NCBI GenBank assembly: GCA_030430245.1
Contig: JAUIFY010000004.1
Span: 1-58,283, forward strand
Length of the DNA: 58,283 bases
Direction of reading: 5' to 3'
Source of the DNA: a bacterium
GTDB lineage: Bacteria > Desulfobacterota > Binatia > UBA12015
How positions within the stretch are numbered: position 1 is the first letter of the stretch; each line of letters begins with the position of its first letter. The notes beneath the pieces are model-generated. The model was given only the letters and a program-made list of their open reading frames with translations, was not told the origin of the DNA and did not search any database. Position numbers and translations under genes: made by a program. Below are positions 1-58,283 of this stretch, piece after piece.

Positions 1-780
1 CCAGTCGGTCAACCAGATCCGCGGCGCGATGCGGGCGCGAAGGAGATTATCATGAGTGCCGAGCGTTCCGTCATCGACCCGCACATCCACCTGTGGCGGC
101 AGGACGACGGACGCGCCATAGAGAAGGAACAAGCATGCCCGGACGAGCGCGGGTGAAGGCGTGACGGTACGGAGGCCCCGCCAGACGCGCGACCCTCCGT
201 TCGCGAATACGCCGAGCGCGCCCATCGAGAGGAGCACCCATCCCACCACCCCGATCTCGCCCTCCGCCCACGCGTACCAGACCGGCAGACGCAGGATGCG
301 CGGCTCGGACAACTCCAGTCCGGCCGGCCCGGAGTAGAACGCGCGCAGCACGACCTCCGGTGGAACGTCGTATGTGGGAATCGAGAGTCGGACGGTTCCC
401 GCGCCGTCGATCCGCCACTCTCTCTCGCTCTCGGGGGGATCGAAGCTCGGCCCGAAGAGATCGACGTGAAGGGAGCCCCCCTCCCGCGGTGCCTGCACGA
501 CATCGAGCTCGACCGCGTAGGTCGCATGCGGCGCGAGCCATACGTTGCGAGCGAAAAGATGGAGTCCATCCGGCGTCGCAACACTCACATACCTGCCCCC
601 TGCGACGGGCTCGAACCCGACGAGATTGAGCACCCCGGGAACGACCGGGGTGCCGACGAGCCCGGCAATCCCCGGCCGGCTCAGGAGGAGTGAGATCGCG
701 ACGAGCGCGACTCCGGTCCATACGAACGCGAGGGACAGCCGGTCGAGCGTTCTCGTCGCCTTCTCTCCCGGTGCCGTCAG
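1..780 (-). CDS. Membrane protein of the glycan locus (partial, runs off left end; not in ORF track)
   Basis: Manual translation of the minus frame starting at the CTGA overlap with the GT stop gives LTAPGEKATRTLDRLSLAFVWTGVALVAISLLL...EIGVVGWVLLSMGALGVFA...ACLFLLYGASVVL, with no stop down to base 1 and several hydrophobic segments. Start codon uncertain. Confidence 0.65.
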   Translation of the reverse strand, partial: MTAPGEKATRTLDRLSLAFVWTGVALVAISLLLSRPGIAGLVGTPVVPGVLNLVGFEPVAGGRYVSVATPDGLHLFARNVWLAPHATYAVELDVVQAPREGGSLHVDLFGPSFDPPESEREWRIDGAGTVRLSIPTYDVPPEVVLRAFYSGPAGLELSEPRILRLPVWYAWAEGEIGVVGWVLLSMGALGVFANGGSRVWRGLRTVTPSPALVRACLFLLYGASVVLPPQVDVRVDDGTLGTHDNLLRARIAPRIWLTDW

Positions 781-2630
781 CCAAGCACCTCGTCCAGGCG
801 ATCCCGGACCCGGGTTGCCGCCGCCCTCCACGACCAGCGCTCCCTCATCTCGTCGGCGGCACGGCGACCGCGCTCCTCGGCGTCGGAGCGGTTCTCGAAG
901 ACGTATCGAAGGAGCTCCCGAAGGTGACCGCGCTCGGGATCGGCCCAGGAGAAGCCATCGTAGTACGGGCACCGAGCGACGGCCGGAATGGTCGATTCGA
1001 CCCGAAGGGGAAACGAGATCCCTTCGTGCACGAAGTCGCAGTGCGCACCCCAGTCCGTCGCGATCGTCGGCAGTCCGCAGGCCATGGCCTCCATCAGCGG
1101 CATGTCCCACCCCTCGCCACGGCCCGCCGAGACGTAGCAGTCGGTCGAACGGTAGAGACTTCCGAGCTGCTCGTAGGGCAGCTCCCGGTTGTGGATGAAG
1201 ACGATCCGTCCACCCCAGGGCTTGAGGCGCAGGGCTTCGACTTCAGCCGCGAGGTCCACCGAGGCATCGCGGTTGTTCACCTTACAGACGAGCGCGACGG
1301 GCTCGTTGGCTCGGAACGTCTCGTTGAAGACGGAGAGGAGGAGCTCCGGCGCCTTCCGCTCTCCCCATTCGAAGCTCGAGAGGAAGACGAAGTCCCCGTC
1401 CGGCGAGGGAAACGACGTCACCTCGGGATGAAAATGATGGACGTCGACCCCGAGCGGCATGACGCGAATCGGAGTGGTCACGCCACAGCGGAGCATTCCG
1501 TCGCGATTGAACGAAGTCGGGGTCCAGACCTCGTCCATCCGGTTCGCCTGGGCGACCCACTCGTCGGGAAACCCGTCGACTTCGAGCATCGTGAAGCCGA
1601 TCTTATAGGCGCCGCAGTTGCGGTCGAAGACGTCTCCCTGCCCGTACACCACCGACACGGGCGGGCTCTTCTCCCGTGGGCGTGAGGAGATGACGTTCAG
1701 GCGATAATCCCCCGACTGCTCCGGCTCCTCCACCGGGAACGGTGATCCCGCACCGTAGACGTAAGAGTAGTGGGTGCGAACGCCGAGGTCTTCGAGCGCG
1801 ACCAGGAACGCGCGCGAGCTCATCGCGTACCCCGTCGGGAAATTCAGGATCGACTGCCACGTCAGGTCACGGACGTACCGTGCTTCGAGATCGGGAAGCC
1901 ACTTCTTGCGGAACGTCCGACGGCTCGCTTCGAAGAGCGACTCGAACTTCTTCGGGTCGTCCCGCGTCGAGCCGTGCTCGTTGTGCAACAAGGTGACGCC
2001 GCCACAACAGAACGTGCGAAAGCCCGCCTTGCGCGCCGCGAGGCAGTAGTCAGTGTCCTCGAAGTACGATTCGTAGTCCTCCGACAACAACCCGGCAGAC
2101 TCGATCACCTCGCGACGGATGTAGGCGCACGCGAAGACGATTCCCTGGACTTCCCGGTCGCTCGCGTACTGGTTGAAATCCGGCTCGAGAGCACCGATCT
2201 GCTGGCCCCAGCAGGTCTCGGGGAGGATGTACGTGCCGGCGTGCAAGAGCCGGCCGTCGGGCATCTGGAGCCGACAGCCGACGATGCCGATGTCGGGCTC
2301 GGACGATGCGGTCGCCGCAAGGCGCTCGAGCCAATCGGGCTGCAGGACCTCGATGTCGTTGTTCAGCAGGACGACGTCGCGATCCGCGTCGACGGCCTCG
2401 ATGCCGACGTTGTTGCCGCGGACGAAGCCCAGGTTCGTCGGATTGGTGATGACCCGGATCCCCTCGACCCCCCGGAGACGATCCGGTGTCTCGTCCTCGC
2501 TGCCGTTGTCCACCACGATCACTTCGGCGTGCGTGAGGTCGGTGTTCCGGAGAACCGACTCGAGGCATTTCTCCGTCAGGTCCCAATGGTTCCAGCAGAG
2601 GACGACGATCGACACGGGCCGCTCAGGCAT
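777..2630 (-). CDS. Bifunctional glycosyltransferase (GT2 N-terminal + GT4/GT-B C-terminal)
   Basis: GT-A motifs VSIVVLCWN, VVDNGSED, NLGF...GNN, LLNND, YFEDTD; GT-B motifs ERKAP and GEGWDMPLMEAMACGLP. ATG at 2630 is preceded by GGAG and overlaps the upstream stop. Confidence 0.92.
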   Translation of the reverse strand: MPERPVSIVVLCWNHWDLTEKCLESVLRNTDLTHAEVIVVDNGSEDETPDRLRGVEGIRVITNPTNLGFVRGNNVGIEAVDADRDVVLLNNDIEVLQPDWLERLAATASSEPDIGIVGCRLQMPDGRLLHAGTYILPETCWGQQIGALEPDFNQYASDREVQGIVFACAYIRREVIESAGLLSEDYESYFEDTDYCLAARKAGFRTFCCGGVTLLHNEHGSTRDDPKKFESLFEASRRTFRKKWLPDLEARYVRDLTWQSILNFPTGYAMSSRAFLVALEDLGVRTHYSYVYGAGSPFPVEEPEQSGDYRLNVISSRPREKSPPVSVVYGQGDVFDRNCGAYKIGFTMLEVDGFPDEWVAQANRMDEVWTPTSFNRDGMLRCGVTTPIRVMPLGVDVHHFHPEVTSFPSPDGDFVFLSSFEWGERKAPELLLSVFNETFRANEPVALVCKVNNRDASVDLAAEVEALRLKPWGGRIVFIHNRELPYEQLGSLYRSTDCYVSAGRGEGWDMPLMEAMACGLPTIATDWGAHCDFVHEGISFPLRVESTIPAVARCPYYDGFSWADPERGHLRELLRYVFENRSDAEERGRRAADEMRERWSWRAAATRVRDRLDEVLG

Positions 2631-2904
2631 CGCCGTCTCCACGCCTCAGCCGCTGCCACACGATCTCGAGCTCGGTCTTCACGTCGGACGGAACGAAGGT
2701 GTGCGTATGCTCGAGCCCGACGACCGGCGACTCTTCCCACGTTCGCGCCTCCAGCGCTTTGGCATCGAGCTCGAGAAGCTCGAGAGCGTCCGGCGGCAGC
2801 GCCGACGCCAGCATGCGGAGACGCGCGCGCTCGGCGTCGAGTCGTCGCTCGAGCTCGCGGGCCCGGGTCTCCCAGTAACGAACCGCGTCGTCGCGAGCGT
2901 CCAC
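2623..2904 (-). CDS. Small hypothetical coiled-coil protein
   Basis: 93 aa with heptad-like ARELERRLDAERARLRML; tightly packed between neighbours, stop overlaps the GT start. Confidence 0.65.
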   Translation of the reverse strand: MDARDDAVRYWETRARELERRLDAERARLRMLASALPPDALELLELDAKALEARTWEESPVVGLEHTHTFVPSDVKTELEIVWQRLRRGDGDA

Positions 2905-2907
2905 GAT

Positions 2908-3189
2908 TCACTCTCGGCCCAGGAGCCGGCGCAACACCTGCATCAGTCGAAAGCTGCCCGACTGCATCACCATGCCGAGGAGCTGGTTGCGCTCTTCGAA
3001 CTGGCGCCGGAAGGAGTCCCGCTCGGCCCGCAGTGCGTTGATCTCGCGCTCGAGGCGCGCACAGTCCCGAGCACGTCGCGCTGCGACCGCCCGCGCCATC
3101 TCCCTCTCGTGGCGCATGTCGTCGAGCTCGAGCTCCAGGCGAGCGACTTGGGCAACCTTGTCCTCGACGGTGGGGTTGGGATTCGACAT
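2908..3189 (-). CDS. Small coiled-coil protein with amphipathic C-terminus
   Basis: MSNPNPTVEDK...LELELDDMRHERE...LEREINALRAERDSFRRQFEERNQLLG...SGSFRLMQVLRRLLG; ATG at 3189 preferred over the longer ORF call. Confidence 0.7.
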   Translation of the reverse strand: MSNPNPTVEDKVAQVARLELELDDMRHEREMARAVAARRARDCARLEREINALRAERDSFRRQFEERNQLLGMVMQSGSFRLMQVLRRLLGRE

Positions 3190-3366
3190 CGTCGTGCGTG
3201 CCACGTGGAGGCGGAGAATAGCTGGTTCCGCGACGAGCGTCACGCGCATGGCCACGCTCGAATGTGCCCGTCGGAGGACGGGAGCGGCACCCGCCCGCCG
3301 TACCCCCGGGACTCGCCCCTCCACACACCCGCCGCGCAGGCCGAGGGGAGAGCGATGGCTGCGGCG

Positions 3367-4635
3367 TCAGGACCGCATCTCGGCGTGGCGGGCGATCGTC
3401 CGGACGTAGCTCTCCCGAAAGCGCCGCGCGACCAAGGGCCAGGCGTGGCGCGCGCGCACCCGGTCGAGGCCGATCCCCCCCATCCCACGCGCCCACTCCG
3501 AATTCTCGAGAAGGCTCAGAGCCGCCGCCGCGAGCGCCTCGGCATCGCGAAACGGCACCAGGATCCCGTCCTGGCCATCCCGCACGACGTCGGGGACGGC
3601 GCCGTTGCGACAGCCGATCACGGGCTTCCCCGCGGACCACGCCTCGAGAAACGCGACCCCGAAGGACTCGTAGCCAGACGGATAGACGAAGGCGTCCAAC
3701 GCACCGAAGAGTCGAGGCTTCTCGTCCTCTTCGAAGTCGTACTTGACGACGACCTTACGTCGCGCGTCGGAATCGTACTGCGCGACCCGATGCTCGATCT
3801 GCCGCGCGAACTCCGTGTGAGAGCCCGCGATCAGAAGGCGCGTCTCGGGTCGACGCGCCCAGATGGCGGGCATGGCCTCGAGCAGGGTGTCGACGCCCTT
3901 GTGCACGCCGAGCTGCCCGATGAAGCCGAGGACCGGATGGTCGCCGAAGCCCAGCGACCGCTTGGCCTCGATCGGATCCACCGCCGCGAACGGCTCGGGG
4001 TCGACGCCGAGACCGATCACGTCGACGCGCTCGAGATCCGCGCCCCGCGCGACCACGTGCTGCGCCTCGAAGCCGGTGTAGGCGACGTAGAGGTCGGCCT
4101 GACGGATCGCTCGGTGGATCATCGCCCGGTCGTAGCCCCAGCGGTCCTCGGGGTGCATGCCTCCGATCAGGATGCAGGGGCGCCCCGCCCTCCGGGCTCC
4201 CCGAAGTGCCTGGTACATGTGGCGCAACGGGAACGACGACGCGACGACGACGTCGGCGGGCGTGCGCCGGACGGCATCCGTCAGCCCGGGAATGATGGGT
4301 CCCGCGTACCACGTACGCAGGAACTGATTGAACGGCAGCCCGAGACGAAACGCCGCATCCTGCACCGGTTGGAGCAATGGACCGAGGGAGCGAATCACGT
4401 GAAAGCGGCGAACCGAGACGCCCGTCCGCGTCTCGGACCCGACCGGCAGGCGCGGGTGCGACGGGCGCGGAAACGCCTCCGCGCTGTAGCAGTCGCTCGT
4501 GAAGACGGTGACGTCGTCTCCGAACTGCGAGACGAGCTCCTCCGAGAGTCTCTGGATGACGCGCTCGGTACCGCCCACCGCCGGTGCGTACCCCTGCACG
4601 ACGTGCAGGATGCGGAGCGGGCGGTCCATGTTCAC
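3367..4635 (-). CDS. GT4 family glycosyltransferase
   Basis: [16 protein letters not shown]; GQLGVHKG; [23 protein letters not shown] (EX7E). Confidence 0.92.
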
Positions 4636-5864
4636 CAGCTGGCCTTGGTCACGCGCGAGATCGCCTCGTCCACGTTCTCACGGGAATTGAAGGCGGAGAG
4701 CCGGAAGTATCCCTCTCCCGACGGACCGAAACCCGAGCCCGGCGTGCCGACGACCTGCGCCTTCTCGAGAAGCTGGTCGAAGAAATCCCAGGACCCCAGC
4801 CCCGCCGGCGTCTTGAACCAGATGTACGGCGCGTTCTCTCCCCCGAAAACCTCGAGGCCGGCCTTGGAGAGGCCTTCGCGAATCAGGCGTGCGTTCTCCA
4901 TGTAGAACTTCACGATCTCGCCCGTCTGCCTGCGGCCCTCGGGCGAGTACGCGGCGGCCGCAGCCTTCTGCACGGGGTACGAGACTCCGTTGAACTTGGT
5001 CGAGTGACGACGGTTCCACAAGCCGTTCAGCGAGACCTCCTCACCCGACGCGGTCTTTCCCTTCACCGTCTTGGGCACGACGGTGAACGCGCAACGCGTT
5101 CCAGTGAAGCCGGCGCTCTTCGAGAAGCTCCGGAACTCGATCGCGACGTCTCGCGCGCCGTCGACCTCGTAGATCGAGTGCGGCAGCGACGGGTCGGAGA
5201 TGAAGCCTTCGTACGCGGCGTCGAAGAGAATCACGGCGTCGTTCTTCTTCGCGTACTCGACCCACTGCGCGAGCTGCTCCTTGGTCGACACCGTGCCGGT
5301 CGGGTTGTTCGGAGAGCAAAGGTAGATCAGATCGACGTGGGTCGAAGGAGGCTCGGGGTTGAAGCCGTTCTCGGCGACGGCCGGCATGTAGACGATGCCG
5401 GCGTAGCGTCCGTCGTCGTCGGCCTCGCCCGTGCGGCCCGCCATGACGTTCGTGTCGAGATAGACCGGATAGACGGGATCGGCGAGTGCGACCACGTTGT
5501 CGAGTCCGAAGATCTCCTGGATGTTGCCGCTGTCGCACTTCGAGCCGTCCGAGACGAAGATCTCGTCGTTGCCGACCTGAACGCCCCGCGCTTCGTAGTC
5601 GTTCTCGCGAATCACATCGAGAAGGAATTCGTAGCCCTGCTCGGGTCCGTAGCCGCGGAAGGTCGCGCGGTCGGCCATCTCGTCGACCCCGGCGTGAAAG
5701 GCTTCGACGATTGCGGGAGCCAGGGGCTCGGTCACGTCGCCGATTCCGAGCTTGATGATCGCGGCGTCCGGGTTCGCCTTCTGAAAGGCCCCCACGCGTC
5801 GCCCGATCTCGGGAAAGAGGTAGCCGGCCTTGAGCTTCAGGAAGTTCTCGTTGATTCGCGCCAT
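4632..5864 (-). CDS. dapL: LL-diaminopimelate aminotransferase
   Basis: [20 protein letters not shown]; LGIGDVT; GYGPEQG; SDGSKCD; CSPNNPTG; [13 protein letters not shown] (PLP lysine); [19 protein letters not shown]. Confidence 0.96.
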
Positions 5865-6114
5865 GGGCGGTGAGTTACCCGTTGCACCGTTGAGGCGCTA
5901 CCGGAGGCCACCGAGCCCGTTCACACGGACGTGCGTGATCGCGTTCCGGACCGACCGAGGCGTGGGCAGCCCCGCGACGCAGGTCTTCGCGGGGTGCCCA
6001 GTGCCCCTCGCCCGGATCCCATGCCGGAATCACTCGCCGATCACGGGGGGTGGCACGTCGCCGCTGCCAGCACCGCGGCGTCCGGAACGAGCGGACCTCC
6101 ACCTCGAGGATTGC

Positions 6115-6855
6115 CTACTGAATGCACGACAGACTCGCGGAGGTGAACTCGTTCCTCTTCCAGAGATTCGAGCACGCGTTCGCGGCACCCACGATGTCGT
6201 ACTCACCATCCGGGGATCGGGCGACGTTGCGAATGTACTTGCTCGGGCCGTCGTCGGAATACGTCTCCGCAAAGAAGGCTCCCCACGCGTCGTGGTACGC
6301 CTCGTTCCGGATCACGCGATGCGCATCGCCCGCCACCCGGAAGCCGAACTCGTCATTCTCACTCGCCCTGTTCTTCTTGAGCACGTTGCGCTCCGAGAAG
6401 ACCCAGTAGCCGTTGCGCTGGTTGTGGCTCGCGACGTTCTTCTTGAGGACGTTGCGGTGACTCAGGACGAGAAAGCCGTCGCGCCCGCTCAGAGCCGCCT
6501 CGACGCTCTGAATCCGATGTCGACCGGATCCCTCGATCTCGACCCCGATCCCGCACGCGAGCACGCGCCCGTCCTTCACGTTGGCGCGCTCGCCTACGAC
6601 GAGAATGCCGGTCGGGTTCTGCGCGAGGTCGGACCCGACGAGGCAGGTGATCGCGAAGCCGTTCAGATCGAGCGTCGCGGGCCCCTCGATCGTGATGCCG
6701 CCGGTCTCGGCCGTGCACGGTCCCACGTCGGCTTCGAGTTGGACGCGCTGCCCCGGCTCGACGGTGTCCCCGCATTCGAGGGCGGAGGCCTCGGTGGAGA
6801 GGAGGCCAGCGATCCCGACGGCGAGAACCCCGGACGCGATTCCCTTGCGATTCAT
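6115..6855 (-). CDS. Secreted right-handed parallel beta-helix protein (NosD/PbH1-like)
   Basis: Signal peptide, then CGDTV, TLDLNGFAI, and repeated NVLKKNVASHN/NVLKKNRASEN beta-helix turns. Confidence 0.75.
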   Translation of the reverse strand: MNRKGIASGVLAVGIAGLLSTEASALECGDTVEPGQRVQLEADVGPCTAETGGITIEGPATLDLNGFAITCLVGSDLAQNPTGILVVGERANVKDGRVLACGIGVEIEGSGRHRIQSVEAALSGRDGFLVLSHRNVLKKNVASHNQRNGYWVFSERNVLKKNRASENDEFGFRVAGDAHRVIRNEAYHDAWGAFFAETYSDDGPSKYIRNVARSPDGEYDIVGAANACSNLWKRNEFTSASLSCIQ

Positions 6856-6880
6856 GATCCCTTCCCTTCGGATCCCACGC

Positions 6881-7105
6881 TCAAGCCGATTTCGCGGCGG
6901 CCATCGTGTGGACGTCGGCCGCGGTCAGCGTGCGGCCGCCGATTCCCCAGTCGCCCTGCCGGATCTCCTGAATCCGCACCCAGGTGACGTCCCGCATCGC
7001 TTCGCCCTCGACCGAGATCATGGCCTCGGTGACCCTCTCGATCAGGTCCTGCTTCTGGCTCGGGGTGAAAACGTCTTCGATCACGTCGATGGTGACGAGT
7101 GGCAT
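6881..7105 (-). CDS. 4-oxalocrotonate tautomerase family protein
   Basis: 74 aa; Pro-1 after Met removal (PLVTIDVIE); [13 protein letters not shown]; WGIGG. Confidence 0.9.
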
Positions 7106-7248
7106 CGGAATCTCTCCTTCGTTCTTCGTGCCGGCGATCCATTCGCCAGCCGTGGACCGGGTTCTATCGGGGGCCTCCGAGCCAAGCTTGGAGACCGTCT
7201 GGAGAAACCCTGGAGAGATGCCCGAGGACCGCGCTATGATCCGCCCGC

Positions 7249-8811
7249 GTGCGCTTCCTCTTCGACGATTTCGAGCTGGACACGGACAAGGCGGAGCTGC
7301 GGGGGGCCGGGGAGACGATCGCGCTCGAGCCGCAGGTCTTCGCCCTTCTTCGATACCTGGTCGAGAATCGGGAGCGCCTCGTGACCAAGAACCAGCTCAT
7401 CGACACGGTCTGGGGCGGTCGGGTCGTCTCCGAGTCGGCTCTCACGAGCCGGATCAAGTCGGCACGCCAGGCGCTCGGAGACACCGGCCGGGAGCAACGC
7501 TTCATCCGCACGATCCACGGCAGCGGCTACCGGTTCGTCGTCGACGTCGAAGAAGCCGCGCCCGGGTCGCCCGTCGGGGAGACGTCCTCCCGGCCGGACG
7601 TCGCGGCGCCCGAGGACCCCCTCCCGGAGAGACCGTCGATCGCCGTCCTGCCGTTCCGCCTCGTCGGGATCGCCGGACCGTACGCGGCGGTCGCCGACGC
7701 CCTCCCCCACGAGCTGATCGCCGAACTCTCGCGCCTGCGATGGCTGTTCGTGATCGCACGGGCCTCGTCGTTCCGCTTCCGCGCCTCCGAGCCGGACGTC
7801 GTCGAGATCGGACGGGTCCTCGGCGTCCGCTATTGCCTCTCCGGCACCGCCGAGATCCTGGGAGACCACCTTCGGGTCACGGTCGAGCTCGCCGACACGC
7901 GCAGCGGCGGCGTCCTCTGGGGGGAGCGGTACGGCGCGCCGGTCGAGCAGATCGACGAGATCCGATCCGAGATCGTCGCAAGCGTGGTCTCGGCGCTGGA
8001 GATCCAGATCCCATCGAACGAAGCGAGGCTCGCTCGGCTCTCGAGCACGGAGAACCTCGATGCGTGGGCCGCCTATCACCTCGGCCTCCACCACATGTTC
8101 CGGTTCTCACGCAAGGACAACGAGCGGGCGAAGGAGCTGTTCGCGCGGGCGATCGGCGAGGACGCCGGCTTTGCCCGCGCCCATGCGGGCATGTCGTTCG
8201 TGCGGTTCCAGGACGCCTTTCTCGCGTACGAAAAGGACGTGGAGGCCGCCGGTGCCGACGCACGGCGCTTCGCCGAGCGCAGCGTCGAGCTCGATGCGAT
8301 GGATCCGTTCGCCAACCTCGTCCTCGGCCGGACGTTCTGGCTCGCCGGGGATCCCGACGCGAGTCTCCCGTGGCTGGATCGGGCGATGTCGCTCAGCCCG
8401 AGCTACGCCCAGGGCGTCTACGCCCGCGGCTTCTCGAACGCGATGGCGGCACGCGGCGACGCCGCGGAGGGAGACGCGGATCTCGCGATGTCGCTGAGCC
8501 CGCTCGATCCCCTCTACTACGCGATGCTGGGAATCCGGGCCTTCTCGCACGTGGTGCGTGGCGAGTACGACGCGGCCGTGGCGTGGGGCGAGCGCGCGGC
8601 ACGCGCCCCGGGCGCCCATGCCTTCATCGACGTCCTCGCGGGCCTCACGCACGCTTGCGCGGGCGATACCGAAAAGGCCCGCGCGTGGATCACGCGCGCA
8701 CTCGAGCGCAGCCCGAAGATCGACCAGACCGCCTTCTTCCGATCGTTCCCCTTCACCGACGCCGTGATCCGCAAGCGCATCGCCGCCGCCCTCACGAAGA
8801 GCGGTCTCTGA
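7249..8811 (+). CDS. OmpR-type wHTH transcriptional regulator with TolB-like/SIAVLPF domain and TPRs
   Basis: FDDFELD...[22 protein letters not shown]...[11 protein letters not shown]; RPSIAVLPF; helical TPR-like C-terminus. Confidence 0.9.
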
Positions 8812-8854
8812 TCCGGCCCCCCCGTCCGTCGTGCGCGCCTGTCAGCCTCGATCC

Positions 8855-9337
8855 TCAGCCACCGGACCACGAGAGGACCTCGCCCCCCCGACCCAGGAGA
8901 ACGGTGCCCGGAAAGACCCGCAGGTGCCAGGGATCCAGTCGAAGGGCCGCAAAGGCGTCGTCGCGGGGCTCGTTCCACCCGGGGATCATCGCGGGGTCGT
9001 AGCCGACGGGAGGAGGCGCGTTCTTCAGCAGATTCCAGACCCGCTCACGCGTCTCGAGATCGAACGCCCACGTCGCGCGGCACTCCGCCACGCACGTGTC
9101 CTGGCTCGGCGCCCAGTAGTTCAGGGACATGAACGGGGAGTGATCGAGGTGGGCGCGCTTCGCGGGGGTCGGGCCGGTGCCGATCCAACCGACCAGCTCT
9201 CGCCCGTCCCACTCCCAGATGGGGTGCAGAACCCGCGAGCGCGGGCGCCCCTTTCGATCCACGGTCGCGGCGCTCGCCCACACGATGGTGTGGGCCATCT
9301 CGAGGAAGGCCGGCGCGACGTCGGCGAGGGTCGTCAT
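8855..9337 (-). CDS. Pyridoxamine 5'-phosphate oxidase-like (split barrel) protein
   Basis: MTTLADVAPAF...ATVDRKGRPRSRVLHPIWE...K.AHL...SLNYW; ATG at 9337. Confidence 0.8.
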   Translation of the reverse strand: MTTLADVAPAFLEMAHTIVWASAATVDRKGRPRSRVLHPIWEWDGRELVGWIGTGPTPAKRAHLDHSPFMSLNYWAPSQDTCVAECRATWAFDLETRERVWNLLKNAPPPVGYDPAMIPGWNEPRDDAFAALRLDPWHLRVFPGTVLLGRGGEVLSWSGG

Positions 9338-9362
9338 GCCGCCACCCGTAGTTCGAAGCGCG

Positions 9363-10076
9363 TCAGAGGTCCAGCTCCGGCCGGGCGACGTGCGCGGCGT
9401 CGTCGGCCCCGCCCCGCGCGCGGGAGACGAGCTTCTCGGTCGCCGCATAGAGCCCGTAGGCGATGGCGATCGCGTACGAGGGCGGGCCGAGGAGCGCGGC
9501 ACCGTAGCCGGCGACCAGACCGACGCGAAACTGGGGCCACCAGAGCAGAGCCCCGGCGATCGGCGCGACGATCGCGCCGACACCGAGCAGCGGCTCGCGG
9601 GTCACGATGCCGAGGAGCAGCGTCGCGGTGCCCAGAAGCGATGCCCCGAGCCAGATCCGCATGCCCGCCCGGCTCCAGCCTCCGTGCGTCAGCCGCGTCT
9701 CGATCGCGACCGCGGCACGCATGAGGTGCCGGCGCACCAACGGCACGTCGAGATCGCGGAGCGCCGCGGAGAACACGTCGTCCGCTTCCACGCGCGAGAC
9801 GGGCGGCGTCAGAGTCGAGCCGTTCTCGATCAGATGGTCGTGCAGGAGGGCGGCGAGGGAGTGGCGGCCGTACGCCGGGACGAACCATCGGAGGAACCAC
9901 GGCACCGAGGCCAGGTCCGTGACCGGCAGATCGCCCGGAAGCACGGTGAAGTCGTAGCCGGCCGCCTCGTCTCGGTAGCGGAACCCTTCGCGCAGGACGA
10001 ACCCGGTATCCGAGCGCTGCTCGATCACGACCTGCGCCGAGGCGGCTCCGTCGACGCTCGAGAACCGACCGCTCAT
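9363..10076 (-). CDS. DUF1353 domain protein with C-terminal transmembrane helices
   Basis: TDLASVPWFLRW...YGRHSLAALLHDHL...ADDVF motif; ATGA overlap with the gor stop; hydrophobic C-terminal half. Confidence 0.8.
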   Translation of the reverse strand: MSGRFSSVDGAASAQVVIEQRSDTGFVLREGFRYRDEAAGYDFTVLPGDLPVTDLASVPWFLRWFVPAYGRHSLAALLHDHLIENGSTLTPPVSRVEADDVFSAALRDLDVPLVRRHLMRAAVAIETRLTHGGWSRAGMRIWLGASLLGTATLLLGIVTREPLLGVGAIVAPIAGALLWWPQFRVGLVAGYGAALLGPPSYAIAIAYGLYAATEKLVSRARGGADDAAHVARPELDL

Positions 10077-11431
10077 TCCGCCGAGACCGGCTCGCGCATC
10101 GTGACGAACTCCTCGGCCGCCGTCGGGTGGATGCCGATGGTCGCATCGAACTGCGCCTTGGTCGCCTTGCACTTCACGGCGATGGCGATGCCCTGAATGA
10201 TCTCGCCTGCATCCGGCCCGACCATGTGAACGCCCACGACGCGGTCCGAGGCGGAGTCGACGACAAGCTTCATCATCGTCTGCTCGCCGCGGCCGGTGAG
10301 CGTGTGTTTCAGCGCCCGGAACTTCGAGCGATAGACCTCGACGTCTCCGTAGCGCTCGCGCGCCTGCTCCTCGGTCAAACCGACACTCCCGATACTCGGC
10401 TGGCTGAAGACGGCCGAGGCGACGTCCTCGTGATCGGGCGACGTCGGCCGGCCGTCGAAGAGCGTCGCGGCGAGACACATGCCCTCGTGGATCGCGACCG
10501 GGGTCAGGCTGATGCGATCGGTCACGTCCCCGATTGCGTGGATGCTCGGCACGGACGACGCGCCGAACTCGTCGACCTCGATCGCTCCCCCCTTCCCCAG
10601 CTTCACTCCGGCCTTCTCCAGGCCGAGGCCCTTCGTGAGCGGAACCCGGCCGATCGCACACAGGATCTGGTCCACCTCGAGAGCCGAGCCGTCGTCGAGC
10701 GTCGCGACCAGCCCTCCGGCGGTCTTCTCGATGGAGGCGACCGTCGAGTCGAACCGCAGATCGATCTCCTTCTTGCGCATCTCCTCGGCGAGAGTCGTGC
10801 GGCAGTCGTCGTCGAAGCCACGAAGGAACAACGGCCCCCGGTAGACCTGCGTCACCTTCGAGCCCATGCCGTGGAGAATCCCCGCGAACTCGACGGCGAT
10901 GTAGCCCCCGCCGACGATGAGGATCCGCTTCGGCCGCCGCTCGAGCGCGAAGATCTCGTTCGAGCTGATCGCGTGCTCGGAGCCCGAGTGCTCCGGCATG
11001 CGGGGCCAGCCGCCCGTCGCGACGAGGATGTGCTCGGCGGTGATCCGCCTGCCGCCGACCTCGACCGTGTGCGGATCGACGATCGTCGCTCGATCCTCGA
11101 AGATCTGGACTCCGTTGCTCTCGAGGATGTTGCGATAGATCCCGTTCAGTCGCGCGATCTCGCGGTCCTTGTTGGCGATCAGGGTGCCCCAGTCGAAGCT
11201 GCACGGTCCCACGGTCCAGCCGTAGGCCGCCGCGTCTTCGAAATCCTCGGCGTAGTGCGAGGCGTAGACCATGAGCTTCTTGGGAATGCAGCCCACGTTC
11301 ACGCAGGTGCCCCCGAGCCGTCGCTCCTCGGCGACGGCGACCCGCGCCCCGTAGGAAGCGGACATCCGGCTCGCTCGGACGCCGCCGGAGCCGGCCCCGA
11401 TGGTGAAGAGATCGTAATCATAACGCGCCAT
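10073..11431 (-). CDS. gor: Glutathione-disulfide reductase
   Basis: IGAGSGGVRASR; GGTCVNVGCIPKK redox disulfide; GGGYIAVEFAG; C-terminal IHPTAAEEFVTMR. Confidence 0.95.
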   Translation of the reverse strand: MARYDYDLFTIGAGSGGVRASRMSASYGARVAVAEERRLGGTCVNVGCIPKKLMVYASHYAEDFEDAAAYGWTVGPCSFDWGTLIANKDREIARLNGIYRNILESNGVQIFEDRATIVDPHTVEVGGRRITAEHILVATGGWPRMPEHSGSEHAISSNEIFALERRPKRILIVGGGYIAVEFAGILHGMGSKVTQVYRGPLFLRGFDDDCRTTLAEEMRKKEIDLRFDSTVASIEKTAGGLVATLDDGSALEVDQILCAIGRVPLTKGLGLEKAGVKLGKGGAIEVDEFGASSVPSIHAIGDVTDRISLTPVAIHEGMCLAATLFDGRPTSPDHEDVASAVFSQPSIGSVGLTEEQARERYGDVEVYRSKFRALKHTLTGRGEQTMMKLVVDSASDRVVGVHMVGPDAGEIIQGIAIAVKCKATKAQFDATIGIHPTAAEEFVTMREPVSAE

Positions 11432-11480
11432 GGGACGTACTATCCCTTTTTCGGAGCGCCCCTGCTAATCCAGAGCCGCC

Positions 11481-13280
11481 ATGTACCAGGACGTCGGCAC
11501 CGCGACCCTGATCGAGGACCTGATCGAGCTGCCGACGTTCCGTGCCATCCGCGACTCGCTCGTGAGCGCGGGGGCGGGGGCGTTCCGGACGATGGGCTTG
11601 GTGTGCCGAGACCAGGCCGAGAAGATCCCGGACCGGATCGCGCTCCGCTTCGAAGCCGAGGAGGTCTCGTACGGTGCGTACAATGCCGGCGTGAACCGAT
11701 TCACACACCTCCTCCGACACCACGGCGTCGAGCGAGGCGACGTCGTCAACATCATGATGGAGAACTCACCGGCGATGTTGATGGCCCAAGGAGCGTGCGC
11801 CAAGCTCGGCGCGATCGGCGCCCTCGTGAACAGCCACCTCGAGGGCGATGCGCTCGCGCACGTCCACACCGCGTCGAAGGCGCGCGTCGCCCTCGTCGAT
11901 GCGGCGTGTACGGAAGCCGTCGTCCCGGTGCTCGACCGCCTCGGCGAAATCACGGTCCATGGCGACGACGCGCACGGCGCCTCGCACCCGAGCCTCCGAT
12001 CCCTTCCGGACGAGCTCGCCGGCGCCTCGGAGGACGAGCCCGACATCGCGGACGTGACCATCGGCGACGTGTTCCTCTACGTGTACACGTCGGGCACCAC
12101 CGGATTTCCGAAGCCCGCGATCGTGCGACACCTGCGCTTCACCGCCGGCGGGCACTCGCTCGCGATCATGCTCGGTGAGACCGAGGACGATTGCGCCTAC
12201 GCACCGACGCCGCTCTACCACGGCTACGCGAACTTCGTCGGGTTCGCCCCCGCCTTCCACAAGGGCGCGTGCTTCGCCTCCCGGCGGAGGTTCAGCGCGA
12301 GCGAGTTCCTGCACGACGTGCGGCGCCACCGGGCGACCGTCTTCTGCTACGTGGGCGAGCTCTGTCGGTACCTGATGCGCACGCCGGAGACGCCGCGCGA
12401 TCGGGATCACGCGATCCGAATCGCGACCGGCTCGGGACTGCGCCCCGACGTCTGGGAGGCGTTCCAGCGGCGGTTCGGCATCGCGCGCATCGTCGACTCG
12501 TATGGGCAGAGCGAGGGAAACGTCAGTCTTCAGAACCGGCGGGGGCGCGTCGGGTCGTGCGGACGGGCCCAGCCGTTCACCCATCACTTGCTGCGCCTCG
12601 GCCGCTACGACCACGAGGCGGGGGACCTCGTCCGCGGTGAGGACGGCTTCGTGGCCGAATGCCGCGTGGGAGAGACCGGCGAGCTGCTCGGCAAGATCGA
12701 TGCGCGAGCGACCATGGCGTTCGACGGATACGCCGACGCGAGGGACAACGAGCGAAAGCTCGTACGCGACTGCTTCGAGAAGGGCGACGTCTACCTTCGA
12801 ACCGGCGACCTCCTGCGCCGCGACTACGAATCGTACTACTACTTCGTCGATCGCATCGGAGACACGTTTCGGTGGAAGGGCGAGAACGTCGCGACGATGG
12901 AGGTCGAGCATCTGCTCAACGCCGCGCCATCGATTCACGAGTCGGCCGTGTACGGCGTACGCGTGCCGGGCACGGACGGCAGAGCCGGCATGGCTCTCGT
13001 CGTGCCGGCGACCGCGGCGAGCTTCGATCCGGCCGCGTTTCACCAGTTCGTTACGGGAGCCCTGCCTCCCTACGCGCGCCCTCTCTTCGTGCGCGTCGCG
13101 CGCGGCGTCGACGTGACGGGCAACTTCAAGACGCGCAAGACCCGCCTGCAAGCCGAGGGGTTCGACCCCTCGGCGGTCGGTGGTGATCCCCTCTGGTTCC
13201 GGGACGACGAGCGGCGAACCTTCGTACGTCTCGACCAGCCGCTCTTCGACCGGATCCGCGACGGCACCCTCCGGCTCTGA
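11481..13280 (+). CDS. FATP/very-long-chain acyl-CoA synthetase (FadD6-like)
   Basis: YTSGTTGFPK; YVGELCRYL; RTGDLL; DRIGDTFRWKGENVAT (FATP signature). Confidence 0.9.
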   Translation: MYQDVGTATLIEDLIELPTFRAIRDSLVSAGAGAFRTMGLVCRDQAEKIPDRIALRFEAEEVSYGAYNAGVNRFTHLLRHHGVERGDVVNIMMENSPAMLMAQGACAKLGAIGALVNSHLEGDALAHVHTASKARVALVDAACTEAVVPVLDRLGEITVHGDDAHGASHPSLRSLPDELAGASEDEPDIADVTIGDVFLYVYTSGTTGFPKPAIVRHLRFTAGGHSLAIMLGETEDDCAYAPTPLYHGYANFVGFAPAFHKGACFASRRRFSASEFLHDVRRHRATVFCYVGELCRYLMRTPETPRDRDHAIRIATGSGLRPDVWEAFQRRFGIARIVDSYGQSEGNVSLQNRRGRVGSCGRAQPFTHHLLRLGRYDHEAGDLVRGEDGFVAECRVGETGELLGKIDARATMAFDGYADARDNERKLVRDCFEKGDVYLRTGDLLRRDYESYYYFVDRIGDTFRWKGENVATMEVEHLLNAAPSIHESAVYGVRVPGTDGRAGMALVVPATAASFDPAAFHQFVTGALPPYARPLFVRVARGVDVTGNFKTRKTRLQAEGFDPSAVGGDPLWFRDDERRTFVRLDQPLFDRIRDGTLRL

Positions 13281-13359
13281 GCGACTCGACCGATCGGACA
13301 GCCCCACGGCGTTGATCCGACGCCGCCCGGTTGGCAGGCTCCTCCCCGAGGAGAGCCGC

Positions 13360-14607
13360 ATGCAGCTCGAAGACATCGACCTCTCGAAGCTCGCGAGCTT
13401 CGGAGGCGACATGCCGGACCATTGGTTCACGTTCCTGCGCGAGGAAGCGCCCGTGTGGTTCCACCCGCCCGTCGACGATTGCCCGGAGCTCGGAGGCGAA
13501 GGGTTCTGGGTCTTCTCGAAGTACGACGACATCCGATCCGCGAATCGGGACAGCCGGACGTTCTCGGCCGAGACGGGACCGGGACGCACCGGCGGTGGGA
13601 TCATGCTGCGCGACGTCGACCAGGCGCTCGGCTCCAACATGATCATGACCGATCCGCCGAAGCAGCAGCGGATGCGCCAGCTGGTCAACATCGGTTTCTC
13701 GCCGCGCGCCGTTCGAAGGCTCGAGCACTACACGCGAGCGCTCACGCGCGAGCGAATCGACGGCTTTCTCGCGCGCGGCGAGTGCGAGCTCGTGAGCGAG
13801 CTCGCGGCCGAAGTTCCGCTGCAGGTCATCGCGGAGATCCTCGGAGTCCCCGCGAGCGATCGGGAGAAGGTCTTCACCTGGACGAACAAGGCGCTCGACG
13901 ATTCCGACGACGACGATCGCATGAACGCGTACATCCAGATGTACGCGTATGCGAGTGAGCTGGGCCAGGAGAAGAAGGATCGCCCGACCGACGACATCTT
14001 CTCACGCGTCGTCGCCGCCGAGATCCCCGACGAGAACGGCACACCGGTGCGGTTGAACGAGTTCGAGATCGCGTCGTTCTTCCAGCTGATCGCGACCGGG
14101 GGCAGCGAAACGACGCGCAACGCGATCACGGGCGGGCTCCTCGCCTTCATCGACCATCCCGACCAACTCGAGCGACTGAGGAGCGATCGCGCGCTCCTGC
14201 CGAAGGCCACCGACGAGATCCTCCGCTGGACCAGTCCGGTCAACTATTTCCGACGCACGGCCACCCGCGACGTGGTCGTCCGCGACCAGACGATCCGCGC
14301 CGGCGACAAGGTCTCCCTCTGGCACTGCTCCGGAAACCGCGACGAGGACGTCTTCCGGGACCCGTTCCGCTTCGACATCACGCGCTCCCCCAACGACCAC
14401 CTCGCTTTCGGCGGCGGCGGCGCGCACTACTGCCTCGGGGCGAATCTCGCCAAGATGGAGATCGAGATCGTCTACGACGAGATGCTGAACCGCATGACCG
14501 AGTTCGAGGTCGCGGGCGAGATCGAGCGCTTCTACACGTCCTGGTACCTGAACGTCTTCGGCGGATACCAGAGGCTGCCCATCCGGTTCCGTACGCTCTC
14601 CGACTGA
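13360..14607 (+). CDS. Cytochrome P450, CYP124/125/142-like
   Basis: GGSETTRN I-helix; EILRWTSPV (ExxR); HLAFGGGGAHYCLGANLA heme cysteine; ATG 13360 after GAGGAG. Confidence 0.93.
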   Translation: MQLEDIDLSKLASFGGDMPDHWFTFLREEAPVWFHPPVDDCPELGGEGFWVFSKYDDIRSANRDSRTFSAETGPGRTGGGIMLRDVDQALGSNMIMTDPPKQQRMRQLVNIGFSPRAVRRLEHYTRALTRERIDGFLARGECELVSELAAEVPLQVIAEILGVPASDREKVFTWTNKALDDSDDDDRMNAYIQMYAYASELGQEKKDRPTDDIFSRVVAAEIPDENGTPVRLNEFEIASFFQLIATGGSETTRNAITGGLLAFIDHPDQLERLRSDRALLPKATDEILRWTSPVNYFRRTATRDVVVRDQTIRAGDKVSLWHCSGNRDEDVFRDPFRFDITRSPNDHLAFGGGGAHYCLGANLAKMEIEIVYDEMLNRMTEFEVAGEIERFYTSWYLNVFGGYQRLPIRFRTLSD

Positions 14608-14766
14608 CCCAACGTGCGGTCGCCGAACGCGCGCCGAGACCGGCCCGGTTCGCCATGCGCCCCTCTCCGTGCCGTCCGCCGACGGGCTCGGAACCCATCC
14701 CGCGGGAGCCCCGAGGGCGGAGCGCGGCGTCGGGCGAGGCTCCCGGTGGACGAGCGCGCCCGCACG

Positions 14767-14809
14767 CGAAAGCCGCTTCGTCCCGGGGCCCGGGACGAAG
14801 CGGCTTTCG
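14767..14809. repeat. Perfect 20-bp stem hairpin (possible bidirectional terminator or REP-like palindrome)
   Basis: cgaaagccgcttcgtcccgg-ggc-ccgggacgaagcggctttcg; extendable by cgca/tgcg with a 2-nt bulge. Confidence 0.85.
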
Positions 14810-14832
14810 TGCGACGAATCCGGCTCGATGCG

Positions 14833-14857
14833 GTAACCTGTCGGACGCGGAGACGTA
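14833..14857 (+). promoter_or_regulatory. Candidate ECF autoregulatory promoter GTAACC-N15-CGTA
   Basis: Resembles the GTAAC...CG(A/T) promoters of SigF/NrsF-type ECFs and lies at the 5' end of the sigma gene. Spacing is short and it abuts the first ATG. Confidence 0.35.
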
Positions 14858-15426
14858 TGGACGGGAACGAGGGGAAGGAGAGCGCAGGCACCGAGCCGGG
14901 CGCGCGAGCGATGTGGATGGAGAAGGCCCAGGCGGGCGACCGCCTGGCGTACCGGAGTCTTCTCGACGACATCCACGGCGAGCTCGCACGCTACGTCCGG
15001 CGACGAACCCGCGACCCCCAGGAAGTGGAGGACATCGTTCAGGAGGTTTTGCTCACGATCCACCGGGCACGCCATACGTTCGACCCCGCCCGGCCGTTCG
15101 AGCCGTGGATGTACGCGATCGCGCGCAACACGACGATCGACTACGGGCGCCGCCGCGCGACGCGCGGTCAGAGGGAGATCCTGACCGAACAACTTCCCGA
15201 GGTCGCCGCGGACGCCGCGTCCACGGACGCGCCCCTCACCGCGGCCTTGGCCCGACTGCCGCCGAACCAACGCGAGGCGTTCTCGATGCTCAAGCTCGAA
15301 GGCCTCTCCGTCGAGGCGGCCGCGGAACGAGCCGGGGTCACACCCGGAACACTCCGCGTCCGAGCCCACCGCGCCTACCGTGCGGTGAAGGCATCGATCG
15401 GAAGCGAAGCCGAGGGAGATCGTTGA
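14857..15426 (+). CDS. ECF RNA polymerase sigma factor (SigF-like, NrsF-associated)
   Basis: AQAGDRLAYRSLL; EDIVQEVLLTIHRARHTFDPARPFEPWMYAIARN; region 4 LPPNQREAF...RAHRAY. Alternative start at 14911. Confidence 0.9.
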   Translation: MDGNEGKESAGTEPGARAMWMEKAQAGDRLAYRSLLDDIHGELARYVRRRTRDPQEVEDIVQEVLLTIHRARHTFDPARPFEPWMYAIARNTTIDYGRRRATRGQREILTEQLPEVAADAASTDAPLTAALARLPPNQREAFSMLKLEGLSVEAAAERAGVTPGTLRVRAHRAYRAVKASIGSEAEGDR

Positions 15427-15427
15427 C

Positions 15428-16093
15428 GTGAGCGAGCCGCGCGACGATCTCGGAAGCACCGAATCCCTGATCGACCACTTGGTCGACGACCTGGAGCCGG
15501 TGAAGCGCGTTTGGTCTCCCGCCACGCACCTCGGGTTCTGGCTCGCCATCGAGCTCCTCGTCTTCGGGCTGATCGCGAGCCTCGCGCTCCGCATGGACGT
15601 CCTGGACCAGCTCGCGAACCCGCTCTTCCTGCTCGAGCTGACCCTCCTGATCGCAGCCGGCGGCCTGTCGGCGGCGATGGCGCTCCTGTCCGCGGTGCCC
15701 GGGCGGGAGCCGAGCCGCGGCGCGGTGGCCCTGGCGATCGCCCTGCTCGTGGGCTCGTTCGTGGCGCTCTACCAGGAGATGCCCGGGGCCGCACGCACTC
15801 TGGCGAGCGCACCGTGGGGGATGGCGTGCGCGCTGGAGACGATGGCGTTCGCGATCGTCCCGTGGCTCGCCCTCCTCTGGTTCGCCCGTCGCGGAGCCTC
15901 GCTCGTCCCGGTCCTGTCGGGCGGCCTCGCGGGCCTCGCGGCCTTTCTGCTCGCCGCCGCCACCATGCGCGTCGTCTGCCCGGTCGACGACTTCTGGCAC
16001 CTCGTGCTCTGGCATCTCACCCCGGTCGCCCTGGGCCTCGGCACGAGCTGCGCGATCGGCCTCCTCCTCCTCCGCGCGTGGCGCGAGGACTGA
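15428..16093 (+). CDS. NrsF/DUF1109 family membrane anti-sigma factor
   Basis: TESLIDHLVDDLEPVKR N-terminus, about six TM segments, two conserved-type Cys (MAC, VVCPVDD..HLVLWH); starts 1 bp after the sigma stop. Confidence 0.82.
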   Translation: MSEPRDDLGSTESLIDHLVDDLEPVKRVWSPATHLGFWLAIELLVFGLIASLALRMDVLDQLANPLFLLELTLLIAAGGLSAAMALLSAVPGREPSRGAVALAIALLVGSFVALYQEMPGAARTLASAPWGMACALETMAFAIVPWLALLWFARRGASLVPVLSGGLAGLAAFLLAAATMRVVCPVDDFWHLVLWHLTPVALGLGTSCAIGLLLLRAWRED

Positions 16094-16097
16094 CGGG

Positions 16098-16790
16098 CTA
16101 CGTCCGGTTCCTCCACTCGCGCAAGGCCGCGTGGAGGGCCGGCAGGCCGTCGTACACCTCGATCGCTCCCGCCGCGTGAAGGTCCGACTCTCCCGACACG
16201 CCGGTCGCGACACCCACCGCGGGCATGCCCGCAGCGCGGGAGGCCGCGATGTCGCCCGCGTTGTCTCCCACGCCGAGGCAGCGCTCGGGCGCGACACCGA
16301 GCTTCTCGCAACACGCGAGCATGCCTTCGGGATCGGGCTTGATGTGATCGAGGCCGTCGCGGCCGACGATCGCGCCGAAGCAGTCGAGCACCTTCTCGAG
16401 CTTCAGGACGTCGCGAATCACCCAATCGGGGTTCGAGCTCACGATCCCCGCGCGCAGCCCCAGAGCGGGCAACGCACGGAGAAGCTCTTCGGCCCCGTCG
16501 AACAGCTCGACCTGGCCGATGCCGACCGCCTCGTACTCCGCAAGCAGCTTCGACACCTCGACCTGGGCGCGCAGCAACGCCTCCCCGTCGAGATGGCCGC
16601 CCCGGGCGACGTGACCGTAGAGACCGAAGCACCCGCGGGGAGCACCCTCGAGATACTCTGCCGGCACGCCGTGGGCCTCGTACCTCGCACGCATGAGCGG
16701 GAGCGCCTCGCGCCACTTCACGAAGTTGCCGAGCGGGGCGAGCGTGCGATCGAAATCGAAGACGAGGGCCTGCAGGTCGGAAGAGAACAT
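16098..16790 (-). CDS. HAD-IA family phosphatase (phosphoglycolate phosphatase-like)
   Basis: VFDFDRTL motif I; VSSN motif II; KPDP motif III; VGDNAGDI motif IV. Confidence 0.88.
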   Translation of the reverse strand: MFSSDLQALVFDFDRTLAPLGNFVKWREALPLMRARYEAHGVPAEYLEGAPRGCFGLYGHVARGGHLDGEALLRAQVEVSKLLAEYEAVGIGQVELFDGAEELLRALPALGLRAGIVSSNPDWVIRDVLKLEKVLDCFGAIVGRDGLDHIKPDPEGMLACCEKLGVAPERCLGVGDNAGDIAASRAAGMPAVGVATGVSGESDLHAAGAIEVYDGLPALHAALREWRNRT

Positions 16791-16798
16791 CCCCGCTC

Positions 16799-17347
16799 CT
16801 ATACCAGGGCACGGCCGAGCGGGTACTCCGCCTCGGGGCGATGCACCGCCTGCTTCCTGGAAAGCCGCGACGAGTAGAGCCAGAAGCGGTCGATCTCGAT
16901 GGGCCCCTCCTCGAACAGGGCGTTCTGGCTGATGAAGCTGCCGACCGCCCGGGTGGGCGTTCGCCTCAGCCGCGCGAGCGTGACATGCGGCGCGAACTTG
17001 CGGCGCTCGGGCGCCACCCCGCTTCGGACGAGCGCCGCGTCGACCCGCTGGTGAAGGATTCGAAGCGCGTCGCTCCGCTCGACACCGACCCAGAGGACCC
17101 GCGGCTGGCCCCGGGGCGGAAAGTGTCCGACGCCCCGGAGCGTGAGAGGAAACGGCTCGACGCTCACGCTGCCGAGCCCATCGCGGATCTCGTCGAACAC
17201 GTGCTCCTCCACCTCCCCGATGAACCGGATGGTGAGGTGCATCTGCTCCGGCTCCGTCCACCGCGCGCCCGGCACGTCGCAGCACAACCCGGCGAGCCGT
17301 TCTCGAACGACGTCGGGAAGCTCGAGACTCACGAAGAGTCGAATCAC
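16799..17347 (-). CDS. thpR: RNA 2',3'-cyclic phosphodiesterase (2H phosphoesterase)
   Basis: IRLFVSL; two HxT motifs (MHLTIRFIG, PHVTLAR); PRVLWVG; GTGA overlap with the Nudix stop. Confidence 0.9.
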   Translation of the reverse strand: MIRLFVSLELPDVVRERLAGLCCDVPGARWTEPEQMHLTIRFIGEVEEHVFDEIRDGLGSVSVEPFPLTLRGVGHFPPRGQPRVLWVGVERSDALRILHQRVDAALVRSGVAPERRKFAPHVTLARLRRTPTRAVGSFISQNALFEEGPIEIDRFWLYSSRLSRKQAVHRPEAEYPLGRALV

Positions 17348-17955
17348 GCCTTCGAGCGAGCCTCTTCGTCGAGGAGCGCCGCGCGCAGGAAATCGCGGAT
17401 CATCCGATACGTCATGCCCCAGACCGTGTTCCCCTCGTAGAGAAACGCGGGAAAGTCGGCCCGGAAGTCCCCTCGCGCGATCGGGGTGGTCCCGTGGTAG
17501 CGATCGTCGCGGAAGACCCGCAAAGGAATCCAGACGACGTCGGCGACCTCTCTCGTATCGATCGTGGTCGGGCGGGGCCGATCGAGCTCGAAGAGGAACG
17601 GCGTGACGACCATGTCGAGCGCCTTGCCGCGGGCCTGCGCCTGCACGTCGTCGAGGCGCGAGATGAGCCGGCCGTGACGCGCGAGGTCGATCCCGACTTC
17701 CTCGAGAGTCTCGCGCATCGCGGTGTGCTCGAGCGTCGGATCGTGGGCGTCGCGATGCCCGCCCGGGAACGCCATGTGGCCGGACCACGGGTCGCCGTCG
17801 AGCTCTGCCCGCCGGATCAGGAGGACGTCCAGATCGTCGCCCGACGGGGTGAGCGTCATCGCCACCGCGGCGCGGCGCGCGTGCTCGAGATCCACGATCT
17901 GCGGATCCCGCTCGCTCAGTCGGTCGTCGATCGATCGGAGCAGCTTGCGCGCCAC
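17344..17955 (-). CDS. Nudix hydrolase, CoA pyrophosphatase (NudL-like)
   Basis: LLIRRA...PWSGHMAFPGG...TAMRETLEEVG Nudix box with CoAse motif; VTPF; VWGMT. Confidence 0.88.
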   Translation of the reverse strand: MARKLLRSIDDRLSERDPQIVDLEHARRAAVAMTLTPSGDDLDVLLIRRAELDGDPWSGHMAFPGGHRDAHDPTLEHTAMRETLEEVGIDLARHGRLISRLDDVQAQARGKALDMVVTPFLFELDRPRPTTIDTREVADVVWIPLRVFRDDRYHGTTPIARGDFRADFPAFLYEGNTVWGMTYRMIRDFLRAALLDEEARSKA

Positions 17956-17956
17956 G

Positions 17957-18259
17957 TCAGCGCTCTTCCCGCACCGCTTCCGGCGACCACTCGGTCGCAA
18001 GGCTGTGCTTCTTCGCGTCGTTGCACGGCTTGCACGCGGGGACCACGTTCCCCTTGGTCGTGCGTCCTCCGCGAATGATGGGCACCTTGTGATCCATCGT
18101 GAGCGCCTGCGCACCCACCTGCGCATCACAATAGTGGCAACGTCCGCGCGACTTTTTCTGCTTCCACCACGCCGACCGCCGAAGCTCTCGCGCTTTGGCT
18201 CGCTCGGCTCGGATCTGACTCTCGTCCACCGGGACGAGAAACGGGGCGGGATCGGACAT
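17957..18259 (-). CDS. Small HNH endonuclease
   Basis: ARELRRSAWWK; CHYC; MDHKVPIIRGG...NVVPACKPCN. Confidence 0.88.
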   Translation of the reverse strand: MSDPAPFLVPVDESQIRAERAKARELRRSAWWKQKKSRGRCHYCDAQVGAQALTMDHKVPIIRGGRTTKGNVVPACKPCNDAKKHSLATEWSPEAVREER

Positions 18260-18272
18260 CGCCCTCGAAAGT

Positions 18273-19046
18273 CTAGCTTCCGGCTACCACGGCCGGCAAG
18301 ATCAGGAAGAGCTGGATCGCGTCGAACACCGCGTGCGCGACCATGCACGGGATGACGTCGCGGCGCGTACGGAAGACGAGCCCGAACACGAGCGACACGG
18401 CGAAGACGCCCACAAGCATCAGAGGCAGACCGTAGCTCATGTGGCTCGTGGTGAAGAGGAGGGTCGACAGCGGCAGCCCGCACCGCGTCTGCAAGAACGA
18501 GCGGAAGAACGCCTCTTCCACGACTCCCGCGGAGAGGACCAGGAGGAGACGCTGGTACCAGGTGAGCTCGACGATGGTGCGGACCGTCGGAGGAATCTCC
18601 CCGTCGGCCGGGACGATTCCCGGCTCGAAGGCGACCGCGACCGTGCCGACGATCGCCATGGTCGTCATCGTGACCGCCCAGCCGGCCGCGCCCGCGGCGG
18701 CCCCGAGGCGCAGCCCATCGGCCAATCCATCGAGCCGCAAGTGGAGGAAGTCGCGCACCGGCGGCCGGCCGACGAGCAGCCACCACAAGAGCAGGAAGGC
18801 CGAGAGAAGCCCGTGGCCGAGGAACAGAGCGGCGAACGGCAGGTCCGGGATCTCCTGGTTCGGGTCGGTCTCCGAGAACTCGAGCAGCGGCGCGATGCAG
18901 GCCACTCCGAGCGTGAACGTGAGGAGTGCCAGGGCGAACGCCCTGCGGGACGCCGAGGGGAACCCCTCCACCTCGAGACGGCGCGAGCGCACGAGCACGA
19001 CGAGCAGTGCGCTCGACAGGAGAAGGGCCGCCAGGAAGGACGTCAT
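18273..19046 (-). CDS. CPBP (CAAX/Abi) intramembrane metalloprotease
   Basis: Multi-TM; AGVVEEAFFR, FTTSH and VAHAVFD motifs. Confidence 0.88.
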   Translation of the reverse strand: MTSFLAALLLSSALLVVLVRSRRLEVEGFPSASRRAFALALLTFTLGVACIAPLLEFSETDPNQEIPDLPFAALFLGHGLLSAFLLLWWLLVGRPPVRDFLHLRLDGLADGLRLGAAAGAAGWAVTMTTMAIVGTVAVAFEPGIVPADGEIPPTVRTIVELTWYQRLLLVLSAGVVEEAFFRSFLQTRCGLPLSTLLFTTSHMSYGLPLMLVGVFAVSLVFGLVFRTRRDVIPCMVAHAVFDAIQLFLILPAVVAGS

Positions 19047-19137
19047 TCCGCGCTCGGGAGTATACACCTCGAGCCCCGACAACGGACGACGGTGACGACG
19101 TGAAACAGCGTCGCCCGTCCGGCATATTCCAAGCACC

Positions 19138-20301
19138 GTGACTGCATCGAGCTCCCGTACCGGTGAAAAGCTGGGCCTCGTCCTCTCGGGCGGCGGCGCC
19201 CGGGGTCCCTTTCAGGTCGGCGTCTACGAGCGTCTTCTGCGCGACGAGCGCTTCGCGGACGGGCCGGCGGTCCTGAGCGGAACGTCCGCGGGCGCCCTGA
19301 ACGCAGCGATGATCGCCTCCGGATTCTCCCCTGTGGAGATCATGGAGTTCTGGTTCGGCCTCGCGGACGATCCGCCGGTGGTCGCCAGTGCCAAGCTCTT
19401 CGAGTCCGGCGCGGTGTCGATCGTGAAGACGCTCGTCGAGGAGCTGGTGCGGCTGCCGATGAGCCTTCCGGAGGACATCGCGAGGCTGCGCGAGCGCGCC
19501 CGCCACTACTGGCCTCCCCGACTCGGCAGCGGCATGGCCCTTCTCATGGACTACATGCTGACGAGCCGGTTCGACGTGATCAGTCGAATCCTCGACGGCA
19601 TTCACGAGCCGTACCTCGCGGACACGAGCCGGCTGCGCGAGCGGCTCATCGAGCTCTTCGGCGGCACGCGGGTTCCTGCGAAGACACGCCTCGCGATCAA
19701 CGCGGTCGACCTGAACACGCGTCGCGTCGTCCGCTACGTGACCGGGCCGGTCCCGGCCGTGCCCGCGTCGGAGTATGTCGTCGTCCCGTCCATCACCGTC
19801 GACATGCTGATGGCGAGCGCCAGCATCCCGCTCGTGTTCAACCCGATCACGATCGGCTCGCACCTCCTCTGGGACGGTGGCCTTCTCGTCAACACGCCGC
19901 TCGCACCCGCGGTCGCGCTCGGCGCGGACCAGATCGTCACCGTGCTCGTCACGGAGCGCGAGGATCCGAACGAGCAGCTGACGCACATGGGCCGGGCGAT
20001 CGAGCGGTCTCTCGATGCGTTCCTCGAGAACGCCTACAACGTCGACCGCATGCTGCTCCTCGACCGCAACCGCCTCGCCCACGTCGAGGGGAGCCCGTAC
20101 CGCGAGGTCCGCCTCTACGACGCGATCCGCCCGACCTACGACCGCAACCTGTTCAGCGCGGGCTCCTACCTGAACTTCCAACGCGGCCTGATGCGCGACA
20201 TGTACCGCGCCGGCCTCCGCGCCGCCTCCGACTGGCTCGCCCAGGGCCCCCCGGTCGACCGCCTCGAAGGCCGCTCCGACGCCAACCGCCGCTCCGCCTA
20301 A
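19138..20301 (+). CDS. Patatin-like phospholipase
   Basis: LSGGGARG oxyanion hole; GTSAG nucleophile; ASASIP; WDGG. Confidence 0.92.
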   Translation: MTASSSRTGEKLGLVLSGGGARGPFQVGVYERLLRDERFADGPAVLSGTSAGALNAAMIASGFSPVEIMEFWFGLADDPPVVASAKLFESGAVSIVKTLVEELVRLPMSLPEDIARLRERARHYWPPRLGSGMALLMDYMLTSRFDVISRILDGIHEPYLADTSRLRERLIELFGGTRVPAKTRLAINAVDLNTRRVVRYVTGPVPAVPASEYVVVPSITVDMLMASASIPLVFNPITIGSHLLWDGGLLVNTPLAPAVALGADQIVTVLVTEREDPNEQLTHMGRAIERSLDAFLENAYNVDRMLLLDRNRLAHVEGSPYREVRLYDAIRPTYDRNLFSAGSYLNFQRGLMRDMYRAGLRAASDWLAQGPPVDRLEGRSDANRRSA

Positions 20302-20303
20302 AC

Positions 20304-20341
20304 GGGGACGTTCGTTACCTTTTCGCGAGTGTTACCTTTTT
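20304..20341 (+). repeat. Left inverted repeat
   Basis: ggggacgttcgttaccttttc (20304-20324) + gcgag + tgttaccttttt. Confidence 0.92.
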
Positions 20342-21208
20342 CGCTCCGCCGTCCTCCCGCTCTCCGGGATCGACCGAAGCGAGGTAGCGGTGGACCTGAA
20401 CTCGGCTCACACCAAGAAAGCGTGCCACGGCGGCCGGCCGAACTCCCAGCTCCCGAACCGCCGCCACCGCCAAGCGACGGCGCCCGGCGGCCACGCGTCG
20501 GACGCGTCCGCGGGTGGTCAAACTTCCCCGAGCCAGCGCAAGCTCGCCTTCGACCCGGGCCGCCAGTTCCTCGAGATCGAGTGACGGCGAGCTCGGCGAT
20601 TCCGCGATGATCGGCGGAGGCACGGAGGCTTCCCGGGCACGCTCTTCTTCCTCCTCCAGAATCGACGCATCGTGGCCGTCGTCCCCGTCGGCGAAGAACC
20701 TTCGCGCCTGGCCAGCGCCCCCCAGCTCCCGGATGGCAACGTCCCCCGCCGACCAGGCCGGCGGGCGCGACCCCACGAACCAGTGATGCGAAGAATGGGC
20801 GTACGCAGCCGCATGCGAGACCATCCCTGCTCGGACAGGGTTCTCGTGAACGTACCGAACCAGGTGGACCAGATAGCGGAGAGATGCGCATTCCCTCGAC
20901 CAGAACCGATTCTGAAACAGGTGCCCGCAGCGCCCGTGCCGTCGATTGAACCGAGAAGCATGGTCGCCGAGCAACCCCTTCAGCGCCGTTCCGAGACTCT
21001 CGCGACCTCTCAGCGCAACGAGGTGGACGTGGTTCGTCATCAGCACGTAGGCGATCAGTCGAAGACCATCGTGCATCGAAGCACGCACCATCCCCTTCAG
21101 GAACGAGAAGTGGTCGCGGCGGTCGAGGAAGATGTCCTGCCGATTCACCCCCCGGGCGACGAGATGATAGATGCGCCCTTCCTCATCACAACGCGGCCCC
21201 CGTGGCAC
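20315..21208 (-). CDS. REP-associated tyrosine transposase (RAYT/TnpA-REP-like) with C-terminal HTH
   Basis: PRGPR...IYHLVARGVNRQDIF; AYVLMTNHVHL (HUH); GHLFQNRF; RYVHENPVRAG (catalytic Tyr, NPxxAG); C-terminal DnaA_C-like HTH (AAVARFLGVSRVQVHRYL). Stop codon lies inside the left repeat. Confidence 0.9.
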   Translation of the reverse strand: MPRGPRCDEEGRIYHLVARGVNRQDIFLDRRDHFSFLKGMVRASMHDGLRLIAYVLMTNHVHLVALRGRESLGTALKGLLGDHASRFNRRHGRCGHLFQNRFWSRECASLRYLVHLVRYVHENPVRAGMVSHAAAYAHSSHHWFVGSRPPAWSAGDVAIRELGGAGQARRFFADGDDGHDASILEEEEERAREASVPPPIIAESPSSPSLDLEELAARVEGELALARGSLTTRGRVRRVAAGRRRLAVAAVRELGVRPAAVARFLGVSRVQVHRYLASVDPGEREDGGAKKVTLAKR

Positions 21209-21289
21209 GACCAAGCAAGGTAGGAGACACTCCCGAGGCAGGATAGCGTGGAGGGAATGCGCTACGGCGCATGGCGAGCCTCGGCTGGG

Positions 21290-21328
21290 GAAAAGGTAAC
21301 AGTTGGAGAAAAGGTAACGAACGTCCCC
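21290..21328 (-). repeat. Right inverted repeat
   Basis: gaaaaggtaaca-gttgga-gaaaaggtaacgaacgtcccc; 21308-21328 is the exact reverse complement of 20304-20324. Confidence 0.92.
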
Positions 21329-21900
21329 TAGGAGGCCAGGGTGCGGAGGTGGAAGAGGGCGGCGCTGATCTCGTTGAGGATCAGGCTGCCGATTTGGAGG
21401 ATCTCGTCGGTGCCGGGGATGCGCGCATAGAGGCCGGCGCCGCTGGTCGTGCGGTCGCCGATCTCGAGGGTGATCTGCTCGTCCGACGCGAGGGTCAGGT
21501 CGATGCGGACCTTCGGGGCGTCGAGACCGAACTCGGCGAGGGAGCCTTCGTGGACGAAGCGGCTCACCTCCGGGAGTGCGGCGACGTCGCGCACGAGGGC
21601 GCCGACCTCCTCGTCGACCCTCCCCTGGTCCGGGGGTGTCGCGGCCGCCGATCCGGTCCGCGCGGCGTCCAGGTCCAACGCCTCGACGCGCCAGTGCTCC
21701 CCATCCCGCCGGGCGCGAAGCGATCCCTGCCACGTACGGACGGCGATCGAGGTCACGTCGTCCGCCGAGAACGAGAACACCGACTCGACCTCGCTGGGCG
21801 GCGGCGGGGGCGGAGGCTGCAAGCCGACGGCGATCCACGTCGCGCCCGCCGACGCGAGGATCACCGCGAGCGAGACCAGGCTGCGTACGAGAGGAGACAC
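21328..21900 (-). CDS. DUF4340 family protein
   Basis: N-terminal TM; LAEFGLDAPKVRIDL...LEIGDRTT...YAR pattern; usual last gene of GldAFG-like operons. Confidence 0.75.
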   Translation of the reverse strand: MSPLVRSLVSLAVILASAGATWIAVGLQPPPPPPPSEVESVFSFSADDVTSIAVRTWQGSLRARRDGEHWRVEALDLDAARTGSAAATPPDQGRVDEEVGALVRDVAALPEVSRFVHEGSLAEFGLDAPKVRIDLTLASDEQITLEIGDRTTSGAGLYARIPGTDEILQIGSLILNEISAALFHLRTLAS

Positions 21901-21913
21901 GGCGTGCGAGCCC

Positions 21914-23266
21914 TCAGCGCCGCCGCCGACGCCGGATCACCACCCCGACGCCGATCACCAGCACCAGCGCCGGCTGCACGATCACCACCGCCCAGAAGAT
22001 CGTCCGTGCCAAGCTCTCCGAGACGAACACCGGCGAGAGCGGGCCGAGACCCGCCGTGTCCGGGCGAACCCGGGCGCCGGTCGCCTCGCGCTCCGTGAGC
22101 CATCCGAGCACGTTCACGAGCAGATCCTTGTTGCCGAGCAGGGTGACGAAGTTGTCGCTCGCGAAATCCGCGTCGCCGATCACGACGAGGCGACCGCCCT
22201 CGCCGCCGGACGAAACACCAATCACTCCGACGGGGCCGGGACGATCCGTCCGCGCATCGAACTCGACCTCGCCCCGACGCGTCCGCTCCGCACCCAGCGC
22301 GACGAAACTCTCGGGAGCGGAGCGCGCGACGATCTGGATCGCCGCGTCGGGCGTCCCCGCGCTTCCGTCGGCCGTCTCGACCGACCGACCACGGCCCAGC
22401 ACGGCCGGCGCCTTCAGCGCCGCCGAGACCGGGTGGGACTCGCGAAAGATCGGCACCAGCACGTTCGTCCCATCGCTTCCGTAGACGCGGTTCGAGCGGT
22501 CGATGACCACGTCGTCGGCGAGCACGAGGCCGTGCGTCGCGATCCAGGCCTCCAGATGCGGCAGCTCGATCGGGTCCGCGAGAACGAGCACCGATCCCCC
22601 GCCCTGAAGGTACGCCTCGAGCATCGCGAGCTCCCGCTCGGCGTAGTCGGCCTCGGGCCCGGCCAGAATGACCGCCGCCGCATCCTCCGGCACGCTCGTC
22701 GTTCGGAGAAGCGACAGAGGCAGTACGTCGTACCCCTCGGCGCGAAGGAACTGGGCCGCCCGTCCGAGCTGGTCCGCGTGGCCGACACGCGTCGTTCGCT
22801 CGCCGTGATCGCCGACGAAGTACAGCACCGGGCGTCGCGCCCGCAGAATCTCGGCGATGCCACCGACCAGCGCTTCCTCCGTCCCCGAAGGCGTGACGAG
22901 TTCCCGCTCCTCGTAGAACAGAACCGCTCGATCGAAGCGCCTCACGCCGTTCTGCCTGGCGCGGAGCGGATTGCGATCGATGTCGATCAGCTCGTAGTGC
23001 ACCTTTGGAGATTCGTTCGCGAGCAGCTCCAGCAGATCGCGCGCCCGCATGCGCTCGCCCCGGCGATAGTAGAAGTCGATCTGCAGCGGCGACGTGAGCT
23101 GCCGCAGCACCGACGAGCTGTATTCGGAGAGCGAGAGCCGTCCCTGCAGGGTCAAATCGAGCTGCTCGCGCCACACCTCCGAGAACGCCTGGACCGCGAC
23201 GGCCACCGACAGGACGGCGCCCATCGACAGCAGAAAGGCCGTCCAGTGCCCCGCCGCCCGCCTCAC
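21914..23266 (-). CDS. GldG-like ABC transporter auxiliary component
   Basis: LDLT...SLSEYS; YFVGDHGE; VILAGP; RLVVIGDADFASD...GNKDLLVNVLGWL; C-terminal TM plus RRRRR; GTGA overlap. Confidence 0.85.
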   Translation of the reverse strand: MRRAAGHWTAFLLSMGAVLSVAVAVQAFSEVWREQLDLTLQGRLSLSEYSSSVLRQLTSPLQIDFYYRRGERMRARDLLELLANESPKVHYELIDIDRNPLRARQNGVRRFDRAVLFYEERELVTPSGTEEALVGGIAEILRARRPVLYFVGDHGERTTRVGHADQLGRAAQFLRAEGYDVLPLSLLRTTSVPEDAAAVILAGPEADYAERELAMLEAYLQGGGSVLVLADPIELPHLEAWIATHGLVLADDVVIDRSNRVYGSDGTNVLVPIFRESHPVSAALKAPAVLGRGRSVETADGSAGTPDAAIQIVARSAPESFVALGAERTRRGEVEFDARTDRPGPVGVIGVSSGGEGGRLVVIGDADFASDNFVTLLGNKDLLVNVLGWLTEREATGARVRPDTAGLGPLSPVFVSESLARTIFWAVVIVQPALVLVIGVGVVIRRRRRR

Positions 23267-24000
23267 TTGACGCCCCTCCACCGTCGCGACCCGAGACACT
23301 GGACCGTCCACGCGAGAAACACCGCGCAGAACAGGACGAGGTAGGTCACGTCGGCCGTATCGATCCCTCCGCGCACGAAGGTGTAGAGACGATCGAAGAG
23401 AGAGAGCTGACTCAGCACCCACAACACCGGCGCTCCGACCGCGGCCTCGTTCCACGTCAGAACCCAGAAGAGCAGGAGCACACTGTACGTGACCGCCGCG
23501 GCGAGCACCTGGCTCTCGGTCAGCGCCGAGATCAGGATCCCGCACGACAGAAATGCGGCGCCCAGGAGAAACAGCCCGAGGTAGCCGGCCGCCATCGCCC
23601 CCACCGGCAGCGTGACGTCCGCGGGCAGGAGAAGAAGTGGCTGGATCAACGTGCCGCCGAGCATCAGCGCCAGCACGAGCAGCGCCGCGACGTACTTCCC
23701 GAGGACGATCTCGACGTCGCGCAGCGGGTACGTCCACATCAGCTCCAGCGTCCCCAGTCGCCGCTCCTCCGCGAAGAGCCGCATCGTGAGGAGAGGCAGG
23801 AGCGTCAGCATGTACTGGCGCATGTCGAGGAACTGGTACTGCCACAGGCCACGGGTCAGATCGAAGCCGCCCGACAGAAGAAAGAACGAGAGGTTCGAGT
23901 AGAAGTAGAAGCCCGAGACCGCGAGGAAGAGCGCGATCACCATGTACGCGAGCAAGCTCGTAAAATACGAGACGAGCTCCTTGCGAACGACCGCAGTCAC
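23263..24000 (-). CDS. GldF-like ABC-2 permease
   Basis: RKELVSYFTS; PLLTMRLFAEERRLGTLEL; IVLGKY; ISALTESQ. Confidence 0.9.
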   Translation of the reverse strand: MTAVVRKELVSYFTSLLAYMVIALFLAVSGFYFYSNLSFFLLSGGFDLTRGLWQYQFLDMRQYMLTLLPLLTMRLFAEERRLGTLELMWTYPLRDVEIVLGKYVAALLVLALMLGGTLIQPLLLLPADVTLPVGAMAAGYLGLFLLGAAFLSCGILISALTESQVLAAAVTYSVLLLFWVLTWNEAAVGAPVLWVLSQLSLFDRLYTFVRGGIDTADVTYLVLFCAVFLAWTVQCLGSRRWRGVK

Positions 24001-24947
24001 GCGCGGCGCTCCGAATCGCGCGCGATGCGCTGCGCCGGTTCGCGCACCAGACGGAGAAAGATGTCCTCCAGCGTGAGCGCTTCGCGGTGGAGCTCGAGCA
24101 ACACCCAACCCTGCTCGGTCACCCTCCGCGATACGCGTTCGATCGCGCTCTCGTCGGCTACGATGAGTCGCACCCGGTCATCGACCTCTTCGGCTCGTTC
24201 GACCCCGTCGACTCCGGCGAGAGTGGAGCAGAGGGCGGTGGGGTCGACGTCCGCACGTACCCAGAGCGGCAACGCCCCCGCGAGTCGCTCCGCGAGCCCG
24301 GCCGGACTGTCCTCGGCGACCAACCGGCCGCGATCGACGATCACCACCCGCTGGGCGACGAGGCTCACCTCCGAGAGGATGTGGCTCGAGAAGACGATCG
24401 TGCGCTCTCCGCGAAGGCTCTTCACGAGCTCCCGGATCTCCGTCACCTGCCCCGGATCGAGGCCCGAGGTCGGCTCGTCCAGTACCAGGACTTGCGGATC
24501 TCCGAGCAGCGCCTGCGCGAGACCGACCCGTTGCCGGTACCCCTTGCTGAGCTTCCCCACCAGGCGCCGCCGAACCTCGCCCAACCCGCACGCGCCGATC
24601 GCCTTCTCGACGTGAGGCGCCCGTTCTCCGGAAGGGACGCGCTTCGCCCGCGCCACGAAGCCGAGATACCCCTCGACGCTCATCTCGGGGTAGAAGGGCG
24701 CGTTCTCGGGGAAGTACCCGAGCGTCCGCCGCGCAGCGTTCGGGTCCCGGCTCACGTCGTGCCCGCCGACCCGGACGACACCGGTCGTCGGAGGGAAGAT
24801 CCCAGCGACGACCCGCATCGTCGTCGTCTTCCCGGCTCCGTTCGGACCGAGAAACCCGACGCACTCGCCGGCAGCCACCGAGAACGAAACGTCGTCGACC
24901 GCGACGAAGTCGCCGAACCGCTTGGTGAGGTGAGACACTTCGATCAT
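23997..24947 (-). CDS. GldA-like ABC transporter ATP-binding protein
   Basis: GPNGAGKTT Walker A; LSKGYRQRVGLA signature; LDEPT Walker B; SSH H-loop. Confidence 0.95.
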   Translation of the reverse strand: MIEVSHLTKRFGDFVAVDDVSFSVAAGECVGFLGPNGAGKTTTMRVVAGIFPPTTGVVRVGGHDVSRDPNAARRTLGYFPENAPFYPEMSVEGYLGFVARAKRVPSGERAPHVEKAIGACGLGEVRRRLVGKLSKGYRQRVGLAQALLGDPQVLVLDEPTSGLDPGQVTEIRELVKSLRGERTIVFSSHILSEVSLVAQRVVIVDRGRLVAEDSPAGLAERLAGALPLWVRADVDPTALCSTLAGVDGVERAEEVDDRVRLIVADESAIERVSRRVTEQGWVLLELHREALTLEDIFLRLVREPAQRIARDSERRA

Positions 24948-25017
24948 CGAGAGACCCCAACGTAAAGCTCTTCCGGCCGACCGGGCAAGCGGCCGCACCA
25001 CCGTTCGGGCGTCGCGC

Positions 25018-27933
25018 TCAACCTCTCGGCGCGAAGAGGTCCTCGCCGACGTCGAGCCGTGCCTCCGCCGCCTCCGGACTCGCCGCCTCGCTCTCGAGGA
25101 CGAGCGTGCTCCGGTCGGCCTCGACCCGCGCGTGGATCCACCCGCCGTCCTCCAGCTGCAAACGGATCCCGTCCAGGGACACGTGCGACACGACCGTCGC
25201 GTCCCCCACCCGGTCCGGCGCGCTCTCGAGGCGCTCCGCCGCCTGGGAGTCGAGCCCTGCGGGGATCGCGATTCGACGCGACGCCCGTGCCGCGGGACCG
25301 AACTCGTGAAACACCTCCTCGAGCTGCGACGCGAGAGAGCGACGTCGGATCGCAATCATCTCGACCACGAGGAGCACCCCCAGGATCGCATCCGCGTGCG
25401 CGGCTCCTTCGACCGACGCGAACGCGCTTCCATCGATCGCGACGAACGCGTCGCCCCGAGCGAGAAGCGCTCCCAGCTCCTGAAACCCCGTCGGCGCCTC
25501 GACGACCCGCAGGCCACGCCGACGCGCGAGCGCGTCGACCAACCGCGAGGTGGCGATCGAACGCGCCACGGCGCGTTGCCGGGCCCCACGCGTTTCGGCG
25601 AGATGGTCCACCAGAAGAGCGGAGACGTGGTCGGGCGCGAGAAGCACCCCGCCCCGGCCTACGACTCCGAGCCTCGTGCCGCTCGGATCCACCGCCACAC
25701 CGAGATCGTGTCCGTCGCGCACCGCGACCGAGAGCGCCACGAGACCGTCGGCCGCCGGGTCCGGAGCGCCGCCTCCGAAGCGGGGATCGCGATCGCCGTG
25801 GAGCACCTCCCCGAGCACACCCCAATCCCGGAGCAGTCGTTCGAGCGTCCCCGTGGCCGCACCCCAGCGCAGATCGCAGGCGACCCGAAGGCCGCTCGAG
25901 CGGATCGCGTCCGCATCGACGACCGCCTCGAGCACGTCGCGATGGATCGCCGCCGGATTCGTTCCTCGTCGCAAGCCGATCTCCCGCGCCTCGACGCCTC
26001 CGAGCTCCTGCGGACCGAGCGCGCGGTCGACCCACGGCGCACTCCGCTCCCCCACGAGAACCGCGGACTCACGGTCCAGCGGCGCCCCCGTCGCTCCGAG
26101 AAGATGAAGCCCGTTCCACCGCGCGTCCGCGGACTCGCCGCTCACCACGACCGCGCCCGCGAGCCCTTCCGCGACGACGGCGCACGCCGCAGCAGGCAGC
26201 GCGACCGGCTCGCCGGCCCACGTGACCGAGACGTCGTTCCACGCCAACACGCCCGCGACGAACGACGCGAAGTCGGCACCGAGAAGGCGCGTGTCGTGGG
26301 CGACGAGGATTCCCCGCTGTGCCAGCGCCGAAGCGGGGTCCGCCTCGAAGAGATACTCCGCGAGCCCCTGCGCGGCCGCACGCACCTTCTGCACCGTGAA
26401 ATCCTCGGCGACGCGGCCGTGCCATCGCGCATCGGCGAGGGGTACGCCACCGCTCGCGAGACGGGGGCGGTGCGCGAGGCGGCGGTAGATCTGCAGGTAG
26501 CGCGCGGCCGCATGCCGCCACGAGTGGTCCCGTCGCATGCCCCTGCCCTGCAGCCCGCGCCAGAGGTCCGGCACGCGATACGCGTCGATTGCGCGGTCGA
26601 CCGCATCGCACAGCGCCTCCCTCGAGTGATCCTCGATCCAGAAGCCCGTGCCCCGATCCGGAACGGCGCCGATGTCCAACACCGTGTCGACCATCCCGCC
26701 GCTCGCGCGCACGATCGGAACCGTGCCGTATCGCTGCGCCCGCATCGGCATCGTCGGGCCCGCCTCGTACGCGTGGGGCCGAAGCAGCACGTCCGCTCCC
26801 GCCAGCGTCTTGTGGACGAGCCCCTCGGTCGGCTCCGGCGCCAGCACGATCTCGCGCCCGGAGGACTCCATGAGCTCACGGAGCGAGCTCGCGATGCGCG
26901 ACTCTCCGCGACCGACGACGACGACTCTCAAGCCCCGCTCCAGAAGATCCGGCAGCGACGGGACGAGAATGTCGAAGCCCGACGCGGGGACGAGCGGGGC
27001 GAGCACGGCTGCGACCGGCGCCGCGAGCTCCGCGTTGAGGTCGGTCTCCAACAAGAGATCGGCCTTGCAGCGTCGCTTGCCGTGAACGTCGTCCGCCGCG
27101 AAGCCTGCCACCAGGTGGCGATCGGTCGCCGGATCCCAGACTTCGGTGTCGATGCCACTCGAAATCCCGGTCACGTCCCCCGAACGTTCCGTGAACACGA
27201 CATCGAGCCCCGCACCGTACTCCGGCAGCTGAACGTCCCGAGCGCTGCGCGGACTCGGAGTCGTGATCGCGTCGGCACGACGCAGCCCCTCGCGAAGCAC
27301 ATTGAACGTGCCATGGGCTTCGATGCTCCCGCTCGCAACCGCCCCCCGCGGGATGCCGGCAGCAGCGAGATCCGGGGAAGGGAACGCGCCCTGCGCGGAG
27401 ATGTCGTGCACCGAGAGGACGACCGCGGCGTCGGCGAGCATGGCCCGGGCCGCGGTCGCGCGGTCCTCCCCCAGCATCCCGGCACGGAGGTAGACGGGCA
27501 CGAGAGCCGTCGGCCAATCGTGGCAGTGAAGGACGTCCGGCACGATCGCCAGCGCGTCGACGGCTCCGAGCGCCGCCCGACAAAAGAACGCGAAGCGCCG
27601 AACGCCGTCGGCGTACTCGACCCCGTCCTCTCCGTACAGGCCCGGACGATCGAAGTAGCGATCGGCGCCGATCGCGTAGACCTCGACCCCGGGCGGTTCC
27701 TCACGAGCGCGAAGAACGTCGCCGGTCTCTCTTCCGTCGTGCATCCGAACCGGAATCGGAGCGATCTCCGGGACGGGCAGGAAGCGATCGCGCAACACGC
27801 GGTGGAGAGGCAAGACGACCGTGACCCGGTGTCCCCGCTCGGCCAGCGCCCGAGGCAGAGCCCCGACCACCCCCGCGGCCGCCCCGGCACCACAATACGG
27901 CGCCGCCTCGGAGGCGATCATGACGATGCGCAC
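25018..27933 (-). CDS. Glycogen synthase-like / phosphoglucomutase-like fusion, both domains with degenerate active sites
   Basis: N-terminal half (about 490 aa) has the GlgA scaffold (FDRPGLYG, RFAFF, HCHDW, GID..WDPATD, RYGTVPIVR.SGG..DTV). C-terminal half has the alpha-D-phosphohexomutase scaffold (EDFT...VR, HDTR, WNG, DP.FGG..PDP, PTGF, LDG..L). Catalytic motifs are replaced; see findings. Confidence 0.88.
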   Translation of the reverse strand: MRIVMIASEAAPYCGAGAAAGVVGALPRALAERGHRVTVVLPLHRVLRDRFLPVPEIAPIPVRMHDGRETGDVLRAREEPPGVEVYAIGADRYFDRPGLYGEDGVEYADGVRRFAFFCRAALGAVDALAIVPDVLHCHDWPTALVPVYLRAGMLGEDRATAARAMLADAAVVLSVHDISAQGAFPSPDLAAAGIPRGAVASGSIEAHGTFNVLREGLRRADAITTPSPRSARDVQLPEYGAGLDVVFTERSGDVTGISSGIDTEVWDPATDRHLVAGFAADDVHGKRRCKADLLLETDLNAELAAPVAAVLAPLVPASGFDILVPSLPDLLERGLRVVVVGRGESRIASSLRELMESSGREIVLAPEPTEGLVHKTLAGADVLLRPHAYEAGPTMPMRAQRYGTVPIVRASGGMVDTVLDIGAVPDRGTGFWIEDHSREALCDAVDRAIDAYRVPDLWRGLQGRGMRRDHSWRHAAARYLQIYRRLAHRPRLASGGVPLADARWHGRVAEDFTVQKVRAAAQGLAEYLFEADPASALAQRGILVAHDTRLLGADFASFVAGVLAWNDVSVTWAGEPVALPAAACAVVAEGLAGAVVVSGESADARWNGLHLLGATGAPLDRESAVLVGERSAPWVDRALGPQELGGVEAREIGLRRGTNPAAIHRDVLEAVVDADAIRSSGLRVACDLRWGAATGTLERLLRDWGVLGEVLHGDRDPRFGGGAPDPAADGLVALSVAVRDGHDLGVAVDPSGTRLGVVGRGGVLLAPDHVSALLVDHLAETRGARQRAVARSIATSRLVDALARRRGLRVVEAPTGFQELGALLARGDAFVAIDGSAFASVEGAAHADAILGVLLVVEMIAIRRRSLASQLEEVFHEFGPAARASRRIAIPAGLDSQAAERLESAPDRVGDATVVSHVSLDGIRLQLEDGGWIHARVEADRSTLVLESEAASPEAAEARLDVGEDLFAPRG

Positions 27934-27948
27934 GACGCCTCCCCGCAG

Positions 27949-28956
27949 CTACGGTTCGCGAAAGACGTCCGGATTGGCGAGGAAGCGGGGGCGCTTCCCT
28001 TCCAGCCACGCCTCGATGCAGTCGCACAGGGTCGCGCTTTGGTGTGTGACCACGTCGAGCGACGCACCACCGATGTGCGGCGTCGCGATGACGTTCGGCA
28101 GCTGGACGAAGCGATCGTCCGGCTGCACCGGCTCCTTCCAGAACACGTCGAAGGCCGCCGCCCGGATCCGACCCGACGCGCACGCCTCGTAGAGAGGATC
28201 CTCTTCGACGCTCGCCGCACGCCCCGTGTTCACGAAGTACACGCCGTCTTTGAAGAGTCCGATCTCGCGCGCTCCGATCATCCCCTTCGTCTCCGGGATG
28301 TCGGGCACGTGGACCGTGAGGAAGTCGGCCTCGGAGAGAACCGTGTCGAGGTCGGCCTTCTCGGCGCCGATCTCGTCATAGACCGCGTCGGGCACCAACG
28401 GATCGTAGGCGAGAATGCGCGACCCGAAGGGGCGGACGCGTTGCGCGACGCGCTGCCCGATCGCACCGAACCCCACGATGCCGACGTTGCGACCGAAGAG
28501 CTCGACCCCGGTCATCGACTCGTACATCTTCAGGTAGTCTCCGGCGTTGTCGAACTGCTCTCGCTTGCCCTTCACGAACGAGATGGCCGGGTAGACGTTG
28601 CGTGCGATCATGATCATGAAGCACAGGGTGAGATCCGCGACGGCCTCGGCATTGCGCCCGGGCGTGTAGAAGACCGGGATCCCGAGCCGGGTCGCGGCCT
28701 CCACGTCGACGTTCACGGGGGCGCCGCGACAGGCTCCGATCATCTTCAGATCGCAGCTCTCGAGAACCTCTTTCTGCACGAAATCGGCTTCGACGATGAG
28801 GACGTCGCAGCCCTCCTCGCGGATGCGCCTCGAGAACGTGTCGGCGTCGAAGAAGATGTTCTTCGTCACCTTCCAGTCCTCGACGTGCACGTCCATGTGA
28901 CGCTTCAGACGAGCGAGGTTCCGTTCGTCGATCGACGCGGTGACGAATGCCTTCAC
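27949..28956 (-). CDS. D-isomer-specific 2-hydroxyacid dehydrogenase (SerA-like)
   Basis: PGRNAEAVAD; GIVGFGAIG; YDP; VNTGRA; FDVFWKEP; TPHIGG. GTGA overlap with TetR. Confidence 0.9.
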   Translation of the reverse strand: MKAFVTASIDERNLARLKRHMDVHVEDWKVTKNIFFDADTFSRRIREEGCDVLIVEADFVQKEVLESCDLKMIGACRGAPVNVDVEAATRLGIPVFYTPGRNAEAVADLTLCFMIMIARNVYPAISFVKGKREQFDNAGDYLKMYESMTGVELFGRNVGIVGFGAIGQRVAQRVRPFGSRILAYDPLVPDAVYDEIGAEKADLDTVLSEADFLTVHVPDIPETKGMIGAREIGLFKDGVYFVNTGRAASVEEDPLYEACASGRIRAAAFDVFWKEPVQPDDRFVQLPNVIATPHIGGASLDVVTHQSATLCDCIEAWLEGKRPRFLANPDVFREP

Positions 28957-29597
28957 GCAACCCCCATGAGCTTCTCGACGAGCGCGATCGTTTGCTTGCG
29001 CAGACGCGCCCGCCGCTTGGGCTCCCGGAGTGGTCCGCCGAGCATCATGGAGACGTGCGGTGTGTCGAGCATCGAGACGAGAAGGGTCGATTGAACCGAG
29101 AGCAACAGGAACGAGATGTCCTGCGCCGAGATCTCGTTCCCGGAGAACTCGCGCGCCCACTCCTGGAACACCTTCCACGAGGGGCCGAGCGCGGACGAGA
29201 CCGCGGCGTCGTCCAGGTCGGGCGCCTCGATCAACCGGCGAAGAAGCAACTTGGGGATCGTCGGGTCGTCCGCGAAGGCGTCGAAGATGACCCCCATCGT
29301 GCGGTCGATCAAAGCGCGGGCCTCCTCGGGGCTCTCGGGCCGCGCGATCTGATCCTGCACGAGTGCGACGAGTTGGTGATGGATGTGCGCGAAGATGCCG
29401 CGGTAGAGCGTCTCCTTCGAATCCCAGTGGTAGTGGAGACTCGAGATGTTCACCTCGGCGCGGGCCGCGATCTCTCGGGTCGACGCGCCATCGAACCCGC
29501 GCTCGGCGAACACGTCCTGCGCCGCCTGAAGGATCCGATCCTTCGTGCTCTGGCGCGGCGCTCCCTCGCTCTCCTCGGTCTGTGGCTTCACGGGCAC
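28953..29597 (-). CDS. TetR/AcrR family transcriptional regulator
   Basis: TKDRILQAAQDVFAERGFDGASTREIAARAEVNISSLHYHWDSKETL; start uncertain (29591 or 29597). Confidence 0.92.
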   Translation of the reverse strand: MPVKPQTEESEGAPRQSTKDRILQAAQDVFAERGFDGASTREIAARAEVNISSLHYHWDSKETLYRGIFAHIHHQLVALVQDQIARPESPEEARALIDRTMGVIFDAFADDPTIPKLLLRRLIEAPDLDDAAVSSALGPSWKVFQEWAREFSGNEISAQDISFLLLSVQSTLLVSMLDTPHVSMMLGGPLREPKRRARLRKQTIALVEKLMGVA

Positions 29598-29600
29598 GGG

Positions 29601-29619
29601 CGATTCAATCAATCGATTG
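29601..29619. promoter_or_regulatory. Candidate TetR operator
   Basis: AT-rich cgattcaatcaatcgattg, containing the perfect palindrome caatcgattg (29610-29619), directly upstream of the TetR start. Confidence 0.35.
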
Positions 29620-29700
29620 CCCACCGTAGGCCATCGGGGACCCGGCGTGCAACAGCGCGACGACACCGGAGCGGCCGCGGGTCGCCCGCCCCGGCGTACG

Positions 29701-30123
29701 TCACCGACCGGTGCCGAAGAGGCGCGCGGCCTGCGAGGCCGCGGCGGCGGCTCGCGCCGTGGGACGACCGCTGTTCAGAGCCTCCCGGAGCCGATCGGTC
29801 TCGGCCTCTGCCTCCGAGATCCGGAGGTCCTTCTCGCGAAGCTCGCGCTCGAGCTGCTGGACGCGATCCACGACGAACCGGAGCTGACCGATCTCCTGTA
29901 CCAGGCGAGTCAGCTGCGCCTCGAGCATCTCGTTCTCCTTGCGAAGCTTCGCCGTGCTGCGCGAGACGGCGCGGGACTTGGTCGCGTCGGCGGCCTCCAG
30001 CTTCTTCCGGACCTCCGCCAGCTCTCGCTGGAGCCCCTCGACGTCGATGCCGGGCGACGTCGGTGTGGCCGCGTTCCTCCTCGCAGCCGTCGCGCGTTTC
30101 CGCTTACGGCGGGCCGAAGCCAT
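29701..30123 (-). CDS. Hypothetical protein with basic N-terminus and long coiled coil
   Basis: MASARRKRKR...LQRELAEVRKKLE...LRKENEMLEAQLTRLVQEI...LERELREKD. Confidence 0.7.
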   Translation of the reverse strand: MASARRKRKRATAARRNAATPTSPGIDVEGLQRELAEVRKKLEAADATKSRAVSRSTAKLRKENEMLEAQLTRLVQEIGQLRFVVDRVQQLERELREKDLRISEAEAETDRLREALNSGRPTARAAAAASQAARLFGTGR

Positions 30124-30173
30124 GGAGACTCTTACCGCCGGCGGCCCGCACGATTCAAGCAGTCCGACCCACT

Positions 30174-31106
30174 TCAATCCTTCGGCACCCGCCACCGGCG
30201 GTGCATCCAGAGCCACTGCTCCGGGTACTCTCGAACGATCGATTCGAACTGCCGGTTCAGCTCCGCGGTCACCTCGAGGAGCGCCGCCGGATCTTTTCCC
30301 CGGGGCGGAGGCGGGATCGGCGGACGCGACACGATGTGGTGCTTCGCCCCGCCACCGACACGCGCGAGCACCGCGATCTGGATCGGCACCTGCGCGATCT
30401 GGGCGAGCCGAGCGGGCCCCGGAGTCGTGTTCGCCGGACGGCCGAAGAAGGGGACCGGGATGCCGGATCCACCCGGCGCGTGCTGATCGATCGGAACCGC
30501 GACGAGCTCTCCCTTGCGAAGCAAGCGAAGAATGTCGCGGGCCGCGGCGTGCTTGTACACGACCTTGGTCCCGGCAAGCCCGCGGACGTCCGTCAGCAGA
30601 TCGTCGACCTTCGGATTCTTGAGCGGCCGATGGACGATGTGGATCGGTGCGCCCATCAGTCCGGATGCCTGGGCGAAGAGCTCCCAGTTCCCGAAGTGCC
30701 CCGTCGCGATGATCGCCTTCCGATCGCGCGCGCGGTCGCGGAACACGGCCTCCGATTCCTCCGAGGCGAATCCGACGATGTCCCGAATGTTGTTCTCGTC
30801 GAGCTGATCGAAGTGCGCGAGTTCGGCCGCCATGTACCCGAGCTGCCGGAAGCACGCGCGGAGCGTCTCCTCGCACCACGCGGGGTCGCGTTCGGGGAAC
30901 GCGTTCTCCAGATTCTCCAGACCCACGCGTCGGAGGCGCGGAATCCGCATCCCGGCCCCGGCGGCCATCGACCCGACGAACCCCCGGGCCCGGTCGAGCG
31001 GCATCGCGCGCAGGAGGGCCAGAACGGCCCGCAGACCGGCGAGCTCGAGATCGACACGAACGCCCGTCGTCGGGGCATGGTGCCGATGCGGCGCGACGTC
31101 GGTCAC
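30174..31106 (-). CDS. Lipid A late acyltransferase (LpxL/HtrB family)
   Basis: ENLENAFPE; GHFGNWE (HX4E); PIDQ; VPFFG; YPEQWLWMHRRW. Confidence 0.92.
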   Translation of the reverse strand: MTDVAPHRHHAPTTGVRVDLELAGLRAVLALLRAMPLDRARGFVGSMAAGAGMRIPRLRRVGLENLENAFPERDPAWCEETLRACFRQLGYMAAELAHFDQLDENNIRDIVGFASEESEAVFRDRARDRKAIIATGHFGNWELFAQASGLMGAPIHIVHRPLKNPKVDDLLTDVRGLAGTKVVYKHAAARDILRLLRKGELVAVPIDQHAPGGSGIPVPFFGRPANTTPGPARLAQIAQVPIQIAVLARVGGGAKHHIVSRPPIPPPPRGKDPAALLEVTAELNRQFESIVREYPEQWLWMHRRWRVPKD

Positions 31107-31175
31107 GGCGCCTCCTTCGCGACGGACTGCGAATCGGTTCGCGCCGAGACGATCCTGGTGTATGAATCTCGGGGC

Positions 31176-31307
31176 ATGCGTCGCCGCCGTACGTCCCTGA
31201 TCCTTCTCGTCACTCTCGCCGTCCTGGGCACCATCACGCTCTCGGGCTGCCCCGCACGGCGAGGCTCGCCGGCCGATCTCGACTCCACCTGGCTCGATCG
31301 CGCATAG
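31176..31307 (+). CDS. Putative 43-aa lipoprotein
   Basis: MRRRRTSLILLVTLAVLGTITLSGC-PARRGSPADLDSTWLDRA: basic n-region, hydrophobic h-region, lipobox LSGC; fills the gap between lpxL and the PHP gene. Confidence 0.55.
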   Translation: MRRRRTSLILLVTLAVLGTITLSGCPARRGSPADLDSTWLDRA

Positions 31308-31313
31308 CGCGCT

Positions 31314-31958
31314 TCAACCGCCCGCCGTCCGGAAATCGACGGCCTCGTAGCGCCCGGACTTGAGCGCGGCGACGAGCGCCTCTTCGTCGGCGATGTCGTC
31401 CTCGAAGTTCGTCGCGCACACGCCGATGAAGCTCACGAGGTGCGAGTCGCTCCCGCCGAACCCGAAGTAGCCGTGCTCGGCCATCAGCCCCTGGACGCGG
31501 TCGTTCTCCGCGCCCTTGCTGCCGCCGTTGAGCGCCTCGACCGCGACCACGCCCTCGAGAGGTGGCTTCGTCTCGTAGTGCGCACAGAGACCGACGTTTG
31601 CGCGCCCGGGATGGCAGGGCGCCGCGATGCCGCCCAGGCGCTGGACCTCGGTGATGACCTCCTGCGCCGGCAATCGGATGTCGGTGAAATCGAACCGCGC
31701 CAGGATGTCCTCGTTCACGCCGTAGACGAGGATGTGGCCGTACTCGCTCTCGACCTCGGCCCCGCGCAGGATGCGAAGCTGGTACTCGTCCTCCAAGGGG
31801 CGATAGTCGACGTCGAGATCGAAACGACGGTGCTCGGTCACGACGATCCCGTCCAGGGGGCGCTCGTCGCGCTTCTTAGTCAGGATCTTGAGATAGGTCT
31901 CGACCTTGGCGCGGCTGTCGTCCGAGAGCTCGGAGTGCAGATGGAGATCGAGGATCAT
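31314..31958 (-). CDS. PHP domain metal-dependent phosphoesterase
   Basis: LDLHLHS; VTEH; GAEV..EYGH; CHP; GGSDSH. Confidence 0.88.
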   Translation of the reverse strand: MILDLHLHSELSDDSRAKVETYLKILTKKRDERPLDGIVVTEHRRFDLDVDYRPLEDEYQLRILRGAEVESEYGHILVYGVNEDILARFDFTDIRLPAQEVITEVQRLGGIAAPCHPGRANVGLCAHYETKPPLEGVVAVEALNGGSKGAENDRVQGLMAEHGYFGFGGSDSHLVSFIGVCATNFEDDIADEEALVAALKSGRYEAVDFRTAGG

Positions 31959-32371
31959 GATGCGGGCCGGAAGCGAGGAATGGCGATCTCGTCGGTGACG
32001 TCCTCGAACGTCACCTCGACCTTCATGCCGATCTTCACGTCGTCCGGCGAGCAGTCGACGATGTTGGTGAGCATCTGCACGCCCTCGTCGAGCTCCACGT
32101 AGGCCAGGACGTACGGCAGCGACTCCCGGAAGCCCGGCGCGTGATTCTGGTGCGTCACCGTGAACGTGTACACCTCACCGCGGCCCGAGCAGAGCACCCA
32201 CTCGACGTCGCTCGACAGGCACGCGGGACACGTCGCTCGTGGATGATGGCGCAAGCGACGACACGAGCGGCACCTCTGCACGCGCAGCTCGTGCCGGCGA
32301 CACGCCTCCCAGTACCCCTTCGACTCCTCGTCGACGCGCGGGATCGGCTTTCCGGACGGACGCTCGGCCAT
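31955..32371 (-). CDS. DUF35 Zn-ribbon/OB-fold protein (ChsH2 C-terminal-like)
   Basis: CRSC...CPAC; SGRGEVYTFTV; PYVLAYVELDEG; IGMKVEVTF. Confidence 0.92.
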   Translation of the reverse strand: MAERPSGKPIPRVDEESKGYWEACRRHELRVQRCRSCRRLRHHPRATCPACLSSDVEWVLCSGRGEVYTFTVTHQNHAPGFRESLPYVLAYVELDEGVQMLTNIVDCSPDDVKIGMKVEVTFEDVTDEIAIPRFRPAS

Positions 32372-32374
32372 CGT

Positions 32375-33523
32375 TCAGGTCCTCCCCAGCAGCAACGTGG
32401 CGCCGCTGTGCCGAATGCCGAGAAAGCCCCCCGTCCCGTGACAGAGCGCGACCCGCGCGTCCGCGACCTGCCGGTCTCCGCACTCCCCCCGGAGCTGCTT
32501 CGTCGCTTCGATCACGAGGAACATGCCCCGCATGCCCGGATGGTTGGACGAAAGACCGCCGCCGTCGAGATTCAAGGGCAGGTCGCCCCCGAGACCGATT
32601 CGTCCGCCCTGCACGAAAGCGCCGCCCTCGCCCGGTGCGCAGAATCCGAGGTTCTCGAGCGTGGAAAGAACCGTGATCGTGAACGAGTCGTAGATCATGC
32701 AGAGATCGACGTCCTCGTGGCGCACTCCGGTACGCTCGAACGCCTTGTGCCCCGACTGACGGGCCGCGATGTCGGTGATGTCGCGCACACCGACACCGGA
32801 GTGCCGGGCCGCGACCCCGCCCCCGAGCACGCGAACCGGGGCGGTCTTCAGGTCCTTCGCCCGCTCCTCGGACGTCACCACCAGCGCTCCGCCGCCGTCG
32901 GAGATGACGCAGCAGTCGAGAAGATGCAGGGGCGAGGAGATGATCCGGGACGCGAGGACGTCGTCGACCGTCATCGGGTCGCGGTACTTGGCGTTCGGGT
33001 TCAGCGCGGCGTGACGCCGCATCGTCACCGCGATCTCGGCGAGCTGCTCGCTCGTCGTGCCGAACTCGTGCATGTGGCGCTGCGCGACCATCGCGTAGGC
33101 GCCGACGATGGTCGGACCGTACACGGCTTCGAAATGATCCGGCGGATCACCGGAGGTGCCGCCGCCCGTTCCGACGGCGAACCGGTCCGACGCCGCGGTG
33201 CTGCCGTAGGTGATCAGCACGGTCGTACAGAGGCCGTCGCGAATCGCCGCGGCCGCGTTCAGCACCTGGGCGACGAACGACGAGCCCCCGATGGCCGTGG
33301 AGTCGAACCAATCCGGCGCGAGGTTCAGATGATGGCACATCGAGAGAATGCCGATCGGGCCGACCCCCGAGCAGGCGTACCCGTCGACGTCGGCGAGCGT
33401 GAGCCCGGCTTCCTCGAGCGCCCCGCGCGCCGACTCCGCGGCGATCTGGTACGCCGTCTTGTCGGGCGCCCAGCGGGTCGGGTGCTCGTACGCTCCGACG
33501 ATCGCGATCCCGGCGCGGCTCAT
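32375..33523 (-). CDS. Thiolase-fold protein, SCP-x/Ltp2-like, lacking the nucleophile Cys
   Basis: IGGSSF at the CASG position; PLHLLDCCVISDGGGA; IYDSFT; NLDGGGLSSNHPG. Confidence 0.88.
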   Translation of the reverse strand: MSRAGIAIVGAYEHPTRWAPDKTAYQIAAESARGALEEAGLTLADVDGYACSGVGPIGILSMCHHLNLAPDWFDSTAIGGSSFVAQVLNAAAAIRDGLCTTVLITYGSTAASDRFAVGTGGGTSGDPPDHFEAVYGPTIVGAYAMVAQRHMHEFGTTSEQLAEIAVTMRRHAALNPNAKYRDPMTVDDVLASRIISSPLHLLDCCVISDGGGALVVTSEERAKDLKTAPVRVLGGGVAARHSGVGVRDITDIAARQSGHKAFERTGVRHEDVDLCMIYDSFTITVLSTLENLGFCAPGEGGAFVQGGRIGLGGDLPLNLDGGGLSSNHPGMRGMFLVIEATKQLRGECGDRQVADARVALCHGTGGFLGIRHSGATLLLGRT

Positions 33524-34317
33524 GCGAGCATCCCCTCGATGAGCGCGTTCACGCGGTCTGCCTGCTCCATCTGCGCCAGGTGACCGGCGCCCGGTACGAG
33601 CTCGAAGCGCGCGCCCGCCACCGCCGCGGCGAGCTCCTCTCCGCACGCGCGGTCGCAGTACGCGTCGTCTTCCCCGTGAAGGACGAGAGTCGGGACGCCG
33701 ATCGACGAGAGCCTGGGGCGCAAGTCGTCTCGTTCATACGCCTCCAGGTCCTGGAGGCGCACGCGGGGATCGGTCTTCACGATCTCTCCCCACGCCTCGC
33801 GGATCACCGCCATGTCGGGCTTCTTCGCGAACAACGGAGCGTCGAAGGCCTGCGGGCGGCGGCCGCGCACGACGTCGCGCAGCACTCCGATCTCGCTCTC
33901 GGCAGCGGCCGGGGCCGACGTCGTTCCGATCGTCACGACGGCCCGGGCCCGCGGCGCGTGATCGAGCGCCAGGGCGAGCGCGACCTTCCCGCCAAGCCCG
34001 TGCCCGACCACGACCGCTGGAGGAGCCTGCAGCTCCTCCAGAACGTGGGAGAGCAGAGCGGCCGCTTCCGCGATCGACGCGGGACCGTCGAGCCCGCCCG
34101 ATCGACCGTGGCCCGGGAGGTCGACCGCGACCGGACTGTGCCTCGCGCCGAAGTGTGCGAGCTGGCGCGACCACAGGCGAACGTTTCCGCCGGTGCCGTG
34201 CACGAAGAGGATCGCCGCACCGCGACCGAGCGGCGGCGGCACGCCCGGAAGCGTCGTCTCGCCCGTGTGCTCGTAGTGGATCGCGAGCTCGTCACGGTAC
34301 AGGTACTTCGTGGGCAC
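33520..34317 (-). CDS. Alpha/beta hydrolase fold protein with Gly at the nucleophile position
   Basis: FVHGTGG; DLPGHGRS; GHGLGG elbow; HGEDD; GAGH. Confidence 0.85.
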   Translation of the reverse strand: MPTKYLYRDELAIHYEHTGETTLPGVPPPLGRGAAILFVHGTGGNVRLWSRQLAHFGARHSPVAVDLPGHGRSGGLDGPASIAEAAALLSHVLEELQAPPAVVVGHGLGGKVALALALDHAPRARAVVTIGTTSAPAAAESEIGVLRDVVRGRRPQAFDAPLFAKKPDMAVIREAWGEIVKTDPRVRLQDLEAYERDDLRPRLSSIGVPTLVLHGEDDAYCDRACGEELAAAVAGARFELVPGAGHLAQMEQADRVNALIEGMLA

Positions 34318-34323
34318 GAACGG

Positions 34324-34932
34324 ATGCTTACGGACCTCCCGGCGTGCAAGTCAAATCTGGAACTCCCGCCCTGGCCCTGCGATGCTCGGTGGATCGAGAC
34401 GATCGAACACTGGTTCCAGCCGTGGCCCCTCGGCGAGCTCTGCATTGCCACCAGCCCGCTCGGCGTGCGTCGCATCTCGTGGTCCGAGAACGGCGACCGC
34501 GACGAGGTGCGGGAACGACTCGCCGCCGAGCTCACGAACGCGCGGCTCGTCGACCGCGCGCCGGACACGGACGTGCGTCGCGAGCTGGACCAGTTCTTCG
34601 AAGGCGAGCGACGCCGCTTCGACCTGCCCGTCGATCCGCGCCCGACGAGTTCGTTCCAGGAGCGCGTCCTCCGCCGCCTCATGCACACTCGCTTCGGAGA
34701 GACGGTCACGTACGGCGACCTCGCCGCTGCGGTCGGCAAGCCCGGCGCGTCCCGAGCGGTCGGACGCGTCATGGCGACGAACCCGCTACCGATCGTCGTC
34801 CCCTGCCACCGGGTCCTCCCCGCGGACCGCTCGCTGGGAAGCTACACGGGCGGCGCGAAGGTGAAGGAGTTCCTGCTCGCACTCGAAGGCGTTCACCCCG
34901 CCGAGCCCCTGCTGCACCCGGATTGGGGCTGA
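34324..34932 (+). CDS. ogt: Methylated-DNA-protein-cysteine methyltransferase
   Basis: FQERV...GETVTYGDLA...ASRAVG...NPLPIVVPCHRV; start uncertain. Confidence 0.9.
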   Translation: MLTDLPACKSNLELPPWPCDARWIETIEHWFQPWPLGELCIATSPLGVRRISWSENGDRDEVRERLAAELTNARLVDRAPDTDVRRELDQFFEGERRRFDLPVDPRPTSSFQERVLRRLMHTRFGETVTYGDLAAAVGKPGASRAVGRVMATNPLPIVVPCHRVLPADRSLGSYTGGAKVKEFLLALEGVHPAEPLLHPDWG

Positions 34933-34935
34933 GCC

Positions 34936-37290
34936 GTGACGCCGCGTTCGGTCCTACGCCTCGGAGCGGGCGTCGCGGTCCTCGCGGCCATCGCGGTGGC
35001 CGCGACCCGCGAGCCCGCCCCGCGCCCGCCCGCATCCTCGATCGAGCGCGTGGCACCGAACCTGAAGCGGCTGCACGCGACGGGGGTCGGGACCACACCG
35101 TTCTCCCTGGAGCCCCTCTTCCCGCAATGGACCTTCGACGAGGTGCTGTTCGCGACGCAGCCGGAGCCGGGCGGTCCCCTCTACGCGCTCGAGCAGAAGG
35201 GCGTGCTGTGGCAGATCGAGCCGGACGGCTCGGCGCGCGAACCGGCGCTCGATCTCCGGGCGCGGGTGTACTTCGAGCCCGGCAACGAGGCCGGTGCGGT
35301 CGGCGTCGCCGTTCGACCCGAGCGGGGCGACGCGTATCTCTTCTACGTCACGCTGCGCGAGGACACGATGTACGACCGCGTCTCGCGCTTCGCGCTGTCC
35401 GACGGTGGCATCGATCCCGACTCCGAAGAGATCCTGATCGAGCAGCTCCACGAGTGGCATCGCGCCCACCCCTTCGGCGAGCACTACGGCGGCGGCCTCG
35501 TCTTCGGACCGGACGGCCATCTCTACGTCGCCTTCGGCGACGAGGGCTGGGTCCCCGTCCGCGACAACGCGCAGCGCCTCGACAAGGACCTCTTCTCCGG
35601 AATCCTTCGCCTCGACGTCGATTGCACGCCGGGTGCGAGCCACCCCCCTCCGCGCGAGCCCGAATCGGGTACGACGTCCGGCTACTGCATCCCCGACGAC
35701 AATCCCTTCGTGGGAGAGCCGAACACCCTCGAGGAGTTCTACGCGATCGGGCTCCGCAATCCCTACCGCTTCTCCTTCGATCGCGAGACCGGAGCGATGT
35801 GGATCGGCGACGCGGGCTCCGACAAGTTCGAGGAGATCAACCTCGGCGTCCCCGGCGGCAACTACCAATGGAGCTATCGCGAAGGCGCGTCCCGCTACAC
35901 GGCGAGCGCACTGCGCGGAAACCGTCCGCGTCCACTGCGGGGCATGGAGCGGAGCCCGCTCTTCGCCTACCCGCACGGCAGCGGCAACGGGTGCGTCATC
36001 GGCGGACACGTCTACCGCGGCCGCGCGCACCCCGACCTGGTCGGCCGCTACGTCTTCGGCGACATCAACTCGGGCCGCATCTGGGCGCTCCTCACCGACG
36101 CGGACGGACAGGTCGTGGAGCTCGAGCAGATCGCGCAAGCCCCGCCCTACACGCTGCTCTCCTTCGGCGAGCTGGCCGATGGTGAGCTTCTCGTCATCGG
36201 CCGCCCGCCGCTCGGCCTCTCCCGCCTCGTCCCCACGGAACGTGGAGGCGAGACGCCGCGGCTCCTCTCCGAGACCGGACTGTTCTCGGACGTCGCGACG
36301 CTCACACCGGCGCCCGGCGTCTTCCCGTACGAGATCAACCTCCCGGCGTGGGCCGACGGCGCCACGTCGCGCTCCTGGATCGCGATCCCCGGCGACGGCT
36401 CGAACGAGGGCGGCGCCGCCAAGCGCGACCGCATCCTGTTCCGCCCGAACGGACCGTGGGGCTTCCCCGGCGGGTCGGTGTTCGTGCAGCACCTCGACCT
36501 CGCACTCGACCCGCGCCGACCCGGGGAGCGCACCCCGGTCGAGACGCGTGTCCTCGTCCTCACACGCGCGGGGGCCGCCCACCCGTTGTCCTACATCTGG
36601 AACGACGACGGGACCGACGCGACGCTGCAGACCGATGGCCGACCGATCGAGTTCGAGGCGATCCGCGCGGACGGCTCATCGGCCACGCGGCTCTGGAAGC
36701 CGCCGTCCCCGTCGGAGTGCCTGCGCTGCCACCACCTCGGCGTCGGACACGTCCTCGGCGTGAACGCACGTCAGTTGAAGCGCCGCGCGAGCGACTCGTC
36801 GGACGGGCCGGATCAGATTCGGGAGTGGGCCGCCTCACGCATGTTCACGAAGACGGATCTGCAGCTGCTCTCCGTCGAAGGGGCCGCGATCGACGCCGTG
36901 GCGCCCCTCGTGCCCCCGACCGCGACCGACGCGTCGCTCGAACGACGAGCGCGGTCCTACCTCGACGCGAACTGCGGCTCCTGCCACCACCCGACCAGCG
37001 GTCTCTTCGATCTTCAACGCCGGGCGTCGCTCGCTCCACTGCACGACCGGCCCGCGCGACACGACTTCGGCCACGAAGGCGCGCGCCTTCTCGTGCCGGG
37101 AGCGCCCGAGCGCTCGCTCCTCTACCTGCGTCTCGCGAGCGACGACCCGCGCGAGCAGATGCCGCCGGTCGGACGAACGATCCCGGACCCCGTCGGCGCC
37201 CGGCTGATCCACGACTACATCGCCGCGATGGAGCCGGCTCAATCCGAATCGGTCGCCGGCGACGACCCGGCCTCGTCGCCGGCGAGGTAG
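34936..37290 (+). CDS. Secreted PQQ-dependent sugar dehydrogenase (GSDH propeller) fused to a diheme c-type domain
   Basis: Signal peptide; HYGGGLVFGPDGHLYVAFGD; GILRLDV; IPDDNPF; GLRNPYRFSFD; LLSETGLF; two CxxCH motifs (CLRCH, CGSCH); QMPPVG. Confidence 0.85.
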   Translation: MTPRSVLRLGAGVAVLAAIAVAATREPAPRPPASSIERVAPNLKRLHATGVGTTPFSLEPLFPQWTFDEVLFATQPEPGGPLYALEQKGVLWQIEPDGSAREPALDLRARVYFEPGNEAGAVGVAVRPERGDAYLFYVTLREDTMYDRVSRFALSDGGIDPDSEEILIEQLHEWHRAHPFGEHYGGGLVFGPDGHLYVAFGDEGWVPVRDNAQRLDKDLFSGILRLDVDCTPGASHPPPREPESGTTSGYCIPDDNPFVGEPNTLEEFYAIGLRNPYRFSFDRETGAMWIGDAGSDKFEEINLGVPGGNYQWSYREGASRYTASALRGNRPRPLRGMERSPLFAYPHGSGNGCVIGGHVYRGRAHPDLVGRYVFGDINSGRIWALLTDADGQVVELEQIAQAPPYTLLSFGELADGELLVIGRPPLGLSRLVPTERGGETPRLLSETGLFSDVATLTPAPGVFPYEINLPAWADGATSRSWIAIPGDGSNEGGAAKRDRILFRPNGPWGFPGGSVFVQHLDLALDPRRPGERTPVETRVLVLTRAGAAHPLSYIWNDDGTDATLQTDGRPIEFEAIRADGSSATRLWKPPSPSECLRCHHLGVGHVLGVNARQLKRRASDSSDGPDQIREWAASRMFTKTDLQLLSVEGAAIDAVAPLVPPTATDASLERRARSYLDANCGSCHHPTSGLFDLQRRASLAPLHDRPARHDFGHEGARLLVPGAPERSLLYLRLASDDPREQMPPVGRTIPDPVGARLIHDYIAAMEPAQSESVAGDDPASSPAR

Positions 37291-38639
37291 CCGAGCGCCT
37301 GGAGGTTGCGCCGCGTCTCCGCCGAGATCTCCGGCGCCGCGTCGGCTGCGTCCGCGGGAAGCGCCGCGACGATCTCGAGCACCCGCCCGCGCATGCGCGC
37401 GGTCCGCTCGGGCTCCGCCTCGGCGAGGTTCGAGGTCTCACCCGGGTCGCGTGCGAGATCGTAGAGCTCGTCCGAGCCGCCCGGCAGCGAATGGATGTAC
37501 TTCCACCGCCCGATCCGCAGCGCCTTCTTCTCGCGGCCGTAGGCGATCGACTCGCTGAAGACCTCGGTCTCGCGCGCCTCCCCCCGGCGCGCCGCTTCGA
37601 CGAGGCTCGTGCCCGGCAGCGTCGCGCCCTCCGCCAGGCCCATCACGTCGAGAACCGTCGCCGGGAGGTCGCGCAGACCGACCGGTCCCCGCACGACGAC
37701 GCCTTCCGGAAGCGGGCCCCCTGCCATGATCCAGACGACGGAGAGCAGCTCCTGGTAGAGGCTCTGCCCGTGCCCGATCCCGTAGTAGCCTCGCGGGTCC
37801 TCTCCGTAGCGCCGGTGCTCCTCGGCGTGCTCCCAGAACTCCTCGCCGTGGTCCGAGAAGACGACCACCAGGGTCTGCGCCGCGAGGTCGAGCTGGTCGA
37901 GCTCGCGAAGGATCCGACCGATCTGTGCGTCGGCGAACGCAGTCTGCGCGTCGTACAGCGCGAACCCGAAGTTGTCGTGGATGAAGCGATACGAAACACC
38001 GTCGCGCCCGTCGATGGCGTCGACGACCTCCTTGCTGTGGAAGCGTGAGCGGTAGGGCTCAGGGACGAGCGTGTGGTGCTCGTGGGGGTCGGCGTAGTGG
38101 AGGTAGAGGAAGAACGGCCGTCCGCTGCGGTCGCGAAGGAACTCGATCCCCTTCTCCGTGATCCAATCCGCCCCGGCGTGCGCGTAGGCGAAGTCCTCGA
38201 AGTGCGCGTCGATCCCGTAGCCGGTGAACGCGTTGGCGGAGAACGCCTGGGTTCGGAGCCCCCGCTCGGCGAGGATCCGGGGCAGCGAGGCGACGGGGCC
38301 GAGGCGCACGGGCACGTCGTTCGTCAGATCCTTGGACTCGCCGGGGATGCGGGCTCCGTGCTCCGACGGATAGAGACCGGTGAAGACGGTCGCGACCGAA
38401 GGGAGGGTCCAGGGCGCGTGGCTCATCGCGTCGCCGAAGCGCACGCCGCGGGCCGCCAACGCCTCGAGGTTCGGCGTCGTCGGCCTCTCGTAGCCGTAGA
38501 CCGAGGTATGGTCGGGCCGAAGCGTGTCGATCCCGATCAAGAGAAGGTTCCTCGGGGGAGCCGGCTGTGGCCAGACGAGCCACAGACCGGCGATGACCGC
38601 CGCGATCGCGACGACGCGCAGGAGGCCTTTCACCGGCAC
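37239..38639 (-). CDS. Sulfatase-like (alkaline phosphatase superfamily) protein
   Basis: IDTLRPDH; APWTLPSVATVFTG; HYADPH; SDHGEEF..H; LQALGY; N-terminal TM. Confidence 0.88.
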   Translation of the reverse strand: MPVKGLLRVVAIAAVIAGLWLVWPQPAPPRNLLLIGIDTLRPDHTSVYGYERPTTPNLEALAARGVRFGDAMSHAPWTLPSVATVFTGLYPSEHGARIPGESKDLTNDVPVRLGPVASLPRILAERGLRTQAFSANAFTGYGIDAHFEDFAYAHAGADWITEKGIEFLRDRSGRPFFLYLHYADPHEHHTLVPEPYRSRFHSKEVVDAIDGRDGVSYRFIHDNFGFALYDAQTAFADAQIGRILRELDQLDLAAQTLVVVFSDHGEEFWEHAEEHRRYGEDPRGYYGIGHGQSLYQELLSVVWIMAGGPLPEGVVVRGPVGLRDLPATVLDVMGLAEGATLPGTSLVEAARRGEARETEVFSESIAYGREKKALRIGRWKYIHSLPGGSDELYDLARDPGETSNLAEAEPERTARMRGRVLEIVAALPADAADAAPEISAETRRNLQALGYLAGDEAGSSPATDSD

Positions 38640-38800
38640 GCCCTCCCCGTCCTCCCGGGACCGCGCCACCCTCTCGCGACGAAAGCAGGAGTCGCGGGGA
38701 GGTTCCGAAGCACACCCACGATCGGTGATTAGTCGTTCCGCGTGGCGCGAGCCAATCGGGCGAAGTTGACTCCCGAAATTCGCGTGACATCAATCCGGCC

Positions 38801-40213
38801 ATGATCGCCTTGCGCGTCGTCGCGACCTTGATCCTCTCCGGTCTCGTCCTGTCCGTGCCCTCCGCACCCGCCGAGGAGCCCTCGGCGGCCGAGCCGGGGA
38901 AGGAGAGCGCCGCCGCGCCGAAGCAGCGGCTCAACGTCCTACTCGTCACGATCGACACGCAGCGCTCCGATTCGTTCGGGATCTACGGGAACGAAGGCGG
39001 ACATACGCCGAACATCGACCGCCTCGCCCGGCGCAGCGTCGTCTTCGATCGCGCGACGTCGCCCGTCGGAACCACCTTCCCCTCCCACGCGTCGCTCCTG
39101 ACCGGCCTGTACCCGCGCCGCCACGGCGTGCGGTACAACGGCGACGCACTCGACGAGGAGATGGTCACGCTTGCCGAGATCCTCCGGGAAGAGGGGTACG
39201 ACACGATGGCCCTCGTCTCGTACGGATCCATGGTGAGCCGTGGCGGGCTCGCGCAGGGATTCATCCGAACGAGCCACGAGGTCGACGGCACGCCCGCCTA
39301 CCGCACGAACCCACGGCGCGTCACGACGATGGCCCGAGGCCTCTTGAAGCACGAGCGCAAGAACCCCTTCTTCATGTGGGTGCAGTACTACCACCCGCAC
39401 TCCCCCTACGACGTGACCCCGTACGCGAAGGCGGAGCTCGAGGACTACGACGGCGCGTTCGCGGACGGCGCCACGGTCAAGGAGTTCTACAAGGTCCACG
39501 GCAAGGGCGAGTTCGACGACGACGATCGCGACGCCCTGCGGACGTTGTACGACGGCGAGACCCGCGAAGCGGACCGCGTCGTCGGCCTCCTCCTCGACGA
39601 CCTCGAGAAGCGGGGGCTCGCGGACGACACGATCGTCGTCGTCACCTCGGACCACGGCGAAGTCCTCGGCGAGCATGGCGTCGCGGGCCACGGCCCGCTC
39701 CTGTGGCAGCCCGTACTCTCGGTCCCGCTCGTCATCCACGATCCGCGATCGCCGGAGCCCCGCCGCGTCGAGGAGCGCGTCGGGCTCGTCGACGTCGCGC
39801 CGACCCTCCTCGAGATGCTCGGCCTGCCGCCGCGCCCCGGTCTCGACGGTCGGAGCCTGGCCGCCGCGATGAAGGGCGAGCCACTGGAGGAGCGCCCGTA
39901 CTACAGCGAGGTGAACGCGCTAAACCCGCGCCAGAAGAAGAAGGCGGAGCGCGACGAGGATGCGGTGGTCGTCTTCCTGGGAGACCACAAGCTGATCGTC
40001 CAGGACGGCGAATCGAAGCTGTTCGACCTCGGGAAGGACCCCTCCGAGCTGGCGCCCGTTCTCGACGTCGCGAAGGACCCACGCGGGGCCGAGCTCGCCG
40101 CGCTCGCCGCCTCGTACGGAAAGCGGAAGCCCCGCTCGAAGGGACAGACCGACCCCGGGGAGCTCGCACCGAAGGTCGAGGCCGAGCTCCGCGCCCTCGG
40201 GTACATTCAGTAG
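38801..40213 (+). CDS. Sulfatase-like (alkaline phosphatase superfamily) secreted protein
   Basis: Signal peptide; IDTQRSD; GTTFPSHASLLTG; YYHPHSPY; SDHGE; LRALGY. Confidence 0.88.
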   Translation: MIALRVVATLILSGLVLSVPSAPAEEPSAAEPGKESAAAPKQRLNVLLVTIDTQRSDSFGIYGNEGGHTPNIDRLARRSVVFDRATSPVGTTFPSHASLLTGLYPRRHGVRYNGDALDEEMVTLAEILREEGYDTMALVSYGSMVSRGGLAQGFIRTSHEVDGTPAYRTNPRRVTTMARGLLKHERKNPFFMWVQYYHPHSPYDVTPYAKAELEDYDGAFADGATVKEFYKVHGKGEFDDDDRDALRTLYDGETREADRVVGLLLDDLEKRGLADDTIVVVTSDHGEVLGEHGVAGHGPLLWQPVLSVPLVIHDPRSPEPRRVEERVGLVDVAPTLLEMLGLPPRPGLDGRSLAAAMKGEPLEERPYYSEVNALNPRQKKKAERDEDAVVVFLGDHKLIVQDGESKLFDLGKDPSELAPVLDVAKDPRGAELAALAASYGKRKPRSKGQTDPGELAPKVEAELRALGYIQ

Positions 40214-41580
40214 GAGAGCCGCGAACGCAGAGCACCGAGTCGCTCGCGGAGCCGACCGATCCAGCGCCGCGCTCCGGCCTCGATGTAGTCGCGATTCAGG
40301 CGGTTCTCGCGGAACCACGGCCACACCCGGCGCAGGTTTGCCGGCGACAGCAACCACTTGGGCTTGAGCCAGATCCCCCAACGGTAGATCCAGAGGAGGT
40401 CGCGGTTGAGGATCCATGGCCAATCGACGTCGTCGAGCACGAAGACCCGCGACGAGATCGACATCGTCTCGAAACCGAATCGCGCGCCAAAGGCGAACCG
40501 CAGCGCCTGAGAGCCGACCTCGAGATGCGCCGGCATCTCTCCCGAACCGAGCGACACCAACGTCCGATCGCGGATCGACATCTCGAGGGTCTCACCGAGA
40601 TCCGGCACCCGGATGTGAAGCGGAGGGACCCGGCCGATCCGCTTCTCGGTGAACTTGTCGTGGATGTCGGCGGCGAACGACTCGAACGCCGTCGCCAGCT
40701 CGGCCAGCGGCACGACCGGCGGGTCGTCGAAGCGAAGCTCATCGAACGCCTCGCCGGCTGCGTCGAATCGAGCGAGGCTCGCGCCGGAATCGAAGGGCTC
40801 TCCAACCTCCCACGCGTCACCGGGATGGAGGAGCACCGATCGCGCCCCCTCCGCACCGAGCCGCTCGTACGCCGCGCGAGGGCTGTTCGCGAACGCGTTC
40901 ACGAATCGATTGTCGCGGTGGGAGAAGTAGACGAAGCTCGCGAACGGAACGGTCACGTCGGCTTCGAGCCATCGATGCACGTTCGTCATGTGGATCAGGA
41001 TGGACTCGGCCATCGCCGGCAGCTCGTTCGCGTAGTCCTTCCCCCCGGTGTAGCCCGCGAGCGAGAACTGCTTGAGGACGACGTCGACGTGCCCCAGGTC
41101 CGCGCGGATCTCCCGGCAGTCCGACTCGGTCACCTGAGCGTCGTTCACGTTCACGCAGACCCGGTCGCCGCCTCGAATCGCAAGGCACGAGTCCCCGTGG
41201 GGCGCGTGGAAGCACGAGACGCTCGTCCGAGGGCGAAGCGAGACTTCGCGACGATGGGGCAAGAGACGGACGTTCGCGAAGCCCAGACGGCGCAGCGCCC
41301 CCACGACCTCCTCGCTCGCCCGCTCCTGGTACAAGACCGTGACCCGCGCCTTCCACGTCTCGGGCAGCGACTTGAGCGTCGGAAAGTGGAGATGGTCGGG
41401 ATGCTCGTGCGAGATCCAGAGGAAATCGATCTCGTCGAGCCAGGCCTCGTCCCACGCGGCCTCGGGGAAGAGGCTCCAGGAGTCGTTGAACGCCTTCCCG
41501 AAGAGCCACGGGTCGCACCACACCGAGGCGTCCGGCGTCGTCGTGATGACCGACGCGTGGCTGACCAGTCGGAGCTTCAC
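40207..41580 (-). CDS. MBL-fold metallohydrolase (UlaG/CMAH C-terminal-like)
   Basis: SHAS...CDPWLFGKAFNDSW; WISHEHPDHLH; GDS; NVND; PFAS. Confidence 0.8.
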   Translation of the reverse strand: MKLRLVSHASVITTTPDASVWCDPWLFGKAFNDSWSLFPEAAWDEAWLDEIDFLWISHEHPDHLHFPTLKSLPETWKARVTVLYQERASEEVVGALRRLGFANVRLLPHRREVSLRPRTSVSCFHAPHGDSCLAIRGGDRVCVNVNDAQVTESDCREIRADLGHVDVVLKQFSLAGYTGGKDYANELPAMAESILIHMTNVHRWLEADVTVPFASFVYFSHRDNRFVNAFANSPRAAYERLGAEGARSVLLHPGDAWEVGEPFDSGASLARFDAAGEAFDELRFDDPPVVPLAELATAFESFAADIHDKFTEKRIGRVPPLHIRVPDLGETLEMSIRDRTLVSLGSGEMPAHLEVGSQALRFAFGARFGFETMSISSRVFVLDDVDWPWILNRDLLWIYRWGIWLKPKWLLSPANLRRVWPWFRENRLNRDYIEAGARRWIGRLRERLGALRSRLSY

Positions 41581-41665
41581 CTCGGGCTCAAATGGACACG
41601 TGAGGGAAGCCCGCGCAAGGTCGCGCAGGCTTGACGCCGGGCGGGCCGGCTGCGAACGCCAGAAC

Positions 41666-43087
41666 ATGCCGCGACTCCCACCTCTCGCACGATGGGCGCT
41701 GCTGCTCGTCGCGCTCGCGACGTCCGGACCGACGGACGCGGGAGCGGACGAGACGACGCCGAGCATCCTCCTCGTGGTGCTCGATGCCTGCCGAGCCGAT
41801 CGACTGAGCCCGTACGGGTACGACCGCGAGACCACGCCGACGCTGAGCGAGGTCGTGAAGTCCCCCGACGCGGTCCTGTTCGAGCGCCACTACGTCCAGG
41901 CGCCGTGGACGAAGCCGTCGACCGCGAGCCTGTTCACGGGGCTTCCGGTGTCGCAACACAAGGTGTACCGCGGCCACACGCGAAAGGCCGAACGCAGATC
42001 GAAGGACGCGTTCGTCACCGACCGCCTGAGCGACGAGCGAGAGACGCTCGCAGAGCGCCTGAGGGGCGCCGGCTACTCGACCTTCGCGGTGGTGTGGGGA
42101 CGACAGCTCGAGCCCGAATACGGCTTCGCCCAGGGCTTCGACACCTACGTGACGAACGAGATCGAGCCCGGCGTCGCGACCGACCCGGAGCGTCTCGAGC
42201 GGCTGCTCGCGCTGATCGACGCGTCGGAGAAGCCCTTCTTCGGCTACGTCCACTTCGAAGGCTGCCACCTGCCCTTTCCCGAGCACGACCGCCACGCGGA
42301 CTACATGCGCGAGCACGAGGTTCCGTACGACGAGGCGGCGCGGCGCGAGGCGGGCGTCGACATCGGAGACGGCGGGCTCGTGTTCGACATCAACCGCGGC
42401 GGCCTCACCCTCGAGGACGACGACGCCGCGTTCCTCGACCTGGCCTACCAGGCCAAGACGCGCCGCATGGACGAGAGGATCGTCCGTCCACTCGTCGACG
42501 GACTCCACGAGCGCGGGCTCGACGACGAGCTCGTCCTGATCTTCACCGCCGACCACGGCGAAGAGCTGTACGAGCACCGGAAGTACGGACACTCCCAGGG
42601 GCTGTGGGAGGAGATCATCCACGTGCCCTTGATCGTGCGCTTTCCTCCCGGAGCGAAGCCCGCCCAGCTGCCGAAGACCGTCGGGGCGCCGACCCAGGCC
42701 ATCGACCTCCTGCCATCGCTGATGGGGGTGGCCGGTCTACCCGACGACGCCGGGCTCCCGGGCGCGAATCTCTTCGCCGGCGAGACGCCGAGGCATGCCG
42801 TCTCGGAGATGTCACCCATTTGGGGGGCACGCGGCTACGCCATCATCCAGGGCGACCACAAGCTCCTCCACATCGGAGGCGGCAACTATCTGAGTCACCT
42901 GGCCACCGATCCCGGCGAGAAGGTCAACATCGCAGCGAAGGATCCCGCGAAGGCCGCGATGCTCTCCGCGAAGGCACTCGAGCTGAAGCGCCACTTCAAC
43001 GAGCTGCAGCAGGACGCGCCCGAGGTCGACGTCGACCTCGACCCCGAGGCGATCGAGCGGCTGAAGTCGCTCGGCTACATGGAGTGA
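41666..43087 (+). CDS. Sulfatase-like (alkaline phosphatase superfamily) secreted protein
   Basis: Signal peptide; LDACRAD; APWTKPSTASLFTG; HFEGCHLP; ADHGEELYEH; LKSLGY. Confidence 0.88.
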   Translation: MPRLPPLARWALLLVALATSGPTDAGADETTPSILLVVLDACRADRLSPYGYDRETTPTLSEVVKSPDAVLFERHYVQAPWTKPSTASLFTGLPVSQHKVYRGHTRKAERRSKDAFVTDRLSDERETLAERLRGAGYSTFAVVWGRQLEPEYGFAQGFDTYVTNEIEPGVATDPERLERLLALIDASEKPFFGYVHFEGCHLPFPEHDRHADYMREHEVPYDEAARREAGVDIGDGGLVFDINRGGLTLEDDDAAFLDLAYQAKTRRMDERIVRPLVDGLHERGLDDELVLIFTADHGEELYEHRKYGHSQGLWEEIIHVPLIVRFPPGAKPAQLPKTVGAPTQAIDLLPSLMGVAGLPDDAGLPGANLFAGETPRHAVSEMSPIWGARGYAIIQGDHKLLHIGGGNYLSHLATDPGEKVNIAAKDPAKAAMLSAKALELKRHFNELQQDAPEVDVDLDPEAIERLKSLGYME

Positions 43088-43128
43088 CGCCGCGAGCGAC
43101 GGCGTCGGGCTTCGCGCATGCTCTCTCC

Positions 43129-43743
43129 CTAGCGCTTCGAGCGGTCCGCGATCTCCGACCAGGAGTAGACGCGCTCGACCCGGGCGCGCACGCGCCGGTC
43201 GAGTCCGCGCACGTCGCGGTTCCACGGGCGATCGAGCAACAGCACCGGAGTGTCGGTCGTCTCGACCAGGAACTGCGTCATCGTGATCGAGTCCTCCACG
43301 GCGATCCGGAAGCGGCGGGTCGCGAGCTCCTCCAGGGGCACCGCCTGGGCCAGGTGCTTCTGCCTTCCGTATTTGTCGACCGACGCGACCGCCGCATGCG
43401 GCATCCCCTCGCGCTCGAGCCACCGCCTCGTCGCGGGGATCGTCGCCGGAGGGCGCCCGGTCACGATCTCCACACGCTCGCCCCGCGCCGCCCATCCTCC
43501 GAGGATCTCGGCGGCACCCTCGATCGCGGCCATCGACTCGATCACCTCGTCGTCGTGCGCCGCGTCGAGCAGCCGATCCCGCTCGGCCTCCGACAACCCG
43601 AACGACCGCCCGAGGTCGAAGGAGTGGCATTGCTCGTAGGAGACGTCCTTCGCGAAGAGCTCGCGGACGAGTCGGATCAGCGACGCGGCCGTGTCGGCCA
43701 GTACGTCGTCGACGTCGACGTAGATCGGCAGATCCGCGCTCAC
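43129..43743 (-). CDS. 5'(3')-nucleotidase NT5C-type HAD protein
   Basis: IYVDVDDVLAD; IVTGRP; DKYGR; AVEDS; DRPWNR; RVYSWSEI; GTGA overlap with the CoA-transferase stop. Confidence 0.8.
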   Translation of the reverse strand: MSADLPIYVDVDDVLADTAASLIRLVRELFAKDVSYEQCHSFDLGRSFGLSEAERDRLLDAAHDDEVIESMAAIEGAAEILGGWAARGERVEIVTGRPPATIPATRRWLEREGMPHAAVASVDKYGRQKHLAQAVPLEELATRRFRIAVEDSITMTQFLVETTDTPVLLLDRPWNRDVRGLDRRVRARVERVYSWSEIADRSKR

Positions 43744-46220
43744 CGCGGGAGCTCCGGGACCGACTCGTCGGAGTCCTCGATCGCGCCCAGGGAGCGCAGC
43801 CGCGCGATCTCGTCGGCGGCAAGCCCGAGCAGGCCGCCGAAGACCGCGTCGTTGTGCTCTCCCACCGCGGCACCCGCCGAACGCGTTCGCCCGGGTGTTC
43901 CGGTCAGCCCGAACGGGATGCCGTTCGCGACCACGGTGCCGCGAAGCGCGTGGTCGATCTTCTCGAAGAAGCCCCGGGCGGCCAGCTGGGGATCCCGCTC
44001 CCATTGATCCTCGGTCGTCTGGACGACGCCCGCGGCGACGCCGGCCTCCTGCAGGCGCGCCTCCACGCTCCACGCGTCCAGCGCCGACGTCCAACCCGCG
44101 ACGAGCGCATCCAGCGCGTCGACGTTCTCCAGCCGAGCCTCCATCGTCGCGAAACGCGCATCCTCCGCCCACTCGGGATGCGCCGCGACGTCCGCCAACC
44201 GTCGCCACTCCTCGTCGGAGAAGACCGCGATCGCGCACCAACGATCGTCCCCCTTCGCCGGATAGCAGCCGTGCGGTGCGGCGTAGGGCGAACGGTTCCC
44301 GATCCGCGCGGGGTCCCGCCCCGAAGAAATCGACTCCGTCATCACGTCCCCGAAGACCGAGATCATGGCCTCCATCTGCGAGAGGTTCACGCGCTGCCCC
44401 TCGCCCGTCCGGTCGCGATGCTCGAGCGCCGCCAGGACCGCCACGAGCCCGTGCATCGCACTCACCGAGTCCGGATAGGCGAAGTGGGTCATCGCGCACG
44501 GTCGATGGGCGAATCCCGAGCTCGCGGCGAGCCCCGACACGGCCTCGATGTTCGGCCCCCACGAGACGTACTCGCGACACGGCCCGTCGTCGCCGAACCC
44601 CGACGTCCCGAACCACACGAGATCGGGTCTCACCCGCCGAGCGACCTCCCAGCCGAGTCCGAGCTTGTCGAGCACGCCCGGCGTGAAGTTCTCGACCACG
44701 ACGTCCGCGGTGCCCATCAGCCCGGTCGCGAGCTCGACGGCCTCGGGCTTGGTGAGATCCAGCGCGACGAACCGCTTGCCGGCGTTCCAATCGGTGAACC
44801 ACGGCGACAGCCGCGATTGCACACCCAGCTCGGGAGCCCACGGCGGTACGTACTGACGGGTCACGTCGGGGTGGGCCTTCGACTCGATCTTGATCACGTC
44901 GGCGCCACACCAGGCCATCGCTCGTCCGATCCAGGGCCCCGCCATCCCCATCGAGAACTCGACGACGCGGAGGTCTCCCAGCGCGCCTTCCACGTCTTCG
45001 GCCGTCATCGAGCGCACGGCGTTGCCGAGGACTCCACCAGATGCCTCGTCCCCGAACACCTCGCGATCGTGCTCGCCGACGCGAGGGGCTCGGGCCCGGA
45101 CGCTGGCCCGCGTCCGCTCGTGGCGGTAGGGCGGTCCGGGCACGACCAGCGGTCCCTCCTCCCCGTGCGGCACCGGGACGAAGTAGCGACGAGCCTCGAG
45201 CTGCGGGTCCTCCGCCACCTGCGAGGCCGTCTGCACCGGGGTGAAGGCGAGATGACGCGCCTGCCCCTGGTGGTACATCTCCGCCACCGTGTGCTGCGCC
45301 GTCAGCTCGCCGATGAAGTGATCGATCAAGGCGCGGTCCTCGATCCGGTTCGCGGACGGGCCCTTCCAGAGGGGATTCAAGATCGCTTCCTCTCCGGTCT
45401 CCTCGAAGACCCACCTCGCGACGCCCTCCCAGTGCGCGGGTCGATTGACCATCAAATACACCAACCCGTCGCGACATGCGTAGGCGCCCGACGGCACCGA
45501 AGCGAAGAGCCCCGTGCCCGCGCGCTTGGGGATCATCCCGTCGTCGAGCCACTTCCCCACGCCCGTGATGTGACTCATCGACGCCACGCTCTCGAGCGCG
45601 GAGATGTCGACGTGCTGCCCCCCTCGAGCGCGACTCGCCGCACGAAGCGCGATCAGCGTCGCGGCCGCCGCGTTCGCCGACGTCATGACGTCGGCGTGCG
45701 AGCCGGCGAGACGCACGGGCGGATCGTCGGCGTATCCCGTCACCACGGCGGCGCCCCCGAGGGCCGTCGCGATCAGGTCGGACGACTTCCAATGGCGCCG
45801 CGGGCCGGTCTGCCCGAACCCCGTGATCGACGTGAGCACCAGATCCGGATTCCGATCGCGAAGCACGTCCCAACCGAGCCCGCGCTCCGCGAGCCGTCCG
45901 GGTCGCTCGGCCTCGACGACCGCATCCGCCGTCGAGACCATCGAGAGGAACCGCTCGCGGTCGTCGCTGGAACCGTCGAGGTCGAGCACCACGCCGCGCT
46001 TGCTCGTACCCGTGTAGAGGAACCAGAAGCCTCCGTCCGCGTGCTTCCGTCCCTTCCAGAAGGGAGGACGCCGCCGCATCGGGTGCCCCCCCGGGGGCTC
46101 GACCAGGATCACGTCCGCTCCGAGATCGGCGAGAAGCTTCCCGCAATAGGCGGTCTCCGGCGCGGCCAGCTCGAGAATCCGCCGGCCGGCGAGCGCGTCG
46201 CACGAAGCGGAGGCGTTCAC
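43740..46220 (-). CDS. Tandem (two-domain) family III CoA transferase (CaiB/BaiF)
   Basis: Two CaiB units: LADLGADVILVEPPGG...SITGFGQTGP...GQHVDIS and AWCGADVIKIES...ENFTPGVLDKLGL...SGFGDDGP...GEGQRVNLS. Confidence 0.92.
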   Translation of the reverse strand: MNASASCDALAGRRILELAAPETAYCGKLLADLGADVILVEPPGGHPMRRRPPFWKGRKHADGGFWFLYTGTSKRGVVLDLDGSSDDRERFLSMVSTADAVVEAERPGRLAERGLGWDVLRDRNPDLVLTSITGFGQTGPRRHWKSSDLIATALGGAAVVTGYADDPPVRLAGSHADVMTSANAAAATLIALRAASRARGGQHVDISALESVASMSHITGVGKWLDDGMIPKRAGTGLFASVPSGAYACRDGLVYLMVNRPAHWEGVARWVFEETGEEAILNPLWKGPSANRIEDRALIDHFIGELTAQHTVAEMYHQGQARHLAFTPVQTASQVAEDPQLEARRYFVPVPHGEEGPLVVPGPPYRHERTRASVRARAPRVGEHDREVFGDEASGGVLGNAVRSMTAEDVEGALGDLRVVEFSMGMAGPWIGRAMAWCGADVIKIESKAHPDVTRQYVPPWAPELGVQSRLSPWFTDWNAGKRFVALDLTKPEAVELATGLMGTADVVVENFTPGVLDKLGLGWEVARRVRPDLVWFGTSGFGDDGPCREYVSWGPNIEAVSGLAASSGFAHRPCAMTHFAYPDSVSAMHGLVAVLAALEHRDRTGEGQRVNLSQMEAMISVFGDVMTESISSGRDPARIGNRSPYAAPHGCYPAKGDDRWCAIAVFSDEEWRRLADVAAHPEWAEDARFATMEARLENVDALDALVAGWTSALDAWSVEARLQEAGVAAGVVQTTEDQWERDPQLAARGFFEKIDHALRGTVVANGIPFGLTGTPGRTRSAGAAVGEHNDAVFGGLLGLAADEIARLRSLGAIEDSDESVPELPR

Positions 46221-46226
46221 CGCGGC

Positions 46227-47387
46227 TCAGGCCGGCGCCGACCGCAGATCCGGCGGGCCGCCTCCATCGAGAAGGTCCGCGGCGATCCGGTCCTCACAGG
46301 TCCGCGAGTCCCACCAGGAGATCTGGAGCTGCTTCGCGCGGCGGAAGTACAGCTGGATGTCGTACTCGACCGAAAAGCCCATCCCTCCGTGGATCTGCTG
46401 GGCCATCTTGGTCGTCTCGACGAACGTCTCGTCGGCGAACAGCTTCGCCATCGGTGCCAGCCGACGCACCGAGCGGCCCGCGTCCCGCGCCCACGCCGCC
46501 TCGTACACGAGGGTGCGGCCCCCATCGATCCGGGTCGAGGCATCCGCCATGTCGTGGGCGAGCGCCTGGAACGCACCGAGGGGCTTGCCGAACTGATGGC
46601 GCTCCTTCGCGTAGGCGACGGTCATCTCGAGCGCGCGGTCCGCGCCGCCCATCGCCTGCGCCGCGAGCACGATGGCGGCGTCCTGCGCGACGGCGTCCCA
46701 CGTCGTCCAGCCCGAGCCGGCCGTGCCGATCCGATCGGCCGACCGGACGCGCACCGCGTCGAACCGCACCTCGAAGCGCGCATCCGAACCCATCACCTTG
46801 CGCTGCGCGAGCGCCACGCCGGTCGCGTTCGGGTCGACGAGGAAGAGGTCGATCTCCTCGTCACCGACGCCGGTCCGCGCGAGCACCAACAGGCGATCGG
46901 CGCCGCGCGCGAAGGCGACGAGGTGCTTCACGCCCGAGAGCTGGAAGCCGCCGTCGACGGGCTCGGCCGCGAGACGCACGCCGCCGGGATCGAAGCCCCC
47001 GCGCGGCTCGAGCCACGCCGGCGCGAGGACCGCATCGCCGCTGGCGATGCGCGGCAACCATTCGCGCCTCTGGGCGTCGCTTCCCGCCCGGAGCAGCACG
47101 CCGGCGGCCACGATCGCGCTCGAGAAATGCGGCGTCGGCGCGAGAGCCCGCCCCAGCTCCTCATAGAGCACGACCGCCTCCAGCATGCCCTGATCCGTGC
47201 CGCCGTACTCCTCGGGGATGCGAAGCCCCGTCAAGCCGAGCGCGCCGAGCTGCCGCCAGAGATCCCGGGCGCAGCCATCGGGGTCGTCCTCGAGCGCGCG
47301 CACGACCTCGTAGGATGCGTGCTTCCGACAGAGGCCACGGACCGTCTCGCGAAGCAGGTCCTGCTCGGAGCTGAACTCGAGGTCCAT
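46227..47387 (-). CDS. Acyl-CoA dehydrogenase family subunit (no obvious catalytic Glu)
   Basis: MDLEFSSEQ; IPEEYGG; YAKERHQFGKPLGAFQA; QIHGGMGF. Confidence 0.9.
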   Translation of the reverse strand: MDLEFSSEQDLLRETVRGLCRKHASYEVVRALEDDPDGCARDLWRQLGALGLTGLRIPEEYGGTDQGMLEAVVLYEELGRALAPTPHFSSAIVAAGVLLRAGSDAQRREWLPRIASGDAVLAPAWLEPRGGFDPGGVRLAAEPVDGGFQLSGVKHLVAFARGADRLLVLARTGVGDEEIDLFLVDPNATGVALAQRKVMGSDARFEVRFDAVRVRSADRIGTAGSGWTTWDAVAQDAAIVLAAQAMGGADRALEMTVAYAKERHQFGKPLGAFQALAHDMADASTRIDGGRTLVYEAAWARDAGRSVRRLAPMAKLFADETFVETTKMAQQIHGGMGFSVEYDIQLYFRRAKQLQISWWDSRTCEDRIAADLLDGGGPPDLRSAPA

Positions 47388-47481
47388 GGGGTGGATAGAG
47401 CATACGACCCCGGGGACCGGTAGCCCGAGCGCCCCTCGCGCCTCCGTGGAAGACGCGGGATCCATGGGATACACCCTCGTC

Positions 47482-49047
47482 ATGCACGGCACGATTCCGG
47501 GAGCCGTTCGGGACGCCGCGGAACGCTTCGGCACCGCGATGGCGATCGAAGAGGGCCCGACGAAGCTCACCTTCGAAGCCCTCTGGGAAGCGGGCTTGAC
47601 CGCGGCGCGAGCCTTCCTCGCGGCCGGGCTCGAGCGCGGCGACCGCGTTGCCGTCTGGGCACCGAACATCCACGAGTGGATCCTGGCGACCATCGGCCTC
47701 CAGGCCGCCGGCGCCACGCTGGTCCCGCTCAACACGCGACTGAAAAAGGGCGAAGCGGCGTACATCCTGAACAAGAGCAAGGCGCGCGTCCTGTGCACCG
47801 TCACCGACTTCCTCGGGGTCGACTACGTCTCCGAGATCCGACAGGAGGAGACGGCTCTGGAGACGATCGTCGCCCTGCGCGGGACGTCCGAGGGAGCGAT
47901 CCCGTGGGCGGAGTTTCTCGCGACCGGGGAGTCCGTCCCCGAGGCCGCGGTGCGAGAGCGCGTCGACTCGGTCTCCCCGGACGATCTCTCCGACATCCTC
48001 TTCACGTCGGGCACGACCGGCAATCCGAAGGGCGTGATGACGACGCACGCGCAGAACATCAAGGTGTTCCTCGCATGGTCCGGAATCGTCGGCCTGCGCG
48101 AAGGAGATCGCTACCTGATCGTGAACCCCTTCTTCCACGCCTTCGGGTACAAGGCGGGATGGCTCTCGTGCATCCTCCGGGGAGCGACCATCCTACCACA
48201 GCTGGTCTTCGACGTTCCCCAGGTGCTCGAGCGCGTCGGGCGCGACCGGATCTCCGTGCTCCCCGGTCCGCCGACGCTCTACCAGTCGATCCTCTCGCAC
48301 CCCGATCTCGGCAAACACGACATTTCGAACCTTCGTCTGTCCGTCACCGGCGCGGCGGCGATCCCGGTCGAGCTCATCCACCGCATGCAGAGGGAGCTCG
48401 GCTTCGAGACGATCATCACCGGCTACGGCCTCACCGAGTCGACCGGCACCGTCTCCATGTGCCGGGAGGGCGACGACGCGGAGACGATCGCGACCACGTC
48501 GGGTCGCGCGATCGACGACGTCGAGGTGCGCTGCGTGAACGAGAGTGGCGAGGAGGTCCCTCGCGGGGAACCCGGCGAGGTCGTCGTCCGCGGCTACAAC
48601 GTGATGAAGGGCTATCTCGACGACCCCGAGGAAACCGCGAAGGCGATCGACGCCGACGGCTGGCTGCACACGGGCGACATCGCGATCATGGACGAGCGCG
48701 GCTACCTGCGGATCACCGACCGCATCAAGGACATGTTCATCATGGGCGGCTTCAACTGCTACCCGGCCGAGATCGAGAACATCATGTTCGGAAGTGGCGA
48801 CTTCACCCAGGTCGCGGTCGTCGGCGTTCCCGACGAGCGCATGGGCGAGGTGGGCATGGCGTTCGTCGTCCCGGCCCCGGGGAAGACCGTCGAGCCCGAC
48901 GGCGTCGTGGCCTGGTGTCGCGCCAACATGGCCAACTACAAGGTTCCGCGCTACGTCGAGGTCGTCCCGGAGCTTCCGGTGAACGCCTCTGGCAAGGTCA
49001 CGAAGTTCGTTCTGCGCGACCGCGCGAGGGAGATCGTCGCGGGCTGA
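47482..49047 (+). CDS. FadD3-like acyl-CoA ligase
   Basis: DILFTSGTTGNPKG; VNPFFHAFGYKAG; VTGAA; GYGLTE; DRIKDMFIMGGFNCYPAEIE; MANYKVPR. Confidence 0.9.
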   Translation: MHGTIPGAVRDAAERFGTAMAIEEGPTKLTFEALWEAGLTAARAFLAAGLERGDRVAVWAPNIHEWILATIGLQAAGATLVPLNTRLKKGEAAYILNKSKARVLCTVTDFLGVDYVSEIRQEETALETIVALRGTSEGAIPWAEFLATGESVPEAAVRERVDSVSPDDLSDILFTSGTTGNPKGVMTTHAQNIKVFLAWSGIVGLREGDRYLIVNPFFHAFGYKAGWLSCILRGATILPQLVFDVPQVLERVGRDRISVLPGPPTLYQSILSHPDLGKHDISNLRLSVTGAAAIPVELIHRMQRELGFETIITGYGLTESTGTVSMCREGDDAETIATTSGRAIDDVEVRCVNESGEEVPRGEPGEVVVRGYNVMKGYLDDPEETAKAIDADGWLHTGDIAIMDERGYLRITDRIKDMFIMGGFNCYPAEIENIMFGSGDFTQVAVVGVPDERMGEVGMAFVVPAPGKTVEPDGVVAWCRANMANYKVPRYVEVVPELPVNASGKVTKFVLRDRAREIVAG

Positions 49048-49074
49048 CCGACGCTCGCGGGAACGTGGTCAGGC

Positions 49075-50445
49075 GTGGAACTCGGTCCTTTCCTTCGCGA
49101 AGCACGCGTCGACGCTGCGCCCGGTGCGCGGATTCGGATCGACGGCGCCGATCCGGTCCTCGCGACCAGCTACCCGACGGGGGAAGCGGCGGCCGCAGCC
49201 CTCGCCCTGGTCGGGGCCGCCGCGGCCCACGTGCACGAGCTCCGCGGCGGGGCACCCCAGGCGGTATCCGTCGACGTGTCGGGCGCGGCGATGAGCCTCG
49301 TGAGCTTCGCGCTGCAGAAGGCCTCCAGCGGCATCGATCTGGTCCGACACCACAACCCGGCCATCGGCCTCTACGAGACGCGAGACGGGCGCTGGATCCA
49401 CCTTCACGGCGGCTTCCCGGGGCTGGCGAAGGGTCTGACGGACCTCCTTGGGTGCCCACTCGACGCGGAAGCCATCGCGAGCGCGGTTCGGAGGCACGAT
49501 GCGCAGGAGCTCGAGGACTCGATCGCCGCGCGCGGGCTCTGTGGATGCATCGTTCGTACGGCGGAGGAGTGGAGCGAGCACCCGCACGGCCGAGCGCTCG
49601 CACCGCGTCCCGTCGTAGAGATCGACCGCATCGGCGACGCCGATCCCGTGCCCCTGTCCGAGACGGAACGACCTCTGGGCGACGTACGGGTCCTGGACCT
49701 CACCCGCGTCCTCGCCGGACCGACCTGCGGTCGCACGCTGGCGTCCTTCGGGGCGGACGTCCTGCGCATCGGCGCGGAGCGCATCCCCAGCATCGAGCCG
49801 TTCGTGATCGATACGGGACACGGCAAGCGAAACGCGTTCCTCGATCTCGACGAGTCCGACGACCGCGCCCGACTCGACCGCCTGCTCGAGCGCGCCGACC
49901 TCCTCTGCCAGAGCTACCGCCCGAACGCCCTCGCGCGCCGCGGCCTCTCCCCGGAGGAGCTCGCCGCGAAGCGGCCCGGCATCGTCTACGTCTCGGTCAG
50001 CTGCTACGGGCACGTCGGCCCGTTCTCCGATCGGCCGGGATGGGAGCAGCTCGCCCAATCGGCCGTCGGCATCGCGGACCACGAGGCGCGCGACGGTCGC
50101 CCGGCGATCATCCCGGCGGCCGCGACCGACTTCACGACCGGCTACCTCGCCGCGTTCGGCGCCCTGACCGCGCTGGCGCGTCGCGCGCGGGAGGGTGGAA
50201 GCTGGCACGTCAAGGCCTCGCTCTGTCAGACCGGCATGTGGCTCACGCGACTGGGGCCTCGATTCGACCGCGACGCGGCGCGCGGATTCGATCGCCCCGA
50301 GCGGTTCGCGACGACGTCCGAGACCGCGTGGGGCACGCTCCAGCACGTCGCGCCGATCATCGAGATGGAGACCACGCCCGCTCGTTGGGACCTGCCGCCC
50401 TCCCCGCTCGGGACGCATCCCCCCGTCTGGCGGGACGCCCCGTAG
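49075..50445 (+). CDS. Family III CoA transferase
   Basis: VRVLDLTRVLAGPTCGRTLASFGADVL; DTGHGKR; SYRP; AATDFTTG. Confidence 0.9.
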   Translation: MELGPFLREARVDAAPGARIRIDGADPVLATSYPTGEAAAAALALVGAAAAHVHELRGGAPQAVSVDVSGAAMSLVSFALQKASSGIDLVRHHNPAIGLYETRDGRWIHLHGGFPGLAKGLTDLLGCPLDAEAIASAVRRHDAQELEDSIAARGLCGCIVRTAEEWSEHPHGRALAPRPVVEIDRIGDADPVPLSETERPLGDVRVLDLTRVLAGPTCGRTLASFGADVLRIGAERIPSIEPFVIDTGHGKRNAFLDLDESDDRARLDRLLERADLLCQSYRPNALARRGLSPEELAAKRPGIVYVSVSCYGHVGPFSDRPGWEQLAQSAVGIADHEARDGRPAIIPAAATDFTTGYLAAFGALTALARRAREGGSWHVKASLCQTGMWLTRLGPRFDRDAARGFDRPERFATTSETAWGTLQHVAPIIEMETTPARWDLPPSPLGTHPPVWRDAP

Positions 50446-50501
50446 GCTCTTCGGGCGAGCACTTGCCGGCAAGCCCCTCGGCATCGGATAAAGCCTCGCC
50501 G

Positions 50502-52091
50502 ATGCCGTTGGAAACCCAGGTTGGAGACGGAGGGCTCTGGGCGCAGATCGAGGCGCGCGCCCGGGCGACGCCAGACGCCCTCTTCACCGTCGACGAGCGA
50601 GACAGGCGAAACACGTTTCGCGACTTCCGCGACGCCGCCGAGCGATGCGCGGCGGGACTCGCGGCCCGGGGCATCGGCCGCGAGTCGATGGTGTCCTGGA
50701 TGCTGCCGACGACCTGGGAGTCCATGGTTCTGGTGGCCGCTCTCTCGCGGCTGGAGGCGGTCCAGAACCCGATCCTGCCGATCTACCGACACCGAGAAGT
50801 ACGGTTCATCACGAGGCAGGCGAAGAGCGAGCTCCTGATCGTCCCCACGTCGTGGCGCGGCTTCGACTACCTCGCGATGGCGCGCGACATCGCCGTCGAG
50901 CGCGACGGTCTCGACGTATTGGTGGTCGACGACTCCCTCCCGGAGGGAGACCCGTCCGCACTCCCGCCTCCGCCGCCCGACGTCGGCGACGACGACGCCC
51001 CCATCCGCTGGCTCTTCTATAGCTCCGGGACGACGGCGGAGCCGAAGGGAGCCCAGCACACCGACCGGACGTTGGCCGCCGCGGGACGGGGAATGGTCGA
51101 AGCTCTCGCGCTGCGCGAGGACGACCGCGTCGCGATGGTGTTCCCGTTCACGCACGTCGGCGGCATCATCTGGGTGTTCAGCAGCATGCGATGCGGCTGC
51201 TCCTTCATCGTGGTCCCGATCTTCGACCCCGCGACGACCCCGGGCGTTCTCGCGAAGCACGGCGTCACGCAGGCGACGGCGGGCACCGCGTTTCATCAGG
51301 TCTACCTCGCCGCGCAGCGAGAGCGCCGCGCGAGCGGCGACGACTCTCCCCTCTTCCCGCACGTGCGCACCTTTCCCGGGGGTGGGGCGCCCAAGCCGCC
51401 GCAACTCCACTACGACATGAAGCAGGAGATGGGCGGTGCCGGCATCGTCGCAGGGTACGGGATGACCGAGTGCCCGATCCTCGCGATGGCATCGACTCAC
51501 GACCCCGACGACAAGCTCGCGGACACCGAGGGCCGCGCCTGCCCCTCCGAGGTGGATCTGCGCGTCGTCAAACACGACGAGGCTCTCGCTGCACCGGGAG
51601 AGGAAGGCGAGATTCGCGTCCGGGCTCCCCAGCTCTTCCGGGGCTACCTCGACGCATCGCTGAACGCCGCCGCGTTCGATCCGAACGGCTACTTTCGAAC
51701 GGGCGACCTCGGCCGCGTCGACGAGGAAGGATACGTCTCGATCACCGGCCGACTGAAGGACGTGATCATTCGCAAGGGCGAGAACATCAGCGCCAAGGAG
51801 ATCGAGGACCTCCTCTATACACACGAGAAGGTCGAAGACGTCGCCGTGATCGGCCTACCCGACGCCGACACCGGCGAACGCGCGTGCGCCGTCGTCTCGC
51901 TGAACGACGCATCCCGGCCGCTCGCGATGGACGAGATGGTCGCCTTCCTCAAAGAGAAGGGCCTCATGGTCCAGAAGATTCCCGAGCAGATCGAGGCGAT
52001 CGACGAGATCCCCCGCAACGCGACCGGAAAGATCCTGAAGCAAGACCTCCGGAAGAAGTTCGAGCACACGAAACGAGGAGACCGTCCATGA
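50502..52091 (+). CDS. AMP-binding acyl-CoA ligase (cyclohexanecarboxylate-CoA ligase/FadK-like)
   Basis: [12 protein letters not shown]; GYGMTE; FRTGDLG; [20 protein letters not shown]; QKIPEQ; TGKI. Confidence 0.9.
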
Positions 52092-54106
52092 GACTGCGGC
52101 AGATCGCGTCCGTCATCCTTGTCCTGCTCCCCCTCGCCGCGCACGCAGCGGGCGGTGGGGCCGCGTCCGTCGACGACGCGCGCCTGCGCAATGCGAACGA
52201 CGAGCCGCAGAACTGGCTCACCCACGGCCGAGACTACGCCGAGCAGCGCTACAGCCCGCTCGAACAGGTCGACGAGAAGAACATCGGCCGTCTCGTGCGC
52301 GTATGGAGCTACGAGACCGGCCTCAAGCGGGGACACGAGGCCACCCCAATCGTCGTCGATGGTGTCATGTACGCGACGGGCTCCTGGAGCGTCGTGTTCG
52401 CACTCGACGCGAAGACGGGCAAAGAGCTGTGGCGCTTCGACCCCGAGGTACCGAAGGCCGTCGGGGCGAAGGCGTGCTGCGACGTCGTGAACCGCGGCGT
52501 GGCCGTTTACGATGGGAAGGTCTACTTCGGAACCCTCGACGGCCGGCTGATTGCACTCGACGCCGAGACCGGAAGGCCCGCCTGGGAGGTCGTCACGGTC
52601 GACCAATCCAAGGCCTATACGATCACCGGCGCACCGCGGATCGTGAAGGGCAAGGTGATCATCGGCAACGGCGGTGCCGAGTTCGGTGTGCGCGGGTACG
52701 TGTCGGCGTACGACGCCGAGAACGGCACGCTGGTCTGGCGAACGTACACGGTACCGGGCAATCCGGCCGACGGCTTCGAGTCGGAGGCGCTCGAAAGAGC
52801 GGCCCAAACGTGGTCGGGCGGCGAGTGGTGGAAGATTGGTGGCGGCGGCACCGTGTGGGATTCGATGGCCTTCGATCCCGAGCTGGACCTCCTCTACGTC
52901 GGTACCGGCAACGGGTCCCCGTGGAGTCGCGTGCACCGCAGCCCGGGCGGCGGCGACAATCTCTACCTCTCCTCCATCCTCGCGCTCGACCCCGACACGG
53001 GCGAGCTCGCGTGGCACTTCCAGACGACGCCGGGCGACAACTGGGACTTCACCGCGACGCAGCACATGATCCTGGCCGACCTCGAGATCGGCGGGAAGAA
53101 GCGCAAGGTGCTCATGCAAGCCCCGAAGAACGGCTACTTCTGGGTCGTCGACCGCGAGACCGGCGAGTTCATCTCGGCCGAGCCCTACGTCGAGGTCACC
53201 TGGTCCGACGGAGTCGATCCGAAGACCGGCCGCCCGCACGAGACGGGAACGGCCGACTACGGCAAGGCGATCGCGGTCGTGAAGCCCACTGCCTTCGGGG
53301 GACACAACTGGCAGCCGATGTCCTTCAACCCGGAGACGGGCCTGGTCTACATCCCGGCCCAGGAAATCGTCGGAGCATACCGATTCAACCCGAAGGAGAT
53401 GCTGACCTCGGAGCACTTCAACACGCAGACCGATCTCGCGGTCTTCGCGACGCTGGTTCGCGAAGTCGTCGCCGGGCATCTCCTCGCGTGGGATCCGGTC
53501 GAGCAGAAGGAAGCATGGCGACATCCGTACGCCATGCCGTGGAACGGCGGGACGCTCACCACCGCCGGGAATCTCGTGTTCCAGGGGACGGCCGACGGAC
53601 GTTTCCTCGCGCTCGACGCGACCAATGGGCGCAAGCTCTGGGAGTTCCATACGGGATCCGGGGTCATCGCGGCGCCGATCACCTACTCGATCGACGGCGT
53701 CCAGTACGTGACGATCGTCGCTGGCTGGGGCGGCGCGTTCGCGCTGGTCGGGGGTGACGCGGCCTCGCAGGGCGGAGCTCCGTCGAAGGGCGTCGTCCAC
53801 ACGTTCGCGCTCTCGGACCTGGCGATCACGCCGGCCGTGCTCGAGGAGATGCTCGCGGGTCGCGACGAGAAGCTCGCCGAAGAGGAAGACCTCTACCACC
53901 GCTGGTGTGCGCGTTGCCACGGCGTGACGGCGATCAGCGGCGGCGCGGTGGCCGATCTGCGACATTCGGCACCGGACATGAAGAAGTCCTTCGTCGACAT
54001 CGTCCAGAAGGGCATGCCGGGGGTCGGGATGCCGGCGTTCGGAGAGATCCTCACCAAAGAGCAGATCGAGAAGATTCAGAGCTACATCGAGGGGCGGCCG
54101 AGCTGA
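52088..54106 (+). CDS. Quinohemoprotein (type II) PQQ alcohol dehydrogenase, Ca-type
   Basis: Signal peptide; vicinal CC in ACCDVVNRG; GGAEFGVRG; VGTGNG; WDFTA; HNWQPMS; C-terminal CARCH heme site; ATGA overlap. Confidence 0.93.
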
Positions 54107-54222
54107 GGGCGCGGGGAACTTGGGGCGTTCTTGGCGGTCCGCGCGGGCGCGTGGTATGAATTTGGCTCGGCTTTCGGAGCGCGTGCCCCCTCTCGGCTGT
54201 ACCTCCCCCGGCCCGCGCGATC

Positions 54223-55335
54223 ATGCCGCCCATCCACTCCACTTCTGCCGAAGCGCGAGCTCTCGCCGAGCACGCGCACTGCTCGAACGATGAGCATCCG
54301 AGTGCCCAACCGCGCAGCATTCGCGCCCTGACGAGGACGATTCCGGCGCGGTGCTACGAGAATCCGGCATGGAAGGGGCTCCTCTACCTGGGCCGGGATC
54401 TGTCGCTCTACGCGCTGGCCGTCGGGCTGCTCCTCGCCTCGTCCTCCCTCCCGAGCCTTCTCGCCGGATGGACGCTCGCGTCACTCGCCATCGCGGGTCT
54501 CTTCGTCATCGGCCACGATGCGGCGCATGGCTCCCTCTTCAAGAGCGGACGGCTCAACTACCTCGCGGGACAGCTCGCGATGCTTCCGAGCCTCCATCCG
54601 TCGTCCGTGTGGGCGTACGGACACAATCGCGTGCATCACGCCTTTCCGGGCTGTGAGGGACTCGACTTCGTCTGGCATCCCTTGACGCAAGCCGACTACG
54701 CGCGGCTCTCGCCCATGCGAAAGCTGCGCCACCGCGTCGATTGGTCGTTCCTCGGAGCCGGGACCTACTACGTACGCGAGATCTGGTGGAACCGTCTCAT
54801 GCGAATGCCACCACCCCCGCGGATGGCGAGCCCGTTTGTTCGCGACCGCCTCGCCGTCGTCGCCTTCTTCGTCGCGATGTCCTCGGCGGCGGTGGGATTC
54901 GGCTGGGAGCAGACGGGAACCTTCGCGGGCGCGGCGTGGACGTGGGCGCGGGTTCTGCTCGTGCCGTGGCTCGTTTGGAACGTCTTGATCGGTTGGGCCG
55001 TCTACATCCAGCACATCTCCCCCGAGATGCCCTGGCGTACGCGACGACGCTGGCGGAAGTACTCGGGACAGGTCGAGACCACGTGCAACTTTCGGATGCC
55101 GCGCTGGCTGAACTTCTTCTGGCACAACATCTTCGTGCACGTGCCGCACCACGTGGACCCGAGGATTCCGTTCTACAACCTGCCACGCGCCGCGGAAGCT
55201 CTGAACGACGCGGACGGCGACGTCAGCGAATCGCGGCCGTACAACTTCGCCGAGTACATCGCCTCGACGCGCCACTGCAAGCTCTACGACTTCGAGCGCG
55301 AAGCGTGGACCGACTACGACGGGCGCCCGTCGTAG
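54223..55335 (+). CDS. Membrane fatty acid desaturase (DesA/delta-12-like)
   Basis: Three His boxes HDAAH, HNRVHH, HVPHH; RIPFYNL; TM segments. Confidence 0.9.
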   Translation: MPPIHSTSAEARALAEHAHCSNDEHPSAQPRSIRALTRTIPARCYENPAWKGLLYLGRDLSLYALAVGLLLASSSLPSLLAGWTLASLAIAGLFVIGHDAAHGSLFKSGRLNYLAGQLAMLPSLHPSSVWAYGHNRVHHAFPGCEGLDFVWHPLTQADYARLSPMRKLRHRVDWSFLGAGTYYVREIWWNRLMRMPPPPRMASPFVRDRLAVVAFFVAMSSAAVGFGWEQTGTFAGAAWTWARVLLVPWLVWNVLIGWAVYIQHISPEMPWRTRRRWRKYSGQVETTCNFRMPRWLNFFWHNIFVHVPHHVDPRIPFYNLPRAAEALNDADGDVSESRPYNFAEYIASTRHCKLYDFEREAWTDYDGRPS

Positions 55336-55624
55336 CGGGCGCCCATCGCATGCCGCCAGCACCGGCCTCACATTCGCATCGATGATGGCGAGGGTCGTTC
55401 GCGGGCCCGGAGCGCCCGGGGCGCGGTGGCAGCTTTTTCCACCGACTGGGGCGATCTGAAGCAAATCCTCCCTCAGTGAACCAGCAGCGCCGATAGCGGC
55501 CTCGTGTCCCCGGTCGCCCCATCCGAGCGGAGGGAGCCCCGCTGTCTTCGGCGAGCCGTCGTCCAAGCCTGATCCCGCTTCGTACCCTCTCCGACCGAAG
55601 TCCCCCTCGCCTGGAGAGCCTTCG

Positions 55625-58283
55625 ATGCGTCTTCGCGACCACACGATTCTCGAGATCGCCGTCCTCTTCGCCTGCACCCTCGGTGCTCTCGTGCTCGGGG
55701 CCACGTTTGCCCGGGCGCAGATCACCTTCCGCTCCGTCGGCCCGGACGGAGGTCAGATCCGGGATCTCGCGCTCGCCCCGGGCCAGACGTCCACGATCTA
55801 CGCAGCAACCCCCGGCGGGCCGTTCGTGAGCGTCGACGGCGGCCAATCCTGGAGCCCCGCCCGCGTCGGCCTCCCCTTCCTCGATGCCCAGTTCGTCGCG
55901 GTCGACCCCGATGCCGCGACGATGGTCTACACCGGAATCTTCGGGGCCGGTCTCTTCAAGAGCACCGACGGCGGCGCGACATGGTCGCCGTCGAGCAACG
56001 GGATCACCGGCAACCTCTTCATGGGCGCGATCGCGATCGATCCGACCGACGGCGACACGCTCTACGTGAGCACGCTCTTCGCAAACGGCCTGTTCAAGAG
56101 CACGGACGGCGGCGCGAGCTTTGCCCCGCTCGACACCGGCCTCACGAATCGCGACGTGTCGACGATCGTCGTCGATCCGACGAATCCCGACGTGGTCTAC
56201 GTCGGGACCCTCGGCGGCGGCGTCTTCAAGAGCACGAACGGTGGAGCGCTCTTCGCACCCAGCAACACCGGGCTCGGCACGAACTTCGTGAACGACCTCG
56301 CCCTGGACCCATTCGACCCGAGCGGCCTCCGCGCAGCCACGTTCGCCGGCGTGTTTCGCACCGACGACGGTGGCACCACCTGGACCCCGGAGAACGACGG
56401 CCTCGTCGCGACCGACGTCCAGACCGTCGCCTTCGATCCCTTCGAGAACGGCACCCTGTTCGCGGGAAGCGCCTCCCAGGGCCTTTGGAAGAAGGAGGGC
56501 GGCGCGGCGTTCCGGCAGGTCGGCACCGGACTGCCCACGTCGGGGGTGCAGGCGATCGTGTTCGAGAACGCGACGCCCACCGGCGCCCCGAAGGAGTTCG
56601 GCCCGGGACCCGCGAGCCTCCCGCCGGGCTCGATCGTGCACGTCGGCACGCAGGGCGCGACTCCGCCGGTCGACGGCTTCTTCACGAGCGTCGATCACGG
56701 CGAGAGCTTCATCCCATGGAGCACCGGACTCGCCGCTCGACGCGTCGCGGACGTCGAGGGTCACCCCTTCGACCCGAGCACGCTCTGGATCGCCACGCCC
56801 GACGACGGCGTCGCGCAGACGAGCGACGGCGGCGCGACGTGGACCGAGCGCTCGGCCGGCCTCACCGGCGGCGTCAAGGACCTGGAAGCCCACCCGTGGA
56901 ACCCGACGTTCCTCTTCGCGGGCACGCAGTCCGGCGGGTTCGAGTTCGACGAGGCGAACGAACTCTGGCTCCGCATCCCGACGCTTCCCGGCTCCGTGAA
57001 CGAGGTGAAGGCGGACTGGGCGGTCTGGAGCGACGTATACGCGGCGACCGGTGCCGGGCTCTACAAGAGCACGGACTGGGGTGCGACGTTCGGACAGGTC
57101 CTCCCCGGCTTCTTCGAGTCGGTCGAGCTCGATGGGGCGACCCCGGGCACCCTCTACGTCGGCGGCTTCGGTCGGGTCTGGAAGAGCGAGGACGGGGCCG
57201 TCTCGTTCACGCAGGTCGGCGCCGGTCTGCCGAGCGACCTCGTGACGGACATCTTCGTCCACCCGAGCCTCTCGTCCTCCGTCTTCGTCGGCATGCAGGT
57301 GAGCGGCGCCTTCTACAGCGACGACGGCGGCCTCAACTTCACCGGCATTCCCGGGACGAGCCCGGGGATCGTCGGCACGATCGGGGGCACGCCGACCGGT
57401 CCGCCGCTGTACATCCCGGTCTTCCCCACCGGGCTGCTCGGCAAGCAGGCCGATGCCGCGCCGATCACGCCGGTCGACCCGCCCATCGTCCTTCCGCTGC
57501 TGAACGTCGTCGAGGGTCTGGTCGACGGGCGCTTCGCGCTCGGTAGCGAAGGCGGCAGCGTACTGCTGTCGAGCCCGGCGGGATCCCCGACGCCGAGCCC
57601 CAGCCCTTCGCCGTCTCCAAGTCCGAGCCCATCGCCCTCGCCGAGCCCCAGCCCATCGCCCAGCCCCTCGCCCTCGCCGTCCCCCAGCGCGTCGCCCAGC
57701 CCCTCGCCCTCGCCGTCCCCCAGCGCGTCGCCCAGCCCCTCGCCCTCGCCGAGTCCGAGCCCTTCCCCCAGCCCTTCACCCTCGCCGTCCCCCACGCCCG
57801 GACCGACGCCGGGGACGCCCCCCGTACCGGGCGACTGCCGGGAGGCACGCGAGTACGTGCAGATCATCGTCGGCACGAATGGCCCCGACGTCCTCGTCGG
57901 CAGCCCCGGCGACGATCTCATCTTCGGGCTCGACGGCGACGACCGCATCGATGGCCTCGACGGCGACGACTGCATCGTCGGAGGCTTCGGCCTCGACGAC
58001 CTCCGTGGAAACGCCGGGAACGACGTGATCCTCGGCGGCCCGGGCGTCGACCGCATCCGGGGCGGCGAGGGCCGCGACCTCATCCGGGGCGAGGAGGGAG
58101 CGGACCGCATCCAGGGCGACGAAGGCAACGATCGGATCGACGGAGGACAGGACGACGACCGGATCCGCGGCGGCGACGGCGACGACGTGCTCGACGGCGG
58201 CCCCGGCCGCGACGACGTCCGCGGTGGCTCCGACGACGACACGATCCTGGGTGGATCGGACCGCGACCGCCTGTTCGGCAACA
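55625..58283 (+). CDS. Large secreted protein: BNR/Asp-box beta-propeller + (Pro-Ser)n linker + RTX Ca-binding repeats (partial; not in ORF track)
   Basis: Manual translation from ATG 55625: signal peptide [31 protein letters not shown], repeated S/TxDGGxxW/F boxes, PSPSPS tract, then GGxGxD-type nonapeptides ([19 protein letters not shown]...[15 protein letters not shown]). No stop seen before the window end. Confidence 0.88.
57592..57793 (+). repeat. Low-complexity (Pro-Ser)n coding tract with a 36-bp tandem unit
   Basis: tcgcccagcccctcgccctcgccgtcccccagcgcg at 57656-57691 and 57692-57727, with a partial third copy to 57751. Confidence 0.9.

Follow-up and report, generated by a model that had tools for sequence, protein, structure and literature searches.

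A GlgA–phosphohexomutase fusion, predicted to be non-catalytic in both halves, in a bacterium of the Binatia

The available portion of a 2024 review in Chemical Reviews (PMC11046441) mentions GlgA-GlgB, GlgB-MalQ and TreS-Mak fusions, and no GlgA-PGM fusion is among those it names. Enzyme relatives without activity are documented for both families concerned here. Vertebrate PGM5 (aciculin) is described, in the excerpted text of PMC7761743, as "an inactive enzyme with intact substrate binding", and a passage of PMC10801857, citing Abt et al. 2020, terms the GT5 relative STARCH SYNTHASE 5 (SS5) of plants "noncanonical, nonenzymatic". Pseudoenzymes are usually recognised domain by domain and without their ancestors at hand; in the protein described here both halves are predicted to be dead, and yet it appears to be selected. 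It is encoded in what we call the window, the whole 58,283-nucleotide stretch of DNA analysed (contig JAUIFY010000004.1 of assembly GCA_030430245.1, GTDB lineage Desulfobacterota; Binatia; UBA12015). We propose, with a probability of roughly 0.6, that this protein has lost catalysis but is preserved by selection, and that it descends from a bifunctional enzyme of glycogen synthesis in which GlgA was fused to phosphoglucomutase.

The open reading frame and its two halves

The original prediction described a single uninterrupted ORF of 971 aa, and this was borne out by the ORF listing and the translation (Table 1). A Shine-Dalgarno-like run, read directly from the sequence, lies 4 nt 5' of the GTG start of the fusion gene and 4 nt past the TAG stop of the gene upstream. 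In the upstream dehydrogenase ORF as listed, the domain begins only near residue 79. An antisense ORF of 1320 aa (25132..29094, + strand) was rejected as a gene and attributed to the 70% G+C content because it is Arg-rich and matches no family.

Table 1. Coordinates, within the window, of the fusion gene, its altered motifs and the flanking genes
Feature	Residues	Position	Strand	Basis or remark
GlgA–phosphohexomutase fusion (P0001), whole ORF		25018..27933	-	971 aa plus stop, GTG start
GlgA-like half (GT5, GT-B fold)	1-490	26464..27933	-	Pfam, TIGR02095, Foldseek
GAGAA replacing KTGGL	15-19	27877..27891	-	Alignments; K15 to G
PLVPAS replacing RLxxQK	313-318	26980..26997	-	Alignments
Phosphohexomutase-like half	496-971	25021..26448	-	Pfam PGM_PMM_I-III, Arch_GlmM, Foldseek
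SGESAD replacing TASHNP	598-603	26125..26142	-	Alignments; phospho-serine position is Glu600
DPSGTR replacing Mg loop DxDxDR	749-754	25672..25689	-	Alignments
GGGGAGG, Shine-Dalgarno-like run		27938..27944	-	Read directly from the sequence
D-2-hydroxyacid dehydrogenase gene, directly upstream of the fusion		27949..29178	-	ORF as listed; synteny
ABC transporter ATPase, directly downstream of the fusion		23997..24947	-	ATG at 24947
ABC transporter permease, after the ATPase		23263..24108
GldG-like auxiliary protein, after the permease		21914..23845

Both enzyme families were recovered by profile. In Pfam, the first half matched Glyco_transf_5 over residues 2-247 (3.7e-55) and Glycos_transf_1 over residues 306-450, and its score against the NCBIfam model TIGR02095 (glgA) was 386.5 bits, above the cut-off of 328.45 (389.1 bits in the genome scan). 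The second half matched PGM_PMM_I (residues 504-623), PGM_PMM_II (665-758) and PGM_PMM_III (767-877), all above the Pfam cut-off, and Arch_GlmM (NCBIfam) across residues 506-960. PGM_PMM_IV found no Pfam match in the window protein, yet the C-terminal domain is folded in the AlphaFold2 model. This model of the fusion (pLDDT 85.3, pTM 0.77) was confident on both sides across the junction region, and Foldseek returned a TM score of 0.91 to Escherichia coli glycogen synthase (GS; 2qzs; 0.86-0.91 across 1rzu and 2qzs) and of 0.89 to the Thermus thermophilus mutase 1tuo. Profiles, model and Foldseek agree with the full GlgA-like fold that had been claimed; for the phosphohexomutase-like half, the model aligns to whole mutases, and PGM_PMM_IV is the one profile without a match among the six that had been proposed for checking.

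Lys15, Gly18, Arg300 and Lys305 of E. coli GS have roles in ADP-glucose binding and catalysis. The GlgA motifs of the window protein were read from an alignment to 2qzs together with alignments of the fusion family. The loop equivalent to KTGGL is of low confidence in the AlphaFold2 model (pLDDT <50 at residues 14-17), and the motif is absent or variable in every row covering the region that belongs to proteins with both halves dead (hereafter both-dead), the other rows reading x-TGG-L. SRL..QKG reads APLVPASG, with Pro313 and Ser318 at the equivalents of Arg300 and Lys305, and PSRFEPCGL reads PHAYEAGPT, in which Glu390 (E. coli GS Glu377) is kept and PCGL has become AGPT. The equivalents of E. 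coli GS Asp137, His161 and Glu377 are all kept in the window protein.

In the mutase half, FGTxG reads LADAR, the sugar loop GEES reads IDGS and the phosphate loop RxSGTEP reads RVEADRS, while the model has pLDDT <50 at residues 601-604, in the region of the phospho-serine loop. The Mg loop keeps its first Asp and its Arg, the other two Mg-binding Asp being replaced by Ser and Thr; Asp749, Arg754 and Arg936 are retained. All eight motif substitutions listed in the original prediction were reproduced in these alignments, and HCHDW, WDPATD, RYGTVPIVR and HDTR are still present in the translation, as had been stated. Judged from the alignments, both halves lack the residues that their families use in catalysis.

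Distribution and ancestry of the fusion family

The belief that no protein of this architecture had been described did not hold up at the level of databases, where we found 28 full-length GlgA–PGM fusions that align to 96-100% of the query at identities of 34-92%, most of them carrying intact motifs and automatically named "glycogen synthase GlgA" or "phosphoglucomutase". The GlgA–PGM fusion is an older family and the architecture is not unique to the window. At least 15 of the 301 sampled genomes of the class carry it. In the profile search behind this count (E 1e-150) standalone GlgA genes came up as well, and a match was scored as a fusion only if it extended past profile position 500. Scans of contigs from genomes and metagenomes gave mostly standalone GlgA, two clade-B fusions (L186, L187) and, as the only both-dead relative, the gene of genome G002 (L106). 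Intact fusions (e.g. P0018-P0030, G033, G298 and G158) are 965-1000 aa long and, compared along their entire length, 34-36% identical to the window protein. Literature searches found no papers describing a GlgA–PGM fusion, and even the intact form appears to be undescribed in the searchable literature.

The fusion also occurs in nine other genomes of the window's bacterial family and in two metagenome contigs. Synteny was assessed by tblastn at 12 loci, and 10 of them keep, in full or in part, the gene order LipA-acyltransferase – TetR – 2-hydroxyacid dehydrogenase – fusion – ABC ATPase – permease – GldG-like; in G007 and G033 at most the outer genes were matched. Three states of the ortholog are found at this one syntenic site within the window's bacterial family: both halves intact, PGM half dead, and both dead. 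In G033 the first gene after the fusion is glgC-like and the next one belongs to GH57; the same glgC-like gene immediately follows the fusion in G298, G158 and G262. In one bacterial family it is the fully intact fusion that stands immediately upstream of a glgC-like gene.

Motif states were tabulated over 48 alignment rows. Eight rows are both-dead (the window's genome G000, G002, P0003-P0007 and the fragment P0044), eight combine a dead PGM half with a GlgA half that is intact, ten keep Ser600 and the three Asp but have Asn in place of His601 and Ser or Gly in place of Arg754, and 22 are canonical at every position present. In the tree, the both-dead rows group together in a single seven-member clade (support 100), whose sister is G004, from the same genus and with its GlgA half intact; these together are nested in a PGM-dead clade of 14 rows (support 100), and death of the PGM half occurred at least twice. 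Identity to the window protein within the both-dead clade goes down to 57-63% and is highest for P0003 (92%), which is known as a protein only. The clade shares the fusion and the dead state of both halves. Relatives with intact motifs, which that prediction had associated with recent decay, do exist, even in the same genus (G004, in its GlgA half), but the motif loss is old, stepwise and clade-wide, and not recent decay.

Selection on the fusion and its possible roles

Sequence divergence between G000 and G002, both of them both-dead, was used to measure constraint. By NG86, dN was 0.282 and dS 1.136, giving an omega of 0.248 (bootstrap 95% CI 0.207-0.293) that comes from this one pair, the closest available as DNA at 63% identity, and is approximate given a nearly saturated dS and a strong codon bias. 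The halves taken separately gave 0.225 and 0.266, and no internal gaps were found over 852 codons. The p-distances at codon positions 1, 2 and 3 were 0.257, 0.208 and 0.526, second positions being the most conserved, and in substitution-only neutral simulations 0 of 1000 frames stayed open (mean 10.8 stops). The expectation of an intact gene with dN/dS well below 1 was thus confirmed, and omega, the lack of indels and the simulations together argue for a selected non-catalytic protein and not for a fresh pseudogene.

One could still picture the gene as a functionless relic heading for loss, a redundant fusion with decayed active sites whose reading frame happens to be unbroken so far. The fusion is carried by 10 of the 20 genomes of the window's bacterial family and missing from the other 10, and in all three non-carriers inspected (G005, G015 and G001, the last from the window's genus) the two neighbouring genes remain while the fusion between them is cleanly missing. 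Some lineages can thus do without the gene, and the repeated death of the PGM half also suits a relic. Between G000 and G002 the dN of the fusion is two to five times that of three flanking genes (0.056-0.141), which indicates relaxed constraint, and this ratio climbs with the number of dead halves, from ~1 for an intact pair through ~1.5 for a PGM-dead pair. High G+C moreover eases long open frames, the antisense ORF being a case in point. We nevertheless consider a relic unlikely: the dead state is common to a clade as divergent as stated above, the upper confidence bound of omega is 0.29 with no indel, second codon positions are the most conserved, no neutral frame survived simulation, and all six full-length both-dead proteins are 970-973 aa long.

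A rebuilt active site is another possibility, one or both halves catalysing some other reaction, for instance with newly fixed histidines in the mutase cleft. Among the 163 PGM columns that are at least 95% conserved in intact fusions, 71 hold the same residue in the both-dead clade and 26 a different, newly fixed one, a count based on seven related sequences to which shared ancestry may contribute. These 26 include D751S and D753T of the Mg loop and four new histidines (R505H, K610H, Y664H and Y777H), and the resulting D-x-S-x-T/C-R is conserved in all both-dead members plus G004. His505, His610, Asp749, Ser751, Thr/Cys753, Arg754, Asp834 and Arg936 are conserved in all both-dead members. In the GlgA half, Glu390 is invariant across all rows of the 48-row table in which the position is present. 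Against such an enzyme, position 600 is E, A or G in the clade, so that no phosphorylatable Ser/Thr is conserved there, and two of the three metal ligands are missing. His176 is not conserved within the both-dead clade, and the catalytic loops of the GlgA half vary within it: of the 142 columns of this half whose conservation among intact fusions reaches at least 95%, 93 keep their residue, the remainder being 42 variable columns against 7 newly fixed. A new enzyme therefore strikes us as quite improbable.

The original prediction had suggested a repurposed non-catalytic protein, for example one that regulates or scaffolds the active GlgA and Pgm. Its first part stands, the catalytic motif residues being lost and the intact gene being under purifying selection. 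The second has partners at hand in the window's genome, since the search for a separate intact glgA and pgm found a glgC-glgA-glgX cluster plus glgP on contig C174, glgB on contig C214, and four other phosphohexomutase genes, three of them with canonical motifs in the scan; the dead SS5 mentioned in the introduction offers, as far as that passage goes, a precedent in glucan metabolism. The GlgC of this genome is however only 46-53% identical to every relative's matched GlgC (48% for G004, of the same genus), so that the C174 cluster may have been acquired late or have entered the assembly through faulty binning, in which case it would not be the fusion's old partner. No GlgA, GlgC, GlgB or GlgP (glycogen phosphorylase) was found in G002, which is of the same genus, both-dead and 92% complete, and the fusion is not adjacent to glg genes in the window's bacterial family. 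Control of glycogen enzymes is weakened by these last two observations, and we hold it to be very doubtful.

An artefact, whether from misassembly at the junction or from an ORF open by chance in DNA rich in G+C, has a negligible probability: the assembly is fragmented (445 contigs, 87.5% complete) and spurious long ORFs abound, but the same fusion and junction recur in the other genomes, metagenome contigs and database proteins counted above, so that the misassembled or mis-called junction once envisaged is effectively ruled out, and the matches to both enzyme families are strong on either side of a confidently modelled junction region.

On the reading we favour, the gene encodes a non-catalytic protein maintained by selection, and its active sites were lost in steps. 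The ancestral fusion is still intact in relatives, where in one bacterial family it stands directly upstream of a glgC-like gene; in the window's bacterial family the gene occupies a fixed chromosomal site. The mutase half was the first to lose its function-bearing elements, namely the phospho-serine, the Mg loop, the sugar loop and the phosphate loop. The synthase half followed later, when the residues that bind the phosphates of the nucleotide sugar disappeared, a single event in the common ancestor of at least seven proteins including that of the window. Thereafter both folds, the length and the reading frame have been kept under purifying selection. At present the protein probably acts by binding and not by turnover. 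The best candidate site would be the remodelled mutase cleft with its new conserved set (H505, H610, D749, S751, T/C753, R754, D834, R936), a pocket that could in principle still accommodate an anionic ligand, for instance a sugar phosphate, and that has neither nucleophile nor metal site, and the dead GT-B half might serve as a structural or partner-binding module.

A bolder version, which we mention as a long shot, is that the mutase half was rebuilt as a His/Arg pocket, which might either sense a phosphorylated metabolite and act on a partner by way of the dead GT-B clamshell or be a phospho-histidine-type active site. If this were true, a bacterial two-enzyme fusion would in its entirety have become a signalling protein or a catalyst of a new kind, each stage on the way (intact, half-dead, fully dead) surviving at one syntenic locus.

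Comparison with known systems

The coexistence of intact, half-dead and fully dead orthologs at one site provides a natural series that could inform on the order in which active sites are dismantled, on the constraint that remains (dN relative to neighbours of ~1, ~1.5 and ~2-5 along the series) and on the functions that remain open to a scaffold built of a dead GT-B and a dead mutase. There is also a practical side: as the TIGR02095 cut-off is passed, annotation pipelines would name the fusion "glycogen synthase GlgA", and glycogen synthesis would therefore be wrongly inferred in metabolic reconstructions of these uncultured bacteria, G002 being an example.

Compared with bacterial GlgA (2qzs, TIGR02095), the window protein shares the full GT-B fold of two Rossmann domains at a TM score of 0.91 and scores above the family cut-off, whereas it has Gly, Ala, Pro and Ser at the equivalents of K15, G18, R300 and K305, has lost the EPCGL context, has a mutase as its fusion partner and is encoded away from any glg operon. 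With the alpha-D-phosphohexomutases (PGM/PMM/GlmM; T. thermophilus 1tuo, Pyrococcus horikoshii 1wqa) it has in common the modelled fold (TM 0.89 to 1tuo), matches to Pfam domains I-III and the retained Asp749, Arg754 and Arg936, and it differs in the lack of a Pfam domain IV match and in the replacement of the phospho-Ser by Glu, of two Mg-binding Asp by Ser/Thr, of GEES by IDGS and of SGTEP by EADRS.

PGM5 and the window's mutase half both keep the phosphohexomutase fold, PGM5 being inactive according to the excerpt quoted in the introduction and the window half predicted to be so. PGM5, however, is eukaryotic, is associated with the cytoskeleton and keeps most active-site residues, whereas in the window protein substitutions affect nearly all motifs and a dead glycosyltransferase is joined to the domain. 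SS5 is likewise eukaryotic and takes part with partner proteins in starch granule initiation, whereas nothing ties the window protein to glucan granules. The intact GlgA–PGM fusions have the same domain order and a similar length and, unlike the window protein, carry every catalytic motif.

The fusion gene and its degenerate motifs

The window has a G+C content of 66-72%, and many overlapping open frames surround the gene encoding P0001, its GlgA–phosphohexomutase fusion. A 1320-residue ORF opposite P0001 was rejected as an antisense artefact, being arginine-rich nonsense without a family match. A GGGGAGG run lies 4 nt upstream of the GTG start of the fusion, just past the upstream stop codon, and ~70 nt separate the gene from the start of the next one downstream, an arrangement that looks like an operon.

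Coordinates of the fusion gene, of other window genes and of the separate glycogen genes in the same genome
Feature	Contig or locus	Position	Strand	Content or source
Fusion gene encoding P0001 (971 residues)	window	25018..27933	-	ORF listing and translation
507-aa ORF	window	20315..21838	-	Just 3' of the GldG-like gene; weak IS200-like Y1 transposase match (E 6.8e-06) and HTH_23 match
784-aa protein	window	34936..37290	+	Glucose/sorbosone dehydrogenase and planctomycete-type cytochrome c domain (PSCyt1)
glgC-glgA-glgX cluster	C174, locus L001	1..4377
glgP	C174	9323-11443

Residues 2-247 of P0001 matched Pfam Glyco_transf_5 (3.7e-55) and residues 306-450 Glycos_transf_1, while the mutase half matched PGM_PMM_I (504-623), PGM_PMM_II (665-758) and PGM_PMM_III (767-877). 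The score against NCBIfam TIGR02095 glgA was 386.5 bits, above the cut-off of 328.45, and Arch_GlmM matched residues 506-960. An AlphaFold2 model, built from a 29-sequence alignment of the fusion family (A1), was confident (pLDDT 85.3, pTM 0.77), and Foldseek matched the GlgA half to E. coli glycogen synthase (TM 0.91) and the mutase half to T. thermophilus 1tuo (TM 0.89). These results bear out the original prediction of a single ORF holding both folds. Stretches at or beside the degenerate loops (residues 14-17 and 601-604) were modelled as disordered, as were the inter-domain linker (490-494) and residues 101-106 and 717-727.

When the GlgA half was aligned to E. coli glycogen synthase 2qzs, K15 and G18 corresponded to Gly15 and Ala18, R300 and K305 to Pro313 and Ser318, and E377 was kept as Glu390. 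Family alignments placed LADAR at FGTxG, SGESAD at TASHNP, DPSGTR at DxDxDR, IDGS at GEES and RVEADRS at RxSGTEP, reproducing all the mutase motif readings first made from the sequence alone. What these residues do in the GlgA and mutase families is textbook knowledge. By homology and fold, the halves are a GT5 GlgA and an alpha-D-phosphohexomutase, yet both fail the catalytic features of active enzymes.

The fusion family and the order of decay

The original prediction knew of no protein with this architecture, but a word-indexed search returned 39 proteins, 28 of them full-length fusions (965-995 aa, 96-100% query coverage) and most of these intact. Searching the 50%-identity representatives exhaustively yielded two further fusions and a fragment (database proteins P0042, P0043 and P0044), the remaining top matches being standalone GlgA or GlgA joined to other domains. 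The A1 consensus carries every canonical motif (RTGGL, SRL..QKG, PSRYEPCGL, FGTxGWR, TASHNP, DCDADR, GGEESGG and RASGTEP), and the GlgA–PGM fusion is an older family, mostly with intact motifs.

Forty-eight rows (database proteins and genes cut from genomes, including some near-duplicates and five partial sequences) were each scored at 22 key positions, and 22 of the rows had canonical motifs. Ten others retained Ser and all three Asp, with His601 replaced by Asn and Arg754 by Ser or Gly; the Asn601 rows make up clade B (P0008-P0013, P0015, genome G013, loci L186 and L187). The GlgA half was intact and the mutase half dead in eight rows (G004, G006, G007, G010, G016, P0022, P0042 and P0043), and both halves were dead in another eight (the window's genome G000, G002, P0003-P0007 and the C-terminal fragment P0044). 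Carriers amounted to at least 15 of the 301 sampled genomes of the class, within two families, the window's own (f1, 10 of 20 species representatives) and f7; three of the 301 are flagged unpublished, none of them a carrier. A tblastn match in L175, from an 'uncultured Aestuariivirga sp.' (query residues 1-955, 30% identity), may represent a GlgA–PGM fusion in an alphaproteobacterial MAG. Other long GlgA fusions were also found (P0032-P0035, P0073, P0082, P0122, P0125, P0126), among them ~1600-aa proteins with an alpha-amylase domain (PF00128) N-terminal to GlgA and 1024-1135-aa proteins with a C-terminal GlgA.

Family f1 carries the gene at a fixed site, in the order lipid-A acyltransferase, TetR, D-2-hydroxyacid dehydrogenase, fusion, ABC ATPase, ABC-2 permease and GldG-like gene. 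By tblastn, these neighbours flank the fusion in G002, G004, G006, G008, G010, G011, G013, G016 and two metagenome contigs; G007 matches the outer genes only and G033 none. In the non-carriers G001 (same genus), G005 and G015, the dehydrogenase adjoins the ABC ATPase with nothing between.

A maximum-likelihood tree of 41 rows (LG+G4, quick search, SH-aLRT support; fragment P0044 omitted) united the rows with both halves dead in one clade of seven (support 100). Their sister is G004, of the window's genus and with an intact GlgA half, and all of these are nested among 14 rows, without exception mutase-dead, that likewise form a clade (support 100). This nesting shows that decay ran from intact to mutase dead to both dead, and the last step occurred once, preceding the divergence of the members with both halves dead, which are 57-63% identical to the window protein (P0003, at 92%, is the exception). 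The tree tool warned that two long mutase-dead branches meet within the 14-row clade, so its mutase halves may have died once or several times. Within an otherwise Ser-bearing clade, the mutase half died a second time, independently, in G006, which reads TAGNEPG and DAGAEG (L017) where G013, of the same genus and 80% identical, reads TASNNPY and DCDADS (L018), and the loss is apparently recent. Intermediate decay states survive in relatives of P0001.

Selection on the fusion with both halves dead

The path between G000 and G002 lies wholly inside the clade with both halves dead. Their genes aligned without internal gaps across 852 codons, and NG86 gave dN 0.282, dS 1.136 and omega 0.248 (bootstrap 95% CI 0.207-0.293), which is if anything an overestimate, given strong codon bias and a nearly saturated dS. 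Even the upper limit agrees with the dN/dS well below 1 that had been proposed as a sign of a repurposed protein. By half, omega was 0.225 for GlgA and 0.266 for the mutase (0.138 with YN00); divergence at codon positions 1, 2 and 3 was 0.257, 0.208 and 0.526. None of 1000 random-substitution trials at the observed nucleotide distance left an open frame (mean 10.8 stops).

Constraint is nonetheless relaxed, as dN relative to flanking genes and column-wise conservation agree. Fusion dN was 0.282 against 0.056-0.141 for flanking genes in G000/G002, 0.242 against 0.149-0.176 in G016/G010 (mutase half dead) and 0.207 against 0.161-0.245 in G011/G008 (both halves intact). Among columns with a conservation of 95% or more across the intact fusions, the clade with both halves dead kept 93 of 142 in GlgA (42 variable, 7 newly fixed) and 71 of 163 in the mutase (66 variable, 26 newly fixed).

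Ancestral and present roles

In G033, an f7 genome with all motifs intact, the fusion is followed directly by a GlgC-type nucleotidyltransferase gene (NTP_transferase and LbH_GLGC), after which comes a GH57/DUF3536 protein gene (L272 7962..14737). A glgC-like gene, 77-78% identical, also lies directly 3' of the fusion in G298, G158 and G262, so that it occupies this position at all four f7 loci with a readable downstream flank (L272, L291, L292, L300). The mutase would make glucose-1-phosphate for GlgC to activate and GlgA to polymerise, and the f7 locus would form a compact glycogen operon with mutase and synthase in one protein. From this neighbour and pathway logic, the ancestral fusion most likely served glycogen synthesis as a true bifunctional enzyme.

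Catalysis by either half of the fusion is now unlikely where both are degenerate, because the synthase phosphate-binders, the mutase nucleophile and two of the three metal ligands are gone. The synthase half has lost its glycine loop and both phosphate-binding residues, Arg and Lys, with no re-fixation in this clade, and mutase position 600 is E, A or G across it; a single metal ligand is kept. Replacements in the mutase cleft are conserved in all rows of the clade (His505, His610, Asp749, Ser751, Thr/Cys753, Arg754, Asp834 and Arg936), and the D-x-S-x-C-R loop is already present in G004. Such conservation in the mutase cleft favours a binding role, and the remodelled cleft would be a candidate pocket for a phosphorylated or other anionic ligand, while the dead GT-B half might act as a structural or partner-binding module.

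One role offered in the original prediction was that the fusion regulates the active GlgA and Pgm. This fits the window's genome, which holds a separate glgC-glgA-glgX cluster and glgP on contig C174, a glgB, and four other phosphohexomutase genes, three with canonical motifs. It does not fit G002 (92% complete), which also carries a fusion with both halves dead and in which a search for GlgA, GlgC, GlgB and phosphorylase found none. Moreover, the GlgC of the window's genome is only 46-53% identical to that of every matching relative (48% for same-genus G004), so the C174 cluster may have been acquired late or horizontally, or may be a contaminant from binning, though the cluster and the window have equal G+C. 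The standalone GlgA on C174 has QTGGL for KTGGL and keeps R..QKG and PSRFEPCGL.

The P0001 gene is real and ordinary in appearance, with an unusual history: orthologous to a probable bifunctional glycogen enzyme, it has probably been inactivated in both halves and remains under selection. It matters for pseudoenzyme evolution and for correct glycogen-metabolism annotation in these uncultured bacteria. A literature search for a GlgA–PGM fusion, dead or active, found no paper, and the fusions in the excerpted text of a 2024 review are only GlgA-GlgB, GlgB-MalQ and TreS-Mak (PMC11046441). P0001 is a variant of known pseudoenzymes and of the GlgA and PGM families, without forming a new category. 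Passages in the literature describe vertebrate PGM5 as 'an inactive enzyme with intact substrate binding' (PMC7761743) and plant STARCH SYNTHASE 5 as a 'noncanonical, nonenzymatic starch synthase' (PMC10801857, citing Abt et al. 2020); these precedents are single-domain pseudoenzymes, whereas P0001 joins two dead halves.
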